Shown here: one piece after another, positions 1-43,574 of the stretch
Layout of the letters: every line of letters begins with the position of its first letter
Position numbering within the stretch: the stretch's first letter is position 1
Origin: Methanocella sp.
Lineage (GTDB): Archaea > Thermoproteota > Bathyarchaeia > Bathyarchaeales > Bathycorpusculaceae
Length of the DNA stretch: 43,574 nucleotides
Assembly: GCA_050261115.1 (NCBI GenBank)
Contig: JBLNCY010000055.1
Location: forward strand, 1 to 43,574
Reading direction: 5' to 3'
The notes under the pieces: generated by a model
What the model saw: the letters and a program-made list of their open reading frames with translations, nothing else
Told to the model about the DNA's origin: nothing
Databases searched by the model: none
Translations under genes and position numbers: made by a program

Positions 1-150
1 TTTTTCCTACAAACCCAGAAATACCCTTTGGAATTTGCATAGTTAACTCATTTAACGCAGATATTTTTCCAAAAGTCTTCACAAGATTAAACGTTTCTAC
101 GATAAATTCTTCCGTCAAAGCCCCCTCCCATTTTTTAACTCTCCTGTGTG

Positions 151-1053
151 TTAGTTTTTCTTTCTCTTGCGTTTAATTATTAAAGTGGCGATTAGCAAAA
201 CTATTGCTACGGGTATTATAGCGTAATATAGCATTTGCATCCAGTTTATTTCTGAATGCTCAGGTCCCAAGTCAATGTTTGTCTCAGAAACCCACCCAAC
301 AGTACCATAGGAAATGCCGACTGCTGCAAAGATGGGATCCCAACTAAATCCACCTCCACCCATGCCGATCATACCAAGACCAGTATCCAAATCATAAGAT
401 GCCGCAAGCCTCAGAGGGTTATTCTTAATTGTAACCTGTGTACCTGTTTGAAAAGTGTATTGTTTTCCCTCCTCATGAACCGTTATGTCAGTTGTTATTG
501 TTTCAGAATCTTCTTCCCATATAATTATTTCTTGGCCATCACTTGGGTTTGCAGGCAACCACAAATGCGTAGTACCCAAAAACACCCCATCAGCATTATA
601 AACACCCCTAGTGTAGAGATCAACATAAACCTCAGCCGTACGCTGCAAAGACACCTCTTCAGAAGAATTATTAATCCACTCTAAATTTTCCTTATGAAAA
701 CCCAGTTTTCCAACGTAGTCAAGCGTAACCTGCAACTTTGCCATAGTGGCATTAACACTTACACACCGCCATATTAAACTAGAACTAATAGTCTCAAGAA
801 CAGCATCTACCTGTTGACCGGGTAGTATGTAATTGGTTCCAGTAAAATTGGGATTAGATAAATCAAAAACACCCACAGCGCCTAAACTAGAAGCACCTGA
901 GAGGGAAGGTTCGTATTTTACGTATGCACCTTCTTCTAGCCATGAAGGAGCAAAAGCATCCCGTGCAGTGACAACCGGGATAAACATGCCAAAAACACAC
1001 AAGCATATCATTACAGAAACTAAAAATTTATTTTTGTTGCTTAAATTTATCAC
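151..1053 (-). CDS. Hypothetical secreted/surface protein with C-terminal membrane anchor
   Basis: 300-aa ORF with an N-terminal signal-like hydrophobic stretch (FLVSVMICLCVFGMFIPVVTA) and a C-terminal TM helix followed by a basic tail (KRKRKKN); AT-rich DNA. Confidence 0.8.
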   Translation of the reverse strand: MINLSNKNKFLVSVMICLCVFGMFIPVVTARDAFAPSWLEEGAYVKYEPSLSGASSLGAVGVFDLSNPNFTGTNYILPGQQVDAVLETISSSLIWRCVSVNATMAKLQVTLDYVGKLGFHKENLEWINNSSEEVSLQRTAEVYVDLYTRGVYNADGVFLGTTHLWLPANPSDGQEIIIWEEDSETITTDITVHEEGKQYTFQTGTQVTIKNNPLRLAASYDLDTGLGMIGMGGGGFSWDPIFAAVGISYGTVGWVSETNIDLGPEHSEINWMQMLYYAIIPVAIVLLIATLIIKRKRKKN

Positions 1054-1113
1054 TTTCTACCCTCACTCATTATTTCCAACTGATTGGTTTATTAATTTTT
1101 TCCATTACTACAC

Positions 1114-2203
1114 TAGACCTTAGTCCCTATTACATACCGATTTTTCCTTTGGACATTTATCACTAACTGATCCGATTTTAGATAATTAATTTTCCAGCTA
1201 TACGAAAGTTAACCAATCCGCTAACAACATCAGTCATAACATCGTAATGTTTGAGGCGGTTCCTAAACTCATCAGCCCATATACGAAACTTTTTCACCCT
1301 AGAATACGTATGCTCCACAACCACCCTCTCCTTCGACAACGCCTTATTGAAAGCCTTCTGCTCCTCTGAAAGCTCCTCTGCCTTGACACCTATTTTGCCT
1401 CGTCCAGGATTTTTCCTCTTGATAGGCAACACGCAGTTCAGTTTAGGATAATCATCCTTTATTCCAAGATAGCCCAAATCAAAATATTGAAGCACTCTAT
1501 CAGGCAAATATGGGTGGCTATGCTTGTAGAGAGCGTAGTCATGCATGCTTCCCCTAACATGACTTGTCTTATGCACGATTAGGCCTTGTTTATTCACAGT
1601 GAACTGAGTCTTTACGGTGTGTTTCTTTCTTTTGCCGCTGTAGTGTGTCTTACGTTTACGCTTGCCATGTGGTCGCGGGATTTCTTGCTCGGTTGCATCC
1701 AAGAAAGCCTTAAAGCTTGGAAACATTGCTTCAATTTCCTCAACCGACTGTAGCCGCCTGACCTTGTCATGCTCCAATTTTGGCAGAGGTAGAACCTCTC
1801 TAACCAGAGGCTCTAGTTTTCTGATGCTTTTGAGCACGCTGGTTTGGCTGATACAGAAGAGGTAGCCTAAAAGTGTTGATGACGGATACATATGGTAGTA
1901 AATGAGGAGCATGAGTAAGCGGTCTGTTAGGGAGAGGCGAAATGGGTGGCCTGCGCCGACTGCTCTTTTTCTATTCTCTCGCTTTAGCCGTTTTTCTTCA
2001 AAGGCGGGGTATTTCTCGTTTATCCTTTGGTTTAGGGTGTCGAATTCTTGTAGTTGGAGGCCTGAAAAATTCCTAAAATGCAGGGGATTTTTAGATAATG
2101 CTCTGTAATTTAGCATGCAAACAGCTCAAAAGCCAAATATTGGGCTCATATGCTAATAAAACCTTCGTTTCAGCCTTAAAACGTTAATTGAAACTAAGGT
2201 CTA
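1114..2203 (-). mobile_element. IS5-family (ISL2-like) insertion sequence
   Basis: Terminal inverted repeats TAGACCTTAGT (1114-1124) and ACTAAGGTCTA (2193-2203), extending imperfectly to about 19 bp, bracket one transposase ORF; the outer TA is the probable target-site duplication. Confidence 0.88.
1178..2116 (-). CDS. IS5-family DDE transposase (HTH_Tnp_4 + DDE_Tnp_4 type)
   Basis: N-terminal helical region (LSLTDRLLMLLIYY); catalytic-type motifs LDATEQ, YSGKRKKHTVK, FDLGYLG and ERVVVEH. Confidence 0.92.
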   Translation of the reverse strand: MLNYRALSKNPLHFRNFSGLQLQEFDTLNQRINEKYPAFEEKRLKRENRKRAVGAGHPFRLSLTDRLLMLLIYYHMYPSSTLLGYLFCISQTSVLKSIRKLEPLVREVLPLPKLEHDKVRRLQSVEEIEAMFPSFKAFLDATEQEIPRPHGKRKRKTHYSGKRKKHTVKTQFTVNKQGLIVHKTSHVRGSMHDYALYKHSHPYLPDRVLQYFDLGYLGIKDDYPKLNCVLPIKRKNPGRGKIGVKAEELSEEQKAFNKALSKERVVVEHTYSRVKKFRIWADEFRNRLKHYDVMTDVVSGLVNFRIAGKLII

Positions 2204-2245
2204 ATAAAGATTAATGCCTCCGGCACTGATTTTGGAACGAATAGA

Positions 2246-2854
2246 ATGATTAAACTACAGATAGATGGTTCTTCGTTAGAACGGTTGAAACGATTAACGG
2301 GTGTTATCGACTATCATTTTTTGGGTTTCTCAGTAGACCTCCAAGAGGGGCTTTTAACTGATAACCTTAGGCAGGAATCTATCTACTACGATGACTATTA
2401 CTGCTGGTTACTCTCGAACTTGCTCATCAATTATTCAAACGCTACTTTGAGGGCACTTAGCGGCAATTTAGTAAAACTCGGAGAGTTCCCCGATGGCCTC
2501 GCTAGAGAGAATGGATTCATAAAGACAGCCATTGCACCCATAGCAGAGACCTTCGGCGACAACCCTGCAGAGCTGCCAATAGTTGCTAACCGGTTTGGCG
2601 GTAAAACTTTAGGGCTTGGAGATGCCTCAACTGAAATTCCATCACTAAAAGGCATACCCCTAACCTACATACTCTACGGTGCAGGTGAATTCCCCGCATC
2701 CGCTAACATTCTCTTCGACCAGTCGGCAATTGATTGCTTGCCATTGGAAGCGTTAGTTGTTTTAGGGGAGCTTACAACTGCACGATTAATAGAAGCAAAA
2801 AATACCATAAAAGCGGATAACCACAAACATGCGGAATCAGGGTTTAACCCCTGA
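2246..2854 (+). CDS. DUF3786-domain protein
   Basis: C-terminal motif GDAS..IP..KGIPLTYILYGAGEFPASANILFD is typical of DUF3786. Confidence 0.75.
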   Translation: MIKLQIDGSSLERLKRLTGVIDYHFLGFSVDLQEGLLTDNLRQESIYYDDYYCWLLSNLLINYSNATLRALSGNLVKLGEFPDGLARENGFIKTAIAPIAETFGDNPAELPIVANRFGGKTLGLGDASTEIPSLKGIPLTYILYGAGEFPASANILFDQSAIDCLPLEALVVLGELTTARLIEAKNTIKADNHKHAESGFNP

Positions 2855-3619
2855 CACCAAGACATTGGTAACAGACGCCAAAAAAGTGCCCGCGTCAACT
2901 TTTCTCTTTAACTCTTGATTCCAGCTGTCAGCTTGTGTCTGAGTGATAATTTCATCAGCTACTGCTCCGCTTATTATCCAATTTAAGAAGTAGTCTCTTG
3001 TGAGGTTTCCTAAAGAATGTGTTATAAACTCAGTGGAGACGTCTTTGTAGTTGTTCTTTTGTAGAATTTCGGTTAGTTGCCTACCAGCGAACCCATTTGG
3101 TCGCATCTTTAACCCGAAATGGTTGATTACTTTCCGTTCGAACTCGTTATCGCTGAAATTAACCGACAAGGTTGCTAGGTCCATGTCCACCATTACAATT
3201 CTGCCATTGCTTGCTAAAACTCTGTTTAGCTCAGCAAAAATCGGGTCAATAGCCGTTTTAGGGAATACCTGAAATAGCCGTTCTAAATGAATTCTGTTAA
3301 AGCCCCCGTCCCGAAAAGGAAGCGAAAAAACGCTGCCTTGAATGTGCTGTATGCTTTTAGTGGCGCCTATTTTTTCCAGTTCCCGGTTTGCTGCCTTTAT
3401 CATTTCGAGATCAAGGTCAACTCCAACAATTATGCCTCTATCGCCAATGTATTCTGATAACGGTATTGTATCGACCGCTGGACCGCAACCAACATCTAGA
3501 ACATGAGAATCAGACTGTACACGCATTAAATCATAGCTTCTCTGCTTGATATGCATGGTTTCCTCAGCTAAACTTTTCAGCCATTCTACGTTCACAAAAT
3601 TCTTACTTACCGCAGTCAT
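2837..3619 (-). CDS. Class I SAM-dependent methyltransferase
   Basis: Motif I VLDVGCGPA, acidic VGVD, GSVFSLPF and ELNRVLASNGRI. Confidence 0.9.
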   Translation of the reverse strand: MTAVSKNFVNVEWLKSLAEETMHIKQRSYDLMRVQSDSHVLDVGCGPAVDTIPLSEYIGDRGIIVGVDLDLEMIKAANRELEKIGATKSIQHIQGSVFSLPFRDGGFNRIHLERLFQVFPKTAIDPIFAELNRVLASNGRIVMVDMDLATLSVNFSDNEFERKVINHFGLKMRPNGFAGRQLTEILQKNNYKDVSTEFITHSLGNLTRDYFLNWIISGAVADEIITQTQADSWNQELKRKVDAGTFLASVTNVLVSGVKP

Positions 3620-3805
3620 TCCAAGTCAGCTAAACCTTTAGAATTAAACTGTAATAAAACTGCCGACACAGCCACATCGATACATTTATCCTGTCTTCCC
3701 TGAAATGCTTCTCAAATGATTAATAAGAGAGTCCATTCTTTTGAAGAGAGCCAATTGTACATGTTAAAACAGTTTATCATCTGAATAGAGAGGGAAAATT
3801 TCGGA

Positions 3806-4135
3806 TTGTTTGGGCTAGAGGCGTATTTCTGGTTAATCTTGGGCGGGTTATTGGAGCCCTTATGGGTTTTGGCGATGAAAAAGTCGGATAGCTTCAAGAA
3901 TCGCCTATGGACAGTCCTGGCCATAATTCTCATTGTTGCAAGTCCGGGGTGTCTTTCGTTGGCTATGCGGGAGATCCCTGTGGGCACGGCGTATGCGGTG
4001 TGGACGGGGATAGGCGCAGTAGGCACAGTAGTGCTCGGCGTAGCGTTCTATAAGGAGAAGGTCAATTGGAAGGGCATATTCTTCATTACGCTCATAATTG
4101 TCGGGGCAGTGGGGCTAGGCTTGGGGGTGTCCTAA
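3806..4135 (+). CDS. SMR-family exporter (Gdx/SugE-like), subunit 1
   Basis: 109 aa, 4 TM helices, membrane Glu in GGLLEP, and IPVGTAYAVWTGIGAVG signature. Confidence 0.9.
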   Translation: MFGLEAYFWLILGGLLEPLWVLAMKKSDSFKNRLWTVLAIILIVASPGCLSLAMREIPVGTAYAVWTGIGAVGTVVLGVAFYKEKVNWKGIFFITLIIVGAVGLGLGVS

Positions 4136-4524
4136 TGAAGGTAGGTGCGTGGACTTGGGTGCTGCTTGGAGGCATCTTTGAGACCGCTTGGGCGGTTACC
4201 ATGAAGTACTCTGAGGGATTTACCCAAATCTTCTGGACCGCCGCTACGTTAGCATTCTTGGGATGCAGCATCTATCTGCTCAATGGGGGCATGAAGCGAG
4301 GTGTCCCCGTAGGCGGAGGCTACGCCGTATGGGTAGGCATCGGGGCAGTCGGGAGCATCATAATGGGGCTAATCCTCTTCGCCGAACCACTAGACAGTAC
4401 AAGATTAGCATTTGCAGCTCTTATCATAGTTGGAATCATAGGGGTCGAACTGACCTGCAACCCCACAAAACAAGAATGCAACCAAAAGCCGCAACTCACA
4501 AAACGTAACAGCGAGATGTTGTGA
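4135..4524 (+). CDS. SMR-family exporter (Gdx/SugE-like), subunit 2
   Basis: True start is the ATG at 4135 overlapping the upstream TAA (TAATG); motifs GGIFETAWAVTMKYSEGF and YAVWVGIGAVG. Confidence 0.9.
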   Translation: MKVGAWTWVLLGGIFETAWAVTMKYSEGFTQIFWTAATLAFLGCSIYLLNGGMKRGVPVGGGYAVWVGIGAVGSIIMGLILFAEPLDSTRLAFAALIIVGIIGVELTCNPTKQECNQKPQLTKRNSEML

Positions 4525-4772
4525 AAAGAAGCGTGGGCTCAATAGCTCTGAAGGGCAATAGCAAGCTACAAGCTCCCTAAGCCGCTTGCACTCTTTACAA
4601 CCAGAGCCATCCTGAGCCATAACTAAATCGCAAAAGTAAGCCGTAACAGTAGATTAATGGCTTGAGAGCCTAAACAGGATAATATCGCAAATAGGAAGGT
4701 TACATTTATGTTGTTTCCTTTACTCTCTTACTAGAATTTACGTTTGATAGCTTAGAATACAATCCAGTAAAA

Positions 4773-5945
4773 TCATTGCTTCAAGTTAGCGGTTTTTCGC
4801 TTTCTGAAAAGCAACACTAATGCGATAACAACCGCTAAAAGAATAGAAGTAACCAATATGACTGTTGAAGTTGGGAACGACTCGGGGCTGGTGTCGTTAG
4901 GATATACATCGTTGTACTGTGTGGCGATGTTGCCAGAAATTATGCCGCCAAGTCTGTTAAATGTGCCAGCATTATATACGCCTCCACCAACGTCAGCTTT
5001 ATTGTTAGAAATTACAGCATTTTCAGACAAGCTAAAATTACCATCCGGATAGTTGTATACCCCACCCCCCTGTGTAGCTTGATTATTAGAAATCACACCA
5101 CCAGACATACTAAAGATGCCACTGTTAGAAACCCCTCCACCTGATTGCATGAAATTTCCACCTTCATTGTCGGAAATTTCACCGCCAGACATGCTGAAGA
5201 TGGCACTGTTTTGCACTCCTCCGCCATCGTTGTTACTGATTAAACCCCCAGACATATTGAACACGCCGTAGCTCCAGCCTAAGTTGTACGTACCGCGGTT
5301 AATCACGCCAAAGCCTGTGTTGTTGGAGATTTCACCCCCAAACATGCTAAACGTACCGTGGTCACTATTATACACGGCACCGCCATAACCGGCATTGGCA
5401 TTGTTATTGGAAATTTTGCCGCCATGCATTTCAAACGTGCCACTATTAACTATGGCGCCGCCCAAAGGATTGCCTGAAATCTCGCCATTATACAAGACAA
5501 GAGTGCCACTTACGCTCACAAGATTGTTCCAAGCAAGAGGGTAATTTGCGCATGTCACAATGATACAGTCAATCTTTAGCACTCCGCTGTTTTCTACGTA
5601 AATGACGGCTTTAGGATATTCGGTTGGGCCAAGTGTAGAACGATCGGTGTCTCCGCCAATCAGTTTGAAAAATTTAGACGTGCCAATACTTGTTAGGGTG
5701 ATGTCTTTGTTAGCAGGAATAACAAGTTGTTCTGTAAGTGTAATATCGTTATCAAGAGCGATAACTATAGGTCCCGCAGCGTTGTTAACAGCATTTCTAA
5801 GGTCCGTCTCGTTACTAACTATCCTGTCCGGTGAACGCTGCAAAGTTGCTTGACCCGCAACAGGAGGCAAAACCACAATAACCGACATAGCTATCAACAA
5901 CACAAGCAAGATAGCACAAAATTTTCGTAGTTTTGTTTCAATCAT
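4773..5945 (-). CDS. Surface protein with parallel beta-helix repeats (adhesin/Pmp-like) and C-terminal anchor
   Basis: Signal peptide; about 8 repeats of the type F.M.GG.IS.N...GGGV.N; C-terminal PESFPT followed by a TM helix and FRKRK. Confidence 0.82.
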   Translation of the reverse strand: MIETKLRKFCAILLVLLIAMSVIVVLPPVAGQATLQRSPDRIVSNETDLRNAVNNAAGPIVIALDNDITLTEQLVIPANKDITLTSIGTSKFFKLIGGDTDRSTLGPTEYPKAVIYVENSGVLKIDCIIVTCANYPLAWNNLVSVSGTLVLYNGEISGNPLGGAIVNSGTFEMHGGKISNNNANAGYGGAVYNSDHGTFSMFGGEISNNTGFGVINRGTYNLGWSYGVFNMSGGLISNNDGGGVQNSAIFSMSGGEISDNEGGNFMQSGGGVSNSGIFSMSGGVISNNQATQGGGVYNYPDGNFSLSENAVISNNKADVGGGVYNAGTFNRLGGIISGNIATQYNDVYPNDTSPESFPTSTVILVTSILLAVVIALVLLFRKRKTANLKQ

Positions 5946-6284
5946 CAATCTTCTCTTCCAAAGACGTAAACGCTTGTATTAGTTACACAGAAACGCGAGA
6001 GCTCAAAATTAAAAAGCTTTTTCGTCAACATTTCTTGACTAACCTTTTGAAGAGAAAGTGATCGATTTTTAGACACCTCGGGAACAGTTGTGCAGTTAAA
6101 AGGCAGCCCGCCTGCAGGCATGTAGTTGCCGCTAACGGAAGCGTACAACCACCCAGACGCACCTGCTGCCGTGTTAGGGTGCTGAGTCTATAAATAAGGA
6201 AGGTGGGTCTATGGCAGAGCAAATCGATAAAATGTGCTACATCACGAATTGATTTTGAATAAGCAAGTTATTGGGGTTGGTTGT

Positions 6285-6439
6285 TGGTCGGGAGAGCAGG
6301 ATTTGAACCTGCGACAGCTCGGTATCTGTGGCCTAGACAGGCTAGAATGAAGCCCACCATGGGTAGACCTCTACAGCTTCTCCGTCCAATGGCAGGCGCC
6401 AATGGGCTCGAGAGCTCTGCCAGGCTGAGCTACCTCCCG
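6285..6439 (-). tRNA. tRNA-Tyr(GTA) with two introns (30/31 and 37/38), CCA encoded
   Basis: Removing introns 6378-6408 (31 nt) and 6324-6370 (47 nt) leaves a 77-nt cloverleaf: acceptor CGGGAGG/TCTCCCG with C1:G72, anticodon stem CTCGG/CCGAG, loop CT-GTA-GA, T loop TTCAAAT; both junctions fold as bulge-helix-bulge motifs. Confidence 0.93.
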
Positions 6440-6565
6440 AGGTAGAATGAAGCATAAAGACAATGAAAGTACATTTATGTTTTTTGGCGCATCTGGGCTG
6501 AAGATGCCAACTAAACTTTTAATTCTAAGGTTCAACACTTTTGAGTAGATTAGAGGTGTAATGTT

Positions 6566-7531
6566 TTGGCTAAAACGATTGGAATTGTCACGTCAGGCGG
6601 CGATGCCCCCGGCATGAACGCTGCCATACGAGCAGCAACGCGCATAGGTCACTGCAGAGGCTTTAACGTGTTGGGCTTTGAGCGGGGCTGGGATGGATTG
6701 CTAACAAACTGCTTCAAGCGTTTGGGGCCTCGAAGCGTCGGCGGCATCATCCACACCGGCGGCACCATACTACACACCCTGCGATGCCCAGCCTTTGAGC
6801 AGCCAGAAAGCCAAGAGATCGCTGCCCAAACACTTAGCCAAAACAACGTCGAAGCGTTGATCGTCATCGGCGGGGACGGCTCTTTCCGCGGCGGATTGGA
6901 GCTTAGCAAAAGAAGCGGAGTGCAAATTATCGGCATACCCGCCACCATCGACAACGACGTGTATGGAACCGACGAGACCATCGGGTTTGACACAGCCGTC
7001 AACACCGCAGTAGGAGCCATCGACAAAATCCGTGACACCGCCATAAGTCACGAGCGCATATTTGTTGTTGAAGTGATGGGCCGTAAAAGAGGCTTTCTTG
7101 CCCTCAACGTGGGGTTATCGGTTGGCGCTGAAGTCATCTTAATCCCCGAGAAGCCCCTGGATACCAACGAAGTTATCAATATAATGGAGAAAAACGCTCA
7201 GAAGGGCAAACACGCTGGCATCATCGTTATGGCTGAAGGCGCCGGCGACTCCAACCAGTTAACCAAGGATCTGCAGAAACAAACCGAGTCAGAGGTGAGG
7301 TTGTCGATTGTGGGTTATGCACAGCGAGGCGGCACCCCCACGGCGCGTAGCAGGCTTTTGGCAAGCTTGTTTGCAGAGAAAGCGATAGAATTAATCTGTG
7401 AAGGCAGCGGCAACAGAGCAGTTGGCCTGCAAAACGGCGCTATTACAAGCATCGAATTGGAGCGGGCGACTTCTGAGAAGAAAAAAATCGACCTACGTCT
7501 GTTGCAAGTAGCGGATATGCTTTCTGCTTAA
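6566..7531 (+). CDS. pfkA: 6-phosphofructokinase, PfkA family (probably ATP-dependent)
   Basis: TSGGDAPGMNAAIRA, IGGDGS, PATIDND, IGFDTAVNT, VEVMGR and QRGGTPT; GAGGTG RBS upstream. Confidence 0.95.
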   Translation: MAKTIGIVTSGGDAPGMNAAIRAATRIGHCRGFNVLGFERGWDGLLTNCFKRLGPRSVGGIIHTGGTILHTLRCPAFEQPESQEIAAQTLSQNNVEALIVIGGDGSFRGGLELSKRSGVQIIGIPATIDNDVYGTDETIGFDTAVNTAVGAIDKIRDTAISHERIFVVEVMGRKRGFLALNVGLSVGAEVILIPEKPLDTNEVINIMEKNAQKGKHAGIIVMAEGAGDSNQLTKDLQKQTESEVRLSIVGYAQRGGTPTARSRLLASLFAEKAIELICEGSGNRAVGLQNGAITSIELERATSEKKKIDLRLLQVADMLSA

Positions 7532-7633
7532 GTCATACCCCTCTTTTGGTACATTATTCTTTGCATGCCAACTTTTCTGGAATGCAAGGGTTGTTTTAAG
7601 AGAGTAGCATGGAGCAGTCTGTCTTGGCCGAGT

Positions 7634-8743
7634 TTAGGCTGATGGGGCGTGAGGGGTAATGGGAGGAGAGGGTGGCATGTTTTGTGGTTTTTCGCGTGAG
7701 AAGATGAGGCTTGTTGATTTGACTACCTGTGGAACCCCGATGAGGTCTTCGATGATGAGGAGTCCGCGTGCAACTATTGCGAATGCGCCTGCGGTGGCTG
7801 GGGGTACGCCTAGGAGGCCAAGGACGCCGATTATGGCAAATTCTTGTACACCGATTCCTGCGGGAGTGATTGGTACAAATGCTAGCGCGGTTACGAGTGG
7901 GTGAATCAGGAAATAGGTAATCCAGGGTATGTCTGTTATGCCAAGTGCTAAACCCAAAAAGTACCATTCTAACCCTTTAAGGAGCCAACATATCATTGTG
8001 AAGCCCAAGATCGAGGGAATAGAGTTTTTTGTGCTGTGAGAGCTTTCTTTGTATTCTTCTAGTTTTCCGATTAGTTTTCCGGTAAAGCGTTTTAGGAAGC
8101 GCCAGTTTGCGATGCGATCAAAGAGGCCGATGGCGCGTTTTGACCATGTGAATGCAGCCAGCACAATGGCGCCTGTAAGCATTAGAGCAATACCGAGGCT
8201 TGCGGCGACTATGCCTATGTTTATTCCAAAAATGCTTCCTTTGAAGACTTCATCCCAGGTGGCCATTGGAACGATGTTGACAAGTAAGAGGACCGCGCCT
8301 ACACCGCCAGCGACTTTGACTAGGAACTCTATGGTTTGTATACCAAGAATCGCTGAGAGACTTTTTGAGGTGGAGACATTTTGGTCTTTTAGGTATAGGG
8401 GTGTGAGCATGTATCCTGAACGTCCAGGGGTGACGTCGCTTGTCAACATACCTGCATACTGGGCGAGGAGCGTTTTGCCAAAGGAGGTTTTGATTCCGTC
8501 TTTTGCCAGCACTCTCTGAAGCCGCACAGCAAAGAAGACGTTTATTCCAAAGTACATCACAAACGCCAAAAGCAAATACTCAAGCTTAATGCCAATTAAT
8601 TCATTAAGGAGCGAGTCTAAGCCGACGTACCATAGCAACGCGGCGAAGATTGCCACCATACAAACGATTTGTAGAGCATATTTGAGGAATCTCTTTGAGG
8701 AGTTCTTTTGCTGTGCCTGTTGCGGGAGGTGCGGATTCGTCAT
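7634..8743 (-). CDS. Lysylphosphatidylglycerol-synthase TM-domain (flippase-like, UPF0104) membrane protein
   Basis: Multi-TM protein with VTPGRSG and VPITPAGIGVQE motifs. Confidence 0.85.
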   Translation of the reverse strand: MTNPHLPQQAQQKNSSKRFLKYALQIVCMVAIFAALLWYVGLDSLLNELIGIKLEYLLLAFVMYFGINVFFAVRLQRVLAKDGIKTSFGKTLLAQYAGMLTSDVTPGRSGYMLTPLYLKDQNVSTSKSLSAILGIQTIEFLVKVAGGVGAVLLLVNIVPMATWDEVFKGSIFGINIGIVAASLGIALMLTGAIVLAAFTWSKRAIGLFDRIANWRFLKRFTGKLIGKLEEYKESSHSTKNSIPSILGFTMICWLLKGLEWYFLGLALGITDIPWITYFLIHPLVTALAFVPITPAGIGVQEFAIIGVLGLLGVPPATAGAFAIVARGLLIIEDLIGVPQVVKSTSLIFSREKPQNMPPSPPITPHAPSA

Positions 8744-8825
8744 GACATATAGGAATCGGGATATTAAGTTAAATGGGTTGCGGAAAAAGTTGCTGCTCTG
8801 CGCCTCCAGGACTAGCTGGCTGTGT

Positions 8826-9005
8826 TTAGGGGCGTACGCATTCTGCTTTTGGTCGGTAAGGTCGTTTTGTTGTTCGTCTGCGGTGGTGGTAAGCGCATTC
8901 GTTTACTCGTGTTAGCATCCAGCCTTTGTCTTGATAGATGCATCCGCAGGGCAAGTGGACTTCTTTTGATGGTTCGATGGCTGGCGCGTTTTTGGTTTGT
9001 GTCAT
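8826..9005 (-). CDS. Small hypothetical Cys/His-containing protein (59 aa)
   Basis: ATG at 9005 gives MTQTKN...HLPCGC...NECAYHH followed by a basic tail; coding status uncertain. Confidence 0.4.
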   Translation of the reverse strand: MTQTKNAPAIEPSKEVHLPCGCIYQDKGWMLTRVNECAYHHRRRTTKRPYRPKAECVRP

Positions 9006-9175
9006 GATGTTGCCCAAGTTTTGAATGTGAAATGACCGTATTAACTTAACCATTTTTGCTGGCGATTTGGCATGGATAGGAATTGTAACTGGCCCGGTGT
9101 GATTGTGGAGACGGGGGGTTTCTGGTAAGGTATAAGAGTGATTAAGCAGTAGAACCATTGGAAGGGAGTTAATCG

Positions 9176-9469
9176 ATGGGTCACCTGATTAGACAGGTTA
9201 GAGTGGCTGTTTTTGCTTTTTTCTTGGTTTGTTTTGTTGGGTTAGGCGCTGTTTGTGTTGCGTCTGCTCAACCTGCAACGGTATCTGCTGAGGCACAACA
9301 ACCCAAGTTAGAGGCTAGTATGAGCGTTGATTTTGTAGGGGTTCCAGAGTTTTCAAGTGTTGGCCTGGTGATGTGGGTTGCGGTTACTTTTGCGGCTGTA
9401 GTCATTGTGATGTTTTGGCTGTTGAACCCTAAGGGGTTAAGCATGGTTAGAGACCCAGGCCATCTCTGA
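9176..9469 (+). CDS. Small secreted protein with PEF-CTERM-like sorting motif
   Basis: Signal peptide, short polar linker, VPEF immediately before a TM helix; GGGAG RBS. Confidence 0.65.
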   Translation: MGHLIRQVRVAVFAFFLVCFVGLGAVCVASAQPATVSAEAQQPKLEASMSVDFVGVPEFSSVGLVMWVAVTFAAVVIVMFWLLNPKGLSMVRDPGHL

Positions 9470-9707
9470 TGTATGCGTGTTTTGGCTGCTGTTGCTTTGC
9501 CGAAGGATCCTCGCCCTTATGTATAGAGTCAACTACGGGTTGAACCTATAATTTTATCAAATGGCAGGATGGCTTCTAACCCACATGCGATTAGTGCCAC
9601 AGGGAAAATATCATCAAAAGCGCAGAATCCTGCCCTAAATCTCAAAAAATGCAAACCTTAAATGTTTCAAGTCATTATTTGCTATAAAGCCCGACGGAAA
9701 AATCTGC

Positions 9708-10412
9708 ATGTCAGTGGTATCTGGAATTGCTAATCCGTTTCTCGGAGCGTTCGCGAGCGGTTTAGTGTTCGGTCTCGCTTACTGCACGGCCTCATGTTTG
9801 CCTGTGGTAGCCGGCTACATTGCAGGTATCGGTTCTGGTTTTAAGCAGAGTGTCCGCATCACGTTGGTGTTTAATGCTGGACGCGTGGTAGCTTACAGTT
9901 TAATTGGCGCATTAATTGGCATGTTCGGCGGCGTTCTTACTTTTTTTGTCTCCGAAGAGGCTATCGCGCCGTTTCAGGTTTATGCCTCGGTCGCATTCGG
10001 CTTAGCTACAGCGGCTATAGGCGTTTACCTTATGCTTCAAGTAAGAAAAACAAAAACCGGTTGTGAATGCAGTCAACCGCAAGTGGCAGCGGCGACCAAC
10101 CGGATGCAGCGTTACGGCGTAGACTTCGGCGCCTTCACATTAGGATTCACTAGGGGGCTAATCATATGCGCACCTCTAATTCTGCTCCTCTCAACCTCGT
10201 TTACGTTGGTTGATGCGGCGGGAAGTGTAGGTATTGCGTTCCTGTTTGGGTTAGGCACAACCATCTCGCCTATTCTGCTTTTGGGCGGCGTGACGGGGTG
10301 GCTTCTAAATAAGGCGCCGCTTTTTCGAAAATGGATATCAATAGCGGGCGGCATAGTACTACTCTTAATGGGTATAGTATCAGTTTATACAGCGTTAACT
10401 CAAGTGATATGA
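9708..10412 (+). CDS. DsbD_2/CcdA-like (TauE/SafE-annotated) multi-TM protein
   Basis: 6 TM helices; CTASCLP, FNAGR..AY, LGFTRGLIICAPL and FLFGLGT motifs. Confidence 0.8.
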   Translation: MSVVSGIANPFLGAFASGLVFGLAYCTASCLPVVAGYIAGIGSGFKQSVRITLVFNAGRVVAYSLIGALIGMFGGVLTFFVSEEAIAPFQVYASVAFGLATAAIGVYLMLQVRKTKTGCECSQPQVAAATNRMQRYGVDFGAFTLGFTRGLIICAPLILLLSTSFTLVDAAGSVGIAFLFGLGTTISPILLLGGVTGWLLNKAPLFRKWISIAGGIVLLLMGIVSVYTALTQVI

Positions 10413-10425
10413 TGGGGAGAAGGGC

Positions 10426-11409
10426 ATGGCTGGAGAAATAATAGGCGACATACTTAGGCTAACAGTGCTAGGCGGGCTGGGCATCGCAGGCATAGTTGCG
10501 ATTCTGCTCTGGAAAAAGAACCTAGCAACCCGCGTAACGTTCCTGCGATTTGTCATTCAGGCAGTCGCAGCCGCCGCAATCTTTTACGTCTTCTCATACA
10601 CCATACCCATGCTCTACGCGTTGTTGTTTATCTTTATTGCTTCGATCTTTCTTGGCCGCTTCTACTGCGGCTGGCTCTGCCCATTAGGCTTAATCCTTGA
10701 TCTAGAAAGCCTTCTTAGGCGAGCACTCAAAGTAAGACACCGAATAATCCCCGACAAACTAAACATAGCACTCCACAAAGGGCGCTACCTAATCCTGCTT
10801 GTCTTCCTACTCATACCCATAGCATTCTGGATTTCCGACCCCCAAGAAATAATGGTTTCCCCCCTAATGGCACAGCTACTCGCGGGACATTACCGGGTGT
10901 ACAACTTAATTCTTGATCCCATGATTCCCTTCGTCGTTCCCTGGAGTGGCTCAGGAACAATCGCATTGCTTGACGTGAACTTTTCTTTCCCCTATGCCCA
11001 AAACATCATAACCTTCACAAATGAAACCATAGGCCCCTTCCTCGCAATCGCTTTTGTCGCCGTAGTCTTAGTTGGCGGGTTCCTTATCCGAAGGGTCTGG
11101 TGCCGCTTCTGCCCCACAGGCGTCTCAATAGCTGCCCTTAACCAATTCAAGGCTTTCAAGGCCCTTCCATTCTTATACGTTGATAAGGATGAGAAGAAAT
11201 GCACCAAATGTGGCGTCTGCAAACGTGTATGCACTGTGCAAGTTAACGAGGTGTATGAGCAGAAGGGTGGCAAAATCGGCACTTCACAATGTATGCTCTG
11301 CGCTAGGTGTGTTGAGATGTGCCCCTATGAGGATACGTTGAAACTGAAGTTTGGTAACAAGACCGTGTTTCGTTCAAGAAACTGGTTAGAACAACCGAGG
11401 ACTGAATGA
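10426..11409 (+). CDS. NapH/MauN-type membrane 4Fe-4S protein
   Basis: TM helices, GRFYCGWLCPLG and RVWCRFCPTG motifs, plus two C-terminal ferredoxin motifs CTKCGVCKRVC and CMLCARCVEMCP. Confidence 0.9.
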   Translation: MAGEIIGDILRLTVLGGLGIAGIVAILLWKKNLATRVTFLRFVIQAVAAAAIFYVFSYTIPMLYALLFIFIASIFLGRFYCGWLCPLGLILDLESLLRRALKVRHRIIPDKLNIALHKGRYLILLVFLLIPIAFWISDPQEIMVSPLMAQLLAGHYRVYNLILDPMIPFVVPWSGSGTIALLDVNFSFPYAQNIITFTNETIGPFLAIAFVAVVLVGGFLIRRVWCRFCPTGVSIAALNQFKAFKALPFLYVDKDEKKCTKCGVCKRVCTVQVNEVYEQKGGKIGTSQCMLCARCVEMCPYEDTLKLKFGNKTVFRSRNWLEQPRTE

Positions 11410-11419
11410 GGAGAATGAG

Positions 11420-12751
11420 ATGAAAAATCAAACCCCTGAAAGAAGATATTTGCCTGAAGTTTCCCCCAAGGAAATGGAAGAACTAAGAACCACTGTGAAA
11501 GCTGCCAGCCAAAGAATCATAGCCGACAACATCGAGCGCATGAAAAAAGCTGACCCCCACCGCCCAGAAGCTATGAAGTACTTTGATGACGTCGCTAACC
11601 TCTTTGGCAAACGTCAACAGGAAATCGAGGCAGAAAAAGCCAAGGGCAAAAAAGTCATCGGGTACATGTGCCTCTTCGCCCCCACCGAACTCATAACCGC
11701 CGCAGACGCCATACCCGTCCGAGTTAACTCTGGCTGGTATGATACCTCAAAACTCGGCGACCGCGTTGTACCAGTCGAGGTTTGTCCAGTTATCCGCTCC
11801 ACCATCGGAGCCAAAATGATTCAACTCTCACCGTTCCTTGAACAAAGCGACGCACTCATAAGTGTCTTAACCTGCGATGGCATGACTAAACTCAGCGAAA
11901 TCCTAAGCGACCAAAAAACCATCTGGGGCATGAACATACCACGCGTAAAAGACTCCGCGCAATCCCTAAGATTCTGGAACGACGAAATCAGAGCCATGAA
12001 GAAACAGATCGAAGAATTCACCGGCAACAAGATTGACCGCAAAAGCCTAAAAGAAGCCATAGAAATCAGCCACCGCGCAACCAGAGTCTTCCGCCGACTT
12101 CAAGAGCTCCGCAAGGGCAACCCCGTCATAATGGGCCGAGACGCTATGCTAGTTAACCAAGCCTACCAATGGGATGACAAGGTACGCTGGACAGAAAACG
12201 CTGAAAAACTCTGTAAAGAACTCGAAGAACGCGCGGAACGCAAGGATTGGGTTGTTAGCCCCGATACACCCCGCGTTATGGTTACAGGAACCCCAATGTT
12301 TTGGCCAGACAACTGGAAGCTACCCACACTGGTCGAAGAAGGCAACCCGCCAGGCATCATCGTGGCAGACGAACAATGCAGCGGCGAACGCATACTAAAC
12401 GACCCCATCGGAGTAGACGAATGGAGCATGGATGACATGCTGAACGCCATAAGCGAACGCTACCTCATGGCATCCACCTGCCCCTGCTTCACAAGCAAAG
12501 ACGGCAACGAAGACCGCATCAACTGGTTACTCACAAAAATCAAGGACTGGAACATCCAAGGCGTCATCTACTACGTCATCCGCGGATGCATGCTCTATGC
12601 CATGGAATACAGCCGCGTAAAAAAGACCTTAGACAAAATTAATGTCCCAGTTTACTATTTGGATACAGAATACACAAGGGAAGACGTCGGTCAAATGAAA
12701 ACCCGTGTAGAGGCTTTCCTTGAAATGCTAAATGCGAGAGTGGATTTCTAA
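11420..12751 (+). CDS. 2-hydroxyacyl-CoA dehydratase-family protein, double-cubane cluster protein (DCCP)-like
   Basis: Six Cys positions matching the DCCP pattern (GYMC, EVCPVIRS, TCDG, EQCSGER, TCPCF, GCMLY) and C-terminal DVGQMKTRVEAFLEM. Confidence 0.85.
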   Translation: MKNQTPERRYLPEVSPKEMEELRTTVKAASQRIIADNIERMKKADPHRPEAMKYFDDVANLFGKRQQEIEAEKAKGKKVIGYMCLFAPTELITAADAIPVRVNSGWYDTSKLGDRVVPVEVCPVIRSTIGAKMIQLSPFLEQSDALISVLTCDGMTKLSEILSDQKTIWGMNIPRVKDSAQSLRFWNDEIRAMKKQIEEFTGNKIDRKSLKEAIEISHRATRVFRRLQELRKGNPVIMGRDAMLVNQAYQWDDKVRWTENAEKLCKELEERAERKDWVVSPDTPRVMVTGTPMFWPDNWKLPTLVEEGNPPGIIVADEQCSGERILNDPIGVDEWSMDDMLNAISERYLMASTCPCFTSKDGNEDRINWLLTKIKDWNIQGVIYYVIRGCMLYAMEYSRVKKTLDKINVPVYYLDTEYTREDVGQMKTRVEAFLEMLNARVDF

Positions 12752-13534
12752 ATGATAACAGCCGGAATGGACCTAGGAACCCAACGAGTCAAAGCCGTAG
12801 TCCTAAAAGACGGCGTAGTCGTTGGCAGAGCACAGGCTTTCTCTGGGTTTGACCCCACAAAAGCCGCCGAAGAAGCCATAAACGAAGCCCTAAAACAGGC
12901 AAACCTAAAACTAAGCGACGTACAGCACTTCGCCGCAACCGGCTCAGCAATGAGCATGGCACCCTACGAACACACCACCGTCTCTATGATGAGTGCCGAC
13001 GCCAAAGCAGGCGTGCACCTTATCCCCACCGCCCGAACCATAATTGACGTGGGCGCGGAAGAAGCAAGAGCCGTAAAATGCGACGAACGAGGAGTAATGG
13101 CAGACTTTGTAGTCAACGAACGCTGCGCCGCCGGAGCAGGAGCATTCATCGAAGCCATGGCACGAGCGTTAGAAGTTAAACTCGAAGACATGGGACCACT
13201 CTCCCTGCAAGCCGAGCGCGCAAGCCCCATCAACGCTTCATGCGTCATCTTCGGCGAATCCGACGTCGTCTCTCTAATTCACCGCCAAGAATCCAAACCC
13301 GAAATCAGCCGAGCAGTATTTGACGCCATGGCCGACCGCGTATCCTCCATGATTCACCGCTTAGGCATAAACCCCGACGTCGTCCTAGTCGGCGGCGTCG
13401 CAAAAGACATCGGGTTTGTTACATCGCTAAACCGCAAACTGGGCTTGACAGTAAAAATCCCCGAATACCCAGAATACGCAGGGGCACTTGGTGCAGCATT
13501 AATCGCCACATCACGCGTTAAAGGAGGCGCCTAA
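12752..13534 (+). CDS. ASKHA ATP-dependent activator, BzdP-like subunit
   Basis: GMDLG, DVGAEEARAV, NERCAAGAGAFIEAMARALE, CVIFGESDVVSLIH and GALGAAL. Confidence 0.85.
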   Translation: MITAGMDLGTQRVKAVVLKDGVVVGRAQAFSGFDPTKAAEEAINEALKQANLKLSDVQHFAATGSAMSMAPYEHTTVSMMSADAKAGVHLIPTARTIIDVGAEEARAVKCDERGVMADFVVNERCAAGAGAFIEAMARALEVKLEDMGPLSLQAERASPINASCVIFGESDVVSLIHRQESKPEISRAVFDAMADRVSSMIHRLGINPDVVLVGGVAKDIGFVTSLNRKLGLTVKIPEYPEYAGALGAALIATSRVKGGA

Positions 13535-13535
13535 A

Positions 13536-14435
13536 TTGACAGAGCCCGTTAAAGAAGAATTCTGGCGCTGGCAAGAATACCACCGCATTGTCCCCGGCAA
13601 GAAATGGAGCAAAAACGACATCATCACAGCAGGCGTTGACGTGGGTTCAGTCGGCTCCAAAGCAGCCATCATGGTTAACGGCGAAGCCTACGCATGGGGC
13701 ATCACACGCACCGGCTCAAACAGCCCCGAATCCGCCAAAAAAGCCCTCGACTACGCCCTACAAGACACAGGCCTCAAAGTAAGCGACCTCAACTACATCG
13801 TCGGCACCGGCTATGGCCGAGTAAACGTCCCGATGGCCAACAAAGCCATCACCGAAATCGCCTGCCATGCCAAAGGCGCCAACTACATCTGGGGCCCCAA
13901 AGTCCGCACCGTCCTAGACGTCGGCGGACAAGACATTAAAGCCATCAAAATCGACGAAACCGGCCGCGTAGTCAGCTTCCTCATGAACGACAAATGCGCC
14001 GCAGGCACAGGACGAGGCATGGAAGTCTTCGCCGATCTGCTCCAAATCCCCATCGAAGAAATAGGCGACATCTCCCTAAAAGTGGAAAAAGAACCCGACC
14101 CCGTCAGCTGCACATGCGTAGCCTTCGCAAAGACCGAAGCTATGGGCTTACTCCGCAAAGGCTGGTCCAAAGAAAAAGTCCTAGCCGCATACACACGCGC
14201 TATGGCTGTACGCATGGCTAACCTCATCAACCGCGTCGGCTTAGAACCCGAACTCGTCGTCACAGGCGGCCAATCCAAAAATATCGGTATAGTCAGCCGC
14301 ATTGAAGTCATTTTGGGACAGAAAACATTGCCGATGCCTCGATGGCGCGAAGACGGCTTAGACCCCATGGTTGCAGGCGCCCTTGGTGCCGCGTCGTTGG
14401 CGAAGTCCCTATACGAGAAGGCACAGAAGACTTAG
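13536..14435 (+). CDS. ASKHA ATP-dependent activator, BzdQ-like subunit
   Basis: N-terminal EFWRW, GVDVGSVGSK, GTGYGR, TEIACHAKGA, DVGGQD and MNDKCAAGTGRGMEVFADLL. Confidence 0.87.
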   Translation: MTEPVKEEFWRWQEYHRIVPGKKWSKNDIITAGVDVGSVGSKAAIMVNGEAYAWGITRTGSNSPESAKKALDYALQDTGLKVSDLNYIVGTGYGRVNVPMANKAITEIACHAKGANYIWGPKVRTVLDVGGQDIKAIKIDETGRVVSFLMNDKCAAGTGRGMEVFADLLQIPIEEIGDISLKVEKEPDPVSCTCVAFAKTEAMGLLRKGWSKEKVLAAYTRAMAVRMANLINRVGLEPELVVTGGQSKNIGIVSRIEVILGQKTLPMPRWREDGLDPMVAGALGAASLAKSLYEKAQKT

Positions 14436-14444
14436 GTGAGGCGG

Positions 14445-14732
14445 ATGATCACGCATTATGGCTACATCGACGGCTCAGGCGAATTCTACATAATCGTAGA
14501 TTCCGACCGATGCAGCGGATGCGGCGAATGCGTGCAAGCCTGCCCACAAAACGCCCTCACCCTTATTACTGAATTTATTGATTTGGAAGACAAGACCGTA
14601 GCGGCAATCACCGAAGAGCACCGTAAAAAGATAAAATATACCTGCGCCGCCTGCAAACCCGAAAACAAGCAGACACCCTGCATCAAAGCCTGCAAAACGG
14701 AAGCGTTAAGCTGCGTCTGGAAACCACTATAA
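14445..14732 (+). CDS. Ferredoxin, BzdM-like
   Basis: MITHYGYIDGSGEFYI N-terminus, CSGCGECVQACP and an atypical second cluster CAAC-x8-CIKAC; GGTGAGG RBS before the ATG at 14445. Confidence 0.85.
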   Translation: MITHYGYIDGSGEFYIIVDSDRCSGCGECVQACPQNALTLITEFIDLEDKTVAAITEEHRKKIKYTCAACKPENKQTPCIKACKTEALSCVWKPL

Positions 14733-14772
14733 CGAATCTAACCTTTTAAAATAAAGAAAAGATAGGGGAAGT

Positions 14773-15723
14773 TTACCGTGCTCTACGTCTTAGCAGGAAT
14801 ATTGTTACGAGCAATACAGCTGCGAACACTATTACTGCAACTATTATGAGTGTCCAAAGGTCAAGGTCCATTCCTGGTCCATCAGGGGTCGGTGACGGCG
14901 TCGCTGTAAAAGTAGGTGAAGTGGTGGGGGGCGGCGTTGGAGTGGTTGTCGTAATTGTCGGCGTTGGCGTGGGTGAGGTTGCGGCTACTGCAAGAGTAAA
15001 GTTATAGCTGTCCGGTGCGAAAACAGAGTTTTCGCTGCTACTGTGCAATCTAATGTTCCATCGGTGGCTTCCGTTTTGGCTAAAAAGCACATGGATAACG
15101 TTTTCTTCGTCCAGAACTATCGCGGTCTGGTTATCTTCAACGCGAATATCGTCTATATAGAGCGAGGCGCCTGTGAGATGATAATCTGAGCTGTTTATTT
15201 TTGGAATGAAAACAAAGCTGACATTGAAGCTATTAGTTATGGTGGCATCGTTCTGGGGGGAAACGAGCTCGACTGCGATTTCTTCGGCCATCTCGACTGT
15301 TAAGGTGCGTTCTTCGGATTGAATTATTGCGTTCTCGCTGTTTTCCAGTTTAATGGACCACAGATAGGTTCCGTTTTTGCTAATTTGGTGATAAATCGTG
15401 TTGTTCTGCCAAGGCACTATTTCTGTTTGGTTGTAGGAGACTCTTTCGCCGTTTATCCAGAGGGATGCACCTGTAATTTGGCCTGATCCGTTTATTGCTG
15501 GGTAGAAGATGAAGCTGACGTTTTTTGCGGTGTCAAATGTTGTGTCGTCTATGGGTTCTTGGAGGGTGATGGACATGTTTGAGGGGGAGGTTGTTTCTTG
15601 GAAGATTGTTATGGGGTTAGTTTCTTCTGAGGTTGATGGATCACTGATTACTGTTGGGACAAAGAAGCAGCTTACTAATAACATAAAGACGGTTATGCCC
15701 AAGTATGCTTGTTTATGGTTCAT
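14773..15723 (-). CDS. Surface glycoprotein with two tandem Ig-like repeats, Pro/Thr linker and C-terminal anchor
   Basis: Two internal repeats of about 100 aa (NVSF.F.P.IN...TGASL.I....V..NQT.IV...NG...W.I.L), many N-x-S/T sequons, PT-rich linker, TM helix and RRRAR; alternative TTG start at 15741. Confidence 0.82.
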   Translation of the reverse strand: MNHKQAYLGITVFMLLVSCFFVPTVISDPSTSEETNPITIFQETTSPSNMSITLQEPIDDTTFDTAKNVSFIFYPAINGSGQITGASLWINGERVSYNQTEIVPWQNNTIYHQISKNGTYLWSIKLENSENAIIQSEERTLTVEMAEEIAVELVSPQNDATITNSFNVSFVFIPKINSSDYHLTGASLYIDDIRVEDNQTAIVLDEENVIHVLFSQNGSHRWNIRLHSSSENSVFAPDSYNFTLAVAATSPTPTPTITTTTPTPPPTTSPTFTATPSPTPDGPGMDLDLWTLIIVAVIVFAAVLLVTIFLLRRRAR

Positions 15724-15952
15724 AAGCGCTAAATCTCTCAAATGTATATTTATAACTTTCTTAGTTCACAGATTAGAACAGTCGGCGTTAGCATGCTATA
15801 GGGCGATTTTTTTGTTTAATAGACGAAAAAGTTGATGATTTATTAGATTTTTTGCTTGCTTGTTGCATTTTTTTGTTTTTTGTTGCAGAGCTTTTTTGGG
15901 TTGTTGATGTGTTTTCTGTTGAGCGCTCTGTTAATGTTTATAAGTATGACAC

Positions 15953-16783
15953 GTGACATATCTATTGGTGGATAGAACGAAAAAACAAGTAGTAGCCACA
16001 CTCTTAATTCTCACCACAACCATCCTCTTAACAGCAACACCCAACACAACAGCAACCAACCAATGGCCAATAACCGTAACAAACCCCACCCAACAACAAA
16101 CCACACTAACCTACGACCAACTAACCACACTACCCGCCACCAGCGTATACGCAGAACTTACCTGCTACGGCTCGCAAGTAATAAGCGGACTATGGACAGG
16201 AGCAAAAATATCAGACATACTCACCCTCGCTAACGCAGACATATCCGGTGGTTCGGTATCCTTCTCAGCCCAAGACGGTTACAACATAGTTATACCCATG
16301 GAAACCGCAATGCAACCAGAAGTAATCCTAGCATACAAACTAGAATCTGATACGTTACAAGAAACATACCGACTAGTAATACCAGAAGCAAACGGTAACG
16401 TCTGGATAGCCATGGTAACATCAATAACCGTAATAGATGCCGGTGCCCCCGCTGTTCCCGAAAAATCAGCAAACCTCTTCGACGCCACCAAACTATCCGA
16501 AAACAACAACCAAAATACCTCTCCGCAGCAAACGCCAACCAAGACACCCCAGCCGGCTACACCCAAACCCACACAAGACACGACAGTCATTCAGCCAACT
16601 CCTACTCCAACAAACCAGGCCACGCCATCCCCCGCCACAACGATCCCCCAGAAGGATGAGCCCCAGAACACCATTACTTTAGAACCTGCTTACTTAGCTG
16701 TTTTTGCAGTGATAGCGGTGGCCCTCTCAGTGGGGCTGATAGGGGTGGCTAAACAGAAACAAGGCAAAAGTAGCGTCCACTAA
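15953..16783 (+). CDS. Extracellular molybdopterin-dependent oxidoreductase-domain (sulfite-oxidase/MsrP-like) protein, membrane anchored
   Basis: Signal peptide; LTCYG...WTGAKISDIL...FSAQDGY...ILAY...YRLVIP...GNVW; PT-rich linker; C-terminal TM helix. Confidence 0.8.
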   Translation: MTYLLVDRTKKQVVATLLILTTTILLTATPNTTATNQWPITVTNPTQQQTTLTYDQLTTLPATSVYAELTCYGSQVISGLWTGAKISDILTLANADISGGSVSFSAQDGYNIVIPMETAMQPEVILAYKLESDTLQETYRLVIPEANGNVWIAMVTSITVIDAGAPAVPEKSANLFDATKLSENNNQNTSPQQTPTKTPQPATPKPTQDTTVIQPTPTPTNQATPSPATTIPQKDEPQNTITLEPAYLAVFAVIAVALSVGLIGVAKQKQGKSSVH

Positions 16784-17404
16784 TCGGTTTTTTATGTTGT
16801 ACATCAAGAATGAGTATACTGGGGCAGTTGCCGCGATACTTCTGCGATTCGCTAACCATACTGCTTAGCGCCCTATGTGGTTGTCAGACAAAATGGGGGT
16901 ATAACATAACTCAGTGGCTCTCCAATGCAAGAAAAGTGAGGACTTCGAAACCTTAGCTACTGGAACACAGATCGGCTCATATAACTATAAAGAAGAAGAG
17001 CAACTCCTTCAAGCTGAAGCTTTGAAGGGAAACCAAGTAGTTTCTTATAATGGTCTGTTTCCCGATTTTTTGGCCTTACTCAATTCGTTTCCTGTCAAAG
17101 GATCTTCATGTTTTCGAAGTCATTTTAGCCGTCAGCTAAACAGCTGTTTAGCTTACGCTAAATCCATATTTCTACTACAGATCCCCGTTTCATAAGCGAT
17201 ATATCCCTTTTAGGCCCATTTTAGGCTGTTAGTGATTGGAGAACCGGTTAAGGTTGAAGGCAAGCCGGTTGCAGACCTTTTCCGTTTTCAAAGCATTCTC
17301 CTTTCTCCTCAAATGACGGAAGGCCAAAGGCTTACCAACACACTTGCTCCGATAATCCAACACTAACCAACCTTCTCAGAGACCCCAAAGTTGTAGGTTT
17401 CATC

Positions 17405-17974
17405 TTATAGTTTACGGCTGATTTCCACGCCGTCCCCACCCACCTGAATATAACGGCTCTCATAACCGCCGCCAGACCGAACATAACGAAGATAATCCGC
17501 CATCTGATCCGCAAAAACTCCAGCGTTATCCGCAAACACCACCGTACCCGCATGTAGCTTGGGTTCAGCGAGTTTTAAGTACTGCAGGTACTCAGACTTT
17601 TCCGCGTCGATAAAAACAAAATCAAATGTGCCTTCAAGCGTTGGGATTACTTCAAGCGCGTTGCCGGTTAGGATTTTGACATGGGCTGGGATGTTGGCTT
17701 TCACGATATTGTCCCCTGCCTGTTTAGCCTCATCTCGATGAATCTCAATAGTTACCAACTCGGAGTCAGGAGGCATCTCTTTCCCCATCAGAATCGCCGA
17801 GTACCCAATCAAGGTACCCACCTCAAGAACACGCCTAGGCCGGGTTTTTCGAACCTCTTCTGCAAGGTAGCGGCCTTTTTGGGGTCCGATGATGGGTAAG
17901 AATATGTTTTCCGCTTGAGCCTCAATTTTGCGCAGAACCAAATCTGCGCTGCTAACAGAGGTTGTTTGGGTCAT
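17405..17974 (-). CDS. O-methyltransferase (Methyltransf_3, YrrM/TrmR-like family)
   Basis: VLEVGTLIGYSA, TIEI, FDFVFIDAEK and VFADN. Confidence 0.9.
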   Translation of the reverse strand: MTQTTSVSSADLVLRKIEAQAENIFLPIIGPQKGRYLAEEVRKTRPRRVLEVGTLIGYSAILMGKEMPPDSELVTIEIHRDEAKQAGDNIVKANIPAHVKILTGNALEVIPTLEGTFDFVFIDAEKSEYLQYLKLAEPKLHAGTVVFADNAGVFADQMADYLRYVRSGGGYESRYIQVGGDGVEISRKL

Positions 17975-18534
17975 GGGGGCACCTTGATTTTATCTATAAA
18001 CCGTGCTTGAAGCTTAGCTATCTTGGGTGCAATTACGGCTTGACAGTAGGGTTCTCGGGGGTGCAATTTGTAGTAATCTTTGTGGTAGGTTTCTGCCTTG
18101 TAGAATTGCTTGAGGGGTTCAAGCGTTGTAACTATGGGTTGGTCATAGATGCCTTCTCGATTAAGCTCCTCGATGAGTTCCTGCGCTATTTGCTTTTGCT
18201 GTTGATTTTGGTAGAAGATGGCTGACCGGTACTGGGTGCCTATATCTGCGCCTTGCCTGTTAAGCTGGGTAGGGTCATGCATAGCAAAAAAGATCTCTAA
18301 AATCTCCTTGTAGGTGATGACTTTGGGGTCATAGAATATCTGCGCGGCCTCGACGTGGCCTGTTTGGCCTGTGGAGACCTCGCTGTAGGTGGGTTTGACT
18401 GTGGTTCCGCCTGTATAGCCAACCTCGATTCGCTCAACGCCTCGTATGATGCTAAACGCGGCTTCGATGCACCAAAAGCACCCTGCCGCCAACGTGGCAA
18501 CCTCAAGGCCGCCATTGTCCGATTGTTGACTCAT
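17971..18534 (-). CDS. msrA: Peptide-methionine (S)-S-oxide reductase
   Basis: AGCFWC, GYTGG, HDPTQLNRQGAD.GTQYRSAIF and AETYHKDYY. Confidence 0.97.
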   Translation of the reverse strand: MSQQSDNGGLEVATLAAGCFWCIEAAFSIIRGVERIEVGYTGGTTVKPTYSEVSTGQTGHVEAAQIFYDPKVITYKEILEIFFAMHDPTQLNRQGADIGTQYRSAIFYQNQQQKQIAQELIEELNREGIYDQPIVTTLEPLKQFYKAETYHKDYYKLHPREPYCQAVIAPKIAKLQARFIDKIKVPP

Positions 18535-18647
18535 AAAAATCAGCCACTACTCAATAGGTTTAGGGAGTTTGTGCATTAAATGTTTATGCCAGCCAGGTTG
18601 TAAAAGTATTTACTCAACAACCACCCTTCAACTAGCCAGACCAAAAA

Positions 18648-19646
18648 ATGACAAACACAAAAAGCGGGCTAAGCAGAATCAAAGTGACCCCATTAGCAGC
18701 CGAGAGTCTAGGGGTACGCTCCATGTGTACCCTAGTCGAAACGCCCGATGTATCGGTTCTTCTTGACGGCGGCGTCTCGCTTTGTCCCTGGCGCTTTAGC
18801 CTCCCGCCGCATCCAAAGGAATTCCAAACCATCATCCAGCTACGCCAAAAAATCGCGCAAGCCGCCGCCAAAGCCACCGTCACAACAATCAGCCACTACC
18901 ATTACGATCACCACACGCCCAGCTTCGAAGACTGGCTCGTCAACTGGACCCAAGGCTCCCAAACAGCCCAACAGATCTACCAAGACAAGACAATACTAGC
19001 CAAAAACCCCAAAGAAAACATTAACGCCAGCCAGCGGGAACGCGCTTGGATGTTTCAGAAGACGGCTGCAAAGCGCGCTAAAATGTTTGAGGCGGCGGAT
19101 GGCAAAACCTTTACCTTCGGAGATACGGAGCTTGTTTTCTCGCCGGCTGTTGCGCATGGCTCAGACGATCACTCATTAGGCTGGGTAACCATGGTCACCG
19201 TCGAGTGTGATGAGGAGCGGTTTATGTTTGCATCCGACGTGCAAGGCCCCATGTCCCTTTACACTACGGAGTTGATTTTGAATGCTAAACCCGACGTGCT
19301 TATGATGGGCGGGCCGCCGCTGTACCTTGAAGGGGGTAGGGTTTCTGAGAGGCAGATAAAACAGGCCCTACTGAACCTTACTCGTATTGTTGAGGCTGTT
19401 CCGCTGGTGATTTTGGAGCATCATGCCTTGCGCGACGCGTCCTGGCGGTCAAAACTCAGCAGCGTTTTCCAAAAAGCAGAAGCAACCGATCATAGCATCG
19501 TTACTGCGGCAGAGTTTTGCGGAGAGGCAAACAATCTGTTAGAGGCGAAGCGTAAAGAACTATTCCGGGACTTCCCCGTTTCAGCGGAGTTTCAGGCATG
19601 GACTAAAACCTTAACGGGCAAAACCATCACTAAACCGCCCCTATAG
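18648..19646 (+). CDS. UPF0282-like metallo-beta-lactamase-fold protein
   Basis: [35 protein letters not shown] and EHHALRD. Confidence 0.85.
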
Positions 19647-21638
19647 CTCTTGGTGCCGACGAAGAGTTTGACTATTAATCGCCACCAAAACGGTGCTAAG
19701 CGACATCAAGATGGCCCCCACCGCCGGGTCAATAACTACGCCAAAGCCAGCAAACACACCTGCCGCCAAAGGAATGGCGAATATGTTGTAGCCTGCAGCC
19801 CACCAGAGATTCTGCACCATCTTTGAGTATGTTCGCCGCGAGAAGCCGAGGGCTTTGGGCACATCTTGAGGGTTGCTTTTTACGAGGATGATGTCGGCGC
19901 TTTCTATGGCTACATCTGTTCCTGCGCCAATAGCTATACCGATATCCGCGGTTGCCAACGCAGGCGCGTCATTTATTCCGTCCCCAACCATAGCTACACG
20001 GTAACCCTGCCGTTTTAGTTCTTGGATTTTGGCGGCTTTCTGATCAGGCAATACACCCGCAAAGAACTCGTCAATACCCAACTGTTTAGCCACTGACGAC
20101 GCAACCGCTTCTGAGTCACCAGTCAACATGTAAACCCTAATGCCGCCAGCCTTCAACTCCTCAACAGCTCCACGAGACGCCTCACGGACACGATCGGCTA
20201 AAGCAAAAGCAGCTACAAGCGCTCCGTCTATGACTGCAAAAACCACCGTTTTACCTTCCGCCCCCAACAGGGCAACCCGCGGGTCATCGGTTTGGATTTT
20301 TAGGTCTTTCAGTATGCTTGGGCTGCCAACATATACGGTTTTGCCGTTTACTTTTGCTTTAGCGCCTTTGCCGGGGATAGCCATGAACGCCTCGCTTTGG
20401 GGGATGGAGACGCCCTGGTTTTTTGTGTATTTGACTATGGCTTTGGCGATTACATGCTCCGAGTTCTGCTCAACCGCAGCCACCAACGCCAACACATCCG
20501 CTTGCTCGGTGAAATGCACAATGTCTGTTACGCCGAACTCTCCCGCCGTTAAAGTTCCGGTTTTGTCAAAAACCACCGCATCCACTCTTCTGGCATCCTC
20601 GAAGGCTCTACGGTCGCGAATCAGAATGCCTCGTTTAGCAGTCATCGAAGTGGACAGGGCCACTACAAGCGGAATAGCTAAACCTAACGCATGCGGACAT
20701 GCGATAACCAGCACCGTAACGCTTCGGGTTAAAGCAAACTGGGCGTCACCCAACAATAGCCAAACCACAAACGTAGCTGCACCGACAAACAATGCAACAT
20801 AGAACAGCAGGGCAGCCGCGCGGTTTGCGAGGTCCTGTGTGCGTGACTTGCTCTCCTGCGCCTGTGCAACAAGCCGTAGCACCTGCGCCAGATAAGTCGA
20901 CTCACCCGTACGCTCAACCTTTAGGCGCAAAGCGCCGTCGCCGTTAACTGCGCCCCCAATAACCCTATCGTTAACCCTCTTATGTACTGGTTTGGATTCG
21001 CCTGTAAGTAGCGCCTCGTTAACGTATGATTCGCCGTCGACTACTACTCCATCAGAGGGAATCTTTTCGCCCGGCCGAACCAAAACCGCACTGCCCACCT
21101 GCAAATGCGAAACCGGCATATCCACAACCTCGTTGCCCATAACGACGTGGGCAGTTGTCGGCATCACCCTTACAAGCTCCTCCAGCGCCCGCGAAGCACC
21201 TAATACGCTTCGGGCTTCAAGCCAATGCCCAAGCAACATTACAACGATAAGAGTGGCGAGTTCCCAGAAAAAGTCGCCCCCAACCGGAAAAAACACGGTG
21301 GCAGCCGAGAAGAAGAAAGCAACAGATATTGCCGTGCCAATGAGTGTCATCATCCCGGGCTTACGCTGCCTAAGCTCACCGACTAAACCGGTGAGAAAGG
21401 GCCAGCCGCCATAGCCATAAATCACGGCAGCTAAAGCCAGAAGGATGTATTGTTGATAGGGAATTGTGAGGGTAAACTGAAACCAGGTTTGGATGGCTTC
21501 CGAAAAAAACAGAACAGGAACGGTTAGGGCGAGACAGACGAAAAAGCGGGTTTTAAGCGGCTCTGTATGCATAGCGTGCATGCTGTGAGTTGGCGCTTTA
21601 TGCTGAGTGCTATGCATTTTTGAAGCGTCATGTTGCAT
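19641..21638 (-). CDS. copB: Copper-translocating P1B-3 type ATPase
   Basis: His/Met-rich N-terminus, [32 protein letters not shown] and MSLST; start trimmed to ATG 21638 to avoid overlap with tfs. Confidence 0.92.
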
Positions 21639-21670
21639 AAATAGAAAAAGGGGTATACCCCTTTTGGGCG

Positions 21671-22015
21671 TTAAGTGTATTCTCGGAATGTGTAGTTGCA
21701 CTGTGTACAGCGCAGGAACTGGGTGGATGATTCGTCAGACCCGCGGGTTTGCACCAGCCAGACGTTGGCAGTGTTGTTGCCGCATCGAGGGCACTCAACC
21801 TGTATGGTGGGCATCGTGTAGAGTTGCTGCTCTTCTCTGCCTATGACAGCCACCATCTGTTTGGGGTTGTGCTCTATGAATTTTCCATTGAGAATCGTGG
21901 GTTGGGTTTCTTTTTTGACGCCGCACTTTGTGCAGGTTAACAATAGTAATGCTTGGTTTCCTGAGTGGGTTTTTATTGGTTTTAGTCTTGAACCGCATTC
22001 TGAGCAAAATTCCAT
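21671..22015 (-). CDS. tfs: Transcription factor S (TFS/RpoM)
   Basis: MEFCSECG...CTKCG and CPRCGN...[18 protein letters not shown]; GGAGTG RBS before ATG 22015. Confidence 0.93.
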
Positions 22016-22055
22016 ACTACACTTCACTCCTAAAGTTTTCATTGCATCAGAGGAT

Positions 22056-22124
22056 GTTAGCTGGGCGTAAACCCGGAAGAGAGAGAGGGGGAGGGGAACA
22101 GGTTGGGCTTACGCCTCAACTAAC
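22056..22124 (-). ncRNA. Long hairpin with pyrimidine-rich loop in the tfs leader (candidate sRNA/5'UTR element)
   Basis: On the minus strand GUUAGUUG-A-GGCGUAAGCCC pairs with GGGUUUACGCC-CAGCUAAC (19 bp, 2 G-U, one bulge) around a 30-nt CU-rich loop. Confidence 0.55.
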
Positions 22125-22157
22125 TGTTGGTCTGACGCTTACTTTTTTAATCACATT

Positions 22158-22355
22158 TTAGGTGTGATTATTTCCATTAGGGCATGTTGATTCATAAATA
22201 ACGATGTGGCTTCGGGATGGCAACAACAGTTGATTATTAGTTTGTAGCCAGTTATCGCCAAATATTGTTCCGTGATGTTTGTTTACTCGATGGAGCCTTA
22301 GCTGTTGAGGATCAGCCATGGTTTTTCTGCATATGGGGCAACGGAGAACTCTCAT
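22158..22355 (-). CDS. Small C2H2 zinc-finger protein
   Basis: C-x2-C-x12-H-x4-H (CPICRKTMADPQQLRLHRVNKH); GGCGG RBS-like site. Confidence 0.6.
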   Translation of the reverse strand: MRVLRCPICRKTMADPQQLRLHRVNKHHGTIFGDNWLQTNNQLLLPSRSHIVIYESTCPNGNNHT

Positions 22356-22549
22356 ACATGCCGCCTGCCTGTCACCTATGCCCTAGGCGGTATTTAACAC
22401 GATGTGACTGCTAAGCGACAGCAACAACCGACAAGCCGATAAACCAAACCCAACCCTAACAGGGCACCCAATTAAGAAGTTATGACACGTTTTTTGGTAT
22501 TGTTATTCTTATATACTCTTTTAACGTAATCTGCCCTACGGTAATCACT

Positions 22550-25500
22550 TTGACAGCCCAAAACCAAGCAGATCAAAACCCCAACAGTTTACCACCAAAC
22601 TACACCCCGCTTGAACTCGAAGAGGAAATCCGCAAATTCTGGAAGAAAAACCAAATCCGCCAAAAACTTGAGCAACTCGAAAACTCACCAAACATCAAAG
22701 GCATCATAGGATACGTCGAAGGACCACCAACACTAAACGGTATCCCTCACATCGGGCATGCACGCGGCCGCATAATGAAAGATATCCGCTACCGATGGAA
22801 AACCATGGAGGGTTACTATATGCCGTTTTGGGCGGGATGGGACTGCCAAGGGCTCCCCGTTGAACTCGAAGTAGAAAAGCTTCTTGGCGCCCGCAACAAA
22901 CGCGAATCCATAGAAAAGTACGGCATGGAACGCTATGTTGAGGAATGCAAAAAAACCCTTGGTAAGTACCATGCGATGTGGCTTGAAGCCGATAGCCGAT
23001 TAGGCATCGCCATAAACCAAGACAAAGCTTACTGGACCTACAAAGATGAATACATCGAGCGTGAATGGCACATCCTTAAGGCGGCATGGGACCAAAAGCT
23101 GCTTGAAGAAGGGCACTATGTTGTGCCGTACTGTCCTGGCTGCCAAACAAGCCTCAGCAGCGCTGAAGTCGGCTATGAAGGAAGCTACAAAGAAGTCGAA
23201 GACCCCTCCTTGTACTTCAAATTCAAAGTTACTGGTACCCAAAACGAGTACTTCTTAGTCTGGACCACCATGCCTTTCACAGTGGTCACCGACACCATGC
23301 TTGCGGTACAACCAAAAGCAGAGTACGCAAAGGTGAAGGTGGGCGACGAAATCTGGATTATGGTTCGCCCTCGCGTCGAGGCATTAATGACAGAATTAGA
23401 TATCAAGAACTACAATGTTCTTGAAACCCTCCCCGGCAGTAGCCTAGAGGGCAAAGCCTACGATTATCCACTCAAAGACATCATCCCCAAACAAGCCGAA
23501 CTAGAAACCAAACATCCCCTAGTTCACCATGTCATAGGCGAAGACTTCGTCGACGTGGAAACCGCAACGGGCATTGTTCATCTCTCACCCGGCAACGGCG
23601 AGGACGATTTCTGGGCAGCACAACGCAGAGGCGTCCCCATCTATGTCCCCTACAACGATGAAGTCAAGTTCACCCAAGATGCTGGGCAATTCGCTGGAGT
23701 ATTTGCACGCGAAGCAGATATGGTAGTAGTCGAGGAACTCCGCAGCCGAAACGCATTCGTTAAAATAAAGAAAATCAAACACGAATACCCCCACTGCTGG
23801 AGAAGCCACCACAGAATCGTCTGGCTTGCACGCAAAGAATACTTCCTGCGCACCGACCGAATCAACCAAAAAGTACTCGAAGCAGCAGGCAAAGTTGAAT
23901 ACTTCTATGAGGAACCCAAAAACCGATTCATCAGCTTTCTCAAAGAAGGCAAACCATGGTGCATCAGCAGAGAACGCATCTGGGGAACCCCCCTGCCGAT
24001 ATGGACCTGCGGTTCCTGCGGAGAACAGCGTCTAGTCGCAAGCAAAAAAGAACTCATCGAAGCAGCACAAGAAGAAATCCCCGAAAATTTTGAGCTACAC
24101 AAGCCCTGGGTCGATCGAGTAACCATAAAATGCAGCAAATGCGGCGGCACCATGAAACGCGAAGACTTCGTACTCGACACCTGGCACAACAGCGGAGCTT
24201 CACCCCACGCACGCTTCACAGACGATGAAGAAGCAAAGTACATCCCCGCCGACTGGTTAACCGAGGGCATCGATCAGACCAGGGGCTGGGCAAACTCGCT
24301 ACTGCTTGAACGCGTCATCCTAACAGGCAAAGCCCAAGCACCCTACAAGGCGTTCCTATTCCAAGGCCTAACCCAAGACGCGAAAGGCCGCAAAATGAGC
24401 AAAAGCCTTGGCAACGTAATCCAAACAAACGAACTGCTATCTAAATACAGCGCGGACCTCTGCCGATTCTACATGACCCGCAAATGCAGCCCCACAGATT
24501 TCATGAGTTTTGACATGCAAGAACTCACCCGCCGAAGCTACCAAAACCTCTCCACACTCTACCACCTCAACCGCTTCTTCATGGAAAACGCCACCTTTGA
24601 CAACTTTGACCCAGCCAAATACTCGTTTGACTGGGCAATTCAGTCAGGCAAACTTCAACCTGCAGACATATGGATGCTCTCTGTGCTACAGGACACCATC
24701 GAGGATTACACTGCAAAGCTGGGCCGATGCGAGTTCAACGCTGCCCTAAGCATACTTGATGACTTTGTTATTGAAACACTTAGCCGCCTCTATGTGCCCA
24801 TGATCCGAAAAGAGCTCTGGACAGACGACCCAGACACCGTTGAGCGTCGCCAAACCATCTACGCATTACTCCACGGCACACTAAAGACGGTAATCTTACT
24901 CTTCAACCCCGTTACGCCCTTCCTAAGCGAAGCACTCTACCAAAAAATCTACCGCCAACTCGAACCCAGCCTCCCTGAAACCGTCAACTTAGCGCCTTGG
25001 CCCCAGCCTAATCCCGCAGCTAGAAACAAAACAATCGAGGAACAATTCGAGATCCTTCTAAAAGTGGTCTCCATATCTTTTGCAGCACGCCAACAAGGCA
25101 AACTAAAGCGTCGCTGGCCACTAGCCAAAGCCATAGTTATAGCCCCCCAGAAAGTCCTTGATGCACTAAAACCGCTGGAGGCATTGCTCCTTGAACAAAC
25201 AAACGTAAAGGATGTGGAATATGCCACTGCAGTTCCAGACTATGTGGGTGGCGAGAACTGGGTAAGCAGCCAAGAGGAAGACATAACAGTCTTTGTTAGC
25301 GGTCAACGCGACGATAGACTGCTTGGCGAAGGCATCATGCGTGACTTAGCACGCCGTGTTCAGGCACTCCGTAAAGAACTGGGCTTTGTACCGACTGAAG
25401 TTCTTGAATCTATCCACATCGCCGAGTTAGACACCGAAAGCACAACACTACTGCAACCCTACCTTGAGGAAATGGCTGGACTGGTTCGCGCACGCAAAAT

Positions 25501-25588
25501 CTACCTTCACACAAACCGAAACGAAGTCGAAGCAAACTGGCATCAATCCGAATTAGACGGCAAAAAAATCTACCTAAACATCCACTAG
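22550..25588 (+). CDS. ileS: Isoleucine--tRNA ligase
   Basis: EGPP, HIGH, GWDCQGLPVE, WTTMP, HCWRS, WCISRER.WGTPLP, EGIDQTRGW and KMSKS. Confidence 0.96.
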   Translation: MTAQNQADQNPNSLPPNYTPLELEEEIRKFWKKNQIRQKLEQLENSPNIKGIIGYVEGPPTLNGIPHIGHARGRIMKDIRYRWKTMEGYYMPFWAGWDCQGLPVELEVEKLLGARNKRESIEKYGMERYVEECKKTLGKYHAMWLEADSRLGIAINQDKAYWTYKDEYIEREWHILKAAWDQKLLEEGHYVVPYCPGCQTSLSSAEVGYEGSYKEVEDPSLYFKFKVTGTQNEYFLVWTTMPFTVVTDTMLAVQPKAEYAKVKVGDEIWIMVRPRVEALMTELDIKNYNVLETLPGSSLEGKAYDYPLKDIIPKQAELETKHPLVHHVIGEDFVDVETATGIVHLSPGNGEDDFWAAQRRGVPIYVPYNDEVKFTQDAGQFAGVFAREADMVVVEELRSRNAFVKIKKIKHEYPHCWRSHHRIVWLARKEYFLRTDRINQKVLEAAGKVEYFYEEPKNRFISFLKEGKPWCISRERIWGTPLPIWTCGSCGEQRLVASKKELIEAAQEEIPENFELHKPWVDRVTIKCSKCGGTMKREDFVLDTWHNSGASPHARFTDDEEAKYIPADWLTEGIDQTRGWANSLLLERVILTGKAQAPYKAFLFQGLTQDAKGRKMSKSLGNVIQTNELLSKYSADLCRFYMTRKCSPTDFMSFDMQELTRRSYQNLSTLYHLNRFFMENATFDNFDPAKYSFDWAIQSGKLQPADIWMLSVLQDTIEDYTAKLGRCEFNAALSILDDFVIETLSRLYVPMIRKELWTDDPDTVERRQTIYALLHGTLKTVILLFNPVTPFLSEALYQKIYRQLEPSLPETVNLAPWPQPNPAARNKTIEEQFEILLKVVSISFAARQQGKLKRRWPLAKAIVIAPQKVLDALKPLEALLLEQTNVKDVEYATAVPDYVGGENWVSSQEEDITVFVSGQRDDRLLGEGIMRDLARRVQALRKELGFVPTEVLESIHIAELDTESTTLLQPYLEEMAGLVRARKIYLHTNRNEVEANWHQSELDGKKIYLNIH

Positions 25589-25597
25589 GCGCCAACC

Positions 25598-25780
25598 ATG
25601 ACAGAGCAACAAAACGGCTCCAACCCCTACCTCAAATGCCCCCACTGCGCCTGCATCTTTTTTTCGCAGGCAGACCTCCAAAAACACATGGCGGCGTTTG
25701 GGCAAAACAAGGAGCAGCACATAGCAAATTACCGAAAGATTCATGGTCGGCTTGAGCATGGCTATGGCAGCGACGAATAA
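25598..25780 (+). CDS. Small zinc-finger-like protein (60 aa)
   Basis: C-x2-C-x3-F-x5-L-x2-H core; starts 9 nt after the ileS stop. Confidence 0.6.
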   Translation: MTEQQNGSNPYLKCPHCACIFFSQADLQKHMAAFGQNKEQHIANYRKIHGRLEHGYGSDE

Positions 25781-25961
25781 CCTTTAGCTTTTTTAGCTTA
25801 CTTTTAAGCCCATTGACCCGTCATGGGCAACCGAAACTACGCACCACAGGTACTGAGCTAAACGGGAGTCCTATATTGTCTGCTAGGGAAGATGGCAATC
25901 TGTTGCTTGTTGGCAATAGCTTTATTATTTCACACAAGTACTTTTCTGGCGGTGTAAGCGT

Positions 25962-27002
25962 ACGGAAGAAGCAACAATCTGGGAACCCGCAGACGGAGAC
26001 ACCTTCGTCACAAAAGACGGATTCATTATGAACACATTCGGCTACGAGCACCCTGACGACAGGGTATTCGCATTCCTCAAGTACATCCCCGCCAAGTACA
26101 AGGAACTATTCGATGTCGAGATGCTCATGCGCACATGGAGATTCGGCACAAATCCCCTCACCAGCCAGCTTTTCCGTGCAGAAAAACTCTATACAGCCAA
26201 AAACTATCAAACGTTTATTGAGGCGTTCCGCAAGAACTTTCCTGATTACCTCTACTTCGACCAAACACGGGGCAAAGAACTCATCACCGCTCCCCTGGAT
26301 AAGATTGAGCAGGTTTTTGTTCCCAAAGACCGCTTAGTCTGGCTCCGGAACCTCAAAAACCCCGATGACTTCCAAAGGATGGCTCTGGAACTAATCGACC
26401 TCGTGCAGAGAGAATCAGACGTACCCTACGAGGACCTGGGGCTACATGGCTCGACAGCTTTAGAGATGCATTCGCCTGAATCAGACATAGACTTCGTCGT
26501 CTATGGCACCGCGAACTTCCGACGAGTCGAACAAACCCTCCAAATCCTCGCTAATCAGGGCGTAGTCAGCTACATAGCTGGTAACCGCATAGAGGCAGCA
26601 AGGCATTTTGTCGGCAAGTACAAAGGCAAAATCTGGATGTACAACGCCACCCGAAAGCCAGAAGAAATCAAGGGCAAATACGGCGACTACACCTACACGC
26701 CACTGGCGCCTGTGCGGTTCTGGGCAACCATCTGCGACGATACCGAAACAATGTATCGGCCTGCAATCTACAAAATAAGTAACTATAAACCCATGGATCC
26801 GCAATCTGAACTTCAACTCGAACAAATCCCAGTACAGGTCGTCTCAAACATAGGTTGCTACCGAAATGTCGCACGCGTAGGGCAGCAAGTCAAAGTTGCA
26901 GGCACCCTAGAGAAAGCCACCTCCACCACAGACGGCACCAGCTTCTACCAAGTAGTCGTAGGCACAGCTACCAGCGAAGAAGAATACATATGGCCAGCCT
27001 AA
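25962..27002 (+). CDS. COG1665-like nucleotidyltransferase (Pol-beta superfamily), paralog 1
   Basis: GLHGS-x10-DIDFVVYG; homology to the two neighbours extends upstream of ATG 26028 ([16 protein letters not shown]); probable start at ACG 25962. Confidence 0.85.
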
Positions 27003-28063
27003 AACTACGTGACCGCGACGCTATACAAAGCGCAGAAGGCATCATCTTCCGAGTCTTCGGATACAGCCACCCCCCAAACGCGTATCTCTGCGACGCGGAA
27101 TACGCCAGCCAAAAAATCTTCAACTCCAAAGACCCCCGAGCCCCACGCGAAGCACCAGGCGAACTCTACTACAAATTCTACAACGACGAAGGCATGAAAC
27201 TCGTCGCCAAAAACTATCCACAGTACTTGGTCCAGCATGAGATGCTTGGGTTAAAACTCGTAGGCGTCCCCCATGACCTGATCGCAGAGGTTCGTCAGCC
27301 ACAGCCCAGGCTCCAGGAGCTACTAAAAAAGGGCCCAACAGACCAACTCTTGGCGGCGATGATGCGTGTGTTAGACATCGCCTCAAAACAGTCAGGCGTC
27401 GATAAGGAAAGCTTTGGCGTCTTCGGCTCCATGCTGCACGGCTTTCATCACCCAAAATACAGCGACATCGACTTCACCATCTATGGCAAAACGGAAAACC
27501 GCAAAATCCGCGAAACCAACGCCGAACTATACAATGACCCAAACAGCGGCTTAACCAATGAATTTGCCTCTGAAAAAGCCATGGAGGGCAAACGATGGCT
27601 GTTTAGGAACTTTACCGTTCAGGACTTTGTGTGGCATCAGCGTCGAAAATTCATCTACGGCCTCTATGACGACCGCAAGCATAGCGGCAGAATCATTAAA
27701 GCCGAATTCGAACCCATAAAAGATTGGAGCGAAATCCAAAACGAATACAGATCCAACACGCGTATAGTACCTAAGGGCTGGGTGAAACTCAAAGCTAAAG
27801 TAACCGCCGACGATGACGGACCATTCATTCCATCCATCTACGGCATAGAACCCCTCGAGGTTCTCGATGGGCCAAGAGAAGCCATAGAGGTCAAGCGTGT
27901 CTTTAGTTACATGGAGGAATTTCGCCAACAAGTCCAACGCGACGAAACCGTCATAGTTGAAGGCAACCTCGAAGAAGTCCAATCGCCCAACGGCAGCTAC
28001 ATGCAGGTTACCCTGACGTACTGCCCACGCTACTACGAGCAGGTGCTAAAAGCGCTGCATTAA
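26990..28063 (+). CDS. COG1665-like nucleotidyltransferase, paralog 2
   Basis: ATG 26990 ([21 protein letters not shown]), GVFGS-x11-DIDFTIYG and C-terminal [10 protein letters not shown]. Confidence 0.88.
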
Positions 28064-29073
28064 TGCAGAAGCACCATGTAATCTTCTGGCTTATTGCCCA
28101 AAATCAACCGATAATGTGTCTTACCGCTTTTTTCGGTGACTAACTCGATTTTACCCTGCGCCTCGATAGATTCGCCGGCGGTGACTTGCATGCAGAAGCG
28201 ACCTCGGAAAGAAACCGCTTCAGTGATAGACGCCAGTTTGGGACCCTCAAGCACCTCAACGCCATCAAGTGTGTAGCTGCAGGGCGTAAAAAGTGCATCT
28301 TCACCGTTTACAACGGCACCTCTGATTTTGCAGTAACCCCCATTTTGATAGTGTACGTCGCCGTATTGTTCGGCTGTTTCGTTCCAGTCTTTTAGGAAGC
28401 GGATGAAGTAGTCGGTTCCCATAAACATGCCCTGAAACGCCTTCCGATTCTCAACATGCTTGAAGTCTTCAAAGGTCATCTGTGTGTCTTTGACGCGGAA
28501 GTCATAGAGGGTTCCAAGTTCAGATTCGGTATAGGCTTTGAAGCCTGAGCCTTCAGTTTCACGCAGCTCCTGTAGCGCTGTGTATGCTTTTTGGCTATTT
28601 TCGATGCCGTACACAAGCGGGTCTATGTCGGAGGTATCTGTAGTTAGTCCCGCCATGATAGAACCAGAGATGCCTATGGCGCTCCAAGGAATATCTGCCT
28701 TCTCTTTGAGTGTTGCCGCTAGACGGTAGGCTTTTTCCTCCAGTGGGGTGCGGTTTTTGGATTCACGGAGCTGGGTTAACTTGTCTGTTGGTTTATAGAC
28801 CTCCACGATTTGGTCGATTGGGACTTCGCAGAGCGTTTCACCAAAAACCGGGTCAAAGACGATTAGGTCTGGGTGGTGTTTTTGTAGGTATGCGAATCGT
28901 TCGTTTAGACTGTAGACTTTGCCGTAGGTTGTGTTGTTGGCTTTGCGGGCGCCGTCTGCTTGGGGAATAAACCGTGGGAAAGCGATGACTTTGTCTTTGG
29001 GGTGGACGGTACCCTTTACATCGAAAACTACGTTAGCTTTTGTTCGTATTAAGTCGCCTTCGCGAGTCAGCAT
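28060..29073 (-). CDS. COG1665-like nucleotidyltransferase, paralog 3
   Basis: REGDLI..FDVKGTVHP, GISGS-x10-DIDPLVYG, SFRGRF and GESIEAQGKIE. Confidence 0.88.
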   Translation of the reverse strand: MLTREGDLIRTKANVVFDVKGTVHPKDKVIAFPRFIPQADGARKANNTTYGKVYSLNERFAYLQKHHPDLIVFDPVFGETLCEVPIDQIVEVYKPTDKLTQLRESKNRTPLEEKAYRLAATLKEKADIPWSAIGISGSIMAGLTTDTSDIDPLVYGIENSQKAYTALQELRETEGSGFKAYTESELGTLYDFRVKDTQMTFEDFKHVENRKAFQGMFMGTDYFIRFLKDWNETAEQYGDVHYQNGGYCKIRGAVVNGEDALFTPCSYTLDGVEVLEGPKLASITEAVSFRGRFCMQVTAGESIEAQGKIELVTEKSGKTHYRLILGNKPEDYMVLLH

Positions 29074-29162
29074 CTATGTTGTATCCTTCTTCATTTGTGT
29101 GTACAAAACTACATAACGTTAATAAGGGTTTTTTCGGAGGGTTATAGAACGGTTATCAGATA

Positions 29163-30119
29163 ATGCAAAGAAACTGCACCTGCGAAAAAGCCCAACACAT
29201 ACAAAGATGCCTACAACTCGCCATCATCCTGGAAGTCAGCGCAGACAAACCGGGAAACGTTAATTTGGTGGTTGATTTTGAAGGCACCCGTGTAGAGCAT
29301 TTTTTGGCTTCCTCCGTCGCCGCCGGCCCCTCGTTTATGGATGCGGCTTACCGCGGAATCGAAATCGCCCAAAACAAACGCAAACTAGACAAAGCGGGAT
29401 TGGGCGAGATTATCCTTTGGGGCATCAAGGATATTGACCAATGGCAGCATGGCGGCAACACGTTACTTGGAACAATCATGCTCTTTGCGCCTTTGGCAGT
29501 TGCAGCCGGCATGACCCCCGTGGACGAACAGTACCGATTCGATTTTGGGGTATTGCGCAGAAACATGGAAGCATTAATTAGAGCTTCAACCGCAAAGGAT
29601 TCCGTCGACGTCTACGAGGCAATTGAGGTCGCTAAGCCTAGCGGTCTTAACAGCGCACCCGACTTAAGCGTAAAAGATCAAAACAGCAAAACCCGCCTCA
29701 TCAACGAAAACATCACCTTGCAACAAGTCTTCAAAATCGCCGCCGCCTACGATGACATCTGTAGCGAATGGACAAACAACTTCCCAATTACCTTCGACCT
29801 TGCATACCCCTACCTACAAAACGAGTTAAAACACAAAGACCGAAACACCGCCATCGTAAACAGCTTCCTAAAAGTGCTCGCAACCCACCCAGACACATTC
29901 ATCAGCCGCAAGGTAGGCCTAGAAAAAGCCCAAGAAGTCTCAGCGGGAGCACAGGAAATCCTTGACTTAGGCGGAGTCGAAACAGAAAAGGGCAAGCAGG
30001 CGCTAATCGCCTTTGACAAAAAGCTCCGAAAAGCAGGCAACGACTATAACCCTGGCACAACCGCGGATATTATTGCTACTGCTTTGGCTTTAACGACGTT
30101 AAGCGGCTACCGCCCATAG
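29163..30119 (+). CDS. citG: CitG-family (triphosphoribosyl-dephospho-CoA synthase-like) protein
   Basis: LEVSADKPGNV, GNTLLG, PDTFISRKVG and NPGTTADI motifs of archaeal-type CitG homologs. Confidence 0.85.
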   Translation: MQRNCTCEKAQHIQRCLQLAIILEVSADKPGNVNLVVDFEGTRVEHFLASSVAAGPSFMDAAYRGIEIAQNKRKLDKAGLGEIILWGIKDIDQWQHGGNTLLGTIMLFAPLAVAAGMTPVDEQYRFDFGVLRRNMEALIRASTAKDSVDVYEAIEVAKPSGLNSAPDLSVKDQNSKTRLINENITLQQVFKIAAAYDDICSEWTNNFPITFDLAYPYLQNELKHKDRNTAIVNSFLKVLATHPDTFISRKVGLEKAQEVSAGAQEILDLGGVETEKGKQALIAFDKKLRKAGNDYNPGTTADIIATALALTTLSGYRP

Positions 30120-30249
30120 CCCACGCTTTAACGGGGGCTTTGTGTCGCCCGTTGGTACGGCCTTTTTTTGTTGTATTTGATTCTGTAAGCGTGCGCTAGC
30201 TCCTAAAAAGCCACAAATACCCCAAAATTCACTCACATTTTGATGGTGT

Positions 30250-30411
30250 ATGGATATGAAAGATCGTCACCAAGAGACCCTTCTGCGGCAAGAAAACCAG
30301 CAGCAGAAGCTTGAAACATCCATGAACCAACAAGAAACTCAACAGCAACGCGATAAGCAACTCCAAGCCCTCGATCTATGGCTGGAAAAACAAGAAAAAG
30401 CCACTAAATAG
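30250..30411 (+). CDS. Small Gln/Glu-rich hypothetical protein (53 aa)
   Basis: Read by hand, below the ORF-track cutoff: MDMKDRHQETLLRQENQQQKLETSMNQQETQQQRDKQLQALDLWLEKQEKATK; coding-like A/C-rich composition. Confidence 0.45.
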   Translation: MDMKDRHQETLLRQENQQQKLETSMNQQETQQQRDKQLQALDLWLEKQEKATK

Positions 30412-30431
30412 CGCCGCAGGTTGTTGAGTGT

Positions 30432-30599
30432 ATGGCTGACCCCTTTAAGAGACTAAGACACCAAATCGACCGAAAAAGACGCCACTCATATTATCGTAAT
30501 CACAGGGTAGATCAACTCTTAGACCTCGCCTACCACGGGTTGACAGAGCAGCCGATATGGCAAAAGGAGAACCCAAGCGAATGGCTCAATAAACTCTAA
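30432..30599 (+). CDS. Small basic hypothetical protein (55 aa)
   Basis: Read by hand: MADPFKRLRHQIDRKRRHSYYRNHRVDQLLDLAYHGLTEQPIWQKENPSEWLNKL; starts 20 nt after the previous ORF. Confidence 0.4.
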   Translation: MADPFKRLRHQIDRKRRHSYYRNHRVDQLLDLAYHGLTEQPIWQKENPSEWLNKL

Positions 30600-31156
30600 G
30601 AATCACTAAGCTGGTTACCCATAGCTTCACCCTTAAATCTACCTCTAAATCCAACGGTTGATTTGCACTCTGCAGGGCTAACGTGATATTGGCCCTTCTT
30701 ATGCCTATGACGCTATGGGCAAAAGGCGATTGGAATAGCCAAACAGTATCTATCGGTAAAAAACACCTGCAGTAACAATCGACCTTGATTCATTCCCCCC
30801 ACAAAAACCCACTCTGTTTTGCTTCGGATTAATTCAAAGAACTTTGCCAAGTTAGCGGTGTGGGCTCATTTAGTGGGTCTTATTCCATGACGTCTGAGGG
30901 GACTGGGCGGTTCTGGCTAATGCAGCTGAGACTAGGCTGTGGATAGTTCGCAGTATATGTTACGGTTAAGAAGATGCCGCTTTATCATAGGTACGCTATA
31001 CCTACATTACTGCTGTTGATTGTTTTGTTGTTTGTGGGTGACGCGGTTTACTTTTTGAATGGTAAAAAGTGTTGTTCTGACCTAAGCCGATTAGTATATA
31101 TTTCAATTATGCAGGTATTAGTAATATTAACTGTTAATATCAGAGGCGCACAAGTT

Positions 31157-32188
31157 ATGGAGAGAAAAATCATGTCGCTGGGCAAATCATCACTAGTAAT
31201 CTCCCTACCCAAAGAGTGGATGCAGCTAAACGACCTAAAAAAAGGCGACACCATCTCCTTCAACATCCAAAAAGACCGCTCACTAGTCATCTACCCGAGC
31301 AGCCTAAAACGATCTGAAGAAAAAACAATCACCCTAAACATCCAATCCAACGAAGAAGAAATCCTAATCACACAAAAAATCTTAGGCGCATACCTAAACG
31401 GGTACACAGCCATCACACTCGCCTCCGAGGGAATCTTTACTGTACCCCAAACCCGAGCCATCCGCAACATGGCCGGCCGCCTCTACATGCGAGTCATGGA
31501 AGCCGACGCCAAATGCGTCAACATCCAAAGCCTGATGGATGAATCCAAAGCCTCACTCGAGCAAGCCATCCAACGCATGCACCTCATCTCACGCTCCATG
31601 TGCGAAGGCGCCTTCACCGCCCTCAAAAACAATGACGTCCCCCTAGCAAAATCCTCATACTCCCTCGACGATGACGTCGACCACTTCGCATTCTTAATCA
31701 TGCGCATTCTACGTAATGCCGCACAGAACCCCCACCTCGCCAACGAACTCCACATAGACCCCATAGACTGCATGGATCACCAAACCCTAATCACCCGAAT
31801 GGAACACGCCTCTGACTACGCAGCCGAGATCACCAAACATGTCATTATGCTAAACGGAGCCAAACAAACTATCCCTGACGACGTCTTATTATTAATGGTG
31901 AAAGCAGGCACCGAAGTAACCGAACTCTATGTCAAAGCCGTGGAGGCATTCTTTTCTAAAGACGTCAACGCCGCCGTCAACATAATGAAGCACCGCCAAA
32001 AACTCGAAAAACTCGATGTCGAAATCACATCCAAATCATTCATCGGACCGCAAAAAAGTGCAGAACTCGTCTGCGGCATATGCAGCATACGAGATAACAT
32101 AAAACGCATCAGCCACTGCACCTTTAGCATCGCAGAAATCGCAGTTAACCGAGCCTTTAAAGTACCAACACCAGAAATTACAAAATAG
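31157..32188 (+). CDS. phoU: Phosphate uptake regulator (AbrB-type DNA-binding domain + PhoU repeats)
   Basis: RKIMSLGKSSLVISLPKEW...LKKGD, GAYLNGY, DDDVDHF and MEHASDYA; true start is ATG 31157 after GAGG. Confidence 0.88.
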   Translation: MERKIMSLGKSSLVISLPKEWMQLNDLKKGDTISFNIQKDRSLVIYPSSLKRSEEKTITLNIQSNEEEILITQKILGAYLNGYTAITLASEGIFTVPQTRAIRNMAGRLYMRVMEADAKCVNIQSLMDESKASLEQAIQRMHLISRSMCEGAFTALKNNDVPLAKSSYSLDDDVDHFAFLIMRILRNAAQNPHLANELHIDPIDCMDHQTLITRMEHASDYAAEITKHVIMLNGAKQTIPDDVLLLMVKAGTEVTELYVKAVEAFFSKDVNAAVNIMKHRQKLEKLDVEITSKSFIGPQKSAELVCGICSIRDNIKRISHCTFSIAEIAVNRAFKVPTPEITK

Positions 32189-32211
32189 AAAACAGAAGGG
32201 AAGGTTAGCGG

Positions 32212-33633
32212 CTAAGCTTTGGGGCTTTTGTTTGAGAGATACTCGTGAATGCTTTTCGCCGCAGTTTTGCCTGTACCCATGGCGCTGATGACTGTTGCTT
32301 CGCCGGTTGCGATGTCGCCGCCGACGTAGACGCCTTCAATGGTTGTTTTGAATGCTTGGTCGCTGGCGATTATGCCGCCTTTATTGGTTTTTAATCCGGG
32401 GGTTGTGCTCTGTATGATTGGGTTAGGTGTCCTGCCGATTGCAACGATTACGGTGTCAACGTCAAATGTGACTTCTGAGCCTTCGATGGGTGCGACTCGG
32501 TGTTTGCCGGAGTCGTCGGCGTCGCATAGCCGCATAGATATGGTCACCATTGACGTGACGTTGCCCTTCTCATCCCCGATGAATTTGATGGGTGTGCTTA
32601 GGTACTTGAAGAATATGCCTTCTTCTTCAGCGTTAGAGATTTCTTCTTCGCGCGCGGGCATTTCGTTTCGTGTGCGCCGATAGAATATGGTGACGTTTTC
32701 GGCGCCTAAGCGTAGTGCGCATCTTGCGGAGTCGAGGGCTACGTTGCCGCCTCCGATGACTGCCACGCGTTTTCCTACGCGGATAGGTGTTTTGGACTGG
32801 GGGAAGTTGAAGGATTTCATTAGGTTTACGCGTATGAGGAACTCGTTTGCGGAGTAGATGCCGTTGAGGTTCTCTCCAGGGACTTCGAGGAATTTGGGTA
32901 ACCCGGCGCCGGTGCCGATGAATACTGCCTGGTAGCCTTTGGCGAATAACTCGTCGATGGTGAGTGTACGGCCGATAAGGAAGTCAGGCTTGAATTCAAC
33001 GCCAAGCTTTTTGATGTAGTCGATTTCTGCTTGGACTATGTATTTTGGCAGTCTGAATTCAGGGATGCCATAAACTAGCACTCCACCGCCTTTGTGAAGC
33101 GCCTCAAAGATAGTCACGGGGTAGCCTAGTTTTGCAAGATCTGCCGCGACGGTTAAACCAGCGGGACCCGCGCCTACGACTGCAACTTTCTTGCCGTTAC
33201 ATGGAGGAACTTTGGGTACGTCAATACCACGTTCACGCTCTAGGTCGGCTACAAACCGTTCAAGTCGACCTATGGAGACAGGGTCGCCTTTTTTGCCGAC
33301 GATGCAGTTTTTTTGGCATTGCTCTTCCTGTGGGCATACGCGTCCGCAGATGGCGGGTAGGCTGTTGCGTTCTTTGATTGTTCTGATTGCGCCTGCATAA
33401 TCGTTTTGTTTGATTTGTTTGATAAAGGTGGGGATGGGTACGTTAACTGGGCAACCCTCTACACATTTTGGCGAGGCACAGTTTAAGCATCGACAGGCCT
33501 CAGCTAGGGCTTGCTCTTCAGTGTAGCCTAGTACTACTTCTTTGAAGTTTTTAGTTCGGTTAAAGGCGTCTTGTTTTGGAACTTCAACCGCAAAGAAGCG
33601 GTTGTTGGTTGCTGGGTTTAGTGTCCGTGACAT
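32212..33633 (-). CDS. nfnB: NADH-dependent reduced ferredoxin:NADP+ oxidoreductase large subunit (NfnB/SudA, GltD-like)
   Basis: RCLNC...CVEGCPV, CGRVCPQEEQC, GAGPAG, YGIPEFRLPK, GGGNVA and GGDIATG. Confidence 0.88.
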   Translation of the reverse strand: MSRTLNPATNNRFFAVEVPKQDAFNRTKNFKEVVLGYTEEQALAEACRCLNCASPKCVEGCPVNVPIPTFIKQIKQNDYAGAIRTIKERNSLPAICGRVCPQEEQCQKNCIVGKKGDPVSIGRLERFVADLERERGIDVPKVPPCNGKKVAVVGAGPAGLTVAADLAKLGYPVTIFEALHKGGGVLVYGIPEFRLPKYIVQAEIDYIKKLGVEFKPDFLIGRTLTIDELFAKGYQAVFIGTGAGLPKFLEVPGENLNGIYSANEFLIRVNLMKSFNFPQSKTPIRVGKRVAVIGGGNVALDSARCALRLGAENVTIFYRRTRNEMPAREEEISNAEEEGIFFKYLSTPIKFIGDEKGNVTSMVTISMRLCDADDSGKHRVAPIEGSEVTFDVDTVIVAIGRTPNPIIQSTTPGLKTNKGGIIASDQAFKTTIEGVYVGGDIATGEATVISAMGTGKTAAKSIHEYLSNKSPKA

Positions 33634-34520
33634 TGACAGTTACTCTCTCCTAGTGGTTTTTGGATCGATAGCGCGAGTTTTCTTTCCTCGGTGCAGTAGC
33701 TTTTGAGCCGCTGCATGAGCTCTTTAAAGTTAACTTTATGTGCATCAAATTCTGGGCCGTCCACGCAGGCAAATTGCGTTTTGCCGTCGATTGTGACACG
33801 GCATGCACCGCACATTCCCATGCCGTCCACCATGATGGGATTTAGGTTGGCTATGGTTTTGATGCCAAAGGGACGTGTTAAGTCTGCAATCACCATCATC
33901 ATTATAGGGGGCCCAATTGCGAAGACTATATCGACTTTTGTGTCTTTAGCTAAGAGAGATTTCAATATGTCACTTACTAGGCCTTTTTGCCCTTTTGTGC
34001 CGTCGTCTGATGTAAAGTAAACTTCGTCGGAGACGGCTTTCATCTCGTCCTCTAAGATGAATAAATCGGCGGTTCTTGCACCCATGATAGAGATGACTTT
34101 ATTTCCGGCTTCTTTGAGGGCTTTTGCCACTGGATATGCGACCGCTGTTCCTAGACCGCCGCAGACTACGACGGCGGTGCCGAAGTTTTTAATGTCACTG
34201 GGGTTTCCCAATGGGCCTGCTACATGCATGACTTTGTCGTCAACGTGTAGGGCGCCCATTTCTATTGTTGAGTAGCCGACTTCTTGGAAAATGTGTGAAA
34301 TTGTCCCTTTTTCTTTATCCCAAGAGGATAGTGTTAGGGGGATTCGTTCGCTGTCTGAGCGGATTTTGAAAATGACAAATTGCCCAGGGTGTGCTTTTGC
34401 CGCAATGTCTGGGGCGTATATGGTTATTTTTTTAGTGACAGGGTTGAGGACTTTTTTTTCGACGACTCTGTTGAGGTTGTCTGGGTTATTTTGATATTTT
34501 GCGGTCTCCGTGCTAATCAC
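33618..34520 (-). CDS. nfnA: Nfn small subunit (NfnA/SudB, PyrK-like FAD/2Fe-2S)
   Basis: PGQFVI, ERIPLT, GPLG and NPIMVDGMGMCGACRV...FACVDGPEFD (Asp-ligated 2Fe-2S pattern); directly upstream of the large subunit. Confidence 0.9.
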   Translation of the reverse strand: MISTETAKYQNNPDNLNRVVEKKVLNPVTKKITIYAPDIAAKAHPGQFVIFKIRSDSERIPLTLSSWDKEKGTISHIFQEVGYSTIEMGALHVDDKVMHVAGPLGNPSDIKNFGTAVVVCGGLGTAVAYPVAKALKEAGNKVISIMGARTADLFILEDEMKAVSDEVYFTSDDGTKGQKGLVSDILKSLLAKDTKVDIVFAIGPPIMMMVIADLTRPFGIKTIANLNPIMVDGMGMCGACRVTIDGKTQFACVDGPEFDAHKVNFKELMQRLKSYCTEERKLALSIQKPLGESNCQCHGH

Positions 34521-34686
34521 GCCTACCCGATTGTATTAATCGTATATACAATATATATGCTATAAAAGGCTTGCTGGCTACAAATGACTACCACAAGCCA
34601 TAAACAAGCCGATAAATTTTCGTTCTAACTTGCCAAAAACAGTAAGCTTAAGTCCATTAACGCCCAAATTAGAGCCAGGAACAGAC

Positions 34687-35013
34687 ATGTGTCCACTCAG
34701 CTATAAGTTCAAGCTTTGGATGGTAAACGAAAAAAACGAAGCAGTATTCGGCGACGGCTTAGCTAAATTGCTTGAAAAAATCGAGCAACACCACTCCGTC
34801 TTAGACGCCGCAAAAGAACTCGACATGTCCTACCGATATGCACTACATCGAATATCGTTAGCTGAGGAACGGCTAGGTCAATCTTTGGTTACGCGTGTCC
34901 GAGGGGGAGCGAAAGGCGGCGGATCCTCGGAAGTTACGGCGTTTGGCAAGGACTTGGTTTTACAGTTTAGGAGAAAACAGGCAGCTTTGAGTTCTTCAAT
35001 TAATAGTTTATAG
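34687..35013 (+). CDS. modE: ModE N-terminal-like winged-helix regulator (no molybdate-binding domain)
   Basis: FG.G...LL..I....S...AAKELDMSYR.A....E..LG..LV...RGGAKGGG; alternative TTG start at 34630. Confidence 0.82.
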   Translation: MCPLSYKFKLWMVNEKNEAVFGDGLAKLLEKIEQHHSVLDAAKELDMSYRYALHRISLAEERLGQSLVTRVRGGAKGGGSSEVTAFGKDLVLQFRRKQAALSSSINSL

Positions 35014-35077
35014 GGCACTGCTTTGGAGTAACGTTTTAATTTCCCGATGTTACCCATTTATCACATCGGAGCTTTTC

Positions 35078-35647
35078 ATGACAACTCTGTCAAACCAAAA
35101 AACCAGCAGCAACCTAAGAATAGCCACCACAGACCTAGTCCTAACAGCAATGTTTGCAAGCTTAGGTTTGGCAACAAAAGAGCTACTCTACCCCCTCATC
35201 GGCCCACTAATAAGCACCGCCAACATCCCCACAGGCGGCGTCTTAGGTGGATTATACATGATGTGGATAGTAATCCCCTACGGCTTAATCGGCAAACCCG
35301 GCGTCGCCACACTAGTAGCACTCATCCAAGCATGCATAAGCCTAATTCTACCATACGGTAACTTTGGCATACTCGCGTTTGTGATTTATCTTGGGCCCGG
35401 CTTAGTCATGGATGCCGTTTTCCTGCTCATGCGACATAAAGCTTGCTGCTTAGGATGTTGTATGATAGCGGCTGCCGTCGCAAACACGGTTGGGACGTTG
35501 CTTGTCGGCGGTTTAATCCTGATGCTACCTGCGGTTATTCTTGCATTTTTAGGCGTTGTAGCGGCAATTAGCGGATGCATGGGTGGATTCATTGCGAACA
35601 TGCTCCTAAAAAGGGTTAAGAATGGATTCTGGAGAAGGAAAACGTGA
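35078..35647 (+). CDS. ECF transporter S-component-like membrane protein
   Basis: 189 aa, about 6 TM helices, DLVLTAMFASLG, GLIGKPGVATL and PGLVMD. Confidence 0.75.
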   Translation: MTTLSNQKTSSNLRIATTDLVLTAMFASLGLATKELLYPLIGPLISTANIPTGGVLGGLYMMWIVIPYGLIGKPGVATLVALIQACISLILPYGNFGILAFVIYLGPGLVMDAVFLLMRHKACCLGCCMIAAAVANTVGTLLVGGLILMLPAVILAFLGVVAAISGCMGGFIANMLLKRVKNGFWRRKT

Positions 35648-36144
35648 AAAAATTAACTAAAATAGCGTTAGTTGCGCTTGTTTTATTAGTTATCGCAGTT
35701 ATTCCGCTTTACTATTACACACGCCCCGACGCCTCGCAGCCAACGGGAATGCTGCAAATCAAAGGTAACGTAGCCAACCCAGCTAACTTGAGCTACACAG
35801 AGATCACTGAGTATCCGTCAATCACCTTGCAAGTAACCGTTAAAGGAAACCAGGGAGGCAACGGCGACTTCACCTACACAGGCGTCACCCTAAAAACGCT
35901 CCTAGAACAAGCAGAAATCAACAGCAACGCCACATCTATCTTTATCCAAGCATCTGACGGCTATGGAACCACCCTAACCCTAGAGGAAGCAAACAAAGAC
36001 AGCGCCTTTATAGCCTACAAGAAAGACGGCGCAGCTATGACCCCACTTACTGAGGGCGGGGAAGGTCCATTCCGCCTGATTATCGCTGACGACGAATTTG
36101 CCCAGCGGTGGATTCGTGGAGTAGCAGCAATAGTGGTCAGCTAA
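35644..36144 (+). CDS. Membrane-anchored molybdopterin-oxidoreductase-domain protein lacking Cys
   Basis: N-terminal TM; IKGNV.NP..LSY, YTGVTLKTLLE, ASDGY, IAY..DG, GPFRLII and RWIRGV; GTGA overlap with the S-component gene. Confidence 0.8.
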   Translation: MKKLTKIALVALVLLVIAVIPLYYYTRPDASQPTGMLQIKGNVANPANLSYTEITEYPSITLQVTVKGNQGGNGDFTYTGVTLKTLLEQAEINSNATSIFIQASDGYGTTLTLEEANKDSAFIAYKKDGAAMTPLTEGGEGPFRLIIADDEFAQRWIRGVAAIVVS

Positions 36145-36659
36145 ACCACAAGGTCGAGCGCTTTTGCCTCAACTATTTCGGCTAACGCTTTTACCTCTTG
36201 GGTGTTATTTAGAAGGGGGATTGCTGCGTCAGAAAATTTTTCTCTCTCCGCGTCTGATTCTGTAATTAATCCAGAAAGGGCTACAACGGAGCCATCCAAG
36301 TAGCTTTCCGCTTCTTCTGCAGTTTGTGCTGTGGCGATTTTTGGTAGCCACTTTTCTGACTCAAACCCCTCCAAAAGCACATAATCGAGGCCTTTGAGGT
36401 AGGGAAGGATTTCTTGTATGCTTAGCCTCTTGGGGATGAAAAGGACGGTTTCGTTTCGCGGAACGGCGACGACGAATTCTGCGCCGGCTTTTCGGTAGCG
36501 GTCGGTTTCTTTGTTGGGGGTGTCTAGGGTGGGTATGCGTACCATCTCTTTTATGGTGCCTACACGGTAGCCTCGGCTAGTTAATTCGGTGATTAGGCGT
36601 TCGATGGTGGCGGTTTTGCCGGTGTGTTTGGCTCCGACGACTGCGATGAGTTTAGGCAT
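36141..36659 (-). CDS. mobB: Molybdopterin-guanine dinucleotide biosynthesis protein B
   Basis: VVGAKHTGKT, GYRVGTIK, DTP.KET.R...AGA and DYVLLEGF. Confidence 0.88.
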   Translation of the reverse strand: MPKLIAVVGAKHTGKTATIERLITELTSRGYRVGTIKEMVRIPTLDTPNKETDRYRKAGAEFVVAVPRNETVLFIPKRLSIQEILPYLKGLDYVLLEGFESEKWLPKIATAQTAEEAESYLDGSVVALSGLITESDAEREKFSDAAIPLLNNTQEVKALAEIVEAKALDLVV

Positions 36660-36735
36660 AAATGCACCTTGAGCGTTTAATTATTAGGTAAGTTGGTTGT
36701 AAGAAAAAGGCTTTTGGTCAGTAGATAGAGGGCAG

Positions 36736-38013
36736 TTATTTCTTGGGTTTTACTTCGCTACTCTGCTTTAGCAGCACAATACTATCCGCGGGTAAATCGC
36801 GCTCAACCATGAGATTTGCGCCAACCCACGTATTAGCGCCTATCTTTACGCCAGGCATAAATGATGACTTGATGCCAGTCTTTACGTTATCGCCCAGTAT
36901 TGCGCCAAGCTTGCGTCTGCCGGTATCGACGACTTTGCCTTTTATCGTCATCTTCACGGGGCCATCGTCAAAGCGCAGGTTCGCGGTTATGGTTCCGGCG
37001 CCGAGGTTGCATTTCTCGCCCAAAACGCTGTCACCGACATATGAGAGGTGCCCCACATGGGTGCCATCCATGATTATACTGTTTTTGACTTCACATCCAT
37101 TACCCACACGGGTCTTTTTGCCCAAGCTTGTTCCAGGGCGGATATAGCAGTTGGGACCTACATCTGCCTCTTCATCAATAAATGCGGGCCCTTCGATGTA
37201 GGCGCCTGAGCGTATCCGCGCTGACTCCGCAACTGTAACAGGGCCAATCAAATGTGCACCGTCCTCAACTTTGCCCAGCACGCGATGCTCCATACGCTTT
37301 AGGGCCCAAACGTTTGCATCCAGCAAGTCCCAAGGTCGACCCACATCAAACCAGTCGCCTTTCGAAAGCTCTGCCGCGATGACGGTTTTTCCTTCCTCGG
37401 CAAGCATCGTTAAAGCATCCGTTAGCTCCCATTCGCCCCGAGCGGACGCCTTAAGCTGCGCTATCTTCCCAAAAACATCCCGAGAGAAAACATAGACGCC
37501 AGCGTTAGCCAAGTTAGAGGGCGCTTGTCCAGACGCGGGCTTTTCGACAATACGCTTAACATGCATTTGGCTGTCTTGCTCGATTATGCCGTAGTTTTCC
37601 GGTCGGTCAACCTGGACAACGCCGACAACTGCGGCGGTTTTGCCGTTTCTGAACTTGGAGAGCACCGTTTTTACTGCGTCTTGTCCGAAGAGTAAGTCTC
37701 CATATATTAGTACGAAGTCGTCGTCTAGGTATGGTTCTGCTACGCCAGCTGCGTTGCCGGTGCCTAAAATCTTGGGCTGTTCCACATAAGTCACTTTCAA
37801 GCCCAGCTGTGAGCCGTCGCTAAAGTAGCTGTGGATAGCATCTGCCATGTAATGGGTGACAATCACCACTTCAGTAATCCCTGCCGTTTTTACTGCTTCT
37901 AGGCAATACTGAAGTATGGGTTTGCCGCCGACTTTTAGGAGGTGCTTGGGGCGTGTTGCAGTTAAGGGAAGTAATCTTTCTCCCGCGCCCGCCGCCAGTA
38001 ATACTGCTTTCAT
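36736..38013 (-). CDS. glmU: Bifunctional sugar-1-phosphate nucleotidylyltransferase/acetyltransferase
   Basis: LAAGAGERLLPLTATRPK, RGEWELTD, hexapeptide repeats, HLSYVGDS and ANLRFD. Confidence 0.92.
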   Translation of the reverse strand: MKAVLLAAGAGERLLPLTATRPKHLLKVGGKPILQYCLEAVKTAGITEVVIVTHYMADAIHSYFSDGSQLGLKVTYVEQPKILGTGNAAGVAEPYLDDDFVLIYGDLLFGQDAVKTVLSKFRNGKTAAVVGVVQVDRPENYGIIEQDSQMHVKRIVEKPASGQAPSNLANAGVYVFSRDVFGKIAQLKASARGEWELTDALTMLAEEGKTVIAAELSKGDWFDVGRPWDLLDANVWALKRMEHRVLGKVEDGAHLIGPVTVAESARIRSGAYIEGPAFIDEEADVGPNCYIRPGTSLGKKTRVGNGCEVKNSIIMDGTHVGHLSYVGDSVLGEKCNLGAGTITANLRFDDGPVKMTIKGKVVDTGRRKLGAILGDNVKTGIKSSFMPGVKIGANTWVGANLMVERDLPADSIVLLKQSSEVKPKK

Positions 38014-39374
38014 TATGGGTTGGCCTCTATTTGTTTGCGTATTAGTGCAGCTGCTTTTGCGGTTATATCTTTCGCCGCTAACTCGGTTTGCCCTTCGACT
38101 GTTAAGCGTATGAGTGGTTCAGTTCCTGAGGCGCGGACAAGAAGCCAGCCTTCTTTGAGAGCTAAGCGTATGCCGTCAACGGTTGAGAAGTCCGTGTAAT
38201 CAGGGATTGCTGCCTTGAGTGCGGGTCCGAGTTGTTCAACGATGCGGTATTTCGCCTCTTTAGAGCAAGAAAAGTTTTCCCGCTGGGTAACGTATTCCGG
38301 AGCTTCTGAGACAAACTCCGATACGGTTTTGCCGGTTTGTTCCAGTGCAGCTATAAACAGAGCCCCGGTCAATGGCCCGTCTGGGCAGAGATGGATGTTG
38401 GGGTGTATCCATGCGCCACAGGGTTCGCCTCCGAAAACGGCGCCCTCACGCGCCATAACTTCAGAAAGATAAACGTCGCCTACCCGAGTCCTGAGCACCT
38501 TGCCATTGTACTTTTGCGCCATGGTCTCCACGCACATGGAAGCCTCAACGTTAGTAACTACCAGTCCCCCGCCGGATTGCTTCAAAACAAAAGCAGCATA
38601 CGATGCTAAGGAGCGGTCGAAACTCACAAAGCCGCCAGTCTCATCAACAAAAGCAACCCGATCTGCATCCCCATCGAATGCCACGCCAATGTCTGCACCT
38701 AGCGCCTTTACTACCTTTGAGAGGTCTTGGAGCGATTCAGCGTTGGGTTCAGATTTGCGGGCGGGGAAATGTCCATCTGGCTGGGCATTTAGGGCGGTTA
38801 CTTTACAGCCTAATGCTTTAAACAGGCGAGGCCCGATGCTGTATGCTGCGCCGCATCCGGGATCAACTACGACATGCCACTGTTTCTTTAGGGGCGCTGC
38901 TTTCTTAGCCATTTCCAAGTAAGGCTCAGCTGCGTCAACAATTGTGGTGCGCCCTAGTTGCCGCCAATCAGCCAAACCAAACCGGCCGTCATCAATGATT
39001 GCCTCTACCGCGTCTTGTTGGGGGTCTGTGTAGGATAAGCTGTTGCCATTGAACACTTTTATCCCGTTATACTGCGGGGGGTTATGAGAAGCTGTAAGCA
39101 TGAATCCGACGTCTGCACCGAAGGCTTTCGCCGCATAAGCACAAACCGGCGTAGGCACCGCTCCAGCAAGCATCACATCCACGCCGCAAGAAAGCAGCCC
39201 TGACACTAACGCGGACTCAAGCATATCTCCAGAAACGCGGGTGTCTTTGGCAACAATGGCCCGTTTAGCTTTTGCATGTGTTGCGACTGCTGAAGCAACC
39301 CTACATGCGAGTTGCGGAGTTAAATCAACATTAGCTAATCCCCGGACTCCAGAACTTCCAAACAACCTAGCCAT
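38013..39374 (-). CDS. glmM: Phosphoglucosamine mutase
   Basis: LFGSSGVRG, TASHNP, DGDADR, GGEP and RASGTEP; translationally coupled to glmU. Confidence 0.9.
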   Translation of the reverse strand: MARLFGSSGVRGLANVDLTPQLACRVASAVATHAKAKRAIVAKDTRVSGDMLESALVSGLLSCGVDVMLAGAVPTPVCAYAAKAFGADVGFMLTASHNPPQYNGIKVFNGNSLSYTDPQQDAVEAIIDDGRFGLADWRQLGRTTIVDAAEPYLEMAKKAAPLKKQWHVVVDPGCGAAYSIGPRLFKALGCKVTALNAQPDGHFPARKSEPNAESLQDLSKVVKALGADIGVAFDGDADRVAFVDETGGFVSFDRSLASYAAFVLKQSGGGLVVTNVEASMCVETMAQKYNGKVLRTRVGDVYLSEVMAREGAVFGGEPCGAWIHPNIHLCPDGPLTGALFIAALEQTGKTVSEFVSEAPEYVTQRENFSCSKEAKYRIVEQLGPALKAAIPDYTDFSTVDGIRLALKEGWLLVRASGTEPLIRLTVEGQTELAAKDITAKAAALIRKQIEANP

Positions 39375-39433
39375 ACAACCACTAATCCTACCTGCAAGGT
39401 AAAGCCCTGAGCCTTAAAAAAATTTAGCACACC

Positions 39434-40522
39434 TCACAAGTTTGACTTGATAAAACTGGCGACTTTCTCCCTAGTGGGATGCGTACCATCAGCTCCAGAG
39501 AGGTAGCATGCAGAAACTGCGTTAGCAAACATCAAGCGGCATTCGTCAGAAAGCCCATAATGCTCAGCATGTATGTTACCTGCATTCCAAGCGTCACCTG
39601 CACCAGTGGCACGGTAGACCTCGATTTTGAAGGTTGGAACTACAACCTCCGAGGTACCCTTCAAAGTGGCCGAGAACAGCGAGGTATGTAAGTCGATTCT
39701 TGCTTGGAAATGCTTTGCTAGTATTCTTGCAGCGTCCATCGCCAGTTCTGCGAATTCTTCCCGCTGACCTTTATGCCGCTTAAAGTTGGGGTCGACGATG
39801 GAGGCGTAGGTTATGGCTTCATTTTCGTTTAGGCTCAGGATGTCGACTTTTGGTGTTTTTAGCACTTTTTCGATAAAGTCGGGGATGCCTTGGAAATTAG
39901 GGTTGGGGTCTGCGGTGTCATAGTATGTTTTACCCCTGCCACGCTGTTTTGTGCGGTTAAATACTGCGTCCGCCAAAGCCGTGCCATAGTTGCGGGTTCC
40001 CACCCAATTGAACAAGCACACATAGTCGGCACTTTCGATTAGCGTGTAGTCTGAGTCGGTAAGATCGTGCGGACCAAAATCAGCTAATCCCCCGACGTCT
40101 CGTAGCATAACGTTGACTTTTTCGTTAACTCCTCGTAATTCCAATGCGGTAGTTATGGAGGCTTTCCCCACAGTTTTTATGTGGGAAAAATCCATTGGGG
40201 CATCCTTAAAGTGGTACTTGATTAGCTGAAGCCCATACGCGCTTGTGCAAATAATGGGGGTAACTGTAACGCCTAGACGTGTTAGGGCTGATGCGGTGTT
40301 TATGGAGTTGCCGCCTTTCATGTCAATCTGGTGTATGCCGTCTATGCTGCCGCCCTTTCGCGCCGCTACTTCGCTTATGGCTTCTGTGAACGCTTCGATG
40401 TTCCAGGGCAGGTTTACGATGCGGTCGAGGAAAAAATCGGGCATAACAACCACCTGGCAATCCCTGTGTTTGGGTTCTGCAAGGAAGCTTAGCAGCTCAT
40501 TTCGGCTTGTAGAGTTGTACAT
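39434..40522 (-). CDS. PfkB-family carbohydrate kinase
   Basis: GGNSIN.A.AL..LG, LNENEA and ATGAGDAWNAG. Confidence 0.88.
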   Translation of the reverse strand: MYNSTSRNELLSFLAEPKHRDCQVVVMPDFFLDRIVNLPWNIEAFTEAISEVAARKGGSIDGIHQIDMKGGNSINTASALTRLGVTVTPIICTSAYGLQLIKYHFKDAPMDFSHIKTVGKASITTALELRGVNEKVNVMLRDVGGLADFGPHDLTDSDYTLIESADYVCLFNWVGTRNYGTALADAVFNRTKQRGRGKTYYDTADPNPNFQGIPDFIEKVLKTPKVDILSLNENEAITYASIVDPNFKRHKGQREEFAELAMDAARILAKHFQARIDLHTSLFSATLKGTSEVVVPTFKIEVYRATGAGDAWNAGNIHAEHYGLSDECRLMFANAVSACYLSGADGTHPTREKVASFIKSNL

Positions 40523-40614
40523 GAAAAGGGCTCCTTTAAAGTATCTCCCAAAACACTAAAATAACCTTTTGATGGTGTGTGTAGGCTAACATATAACAAA
40601 CAAGGGCAGTTTAA

Positions 40615-40854
40615 ATGCAGTTCAAAAAAGAAGCAAGCTTACTAGTAATTGCCATCGCATTATTCGCCGTTGCCACTTTCCTATACACGTATCAGGCAAC
40701 CAGCGAAGGAATTACCCTAATGAGCAAAAGCATAGCATACCCCTACCGGGAGATCGCATTGGCTTTTGTCGGTATCGGCTTTGCCTCGATGGTCGTTGCA
40801 TCCATATCATTTACGAAAAAAACAAAAACCTACCAACCAACACAGCCAGTTTAG
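40615..40854 (+). CDS. Small two-TM membrane protein
   Basis: 79 aa with two hydrophobic helices separated by YPYRE. Confidence 0.7.
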   Translation: MQFKKEASLLVIAIALFAVATFLYTYQATSEGITLMSKSIAYPYREIALAFVGIGFASMVVASISFTKKTKTYQPTQPV

Positions 40855-41669
40855 GCACCGAATAAAAAGCGCACCAGCACCCAAACGATATCCCCAAGGA
40901 ATAACGCCGCAACCAAGCCTATCGTAACAAAGATCAACATGGGTAAGCCGGGAGTAGCCCAAACATGCGACTCAATATTTTTGGCTTCGATGGCGTTAGA
41001 TAGTCGCTCTACGATTTGGTCTCTGCCTTCCTCGCGTGGGACAATTACGAGTTTTCGGTTCTCAACTTGGTTTTCATCGATGTCTTCGAGGGGGAAAATA
41101 TGCCACTTCGATTTGAGTTTCTCGATGGGCATTCTGTAACCTGTAATTATAACAAGCAGTTTTTTGCCCGCGGACTCGCCTTTGAGGCTGCCGGGGAACA
41201 TTGCTATCTTGCGTTTCTTGTGCCATACTATGTTGCGTGCGATAATGTACACGCCGCTTAAGGCTGCGAAAATAACCGCATTGCCAAAGATCGTTATGGG
41301 ATAGATAAGGGTGGATTGTGGAGAGACGGCTCCAGCTAGAATTGGCGTAATCAGCGGCAGAGGCGCGAAGGGTAGGGCCAGTGCAATGCACATGAGTGCC
41401 TTTGAGTCTGCTCCGCCAAATCCGCCACTGTAGAACAGCAGAAACGCGACTATGACGGTTACGCCGACGCTTAATCCGTAGTAACCCAATGAGGACGGTT
41501 CGTACAGCGCTATCTCCGTTAACGTCAACGCTAAAGCTATGGGGGCATAAACGACCCAGACCTTGTTGCTGACTTCACGGCAAACATAGTCTCTCCATGA
41601 GGAATAGATTAGAACTGCTATCGTTACGGATACACTTGCCGCCATTAGGATAAGCTGTAAATTAGTCAT
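40851..41669 (-). CDS. Prepilin/prearchaellin peptidase (A24, PibD/FlaK-like)
   Basis: SWRDY..REVSNKVW, GGFGGADSKAL and WATPGLPML. Confidence 0.9.
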   Translation of the reverse strand: MTNLQLILMAASVSVTIAVLIYSSWRDYVCREVSNKVWVVYAPIALALTLTEIALYEPSSLGYYGLSVGVTVIVAFLLFYSGGFGGADSKALMCIALALPFAPLPLITPILAGAVSPQSTLIYPITIFGNAVIFAALSGVYIIARNIVWHKKRKIAMFPGSLKGESAGKKLLVIITGYRMPIEKLKSKWHIFPLEDIDENQVENRKLVIVPREEGRDQIVERLSNAIEAKNIESHVWATPGLPMLIFVTIGLVAALFLGDIVWVLVRFLFGA

Positions 41670-42186
41670 CCATGCAACCTCTGGGCATCAACAATTATAC
41701 GTTTATCGTATTAATGAAGATATTTTCAGTTGTGCGTAGCTTAATAATATAACAAAAAAGAATAAGGAATTAGCGCTCGATGTTCATAGGGCGGCCATTT
41801 CCTCTATGAATGTGCCCATGTTGATTAAGTCGATAATCGAGTAGAGGTCGTCTCGGAATTTGCGTATGGTGAATGCGGTGCCGAAGGGTGATTTCCCACC
41901 GGTAGGCTACGGCGAGGCGATGTTTGCCCGGTAGAGACGCGTCCCCGATGGAAAAGCGCTGCTGACATTTTTTTGGATTTTTTGTGCCGGCTTTGTTTTG
42001 GTTGCGTCATTGTTTAGGGATTGAACGCCAAATGCCATTAAGTATTATGACGCACTAATCTACAGTTGTTGTGTTCAACAACACAACACAAACACCCCAA
42101 CAAGCAAAAAACCCAAACCACAACCAAACAATATTTAAAACACCCCCGCATCCACTACCACAACATACGCTAACGAAGGAAACAAC

Positions 42187-42882
42187 ATGAGTCAAACAAC
42201 AAAAATCATCAACCAAGCCAAAAAAGAAGGCAGAAAAGCACTTCTCGAACCCGAAGCCAAAACCATCTGCGCAGAATACGGAATAAGCGTAAACAAATTC
42301 AGCCTCGCAACCACCGCCAAAGAAGCCGTAGAACAAGCAGAAAAAATTGGCTACCCCATCGTCCTAAAAATCGTCTCCCCAGACATCATCCACAAATCAG
42401 ACGCAGGCGGAGTAAAAGTTAACCTAAAAACCCCCGCCGAAGTAGAAGCAGCCTTCAACACCATAATAGAAAACGCCAAAAAATACAAAGCAGACGCACA
42501 AATAGTCGGCGTCATCGTACAAGAAATGGCACCCCAAGGAACCGAAGTCATCGTTGGCGCAGTCAAAGACTCCCAATTCGGCCCAACAATCATGTTCGGC
42601 TTAGGCGGCATCTTCGTCGAGTTACTAAAAGACGTTAACTTCCGTGTTGCACCAATCACAGAACAAGACGCAAAAGAAATGATAACCAAACTCAAAGCAT
42701 TCCCACTCCTAAACGGATACCGCGGCTCTAAACCCGCCGACCTCAACGCACTAATAGAGGTCCTCGTAAACGTTTCAAAGATGGTTCTAGCTATCCCAGA
42801 AATCAAAGAACTGGACCTCAACCCAGTTATGGCCTACCCTGTCGGCGCAAAATGCGTTGACGCAAGAATCATCCTCGAATAA
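42187..42882 (+). CDS. acdB: ADP-forming acetate/acyl-CoA ligase beta subunit (ATP-grasp)
   Basis: LLEPEAK, GYPIVLKIVSPDIIHKSDAGGV, FGPTIMFGLGGIFVE, ELDLNP and VDARI. Confidence 0.92.
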   Translation: MSQTTKIINQAKKEGRKALLEPEAKTICAEYGISVNKFSLATTAKEAVEQAEKIGYPIVLKIVSPDIIHKSDAGGVKVNLKTPAEVEAAFNTIIENAKKYKADAQIVGVIVQEMAPQGTEVIVGAVKDSQFGPTIMFGLGGIFVELLKDVNFRVAPITEQDAKEMITKLKAFPLLNGYRGSKPADLNALIEVLVNVSKMVLAIPEIKELDLNPVMAYPVGAKCVDARIILE

Positions 42883-42900
42883 ACAAACAAAAAACCGCGC

Positions 42901-42930
42901 GCCCATTCTTTGGGCTTAACCTTTTTTATT
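42901..42930 (+). terminator. Probable terminator after acdB
   Basis: Short hairpin GCCCA-TTCTT-TGGGC followed by a T-tract, starting 18 nt after the stop. Confidence 0.5.
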
Positions 42931-43496
42931 AAATCAAGTCTTCCGTTGATAGCGTACCCAGCCTAAACTCCGCTAAACCATACCCTACATAAGGCGGCTG
43001 CAATCAAGACAGTTGTTGAAGGCAGCTTTTTTTATTTGGCGGCTGTGTGGGGCGTTGGGTTTTTGATGGGGCGTTGTTAGTATGGAGGAAGCGGATGGTT
43101 TGGCTGCTTATAGCGGTAGAGGAAAAAGCCGCCCGCAAACAGGCGCGGTTTTAGCCCTGATGCAGCTGTGCAGCCATCTCCCCAGTCCAGCCCGCAATCA
43201 CATAGTCGCCGTAGCCAAAAAACAGCAAACGCCTAGACATAACCAGCCTGCCGTCTGCGGTGGAGTCTATATATAAGGGAGGGGGGTCCTCGGCAAAGCA
43301 ACAGAGAAACGACCTTGCAAACAAGAAACCAGCCAATCACAGCACAGAAAGATGCACTCAAATGGGGTTAAACGCATCAAAGATATATTAAAATGCGCTA
43401 AGGCAGGCGATATACAGGTTACAAGGAACAACTTATGAGGCCCCAAACGTACCGAAACCTCTAAATTCTGAATCAACGATTCTAAAACCTCCTAAG

Positions 43497-43574
43497 GGGC
43501 CGGTAGATCAGTCTGGTATGATCGCCGCGTTCGCAACGCGGAAGCCGCGGGTTCAAATCCCGCTCGGTCCACCA
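43497..43574 (+). tRNA. tRNA-Ala(CGC), CCA encoded
   Basis: 78-nt cloverleaf; acceptor GGGCCGG/TCGGTCC with the G3:U70 Ala identity pair; anticodon stem CCGCG/CGCGG, loop TT-CGC-AA. Confidence 0.97.

Follow-up and report, generated by a model that had tools for sequence, protein, structure and literature searches.

An archaeal operon combining a Bzd-type ATPase module, a double-cubane protein paralogue and two membrane redox proteins

Introduction

An operon of six genes on a contig assigned to Methanocella sp. (GCA_050261115.1, JBLNCY010000055.1:1-43574; this whole stretch of 43,574 nucleotides is referred to here as the window) raises the question of whether it encodes a benzoyl-CoA reductase or a reductase of another kind. 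The original prediction, made from the DNA itself, was a membrane-linked, ATP-dependent reduction system, chimeric between the double-cubane protein DCCP and the bzd-type (class I) benzoyl-CoA reductase (BCR). Here we examine this proposal using family models, phylogenies, gene order in related loci and structural modelling.

Results

Operon layout and genome context

The operon (9708–14732) consists of six co-oriented open reading frames on the + strand with gaps of 13, 10, 0, 1 and 0 nt, exactly as first described. RNA libraries of four studies gave contigs of at least 99% identity that cover the operon and span the NapH|DCCP, DCCP|actA, actA|actB and actB|Fd junctions, with the first gene covered in only one of four runs; such contigs may reflect carried-over DNA and are no proof of a single transcript.

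The operon contains a single dehydratase-fold (HGD-D) gene, as predicted. The genome (94.85% complete) has one more, a canonical DCCP on contig C25 beside selD, which is the true orthologue of the Carboxydothermus hydrogenoformans DCCP (520 bits, versus 265 for the window paralogue). Both archerase-type ATPase genes of the genome lie inside the operon. A family search of the HGD-D genes identified no BzdN, BzdO or BcrB elsewhere in the genome that could be the real partners of the ATPases, and the BzdO search recovered its positive control, the BzdO of a related genome (G077), at 547.7 bits. In agreement with the original prediction, no benzoate-CoA ligase and no dch, had or oah genes are found within the window. 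Models for dearomat_oah and dienoyl-CoA hydratase have no matches in the genome, and its AMP-ligases all score below cut-off (best 256.1 bits, cut-off 375.25).

ATPase pair and ferredoxin

The last three genes encode ActA (12752–13534, + strand, 260 aa), ActB (13536–14435, + strand, 299 aa, with an N-terminal extension) and a 2x[4Fe-4S] ferredoxin (14436–14732, + strand, 98 aa, Fer4 families). Both ATPases belong to the BcrAD_BadFG family (ActA at E = 4.6e-46), and their assignment as BzdP- and BzdQ-like is borne out by the ATPase tree, which places ActA with the P subunits (clade support 100/99) and ActB with the Q subunits (100/100). BzdN-BzdO-P-Q-Fd clusters occur in eight other Bathyarchaeia genomes belonging to the same taxonomic order (L166, L168-L174). 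ActA is 51% identical to P of the G077 cluster and 60% to P of G153, and ActB is 61% identical to Q of G077. On the bzdQ model TIGR03192, ActB scores 365.1 bits (cut-off 380.2) and covers positions 5–292 of 293; Q of G077, taken as control, reaches 376.6 bits. The ferredoxin, with eight cysteines (26, 29, 32, 36, 70, 73, 82, 86) invariant in 55 sequences, shares 53% identity with the G077 cluster ferredoxin over 94 aa (E = 3e-38) and 62% with that of G153, and corresponds to the ferredoxin encoded after Q in these clusters. Judged by sequence, the three window proteins are thus orthologues (51–62% identity) of P, Q and Fd in archaeal Bzd-type clusters. The ATPase-plus-ferredoxin feature of bzd-type BCR is therefore present by orthology, and the description of the ferredoxin as BzdM-like is shown relative to the archaeal clusters (53–62% identity).

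The two ATPases differ in their predicted active sites. All five solved archerases carry TGYGR and GGQ(D/T); in ActA these positions read TGSAM and GAEE, a replacement conserved across 76 orthologues. Glu69 of the DCCP reductase, DCCP-R, aligns with Met in ActA, and Gly92, Gln93, Asp94 and Lys96 align with Ala, Glu, Glu and Arg. According to PMC9351452, these DCCP-R residues bind phosphate or act in hydrolysis, and E69Q/N substitutions cause a 10-fold loss. With these conserved residues missing, the ATP site of ActA appears to be degenerate, while its cluster cysteines Cys125 and Cys164 are invariant. In ActB, TGYGR, GGQD and the Glu within TEIACHAKGA are all retained, and Cys154 and Cys192 are invariant.

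The arrangement of DCCP-like gene, actA, actB and ferredoxin gene is conserved far beyond chance: among related Bathyarchaeia loci with room downstream, actA and actB are present in 75/75 and the ferredoxin gene in 75/75, so that the four-gene core is complete in all of them. It might be argued that the ATPases form two homodimeric reductases, one for the window paralogue and one for the canonical DCCP on contig C25. Both the source genome and a relative, G102, have two DCCP-type genes with only two archerase genes, those of this operon, and the characterised DCCP-R is a homodimer (PMC9351452). However, seven relatives with one window-type HGD-D gene each retain exactly two archerase genes, side by side, and neither ATPase is dispensed with in any of the 75 loci. 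Because ActA is without the conserved ATP-site residues, a homodimer of it would probably hydrolyse ATP poorly, and the two ATPases are orthologous to subunits P and Q of BCR-type enzymes, which are heterotetramers. We consider the two-homodimer reading quite improbable and favour an ActA/ActB heterodimer.

The large subunit is a DCCP paralogue

The third gene (11420–12751, + strand) encodes a 443-aa HGD-D protein (E = 1.5e-93). Among NCBIfam models it fits double_cubane NF040772 best, with 336.6 bits, 13.4 short of the cut-off of 350 and more than 230 bits ahead of the next model. NF040772 is also the best model for 113 of the 113 full-length representatives scanned, at 170 to 524 bits. Against solved structures, the protein matches DCCP (6ENO/7YYL; E = 1e-77, 265 bits) better than BzdN (8e-25) or HadC (5e-16). 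In a 112-row tree, its Bathyarchaeia clade (support 100) lies within a 14-row clade (support 97) inside the DCCP radiation, rather than grouping with single-cubane dehydratases, an outcome that the original prediction had named as fatal to it.

Cysteines 84, 122, 152, 265, 320, 354, 356 and 390 do not vary across 81 sequences, and each of the eight has an aligned cysteine in C. hydrogenoformans DCCP (6ENO/7YYL). The published DCCP motif comprises seven cysteines, six cluster ligands and one near the cluster opening (PMC7317905); the window protein has all seven plus an eighth, so the six-cysteine pattern originally proposed was a miscount. The motif is also invariant in a 22-row alignment that includes sister clades. 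As in DCCP, the operon has no second dehydratase-fold partner. We infer that the 443-aa protein is a DCCP paralogue with a predicted double-cubane [8Fe-9S] cluster, the cluster type being assigned by homology. A 2-hydroxyacyl-CoA dehydratase was rejected (HadC 91.6 bits, cut-off 700; HadB 37.5 bits, cut-off 750; a single subunit only). An assignment as BzdN or BzdO was likewise rejected on the basis of the tree and of scores: 102.3 bits on bzdN TIGR03190 versus a cut-off of 453.8, where archaeal BzdN itself reaches 441.8, and 29% identity to BzdN of the archaeal Bzd-type clusters.

These results bear directly on the reading of the operon as a benzoyl-CoA reductase of class I, perhaps a reduced or variant one, which databases and papers label BcrACD. 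The JGI name for the large subunit is BcrC/BadD/HgdB, and PMC10477458 describes a BcrACD cluster of three genes, lacking BcrB, in Bathyarchaeum tardum. ActB comes close to the bzdQ cut-off, and P, Q and Fd have their orthologues in true Bzd-type clusters. Yet the active-site subunit, BzdO/BcrB with its [4Fe-4S]-OH2 cluster, is found in neither the operon nor the genome, the large subunit is far from BzdN, the true clusters of related genomes differ from this operon, and the two downstream pathway models are without a genome match. In PMC10477458, benzoate is reported to have inhibited growth of B. tardum. The benzoyl-CoA reductase reading is thus already contradicted, and we regard it as very improbable.

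Membrane proteins

The first gene (9708–10412, + strand) encodes a CcdA-like (DsbD_2) membrane protein of 234 aa and six helices, with cysteines embedded in the membrane (PF13386, E = 3.8e-22). At least 94% of 67 sequences retain Cys26, Cys30 and Cys154, and 90% retain Cys119. The AlphaFold2 model (mean pLDDT 80.8) has one real structural match, CcdA (5VKV; prob 1.00, TM 0.51/0.53, E = 8.7e-3, 22% identity); all other matches have TM below 0.3. Like CcdA, a membrane thiol/disulfide electron transporter, the protein has six helices and conserved cysteines in the regions of helices 1 and 4, but it differs in the spacing of an extra conserved cysteine pair (Cys26, Cys30) and in a loop cysteine. 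Within the window, no thioredoxin-like partner and none for cytochrome c maturation was identified. The CcdA-like protein may act in electron transfer or bind a soft metal or metalloid.

The second gene (10426–11409, + strand) encodes a 327-aa membrane Fe-S protein of the NapH/NosR family, with two Fer4_5 matches (1.1e-13) and matches to dicluster families. Two Cys-Pro motifs behind the membrane helices are followed by a C-terminal 2x[4Fe-4S] domain, an architecture shared with NapH, NosR, MauN and CcoG, with twelve cysteines retained by about 95% of 72 sequences. In contrast to NapH and NosR, its equivalog scores are all far below cut-off (NapH/MauN TIGR02163, 74.8 bits versus 213; NosR, 40.5 versus 1000), and nap, nos and cco genes are all absent; the proposed partner is a cytoplasmic ATP-driven reductase. 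A NapH quinol dehydrogenase was rejected (68.9 bits versus 234; no nap genes in the window).

In 65 of 78 loci the DCCP-like gene has the NapH-like gene directly upstream, and three more loci carry it at another place. A CcdA-like gene is upstream in 65 of 78. Because the NapH-like gene is missing from ten loci and the CcdA-like one from 13 (both from two), neither membrane partner is obligatory. In sister clades at most 45% identical, the NapH-like gene is again directly upstream (L087, L088, L090, L098, L128, L135, L142), with a CcdA-like gene near the DCCP-like gene in L090, L098 and L128. The membrane genes are therefore conserved neighbours, as the original prediction had required. Both are absent from all eight archaeal Bzd-type loci, within the stretch retrieved for each. 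Locus L088 additionally has ApbE and a NosR-like FMN-binding protein.

Two further results link the NapH-like and DCCP-like proteins. The first is a natural fusion, P0198, in which an N-terminus 30% identical to residues 206–318 of the window NapH-like protein (E = 9e-16) precedes an HGD-D domain at 319–667; being a predicted metagenome protein, it may be a gene-calling merge. The second is a model of the complex, with ipSAE values of 0.63, 0.64 and 0.66 versus 0.00 for the best of three controls. Of 157 solved complexes, 116 attain this mark, as do 2 of 215 mismatched pairs, a calibration that is only rough here because the model used purpose-made 22-row alignments. At least 95% of contacts agree between runs, and partner pLDDT is at least 68. 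The interface comprises residues 256–268, 298–300 and 319–322 of the NapH-like ferredoxin domain and a Lys/Arg-rich loop (99–105), facing residues 218–226, 328–351 and 365–372 of the DCCP-like protein, which flank the cysteine ligands 320, 354 and 356. The model is 1:1, without the expected DCCP homodimer and without metal clusters, and the surface may have another use.

Alternatively, the membrane genes could be mere neighbours of a soluble DCCP-like/P/Q/Fd system resembling that of C. hydrogenoformans. Their absence from some of the 78 loci would fit, and the characterised DCCP is soluble (PMC7317905). Against this stand the adjacency of the NapH-like gene across divergent clades, the fusion, the complex model and the lack of either membrane gene in the retrieved Bzd-type loci, and we judge a system with no membrane link to be unlikely. 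The NapH-like and DCCP-like genes are linked by gene order and fusion; docking of the DCCP-like protein at the membrane in the cell is what the three results together suggest.

Discussion

The operon probably encodes an ATP-driven, very-low-potential reductase of two modules, with the DCCP-like protein docked on the NapH-like membrane protein, and not a benzoyl-CoA reductase. The electron-activating module would be that of bzd-type BCR, a ferredoxin and a heterodimeric [4Fe-4S]-bridged ATPase in which ActB is catalytic and ActA has the degenerate site; the ATP dependence is predicted by homology. The acceptor module would be a single DCCP paralogue in place of BzdN/BzdO, its C-terminal domain docking on the cytoplasmic ferredoxin domain of the NapH-like protein, with the CcdA-like thiol/disulfide protein usually encoded alongside. 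Electrons would pass from reduced ferredoxin to the bridging cluster of ActA/ActB and, with ATP hydrolysis mainly at ActB, to the double-cubane cluster, which would pass them on to a small substrate at that site or to the clusters of the NapH-like protein, a direction of flow that we infer.

Like C. hydrogenoformans DCCP and DCCP-R (6ENO, 7YYL, 7YZM, 7YZQ), the system has one dehydratase-fold subunit with the full cysteine motif and an adjoining ASKHA-type [4Fe-4S] ATPase gene. It differs in having a P/Q-type pair rather than a single gene for a homodimer, a dedicated ferredoxin, a NapH-like partner (gene order, fusion, complex model) and a CcdA-like one (gene order). With BzdNOPQ and BzdM (8S02; Mbd 9GAI) and the eight archaeal clusters it shares the P/Q/Fd module, and BzdN too carries the [8Fe-9S] cluster type predicted here, in its case as an electron relay (PMC11971306), but unlike bzd-type BCR the system has no BzdO active-site subunit and no CoA-ester pathway genes, and unlike the archaeal Bzd-type loci it has membrane proteins. 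The predicted chimera of DCCP and benzoyl-CoA reductase is upheld by these comparisons, and the membrane-linked, ATP-dependent reading gains support from them.

A Bzd-type ATP module combined with a single double-cubane protein and two membrane redox proteins therefore probably constitutes a membrane-attached reductase rather than a benzoate-ring reductase, and the latter, the usual label of this operon, is probably wrong.

Operon structure and expression

The operon combines three elements: an acceptor of the DCCP (double-cubane cluster protein) type, an activating module of the Bzd type, and membrane partners. Its six co-oriented genes are plus-strand ORFs located exactly as originally predicted, with gaps of 13, 10, 0, 1 and 0 nt: a CcdA-like gene (9708–10412) that matches DsbD_2 in Pfam and NCBIfam; a gene for a NapH/MauN-like membrane Fe–S protein (10426–11409) that misses every equivalog cut-off by far; the large subunit, of the HGD-D family (11420–12751); two BcrAD_BadFG-type [4Fe-4S] ATPases, or archerases, actA (12752–13534) and actB (13536–14435), the second scoring 365.1 bits on the bzdQ model (cut-off 380.2); and a two-cluster ferredoxin (14436–14732; Pfam and NCBIfam). 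The upstream border is a divergent gene on the minus strand (7634–8743), and the downstream border a convergent minus-strand gene (14773–15741) for a Thr/Pro-rich, membrane-anchored protein of 322 aa without a Pfam family. The presence of an Arc_PepC_II peptidase supports the archaeal origin of the window. A 97-aa ORF upstream (9176–9469) was rejected as an operon member, a counterpart being found in 0 of 80 related loci.

The operon is real and conserved, and it is probably expressed. Six RNA-library runs contain 47–66% of its sampled words, and four runs, each from a different study of digesters or sludges, yield contigs of at least 99% identity that span four of the five gene junctions; such contigs neither prove a single transcript nor rule out DNA in the library. 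Stretches free of contigs (e.g., 9037–9273 in every one of the four runs, and the greater part of the first gene in three) do not signify silence. RNA-library contigs of the convergent gene at 14773–15741 have a word depth well above that of its neighbours in two runs. A scan for sigma-70 promoters and terminators, using a model ill-suited to archaea, gave counts no different from those of shuffled sequences.

A DCCP paralogue as large subunit

By sequence, the 443-aa large subunit is a DCCP paralogue. Its best NCBIfam model is double_cubane, at 336.6 bits (cut-off 350) versus 102.3 for bzdN and 91.6 for HadC, and among solved structures it matches DCCP (PDB entries 6ENO and 7YYL) at E = 1e-77 (265 bits), followed by BzdN (8e-25), HadC (5e-16) and MbdN (4.5e-12). 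The original prediction described a six-Cys DCCP-type pattern, which proved too small: eight cysteines (84, 122, 152, 265, 320, 354, 356 and 390) are invariant in 81 sequences and align with cysteines of Carboxydothermus hydrogenoformans DCCP, and they cover in full the seven-Cys motif described for DCCP (PMC7317905).

Among 1.84 billion representatives searched, 3003 relatives matched with E no worse than 1e-3, the closest full-length ones outside fragments of its own clade being at most 45% identical. double_cubane is the top NCBIfam model for all 113 full-length representatives scanned (170–524 bits), a set that excludes those under 340 aa and two others. A tree of representatives agrees with this assignment. 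In this quick IQ-TREE analysis (112 rows, 412 columns; root placed on seven representatives that lean towards BzdN/HadC), the window protein falls within a Bathyarchaeia clade of nine rows (support 100), which nests in a 14-row clade (support 97) with the representatives P0122, P0123, P0125, P0126 and P0129; the outgroup does not form one clean side of a branch in this tree (one row is misplaced), and the composition of many rows is atypical. Fusions of the DCCP-like domain occur with an FHA domain (P0145), with a PucR-type HTH (P0211) and, at either end, with archerase domains (P0126, P0141 and P0221).

Conservation among relatives

Conservation was counted over the 80 best genome loci, in which the large subunit is 72–92% identical to that of the window. 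All come from Bathyarchaeia-type MAGs, including one filed under a bacterial name, an assignment probably due to mis-binning. The genes around the DCCP-like gene, the membrane genes included, are conserved neighbours. actA and actB lie directly downstream of the DCCP-like gene in 75 of the 75 loci with room (at least 2050 nt downstream), as does the ferredoxin in the same 75, while among the 78 loci with at least 1800 nt upstream the NapH-like gene adjoins in 65 (it is elsewhere in the locus in three more) and the CcdA-like gene is upstream in 65; both membrane genes are found in 54 of these loci and neither in two. Across the class, any HGD-D match is found in 26 of 121 sampled genomes.

A CARDB-domain surface protein of about 742 aa, encoded on the same strand directly upstream of the CcdA-like gene in 57 of the 80 loci (L006 and others), is missing from the window, where an LPG-synthase-like gene on the opposite strand takes its place. 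After the operon, 47 of the 80 loci carry a gene for a 193-aa protein of no known family; a 93-aa ORF of the window (16914–17195), similar only to the C-terminal part of that protein, is probably its truncated remnant. The window also encodes two membrane-anchored Oxidored_molyb-domain proteins (15953–16783 and 35644–36144) and MsrA (17971–18534), and in about 12 related loci the operon is followed by a homologue of the first of these. At 1178–2116, the minus strand carries a transposase gene of the DDE_Tnp_4 type that includes an HTH_Tnp_4 domain.

The activating module is shared with archaeal Bzd clusters

Five-gene clusters of the order BzdN–BzdO–P–Q–ferredoxin, in which P and Q are BzdP- and BzdQ-type ATPase subunits, were found in eight further genomes from the same order of Bathyarchaeia (G077, G155, G110, G139, G156, G142, G153 and G125; loci L166 and L168–L174). 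The G077 cluster scores 441.8 on bzdN (cut-off 453.8), 547.7 on bzdO (448.6) and, for its Q subunit, 376.6 (380.2), and its BzdO match serves as a positive control that our searches detect BzdO where it is present. A crotonase gene lies upstream of this cluster and a GltD/HoxU-like oxidoreductase gene downstream.

actA is 51% identical to the P subunit of G077 and 60% to that of G153, actB is 61% identical to the Q subunit of G077, and the window ferredoxin is 53% and 62% identical to those of G077 and G153, respectively. The DCCP-like protein is 29% identical to BzdN and 21% to BzdO of the G077 cluster. In a careful IQ-TREE analysis of the archerases (38 sequences, 274 columns), actA groups with P (support 100/99) and actB with Q (100/100), in line with the BzdP/BzdQ-like pair of the original prediction; the copies from DCCP clusters are monophyletic within each clade, and the sister of the actA group is the P subunit of G153 (100/96). 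The root is midpoint only and long branches were flagged among metagenome rows, so the modules may have been exchanged in either direction. Judged from these comparisons, the P, Q and ferredoxin genes of the window are orthologous to those of the archaeal Bzd-type clusters, and the proposed chimera between DCCP and benzoyl-CoA reductase gains support in this form. A view of actA as not BzdP-like, based on a match to solved MbdP of only 101.7 bits, was dropped once the archaeal P subunits were found to match. Against the PDB, the ferredoxin has generic polyferredoxin matches only; its second motif may have the spacing of Allochromatium-type ferredoxins. The fetched stretches of the eight Bzd-type loci contain no NapH-like or CcdA-like gene.

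The two ATPase subunits, which are 32% identical to each other, differ at their nucleotide sites. The pair of cysteines bridging the [4Fe-4S] cluster is intact in both. TGYGR, GGQD and the Glu of the TEIACHAKGA motif are all present in actB, and at those sites actA has TGSAM, GAEE and, in place of the Glu, Met; the changes are conserved in 76 orthologues, in the P subunit of G077 and in one ATPase of the sister-clade locus L088. In alignments, TGYGR and GGQ(D/T) are present in five of five solved archerases. In DCCP-R, the homodimeric ATPase of C. hydrogenoformans DCCP, residues 9–11 and 92–94 are described as binding the phosphates, a hydrogen-bond network leading to the cluster originates at G92 and Q93, and the base may be D94 or E69, with ATPase activity about tenfold lower in E69Q and E69N (PMC9351452). 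actA would thus be expected to bind or hydrolyse ATP poorly, and therefore the pair would run on one catalytic site.

The NapH-like protein as a probable membrane partner

Three independent lines, namely gene order, a natural fusion and a complex model, support a link between the DCCP-like and NapH-like proteins. Among sister-clade metagenome loci (the best 80 of 381 relatives, searched with a sister-clade alignment), DCCP-like genes at most 45% identical to that of the window have a NapH-like gene as their immediate upstream neighbour in L087, L088, L090, L098, L128, L135 and L142. A DsbD_2 gene is close by in L090, L098 and L128, and L088 also encodes ApbE and a NosR-like protein that contains an FMN-binding domain. 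Many other sister-clade loci have no NapH-like match, several of their contigs being too short to judge. In L128 (7463–9116), a nucleotidyltransferase/HEPN pair and an IS1595-type transposase lie between the DCCP-like and ATPase genes. The representative P0198 (677 aa) consists of a NapH-like N-terminus fused to a DCCP-like domain.

Models of the DCCP-like/NapH-like complex scored 0.63, 0.64 and 0.66 versus 0.00 for the best of three controls, with at least 95% of contacts in agreement between runs and a partner pLDDT of at least 68. Of 157 solved complexes, 116 attain the mark applied, as do 2 of 215 mismatched pairs; these counts apply approximately here, as the models were built from our own alignments. 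We know of no solved complex of the two families, which makes it unlikely that the score reflects a structure already seen by the model. In the model, the ferredoxin domain and a Lys/Arg-rich loop of the NapH-like protein pack against residues 218–226, 328–351 and 365–372 of the DCCP-like protein, flanking the Cys ligands of its C-terminal domain and away from the DCCP-R docking site of the N-terminal domain. DCCP-R is described as docking near N111/R110 of that domain and on the C-terminal helix (PMC9351452). Because the docking sites differ, the NapH-like protein and the ATPase could bind the DCCP-like protein simultaneously. The interface segment VDEW was discarded as a signature of NapH linkage, as it is common to a much larger clade and absent from the fusion P0198. 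The CcdA-like protein was modelled confidently, with a pLDDT of 80.8; its sole fold match is CcdA (5VKV; TM 0.51–0.53, E = 8.7e-3), with no match at E = 0.001 or better.

A second DCCP in the genome, and the benzoyl-CoA reductase label

The genome itself (94.85% complete, 66 contigs) encodes two HGD-D proteins and a pair of archerases. The HGD-D gene outside the window lies on contig C25, in the stretch L005:6655–10758; its matches of 504.9 bits to double_cubane and 520 bits to 6ENO mark it as a true DCCP orthologue. It is flanked by a DsrE-like gene and selD, with a selenium-associated LysR regulator adjoining divergently. The Se(0)/selenide couple has a very negative potential, so the canonical DCCP may have a selenium-reducing role. 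A figure legend in a preprint (PMC10418091) has DCCP and DCCP-R drawn among selenium-metabolism neighbours.

No archerase gene accompanies the canonical DCCP: the only two in the genome are those of the operon, and genome G102 shows the same pattern. The ATPase pair might on this account be divided between two DCCPs. In all seven relatives with a single, window-type HGD-D gene, however, exactly two archerase genes are present, adjacent to each other and beside it, which argues that the pair serves the DCCP-like protein and is not shared out between two DCCPs. Contig C25 also encodes a second NapH-like protein (L005:1184–2425; 413 aa), 35% identical to that of the window over 283 aa and with the same C-terminal tail; 5' of its gene lies one for a 226-aa protein without a family, unlike the CcdA-like protein.

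A very unlikely alternative is that the operon encodes a benzoyl-CoA reductase. Genes of this type are routinely read in that way and cited as evidence of aromatic degradation by Bathyarchaeia; a 2025 review counts benzoyl-CoA reductase among the aromatic-degradation genes of the class (PMC12694404), and BcrACD without BcrB has been reported for Bathyarchaeum tardum, whose growth is inhibited by benzoate (PMC10477458). This reading is not supported for the window-type cluster. Neither BzdO nor BcrB was found in the 94.85% complete genome, and with its second HGD-D gene being a canonical DCCP, the concern that bzdN or bzdO elsewhere encodes the real partner falls away. Searches of the same genome for dearomat_oah and dienoyl-CoA hydratase were negative, and its AMP-ligase matches all fell below cut-off. 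The clusters at L166 and L168–L174, told from the window-type cluster by their BzdO, appear from their gene content to be much better benzoyl-CoA reductase candidates.

A possible relay to the membrane

A mechanism that we put forward as doubtful though conceivable is one in which the double cubane is an ATP-charged relay, as in BzdN, and not a catalytic site. The P/Q ATPase would load the double-cubane cluster with electrons, which would pass at extreme negative potential to the NapH-like membrane protein, entering its cytoplasmic clusters. The NapH-like protein would occupy the place that BzdO has in benzoyl-CoA reductase, and the actual chemistry would occur at or across the membrane with participation of the CcdA-like protein. 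The modelled interface is compatible with a linear wire from the ATPase cluster through the double cubane to the NapH-like clusters. BzdN is described as having an [8Fe-9S] relay cluster, and homodimeric DCCPs as the family archetype (PMC11971306). In the full-text literature outside subscription journals, a double-cubane/NapH link was not found in print; what that literature offers on double-cubane clusters together with Bathyarchaeia concerns methyl-coenzyme M reductase activation.

If the relay is real, the operon would represent an undescribed kind of ATP-driven, membrane-bound low-potential reductase with a one-site ATPase. DCCPs, ATP-driven reductases whose reactivity resembles that of nitrogenase, are widespread, and a DCCP subfamily tied by gene order to specific membrane partners, of which the NapH-like protein is additionally backed by a natural fusion and a complex model, offers a concrete handle on their natural function. 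Within one archaeal order, one P/Q/ferredoxin module is combined with either of two acceptor modules, BzdN/BzdO or the DCCP-like and NapH-like proteins, which clearly illustrates how low-potential electron activation has evolved by modules.

Follow-up and report, generated by a model that had tools for sequence, protein, structure and literature searches.

Nucleotidyltransferase paralogs and a CitG-like protein as a candidate archaeal module for the completion of methanopterin-type cofactors

Three adjacent nucleotidyltransferase genes (NT1, NT2 and NT3) and a CitG-like gene, located in a window of 43,574 nt (the whole stretch of DNA that was analysed), are proposed, on balance, to constitute a conserved archaeal module for the completion of methanopterin-type C1 cofactors, their products probably serving to assemble the methanopterin side chain in its late steps or to salvage it. 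Gene order, conservation, co-occurrence, fold and intact catalytic motifs were observed.

The positions and overlaps that an earlier note on this DNA had given for the three adjacent paralogs and the CitG-like gene were confirmed from the ORFs. NT1 (positions 25962 to 27002, forward strand; 346 codons), a Pol-beta-type nucleotidyltransferase paralog of the NT1 clade, overlaps by 13 nt with the paralog NT2 (26990 to 28063, forward strand; 357 aa), which in turn overlaps by 4 nt with the convergent paralog NT3 (28060 to 29073, reverse strand; 337 aa). NT3 is divergent from the archaeal CitG-like gene (29163 to 30119, forward strand; 318 aa, with a PF01874 domain), and the two are separated by an intergenic region of 89 bp (29074 to 29162). 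No further copy of NT or CitG is present in the genome from which the window derives. The genes of the module are present in RNA-library contigs, by which the NT1/NT2 junction was bridged in 4/4 runs; among the matches listed, contigs end at 29078-29082 and resume at 29169-29176, flanking the gap between NT3 and CitG, in 3-4 runs.

The NT1 start given in the earlier note is a non-canonical ACG codon (25962-25964), and the upstream element together with this codon spans 25920 to 25964 on the forward strand, with CGGTGT located 8 nt before the start. From the in-frame stop at 25917 up to the ATG at 26028 there is no ATG, GTG or TTG, and the conserved N-terminal motif of NT1 lies upstream of that ATG. 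The start position is occupied by ACG in 22 of 30 NT1 genes (the one in the window and 29 orthologs) and by ATG, GTG, TTG or another codon in the remaining ones. NT1 orthologs conserve the ACG as well as the GGTG motif, and an in-frame TAA was found shortly upstream of the ACG position in three of them. RNA-library contigs from three studies start at 25964-25967, near the ACG, which is taken as a weak hint for the NT1 start.

NT1-NT3 share pairwise identities of 24-26%, and the comparative evidence backs the earlier view that they are an old paralog set and not a recent duplication. The NT1 clade was supported at 100% in the trees, and the NT3 clade is the largest among the Thermoproteota sequences sampled. 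One NT copy is present in the genomes sampled from the phylum to which a Methanobacterium genome belongs (hereafter the Methanobacterium phylum), a pair of the NT3 type and the 'NT4' type in many Thermoproteota, and NT1, NT2 and NT3 in the genus of the window genome, the Bathyarchaeia having expanded the family to 3-5 paralogs. The whole family comprises about 1400 clusters at 50% identity, named 'hypothetical' or 'predicted nucleotidyltransferase' only among the matches listed. PF01909 was matched by NT1, NT2 and NT3 with E-values of 3.3e-5, 7e-6 and 1e-3 (24.6, 26.7 and 19.4 bits), respectively, so that NT3 falls below the cut-off of 21 bits. The NT family has the hG[GS] motif and, after it, the DxD catalytic carboxylates by which the PF01909 superfamily is recognised. 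All the motifs pointed out in the earlier note are present in NT1-NT3; among 137 family members, H27, P28, G143, G146, S147, D159, D161, G166, G325 and E328 (NT2 numbering) are mostly invariant or nearly invariant, with G143, G146, S147, D159 and D161 invariant in all 137 sequences. No clade departs from the catalytic GS and DxD residues, which counts in favour of the proposal, and GS...DID is intact in NT1. Assignment of the NTs as MntA-type antitoxins was rejected, since NT1 scored 15.7 bits with NF047752 (cut-off 60) and NT2 and NT3 gave no match.

The functional link between the NTs and the CitG homolog suggested in the earlier note is upheld by conserved adjacency and by co-occurrence of the two families, and the loss of adjacency in relatives, which that note had named as evidence against its proposal, was not what was found. 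Both families are held by 35 related Bathyarchaeia genomes, and in 29 of these CitG lies at most 3.3 kb from an NT gene; of the other six, five have them on different contigs and one has them separated by 24 kb. Since it is conserved in relatives, the clustering is more than chance. NT3 is the copy adjoining CitG in related loci. Among 80 CitG loci fetched from species genomes, NT is present in 42 (within 90 bp in 33 of these), and no NT was found within 10 kb in 33 non-Bathyarchaeia CitG loci, which counts against the proposal. A distant family has Metallophos_3, CitG, NT and DUF1464 contiguously on the same strand. Of 201 Thermoproteota genomes, 98 have NT and 94 have CitG; the two occur together in 91, NT without CitG in 7 and CitG without NT in 3, and the remaining 100 have neither. 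In the Methanobacterium phylum, NT was found in 121/121 and CitG in 120/121 sampled genomes, each as a single copy except for three split NT hits, which are two pieces inside one ORF. By this conserved adjacency to and co-occurrence with a PF01874 gene, the NTs resemble CitX and MdcG, which have a CitG-type partner. That the NTs might instead work independently of CitG, as MNT-type antitoxins or defence nucleotidyltransferases whose adjacency to CitG has no functional meaning, could be read from the weak PF01909/PF18765 matches and the sub-threshold MntA match described above; it is nonetheless extremely unlikely and already disfavoured, as adjacency and co-occurrence are kept across orders and phyla, the NTs were seen with no HEPN partner, MNT antitoxins are only about a third of their size and NT2 orthologs are 72-92% identical among the top 120 clusters.

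The CitG-like protein matched PF01874 at an E-value of 3.8e-69 (233.9 bits, profile positions 2-283 of 284), and its relative in the PDB is 3h9p (E 9e-16). With the NCBIfam models NF002315, TIGR03132, TIGR03125 and NF007503, whose cut-offs are 280, 282, 272 and 477 bits, it scored 61.9, 48.7, 42.8 and 23.5, respectively, and these CitG/MdcB models match its C-terminal third only (residues ~195-313). A CitG/MdcB equivalog (EC 2.4.2.52) was rejected, all four models being far below cut-off. As the earlier note had stated, citrate lyase and malonate decarboxylase genes are absent from the window; in the genome (94.85% complete), PF06857 ACP was not found and PF03802 (CitX) had no match. These results bear on a classical prosthetic-group system, in which CitG would make triphosphoribosyl-dephospho-CoA and the NTs would load it on a novel carrier protein. 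The strong PF01874 match argues for such a system, as does the pairing of CitG with an NTase-fold protein, which mirrors the CitG/CitX and MdcB/MdcG pairs; it is very unlikely in view of the missing ACP and CitX, the failed equivalog models and neighbours that are pterin and C1 genes rather than lyase or decarboxylase genes. Moreover, among 14 control genomes PF06857 and CitX matched E. coli only, though four archaea there have CitG-like genes.

The gene context in relatives points to methanopterin: NT genes lie inside methanopterin biosynthesis clusters in three lineages. Genome G121 has a contiguous run of NT, NT, CitG, DUF447, an MptE-like gene, flavoprotein+Fer4, DUF1464, PTPS, an RFAP-synthase-like GHMP gene and a pterin-binding MptH-like gene. 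G067 has RFAP synthase, DUF447, MptE, an MptH-like gene, MptA, MptD, NT and NT contiguously, and the gene order in locus L085 is MptE, DUF447, CitG, NT, NT. The CitG-DUF447 pair adjoins RFAP synthase, MptA and MptE in five loci, and a CitG-like gene lies near mch or methanopterin biosynthesis genes in eight. The gene of methenyl-H4MPT cyclohydrolase (Mch) was found within 10 kb in 19 of the 80 CitG loci and touches CitG in two. RFAP synthase was matched at E<=1e-20 in 74 genomes, 71 of which are NT-positive. In the 14 control genomes, CitG was matched in E. coli and in four archaea, which are also the ones with RFAP synthase. The literature searched yielded no paper tying the NT family to methanopterin. 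The CitG-like gene is linked to methanopterin in excerpts of two papers (PMC3615186, PMC11533326): orf7 follows mch and orf5 in the H4MPT islands of Methylosinus trichosporium OB3b and Methylomonas sp. DH-1 (PMC3615186), and the gene at the orf7 position is annotated as triphosphoribosyl-dephospho-CoA synthase (PMC11533326).

In the AlphaFold2 model of NT2 (pLDDT 96.9), a small beta-barrel, an NTase core and an OB fold are predicted, in this order, and the core of the model has the alpha/beta fold of nucleotidyltransferases. Residues 115-247 were aligned to TUT7, TdT, GLD-2, MenT1 and Pol beta/X (Z 5.8-6.9, rmsd 2.8-4.5 Å, 89-109 residues; moderate scores), the C-terminal domain to the OB folds of SSB, RPA and MCM (Z 6-7.1) and, weakly, the N-terminal barrel to Sm/Lsm and KOW domains (Z <=4.1), all of which scores lie in the range that the tool calls common among unrelated matches. 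The likeness of the OB fold (Z ~7) and the small barrel (Z ~4) to nucleic-acid-binding folds is an observation that stands against a methanopterin role. The NTs could also be regarded as RNA-directed enzymes, for example of tRNA or small-RNA 3'-tailing or of ribosyl-phosphate base modification, with the OB fold and the barrel binding RNA and CitG supplying a ribosyl-triphosphate for the modification. The catalytic core is nearest to terminal uridylyl and poly(A) polymerases, TdT, Pol beta and MenT, and NT is universal and single-copy in the Methanobacterium phylum, like a housekeeping RNA enzyme. This is nevertheless quite unlikely. The fold scores are of the unspecific range given above, the region holds no Rfam RNA, and the NTs have no recurrent RNA-processing neighbours, whereas methanopterin genes and Mch do recur. 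About half of the sampled Thermoproteota are without NT, largely in families also without RFAP synthase, which is odd for a core RNA function.

The proposal is supported by the Mch match (3e-115) and the MptH-like domain of the genome. Against it, the window itself holds no methanopterin genes, and the genome, at 94.85% completeness, gave no RFAP synthase, no DUF447 and no MptE. RFAP synthase (E<=1e-20) is also missing from 27 of the 98 NT-positive genomes. Five of these, 95-100% complete, were examined: none has RFAP synthase over the cut-off, four are also without the MptH-like domain and all five keep Mch. In three of them CitG and NT3 flank an ECF-transporter S-component gene, which hints at salvage rather than proving it. 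It is further suggested that many Bathyarchaeia import a cofactor precursor rather than making it. The 27 genomes would also agree with a module for a different cofactor or metabolite whose occurrence simply parallels H4MPT-type metabolism (for instance methanofuran, a derivative of molybdopterin or a storage compound resembling a nucleotide sugar), or with mere salvage of an imported vitamin-like compound unrelated to methanopterin. The S-component gene that several loci have between CitG and NT3, and the Fwd-type genes, ABC transporter and MobB near the cluster in two, point the same way. We regard this as unlikely, since the direct neighbours of the NTs are mptA, mptD, mptE, the MptH-like gene and RFAP synthase (pterin/aminophenyl-ribitol genes), and since Sulfolobus acidocaldarius, a control without Mch, keeps CitG, DUF447, an MptE-like gene and RFAP synthase. 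We also know of no other archaeal cofactor with an alpha-ribosyl-5-phosphodiester, which counts against it as well.

Methanopterin contains an alpha-linked ribose 5-phosphate, the phosphate of which is diesterified to hydroxyglutarate; because this linkage is of the type produced by CitG plus CitX, the chemistry of the tail supports the assignment of the module to methanopterin. We infer the substrates, the reaction order and the roles of the paralogs as follows. The CitG-like enzyme would use ATP as ribosyl donor, with release of adenine, and would place a 5-triphospho-alpha-D-ribosyl group on the hydroxyl that ends the aminophenyl-ribitol moiety of the precursor, in parallel to the action of CitG on the 2'-OH of dephospho-CoA. 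An NT would then take the role of CitX or MdcG and join the alpha-phosphate to a hydroxyl acceptor, with pyrophosphate leaving and a phosphodiester being formed, the acceptor being (S)-2-hydroxyglutarate in methanopterin proper and otherwise another alcohol. The extra NT copies may add other groups, work in sequence or form a complex. That the NT and CitG-like proteins are the side-chain-closing enzymes, with ATP rather than PRPP as the donor and the NT making the hydroxyglutarate phosphodiester, is put forward tentatively, as a possible but not the expected outcome; in cell-extract work by R. H. White (1996), PRPP and not ATP was reportedly named as the ribosyl donor. The earlier note had left the target as a protein, an RNA or a cofactor. 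Of these, the cofactor is favoured by the methanopterin clusters, and the protein is disfavoured because the genome has neither the citrate-lyase/malonate-decarboxylase ACP nor CitX; the target is most likely a methanopterin-type cofactor.

Methanopterin-type carriers serve in methanogenesis, anaerobic methane oxidation, the archaeal Wood-Ljungdahl pathway and bacterial formaldehyde oxidation. To our knowledge, no genes are assigned to the late steps of methanopterin biosynthesis, in which the alpha-ribose 5-phosphate and hydroxyglutarate are attached, although the pathway was outlined in cell extracts decades ago; none of the papers searched assigns enzymes to these steps. The NT family and the CitG-like enzyme, present in all 121 and in 120 of the 121 sampled Methanobacterium-phylum genomes, respectively, are two concrete, expressible candidates, and together with a precise chemical hypothesis they make the question directly testable. 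If the proposal holds, the NT would be a candidate new target in methanogenesis owing to its presence in all of these genomes, and the 3-5 paralogs of Bathyarchaeia, together with the ECF-type importer that is sometimes embedded in the cluster, could complete or remodel scavenged precursors into novel side-chain variants. The suggested import of precursors by many Bathyarchaeia bears on their ecology and cultivation.

Among known systems, CitG/CitX and MdcB/MdcG likewise pair a PF01874 protein with a nucleotidyltransferase-fold enzyme and have the same two-step logic as proposed here (an ATP-derived alpha-ribosyl-5-triphosphate on a hydroxyl, then a phosphodiester to a second hydroxyl, with pyrophosphate leaving). 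They differ in that the CitG-like protein fails the equivalog cut-offs, NT1-NT3 have no sequence match to CitX or MdcG (PF03802/MdcG models; Pfam, E<=0.1) and add an N-terminal barrel and a C-terminal OB fold, no ACP is in the genome, and the context consists of pterin and C1-cofactor genes. The PF01909 enzymes (TUTases, poly(A) polymerase, MenT, CCA-adding enzymes) have the hG[GS]...DxD motif and the core fold in common with the NTs. The NTs differ from the RNA and minimal nucleotidyltransferases in their distinct domain architecture, and their gene neighbourhood speaks for a small molecule as substrate. Fold searches aligned the core alone to RNA nucleotidyltransferases, and no Pfam PAP-associated or head/neck/body/tail domain was found at E<=0.1. 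In CofC/CofD (F420) and CobU/CobY-CobS (cobamide), which offer an analogy, the tail is also closed by nucleotidyl-type activation and then hydroxyl transfer, but the folds are unrelated and activation is from GTP, not from a CitG-made ribosyl-triphosphate. The cofactor of methylotrophic bacteria is dephospho-H4MPT, which lacks the phosphate-hydroxyglutarate tail; on that premise, the NT step would not be needed there. The Orf7 islands of Methylosinus trichosporium OB3b and Methylomonas sp. DH-1, in which excerpts of PMC3615186 and PMC11533326 list no NT partner and assign Orf7 no function, have the CitG-like gene beside mch and further methanopterin-linked genes, as in the Bathyarchaeia loci.

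The cluster of three Pol-beta-type nucleotidyltransferase (NT) genes and one archaeal CitG-like gene is best explained as a late-step module for a methanopterin-type cofactor. NT1 (25962..27002, +), NT2 (26990..28063, +), NT3 (28060..29073, -) and the CitG-like gene (29163..30119, +; 318 aa; hereafter CitG) were located exactly where the earlier note had placed them, with overlaps of 13 nt and 4 nt and a gap of 89 bp between NT3 and CitG, and the G-x-x-GS ... S-D-I-D ... Y-G motif was intact in NT1, NT2 and NT3. By Pfam, the fourth gene was matched to PF01874 at 3.8e-69 and NT1-3 were matched weakly to PF01909. Exactly three NT copies and one CitG were present in the genome carrying the window (2.15 Mb, 94.85% complete).

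The NT family comprises about 1400 clusters at 50% identity (1422 with a threshold of E<=0.001, 422 with E<=1e-30); where family names were given, they read 'predicted nucleotidyltransferase', 'uncharacterized protein conserved in archaea' or 'hypothetical', and the NT matches in Protein Atlas were 'hypothetical protein' clusters only. In the alignment with 134 cluster representatives (NT2 numbering), G143, G146, S147, D159, D161, G166, G325 and E328 were invariant, H27 and P28 were near-invariant, and the catalytic residues were kept in all NT clades. The AlphaFold2 model of NT2 (pLDDT 96.9) contained a Pol-beta-type nucleotidyltransferase core at residues 115-247, with TUT7, TdT, GLD-2 and MenT1 as the best matches (Z 6.4-6.9), and an OB fold at residues 258-357, to which the MCM N-terminal domain and SSB were matched at Z of about 7. 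Residues 1-110, modelled alone (pLDDT 90.7), formed a small beta-barrel, and its weak matches in the model comparison (Lsm/Sm, KOW and CcdB/MazF, Z<=4.1) indicate no function. No solved structure was matched below E 0.9 by the NT2 sequence, and no PDB entry was matched by Foldseek at E<=0.001 with either the whole NT2 model or the N-terminal domain. The reading of the NTs as MNT antitoxins was rejected because of size, conservation and failed cut-offs.

A recent duplication had been discounted earlier on account of the high divergence of the three proteins, and this holds: the pairwise identities of NT1-3 were 24-26%, and NT1, NT2 and NT3 fell into separate, well-supported clades which are shared across genomes, so the paralogs are old. 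A further clade, NT4, and a separate clade of the single copies from Methanobacteriaceae and a euryarchaeote were also obtained. A pair of NT3-type and NT4-type genes was found in many Thermoproteota (G121, L085, G067, G064 and G134), all four types in G040, and NT1, NT2 and NT3 together in the window's genus. The complex prediction for NT1 and NT2 gave 0.00 in two runs (alignments A4 and A5), a value with no bearing either way on a heteromer. Three genomes of the Methanobacterium phylum gave an NT match broken into two parts of a single 393-399-aa ORF (G283:C13:44285-45406, G304:C1:1684714-1685838 and G325:C32:36660-37757), as if there were an insertion of ~50 residues near profile position 180-195.

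The adjacency of CitG to the NT genes is real and conserved in related genomes, as was seen among relatives, in the species loci and in the distant family f30, where Metallophos_3, CitG, NT and DUF1464 follow one another directly on the same strand. Among 41 relatives, NT was present in 37 and CitG in 35; the four relatives lacking NT (G004, G028, G032 and G034; 71%, 92%, 91% and 98% complete, respectively) also lacked CitG, and the NT-positive relatives without CitG were G009 (56% complete) and G033 (97%). Of the 35 relatives having both, 29 had CitG <=3.3 kb from an NT gene; in the other six, the genes were on different contigs (five) or 24 kb apart (one). Species loci were represented by 80 loci fetched with a CitG alignment, 42 of which contained NT genes, at a distance of <=90 bp in 33, about 0.9-1.05 kb in seven, 3 kb in one and 6 kb in one. 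Of the 38 loci without NT, four ended at a contig edge and one came from a distant Bathyarchaeon, the remaining 33 belonging to Methanobacteriaceae, Terraquivivens, Altiarchaeales and others.

Co-occurrence, raised by the earlier note as a matter to be checked, was borne out in 201 evenly sampled genomes from the phylum, with NT in 98 and CitG in 94: both were present in 91, NT only in seven, CitG only in three and neither in 100, the tally being one of related genomes that are not independent. In the phylum of a Methanobacterium genome, one NT was found in 121/121 genomes (E 1e-55 to 1e-110) and CitG in 120/121, at separate sites wherever both positions were listed. NT and CitG appeared as many short overlapping ORF pieces in several 'MFD' assemblies (L016, L023, L033, L038, L040, L057 and L058), which looks like assembly frameshift errors rather than decay. 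A few close homologs carry bacterial record names (Oculatellaceae cyanobacterium, Binatia and Sulfotelmatobacter) and one is named Nanoarchaeia; judged by sequence, these are likely mis-binned contigs because their identity to Bathyarchaeia genes is 60-85%.

The assignment to methanopterin comes from gene context. G121, which belongs to the same order, has an unbroken stretch of ten genes encoding NT, NT, CitG, DUF447, an MptE-like protein, a flavoprotein with Fe-S clusters, DUF1464, PTPS, an RFAP-synthase-type GHMP protein and a pterin-binding MptH-like protein. The corresponding stretch in G067, a member of the same class, reads RFAP synthase, DUF447, MptE, MptH-like, MptA (GCHY-1), MptD (DHNA), NT and NT. 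With profiles built from the cluster genes of these two genomes, further loci were found: MptE, DUF447, CitG, NT and NT in that order (L085), RFAP synthase, MptA and MptE a few kb from CitG-DUF447 (L007, L065, L071, L079 and L086), and a CitG-DUF447 pair (L094). DUF447 was the commonest direct neighbour of CitG. Methenyl-H4MPT cyclohydrolase (Mch) was encoded in 19/80 CitG loci and in 18/42 of those with NT, directly adjoining CitG in L022 and L025. RFAP synthase (TIGR00144, E<=1e-20) was present in 74/201 genomes, 71 of them NT-positive, and it was absent from the families without NT and CitG (f16, f20, f21, f24, f26, f32 and f35). In the control genomes, CitG was matched in E. coli, M. jannaschii, H. 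volcanii, S. acidocaldarius and M. acetivorans, and RFAP synthase, DUF447 and the MptE-like protein were matched in the same four archaea. The genome carrying the window encodes Mch (3e-115) and an MptH-like domain.

DUF1464 and the Metallophos_3 phosphoesterase share gene runs with CitG/NT in distant Thermoproteota (L011:6462-9552, L012:6690-8331 and L005:12587-13750), and both, together with DUF447, may be regarded as candidates for further methanopterin steps. At L098:2109-4095 (G236, Euryarchaeota SCGC AAA252-I15), the single NT gene stands in divergent orientation to a RimK-type ATP-grasp gene; ATP-grasp ligases lengthen cofactor tails in methanogens.

Some evidence fits less simply. The window itself contains no methanopterin genes, and the genome carrying it (94.85% complete) gave no match to RFAP synthase, DUF447 or MptE; our guess is that all three could lie on one unassembled piece, since they cluster together in relatives. 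RFAP synthase was also missing, at the threshold of E<=1e-20, from 27 of the 98 NT-positive genomes. Five of these 27 (95-100% complete) were examined: RFAP synthase over the cut-off was found in none and the MptH-like domain was absent from four, and Mch was kept in all five. In three of the five (G177, G052 and G164), CitG and NT3 are separated by a gene for an ECF-transporter S component; the same gene occupies this position in G029 and in 7/80 loci, namely all seven with the CitG-NT spacing of about 0.9-1.05 kb, and lies beside NT3 in G040. It was recognized in several Bathyarchaeia by a weak ECF-ribofla_trS match (L099:12268-13086, L100:10934-11932, L101, L104, L046, L050-L054, L074 and L009), and these loci take in three genomes with neither RFAP synthase nor the MptH-like domain. 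Immediately upstream in G177 are Mch and a set of genes with matches to the Pfam families that would be expected for the four formylmethanofuran dehydrogenase subunits. The S component may import a cofactor precursor, and we infer that, in genomes without RFAP synthase, such a salvaged precursor would be completed by the CitG/NT module.

For NT1, comparison of orthologs points to an ACG at 25962, conserved and non-canonical, as the apparent start codon. The in-frame stop at 25917 is followed by no ATG, GTG or TTG until the ATG at 26028, and the family N-terminal motif W-x-P-x-DGDTFVT places coding sequence 5' of 26028. The ACG start is supported because the codon aligned to 25962 is ACG in 22/30 NT1 genes (the window and orthologs in L016-L058, L074 and L010), GGTG lies 6-8 nt 5' of it in most orthologs, and an in-frame TAA stands between GGTG and ACG in L017, L034 and L054; some orthologs have ATG, GTG or TTG at the equivalent position or nearby.

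Six runs recorded as metatranscriptomes contained 63-71% of the sampled words from the stretch, and contigs were mapped from four of them, from four studies, with stretches lacking contig coverage not counted as evidence of absence. All four genes were covered and the NT1/NT2 junction was bridged in 4/4 runs. The listed contig ends (starts at 25964-25967 in three runs, ends at 29078-29082 in four and starts at 29169-29176 in three) coincide with the starts of NT1, NT3 and CitG or lie barely within these genes, the first matching the comparative evidence for the NT1 start, and none of the contigs listed spans either upstream intergenic stretch. Such coincident ends, graded as a weak hint by the mapping tool, would fit leaderless or near-leaderless transcripts and weakly hint at separate NT1-NT2, NT3 and CitG transcription units. 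A 60-codon ORF at 25598-25780 (+), 10 nt past the isoleucyl-tRNA synthetase gene, carries C-x2-C ... H-x-x-x-H, resembles a small zinc finger and was partly covered by the RNA-library contigs.

Elsewhere in the window, an Fe-S protein, a 2-hydroxyglutaryl-CoA-dehydratase D-component-like protein and two BcrAD/BadFG-type activator ATPases are encoded in one run (10426-14435, +). Downstream of CitG, a 404-aa protein with an AbrB/MazE-type DNA-binding domain and PhoU domains is encoded at 30974-32188 (+), and a DDE transposase gene is located at 1178-2116 (-). The Rfam scan of the whole window gave a tRNA at 43497-43571 (+) as its sole match, with no riboswitch near the cluster.

In the literature, the CitG-like gene is connected to methanopterin by passages in two papers. 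In one of them, PMC11533326, the genes listed in succession for Methylomonas sp. DH-1 encode methenyl-H4MPT cyclohydrolase, alpha-L-glutamate ligase and triphosphoribosyl-dephospho-CoA synthase. Its presence in methanopterin islands is thus already in print, with no reaction assigned to it in those passages; CitG is not mentioned in the passages of PMC8305020 and PMC3087415. No work on the function of the archaeal CitG-like protein was evident from the titles and abstracts of the matches listed. No literature linking the NT family to methanopterin was found in a search thin on subscription journals, and none was found on COG1665 or on methanopterin together with DUF447.

The CitG of citrate lyase systems displaces the adenine of ATP and transfers a 5-triphosphoribosyl group, in alpha linkage, to a hydroxyl of dephospho-CoA, and CitX/MdcG then link the alpha-phosphate to the hydroxyl of a serine, releasing pyrophosphate. 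In methanopterin, the terminal hydroxyl of the aminophenyl-ribitol bears an alpha-ribofuranosyl 5-phosphate, whose phosphate forms a diester with (S)-2-hydroxyglutarate. A CitG-like enzyme followed by a nucleotidyltransferase would make this alpha-ribosyl-phosphodiester side chain, and the alpha linkage of the ribose would be accounted for by inversion from beta-linked ATP. In a 1996 extract study by White, PRPP was reportedly named as the ribosyl donor, which counts against ATP. The CitG-like/NT chemistry is put forward as a specific, testable hypothesis. Compared with CitG and MdcB, the CitG-like protein was no equivalog (23-62 bits against cut-offs of 272-477), and, in contrast to a citrate-lyase-type system, neither a citrate-lyase-type acyl-carrier protein nor CitX was found in the searched genome carrying the window; the failed cut-offs and the missing carrier protein and CitX fit an acceptor other than that of CitG/MdcB.

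What the first reader, a model, noticed from the sequence alone, without database searches (positions are those of the whole stretch)
34687..36659. Candidate molybdopterin/Moco (or W-co) scavenging module: ModE-like HTH, orphan ECF S-component, Cys-less pterin-binding-fold protein, MobB
Seen: the ECF-S-like gene is translationally coupled (GTGA) to a membrane-anchored, outward-facing sulfite-oxidase-like molybdopterin domain. That domain has no Cys at all: VKGNQGG sits where the paralog at 15953 has LTCYG. The pair is flanked by a ModE-like regulator and mobB. Known: sulfite-oxidase-family enzymes need that Cys to ligate Mo, and ECF S-components import vitamins and cofactors; I know of no characterised ECF importer for molybdopterin. 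Inference: the domain is a non-catalytic binding protein that delivers pterin or Moco to the S-component, using shared EcfAA'T modules encoded elsewhere.
Basis: partly seen in the sequence, partly recalled or inferred. Interest (0 to 1): 0.75.

Follow-up and report, generated by a model that had tools for sequence, protein, structure and literature searches.

The report
Candidate molybdopterin cofactor salvage importer
An archaeon that keeps tungsten/molybdenum-pterin enzymes but has lost the genes to make the pterin cofactor carries a conserved, regulated membrane importer with an outward-facing, non-catalytic pterin-binding domain, which may be the first uptake route for this cofactor seen in microbes.

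Summary
Window 34687-36659 encodes four genes:
- a ModE-N-like HTH regulator;
- a YkoE-type ECF S-component;
- a translationally coupled (GTGA), membrane-anchored SUOX-fold domain with no Cys;
- a convergent mobB.

The block recurs in 31-34 of 35 Bathyarchaeia loci, often beside mobB2-mobA-moeA-fdhD. A conserved palindromic operator sits just before the S gene.

- The window's genome (94.85% complete) lacks moaA, moaB, moaC and moaE. The moaE loss is a clean in-contig deletion.
- It also lacks ModA/WtpA/TupA-type binding proteins.
- It keeps AOR-type pterin enzymes, one MoeA and an ecfA-ecfA'-ecfT module.
- 11 of 35 module-bearing genomes lack moaA, moaC and moaE together; all 35 keep AOR.

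In a 251-genome class sample, all 6 genomes found to lack both MoaC and MoaE carry the module. They belong to two families.

Distant, mostly bacterial relatives form full operons: S-(pyrophosphatase)-SUOX-EcfA-EcfA'-EcfT-MobB-kinase. Natural S-SUOX fusions also exist.

Best reading (about 0.6): an ECF salvage importer for a molybdopterin-type cofactor. Its receptor resembles PruR pterin-binding proteins. Substrate identity and binding are inferred, not shown. I found no such transporter in the literature searched.

The parts
34687..35013 (+). Small ModE-N-terminal-like winged-HTH regulator (108 aa from the ATG at 34687), with no Mop/TOBE effector domain
   Evidence: TIGR00637 E 1.4e-15 (57.1 bits, below cut-off); PF00126 28.8 bits. 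Present in 31 of 35 related loci. Start chosen by homologues.
35034..35042 (+). TATA-like A/T box (TTTTAATTT; TTTATTT in relatives) just upstream of the operator. Probable promoter of the S gene (inferred).
   Evidence: Read directly from the sequence. It keeps its position next to the palindrome across loci.
35045..35068 (.). 24-nt palindromic box (family consensus CGATRTTAC-N6-GTAAYATCG) ending 10 nt before the S-component start. Presumed operator of the HTH regulator.
   Evidence: A regex finds it just upstream of the S gene in the window and in 31 of 33 related loci that have an S ORF. The whole 2.15-Mb genome has only 2 sites at 15 or more of 18 matches. The other lies 27 nt before a two-domain SUOX-like gene on contig C10.
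35078..35647 (+). ECF-type S-component of the YkoE/PF09819 family (189 aa, six predicted TM helices, N-in/C-in). It has an invariant H-K-A-C-C-x-x-C-C motif at the predicted cytoplasmic end of TM5.
   Evidence: Pfam; PDB profile; family alignment; hydropathy and positive-inside count. Relatives sit in S-EcfA-EcfA'-EcfT operons.
35644..36144 (+). Membrane-anchored, outward-facing, Cys-less SUOX-fold (Oxidored_molyb) domain of 166 aa. Proposed non-catalytic pterin/cofactor receptor.
   Evidence: Pfam. AF2 model pLDDT 87.2. Foldseek and VIA matches to SorA/SoxC (Z 18.7-18.9) and PruR (Z 18.0, rmsd 1.7 A over 125 residues). No Cys. D105, Y107, R144 and W156 are invariant.
36141..36659 (-). MobB-type P-loop protein, convergent with the SUOX-fold gene (4-nt overlap of 3' ends)
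   Evidence: TIGR00176 above cut-off. Found in 31 of 35 related loci and co-directional in five of them. It is the best own-genome match of the MobB encoded after EcfT in distant operons.

Best explanation
The block is a regulated ECF-type uptake (salvage) system for a molybdopterin-type cofactor: metal-free MPT, or Mo/W-MPT, or a close derivative.

Proposed working:
1. The Cys-less SUOX-fold domain is tethered to the outer face of the membrane. It captures the pterin part of the cofactor without ligating the metal.
2. It hands the ligand to the adjacent S-component.
3. The S-component is driven by the genome's stand-alone EcfA-EcfA'-EcfT module.
4. In the cytoplasm, MobB (and MoeA) receive the cofactor for insertion into AOR-type enzymes.
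5. The small ModE-N-like regulator controls the S/SUOX operon, and a second SUOX-like receptor gene, through a shared palindromic operator.

Shown here: the gene identities, the fold, the conservation of the block, the operator, the gene losses, and the operon forms and fusions in relatives.

Inferred: the substrate, the direction of transport, the hand-over, and the roles of MobB and the regulator.
For: 1. Fold. The domain model (pLDDT 87.2) matches SUOX Moco domains and the PruR pterin-binding proteins over the whole domain. Foldseek gives PruR TM-target 0.75-0.76. VIA gives 7kou Z 18.0, rmsd 1.7 A over 125 residues, and the neopterin-bound 7rkb Z 17.9. PruR's N102-x-Y104 pterin contacts align with the invariant D105-x-Y107 (passages of PMC11194511). 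The N-to-D variant is reported in section 7 of PMC13259868.

2. Conservation. S and SUOXL occur together in 34 of 35 Bathyarchaeia loci, HTH in 31 of 35 and MobB in 31 of 35. MobA-like, MoeA and FdhD neighbours occur in 15, 15 and 12 of 35 loci.

3. Auxotrophy in the window's genome. It lacks MoaC, MoaA, MoaE and the DMSOR family. It has no stand-alone MoaB; the only stand-alone PF00994 protein, apart from MoeA's own domain, is CinA-like. It keeps 3 AFOR_N matches and one MoeA. A congener's moaC-moaB-moaA and moaE find nothing in it. The moaE flanks are adjacent on contig C31 with a 230-bp gap.

4. Across 35 carriers: 11 lack MoaA, MoaC and MoaE together. AFOR_N is present in 35 of 35 and MoeA_N in 34 of 35. 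PF13531 binding proteins are found in 0 of those 11 and in 17 of the other 24.

5. Class sample of 251 genomes. Ten carry the orthologue at 153 bits or more; the next best match is 75 bits. MoaC was not found in 6 of those 10, against 44 of the other 241. All 6 also lack MoaE, and they fall in families f1 and f5. The 5 non-carriers of the same order that lack MoaC all keep MoaE.

6. On the module tree the triple loss needs at least 2 changes.

7. Wider family. S-SUOX fusions: 4 of 10 long hits by Pfam and 3 of 54 loci. In the 54 loci, SUOX is in the same-strand run in 33, EcfA in 27, EcfT in 20, MobB directly after EcfT in 9, nucleotide pyrophosphatase in 14 and an APH/RIO-like kinase in 6.

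8. Energising module. ecfA-ecfA'-ecfT lies across contigs C8/C11.

9. Operator.

10. Complex prediction of S with SUOXL: weak support. Score 0.43, best of 3 controls 0.00. That mark was reached by 58 of 80 solved complexes and 2 of 110 mismatched pairs. At 0.60 or under it was reached by only 7 of those 80 solved complexes and by both mismatches that passed. Runs agree in at least 92% of contacts; partner pLDDT at least 78.
Against: - No binding or transport data exist.
- 20 of 35 carriers keep MoaA, MoaC and MoaE, and 4 more keep part of the pathway. The module is therefore not specific to auxotrophs.
- Like PruR, the family has a shortened hairpin where SUOX enzymes carry the Mo-ligating Cys (alignment to SorA). 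The PruR authors judge that such a pocket is too short for whole Moco (PMC11194511 passages; PMC13259868 section 7).
- R144 is invariant here but kept in only 7 of 34 distant SUOXL proteins.
- The S-component model is poor (pLDDT 62.6). Its fold therefore rests on sequence profiles and operon context.
- In the window mobB is convergent, so it is not co-transcribed. The two closest loci (L001, L002) have no adjacent mobB.
- MobB's own biochemical role is unsettled (my knowledge).
- The auxotrophs keep MoeA but have no MoaB and no known W/Mo anion binding protein. The imported chemical form is therefore ambiguous.
- The completeness of G251-G284 is not reported.
- Kin are not independent: 10 of the 11 triple-loss genomes form one clade on the module tree.
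Confidence: 0.6

Rival explanations
1. The system takes up a non-Moco pterin, such as a neopterin/monapterin-type compound or a precursor of folate or methanopterin. Alternatively, the SUOX-fold domain senses such a pterin as PruR does, with the membrane protein as its partner.
For: The closest non-enzymatic relatives are PruR proteins, which bind small pterins (PMC11194511 passages). The hairpin is shortened as in PruR. 28 of 35 carriers have neither MptA/FolE2 (7 of 35) nor FolE (0 of 35).
Against: Lack of MptA is general in the class (found in 36 of 251) and is not linked to the module. 3 of 10 carriers have MptA, against 33 of 241 non-carriers. The conserved neighbours are MobB, MobA-like, MoeA and FdhD, not folate or methanopterin genes. 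The loss that tracks the module is MoaA/MoaC/MoaE. No GGDEF/EAL or kinase sensor partner is present. The PW motif of PruR is absent.
Confidence: 0.15
2. The system is a new kind of tungstate/molybdate (or thiometalate) importer. The SUOX-fold domain and the Cys-rich S-component bind the metal species rather than a pterin.
For: The block has a ModE-like regulator and MobB. The window's genome has no PF13531 protein, and its only PF12849 hit is a LysR regulator. PF13531 is found in 0 of the 11 triple-loss genomes. The S-component carries four invariant Cys plus a His.
Against: This does not explain where genomes without MoaA/MoaC/MoaE obtain the pterin for AOR. The SUOX fold's pterin-contact positions are the conserved ones: D/N105 in 34 of 34, Y107 in 31 of 34, W156 in 25 of 34. 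The Cys motif lies at the predicted cytoplasmic face and is present in only 14 of 103 family representatives. Pyrophosphatase and kinase partners in relatives have no role in anion uptake. PF09819's one solved member binds an organic vitamin (YkoE).
Confidence: 0.1
3. The ECF module works outward. It exports cofactor to load Sec-exported SUOX-fold proteins outside the cell, by analogy with ECF-dependent FAD export for extracytosolic flavinylation in Listeria.
For: The SUOX-fold protein has no twin-arginine motif (sequence), so it would fold outside the cell. ApbE flavin transferase genes sit in 5 of 54 distant loci. An ECF export precedent exists (PMC9973259; search listing and start of abstract only).
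Against: Genomes with no MPT synthesis would have nothing to export, yet they keep the module (11 of 35). The domain lacks any Mo-ligating Cys, so it is unlikely to be a Mo enzyme. No redox partner genes are conserved beside it in Bathyarchaeia.
Confidence: 0.07

Closest known systems
PruR pterin-binding proteins (PDB 7KOS/7KOU, 7KOM, 7KP2, 7RKB; Agrobacterium, Vibrio, Klebsiella)
   Same: Both are small, exported proteins made of the SUOX fold alone, with no Mo-ligating Cys and a shortened hairpin. The N/D-x-Y pterin contact is conserved, and probably the C-terminal Trp as well. VIA gives Z 18.0, rmsd 1.7 A over 125 residues (PMC11194511 passages).
   Different: PruR is a periplasmic signal receptor paired with the DcpA GGDEF-EAL enzyme in Proteobacteria. 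It has a P-W motif at the Cys position. Here the partner is an ECF S-component, the domain is membrane-anchored, the Cys position holds Ser/Gly, and the context is MobB/Moco genes in an archaeon. Sequence identity is only about 25%.
YkoE, S-component of the YkoEDC thiamine/HMP ECF transporter (PDB 5EDL; PF09819)
   Same: Same Pfam family, same size and same six-helix layout. Relatives of the window protein sit in S-EcfA-EcfA'-EcfT operons.
   Different: The match is distant (E 1.3e-4 with the family profile). YkoE has no Cys motif at the aligned site and no extracytoplasmic partner domain. The context is thiamine, not Mo/W cofactor.
Sulfite-oxidase-family Mo enzymes (SorA, SoxC, YedY/MsrP, plant and animal SO)
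   Same: Same Moco-binding domain fold (Z 14-19) and the conserved G-x-G-P-x-R-L motif.
   Different: There is no Mo-ligating Cys and no dimerisation or haem domain. The hairpin is shortened by about 15 residues in the profile alignment. It therefore fails the defining catalytic feature.
Metal ECF systems with extra extracytoplasmic components (CbiMN, NikMN/NikKL), and ECF-dependent FAD export in Listeria
   Same: These are precedents for ECF transporters that use accessory outward-facing components, or that traffic cofactors for extracytosolic proteins (my knowledge; PMC9973259 search listing and start of abstract only). The window's genome has two CbiMNQO systems.
   Different: The S-component family is different (CbiM/NikM, RibU) and the accessory folds are different. 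None has a SUOX-fold receptor or a MobB gene.
ModE / ModABC molybdate regulation and uptake
   Same: The HTH domain resembles the ModE N-terminal domain. It acts from a palindromic site next to a transport operon.
   Different: There is no Mop/TOBE molybdate-sensing domain (108 aa in total). No ModA-type binding protein is present in this genome.

Membership tests
ECF transporter S-component (PF09819, YkoE type) | Sequence match to the family model above its curated cut-off | tested here: met
   PF09819 58.5 bits against a cut-off of 25.2. The family profile finds YkoE 5edl at E 1.3e-4.
ECF transporter S-component (PF09819, YkoE type) | Small integral membrane protein with about six TM helices and both ends in the cytoplasm | tested here: met
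   Hydropathy and positive-inside count: 11 K/R fall on predicted cytoplasmic segments and 1 outside. This is a prediction only.
ECF transporter S-component (PF09819, YkoE type) | Works with an EcfA-EcfA'-EcfT energising module | tested here: inconclusive
   Relatives: EcfA is adjacent in 27 of 54 loci and EcfT in 20 of 54. This copy has none adjacent. The genome holds ecfA-ecfA'-ecfT on C8/C11. Physical coupling was not tested.
ECF transporter S-component (PF09819, YkoE type) | S-component fold in three dimensions | tested here: inconclusive
   The AF2 model has mean pLDDT 62.6 and pTM 0.42. That is too poor for a fold search.
Sulfite-oxidase-family molybdoenzyme | Conserved Cys that ligates Mo of Moco | tested here: not met
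   The protein has zero Cys. The family has Ser/Gly at the aligned position. Only 1 of 34 distant members has a Cys in that region, and not at the ligand position.
Sulfite-oxidase-family molybdoenzyme | Moco-binding domain fold (PF00174) | tested here: met
   PF00174 55.5 bits. SorA Foldseek E 2e-9. VIA Z 18.7-18.9.
PruR-type pterin-binding protein | Exported protein of about 150-170 aa made of the SUOX fold alone, without the Mo-ligating Cys | tested here: met
   166 aa with an N-terminal anchor. PruR chains are covered almost end to end (TM-target 0.75; Z 18.0).
PruR-type pterin-binding protein | Pterin-contact residues N102, Y104 and W160 (Agrobacterium numbering) | tested here: inconclusive
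   D105 and Y107 align with N102 and Y104 and are invariant. W156 lies at the matching distance from the C-terminus (model 34-166 aligns with PruR 31-168). No residue-level superposition was available.
PruR-type pterin-binding protein | Pro-Trp motif in place of the Cys, and an operon with a DcpA-type sensor | tested here: not met
   The aligned residues are Q70-G71. The partner gene is an S-component.
PruR-type pterin-binding protein | Binds a pterin | not testable with these tools
   Needs purified protein.
ModE molybdate-responsive regulator | N-terminal ModE-type HTH domain | tested here: inconclusive
   TIGR00637 E 1.4e-15 but 57.1 bits against a cut-off of 98.5. PF00126 is just above its cut-off.
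ModE molybdate-responsive regulator | C-terminal di-Mop/TOBE molybdate-binding domains | tested here: not met
   The protein ends after the HTH domain (108 aa). No other Pfam family was hit at E 0.1 or better.
MobB | Match to the MobB equivalog model, and a P-loop | tested here: met
   TIGR00176 93.5 bits against a cut-off of 76.2. PF03205 E 4.3e-24. A G-x4-G-K-T loop is visible in the translation.

The most novel reading that the evidence does not exclude
This is the first prokaryotic transporter family for the molybdenum/tungsten cofactor. It is a cross-domain ECF system with three working parts.
- Outward-facing, Cys-less SUOX-fold receptors capture environmental cofactor. In Bacillota-type operons they are helped by extracellular nucleotide pyrophosphatases or phosphatases that trim dinucleotide forms.
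- The S-component imports the cofactor.
- MobB, whose role has never been clear, acts as the cytoplasmic acceptor. In the bacterial operons a kinase re-phosphorylates the cofactor.

In Bathyarchaeia this route has allowed at least two separate lineages to discard moaA, moaB, moaC and moaE and live as molybdopterin auxotrophs that depend on cofactor released by neighbours.
Probability: 0.4. Interest if true: 0.92.

Novelty: new variant of a known kind. Interest (0 to 1): 0.85.

Why it matters
No uptake system for Moco or molybdopterin is known in bacteria or archaea. My searches found none. A 2026 review states that it is unknown how pterins cross membranes (PMC13259868 passage).

If this module imports the cofactor, several things follow:
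- It explains how abundant sediment, peat and digester archaea keep tungsten-pterin AOR enzymes without the biosynthetic pathway.
- It makes Moco a traded 'public good' like B12 or thiamine.
- It gives MobB a concrete job.
- It extends the PruR-type Cys-less SUOX fold from signalling to transport.
- It gives cultivation efforts a testable nutrient requirement.
- It offers a tool for delivering Moco into cells.

Tried and rejected
- Fused or longer forms by word search: none found among 8000 candidates, which the tool itself calls weak evidence. The later HMM search did find fusions.
- Rfam scan of 34300-36800 at E up to 1: no RNA family, so no Moco riboswitch.
- S-component structure: AF2 gave pLDDT 62.6, so I ran no fold search on it.
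- Pterin auxotrophy as the driver. MptA and FolE are missing from most carriers, but equally from non-carriers. I rejected this as a specific signal.
- Five same-order genomes lack MoaC, have AOR and have no module. I first read them as counter-examples. All five keep MoaE, so they are not shown to be auxotrophs. MoaA was not tested in them.
- Homologues of the bacterial operon's kinase, pyrophosphatase, ApbE and DUF364 were sought in the window's genome and in L001-L035 by tblastn at E 1e-3. None was found.
- RNA evidence. Contigs from four metatranscriptome libraries (three studies) lie on parts of all four genes at 95-100% identity. Two of them bridge the HTH/S junction (X15 34730-35221; X16 34941-35265). 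Contigs show neither strand nor level, DNA can be present in such libraries, and a contig across two genes does not show a single transcript. I count this as a hint only. Parts without cover mean nothing.
- Taxonomy of loci L001-L035 from treekit.origins: empty.
- Supplementary files of papers were not opened. Alignment figures in the PruR supplement (SI Fig. S7, S10) could have settled the W160 equivalence.
- The PMC4751268 and PMC11477304 listings were not read further.
Full report
**What is in the window**

- The regulator runs 34687-35013 (+). The mechanical ORF starts at a TTG at 34630, but homologues begin at the ATG at 34687. It matches the ModE N-terminal repressor domain (TIGR00637, E 1.4e-15, below cut-off) and PF00126. 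It has no Mop/TOBE domain.
- 35078-35647 (+) encodes a 189-aa membrane protein of Pfam PF09819 (58.5 bits, cut-off 25.2). Its only solved relative is the thiamine/HMP S-component YkoE (5edl; E 1.5e-3 alone, 1.3e-4 with the family profile).
- Its TGA stop overlaps the GTG start of 35644-36144 (+), giving GTGA. This 166-aa protein has a positively charged N-terminus, one hydrophobic helix and an Oxidored_molyb domain (PF00174, E 6.6e-15). It has no cysteine at all.
- mobB (36141-36659, -) converges on it with a 4-nt overlap. It passes the TIGR00176 cut-off.
- The paralogue at 15953 has Cys where this protein has Lys-Gly-Asn-Gln.

Other genes in the window, and the names that sources give to relatives, place the organism in the Bathyarchaeia.

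**The outward-facing domain**

- An alignment-based AlphaFold model is confident (pLDDT 87.2).
- Foldseek and VIA-align place it in the sulfite-oxidase Moco-domain fold (SorA, SoxC, YedY).
- Within one Z unit of those come the PruR proteins: 7kou Z 18.0, rmsd 1.7 A over 125 residues, and the neopterin complex 7rkb Z 17.9.
- PruR is an experimentally proven, non-catalytic periplasmic pterin binder. It lacks the Mo-ligating Cys, has a truncated hairpin, and holds the pterin between Y104 and W160 with N102 (passages of PMC11194511).
- In the sequence alignment PruR's N-D-Y lines up with the invariant D105-G-Y107 of this family. A review reports an N102-to-D variant in some PruR groups (PMC13259868 section 7).
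- W156 sits at the matching distance from the C-terminus. I could not verify this residue by residue.
- The profile alignment to SorA shows that the Cys-bearing hairpin is shortened by about 15 residues here too.
- So the domain fails the defining test of a SUOX enzyme. It resembles PruR in working principle, but it lacks PruR's P-W motif and its signalling partner.

**Conservation within Bathyarchaeia**

- The two proteins have families of similar size: 192 and 219 database clusters.
- A scan of one genome per species returned 35 loci. By tblastn, S plus SUOXL occur in 34 of 35, HTH in 31 of 35 and MobB in 31 of 35. MobB is convergent in most loci and co-directional directly after SUOXL in five.
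- Many loci hold one to three SUOX-like genes. One example is a 308-aa anchored protein with two Cys-less domains.
- Clustering and Pfam of neighbours show mobB2, a MobA-like transferase, MoeA and FdhD in 12-15 of 35 loci. A SelD-like/HGD-D/DsrE/LysR group occurs in 8-15 of 35.
- Just upstream of the S gene, after a TATA-like box, lies a 24-nt palindrome (consensus CGATRTTAC-N6-GTAAYATCG). A regex finds it there in the window and in 31 of 33 loci with an S ORF. Extra copies precede other SUOX-like and metallophosphoesterase genes.
- In the whole 2.15-Mb genome only two sites reach 15 of 18 matches. One is this site. The other lies 27 nt before a 394-aa anchored protein with two SUOX-like domains on contig C10.
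- This defines a small regulon, presumably under the adjacent HTH protein (inferred).

The window's genome (94.85% complete, 2.21% contamination) gives these results.
- No match: MoaC, the MoaA C-terminal domain, MoaE or the DMSO-reductase family.
- Present: three AOR-type matches and one MoeA.
- Its only stand-alone PF00994 protein, apart from MoeA's own domain, is CinA-like, so MoaB is missing too.
- No PF13531 protein. The single PF12849 hit is a LysR regulator, so no ModA/WtpA/TupA-type binding protein was found.

A congeneric carrier (G269, the same genome as G187) has moaC-moaB-moaA and moaE.
- None of these genes finds a counterpart in the window's genome by tblastn.
- The two genes flanking moaE there are adjacent here on contig C31, 230 bp apart.
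- This is therefore real deletion, not an assembly gap.

Across the 35 carriers:

| Feature | Count |
|---|---|
| Lack MoaA, MoaC and MoaE together | 11 of 35 |
| Lack one or two of the three | 4 of 35 |
| MoaC gene broken by stops | 1 genome (G279), in which all three were still detected |
| AOR present | 35 of 35 |
| MoeA present | 34 of 35 |
| PF13531 present, triple-loss genomes | 0 of 11 |
| PF13531 present, the other genomes | 17 of 24 |

MoeA is usually present in three copies where all three genes are kept, and in one copy in the triple-loss genomes.

In an even sample of 251 genomes of the class:
- Ten carry a clear orthologue, at 153 bits or more; the next match scores 75 bits.
- MoaC was not found in 6 of these 10, against 44 of the other 241.
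- All 6 also lack MoaE. They belong to two families, f1 and f5. One of them is a single-contig genome.
- The five non-carriers of the same order without a MoaC match all keep MoaE and have no S-component.

On a tree of concatenated S plus SUOXL, the triple loss needs at least two changes. The tree has 32 rows; L017, L028 and L029 were dropped by my ORF and hit filters, and L035 was not included. Ten of the eleven triple-loss genomes form one supported clade. Kin are not independent, so I read these counts as a pattern, not as a statistic.

**The wider family**

- A profile search of 1.84 billion representative proteins gave 273 relatives of the S-component.
- Of the ten long hits I scanned, four are single chains of S-component plus Oxidored_molyb domain. 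Three are S-component plus a type I phosphodiesterase/nucleotide pyrophosphatase domain. A fifth S-SUOX fusion is visible by motif. The fusions contain an extra helix that would put the domain outside the cell.
- A metagenome scan with distant members returned 80 loci (566 relatives confirmed). These reduce to 62 non-redundant loci, 54 of which have a called S ORF.
- In the same-strand run around the S gene:

| Partner in the run | Loci (of 54) |
|---|---|
| SUOX-domain gene | 33 |
| EcfA | 27 |
| EcfT | 20 |
| MobB, directly after EcfT | 9 |
| Nucleotide pyrophosphatase | 14 |
| APH/RIO-like kinase, after MobB | 6 |
| ApbE | 5 |
| Purple-acid-type phosphatase | 3 |
| S fused to a SUOX domain | 3 |
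| S fused to a nucleotide pyrophosphatase domain | 3 |

  Many contigs are short, so these counts are lower bounds.
- The fullest form is S-(pyrophosphatase)-SUOX-EcfA-EcfA'-EcfT-MobB-kinase, for example L119 and L131. L091 has an AOR gene upstream.
- The short SUOX proteins there also lack a Cys at the ligand position (33 of 34). They keep D/N105 (34 of 34), Y107 (31 of 34) and W156 (25 of 34), but not R144 (7 of 34).
- The MobB of L119 matches the window's module MobB better than the genome's second MobB.
- The ESM Atlas places the nearest S-component clusters mostly in Bacteria, commonly Bacillota. This is a lead only.

**How it most likely works**

- Shown: a regulated operon for an ECF S-component and an outward-facing, Cys-less, PruR-like SUOX-fold domain. 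The two are linked by translational coupling, by conserved adjacency across two domains of life and by natural fusion. In relatives they sit inside complete ECF operons that end in mobB. Here they sit in a genome that has AOR enzymes, MoeA, MobB and a stand-alone ecfA-ecfA'-ecfT, but no route from GTP to molybdopterin.
- Inferred: the domain binds the pterin moiety of environmental MPT or Mo/W-MPT and passes it to the S-component. The shared energising module drives import. MobB and MoeA handle the cofactor inside the cell. The HTH protein represses the regulon when supply is sufficient.
- The pyrophosphatase and kinase in bacterial operons fit ordinary vitamin-salvage logic: trim outside, re-phosphorylate inside. 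That would allow use of dinucleotide cofactor forms. This is speculation.
- The invariant H-K-A-C-C-x-x-C-C motif is predicted to lie at the cytoplasmic end of TM5. It could hold the dithiolene or the metal on release. It is present in only 14 of 103 family representatives, so it is not essential to the family.
- A complex prediction gave weak support only. The score was 0.43 against a best control of 0.00. The mark was reached by 58 of 80 solved complexes and 2 of 110 mismatched pairs. At 0.60 or under it was reached by only 7 of those 80 and by both mismatches that passed. Runs agreed in at least 92% of contacts, and partner pLDDT was at least 78.

**Rivals**

- *Small-pterin uptake or sensing.* This fits the PruR-like short pocket. 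It does not fit the MobB/MoeA/MobA/FdhD context or the specific MoaA/MoaC/MoaE loss. Absence of MptA/FolE is class-wide and not linked to the module.
- *Tungstate/molybdate uptake.* This fits the ModE-like regulator and the missing anion binding proteins. It leaves the auxotrophs without a pterin source and gives the pyrophosphatase and kinase no role.
- *Export for extracytosolic loading.* Carriers that cannot make the cofactor contradict this.

**Comparison with what is known, and novelty**

- The parts are known kinds: ECF S-component, PruR-like SUOX fold, MobB and a ModE-like HTH. Their combination and the implied substrate are not.
- My full-text searches for an ECF or other transporter of Moco or molybdopterin found nothing relevant.
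- The Moco-riboswitch regulon survey lists Mo/W anion transporters but no cofactor uptake category (PMC3766115 passages).
- A 2026 review says it is unknown how pterins cross membranes (PMC13259868 passage).
- Subscription journals are largely outside that library, so prior description cannot be excluded.

**Limits**

- There is no biochemistry.
- The completeness of G251-G284 is unknown.
- The loss tree is a gene tree, not a species tree.
- The S-component fold was not confirmed by a model.
- The imported chemical form is ambiguous, because MoeA is kept while MoaB and anion binding proteins are missing.
- RNA-library contigs cover parts of all four genes in three studies, but they show neither strand nor level.

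Noticed in passing
window 15953-16783 (+): A second Oxidored_molyb protein of 276 aa keeps a Cys at the Mo-ligand position (LTCYG) and has a Pro/Thr-rich C-terminal tail. A third SUOX-like ORF lies on contig C16 (10707-11099). In a genome without MPT synthesis these would also depend on imported cofactor.
   Followed up: partly
window protein 35078-35647, residues 120-128: An invariant H-K-A-C-C-x-x-C-C motif in the S-component family (31 sequences). It is predicted to lie at the cytoplasmic end of TM5, is absent from YkoE, and is present in 14 of 103 wider-family representatives. This includes some S-SUOX and S-pyrophosphatase fusions.
   Followed up: partly
G000 contig C10:139394-140628: The second copy of the module's palindromic operator lies 27 nt before a 394-aa membrane-anchored protein with two tandem SUOX-like domains. 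The same box sequence recurs in L001 and L002.
   Followed up: yes
L009 7176-11289; also L001, L002, L007, L011 and others: A SelD-like AIRS protein, an HGD-D dehydratase-like protein, DsrE/TusA-like proteins and a 'selenium metabolism-associated' LysR regulator flank the module in 8-15 of 35 loci. This may link selenium or sulfur handling to the cofactor locus.
   Followed up: no
G279:C1:116129-116546: The MoaC gene of one carrier is split into two pieces with 2 in-frame TGA stops. This looks like a pathway caught in decay.
   Followed up: no
L096 6704-10438; L093: A 1244-aa cell-surface protein next to the S-component combines S-layer homology repeats, Shr-like haem-receptor HID domains and a SUOX-like domain. 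It looks like a surface capture receptor.
   Followed up: no
L057 8340-10262: EcfT is fused to a purple-acid-phosphatase/metallophosphoesterase domain in one operon of the wider family. In Bathyarchaeia loci L010, L019 and L033 a metallophosphoesterase gene sits between operator-bearing SUOX-like genes.
   Followed up: partly
G000 contigs C11 (end) and C8 (start): One EcfT gene is split across two contig ends (profile positions 108-213 and 2-110). So C11 and C8 abut, and ecfA-ecfA'-ecfT is one operon.
   Followed up: yes
window 32212-34520 (-) and 30974-32188 (+): An NfnAB-like pair (GltD-type flavoprotein plus a DHODB-type Fe-S subunit) and an AbrB-PhoU regulator lie upstream of the module in 13-14 of 35 related loci. 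I read this as lineage synteny rather than part of the module.
   Followed up: partly
window 10426-14435 (+): A 2-hydroxyacyl-CoA dehydratase-like cluster: a Fer4 membrane protein, an HGD-D component and two BcrAD/BadFG activator ATPases.
   Followed up: no
P-set genomes G251-G284: MoeA copy number tracks the pathway. Genomes that keep MoaA/MoaC/MoaE mostly have three MoeA_N matches, two of them in tandem. The triple-loss genomes have one.
   Followed up: partly
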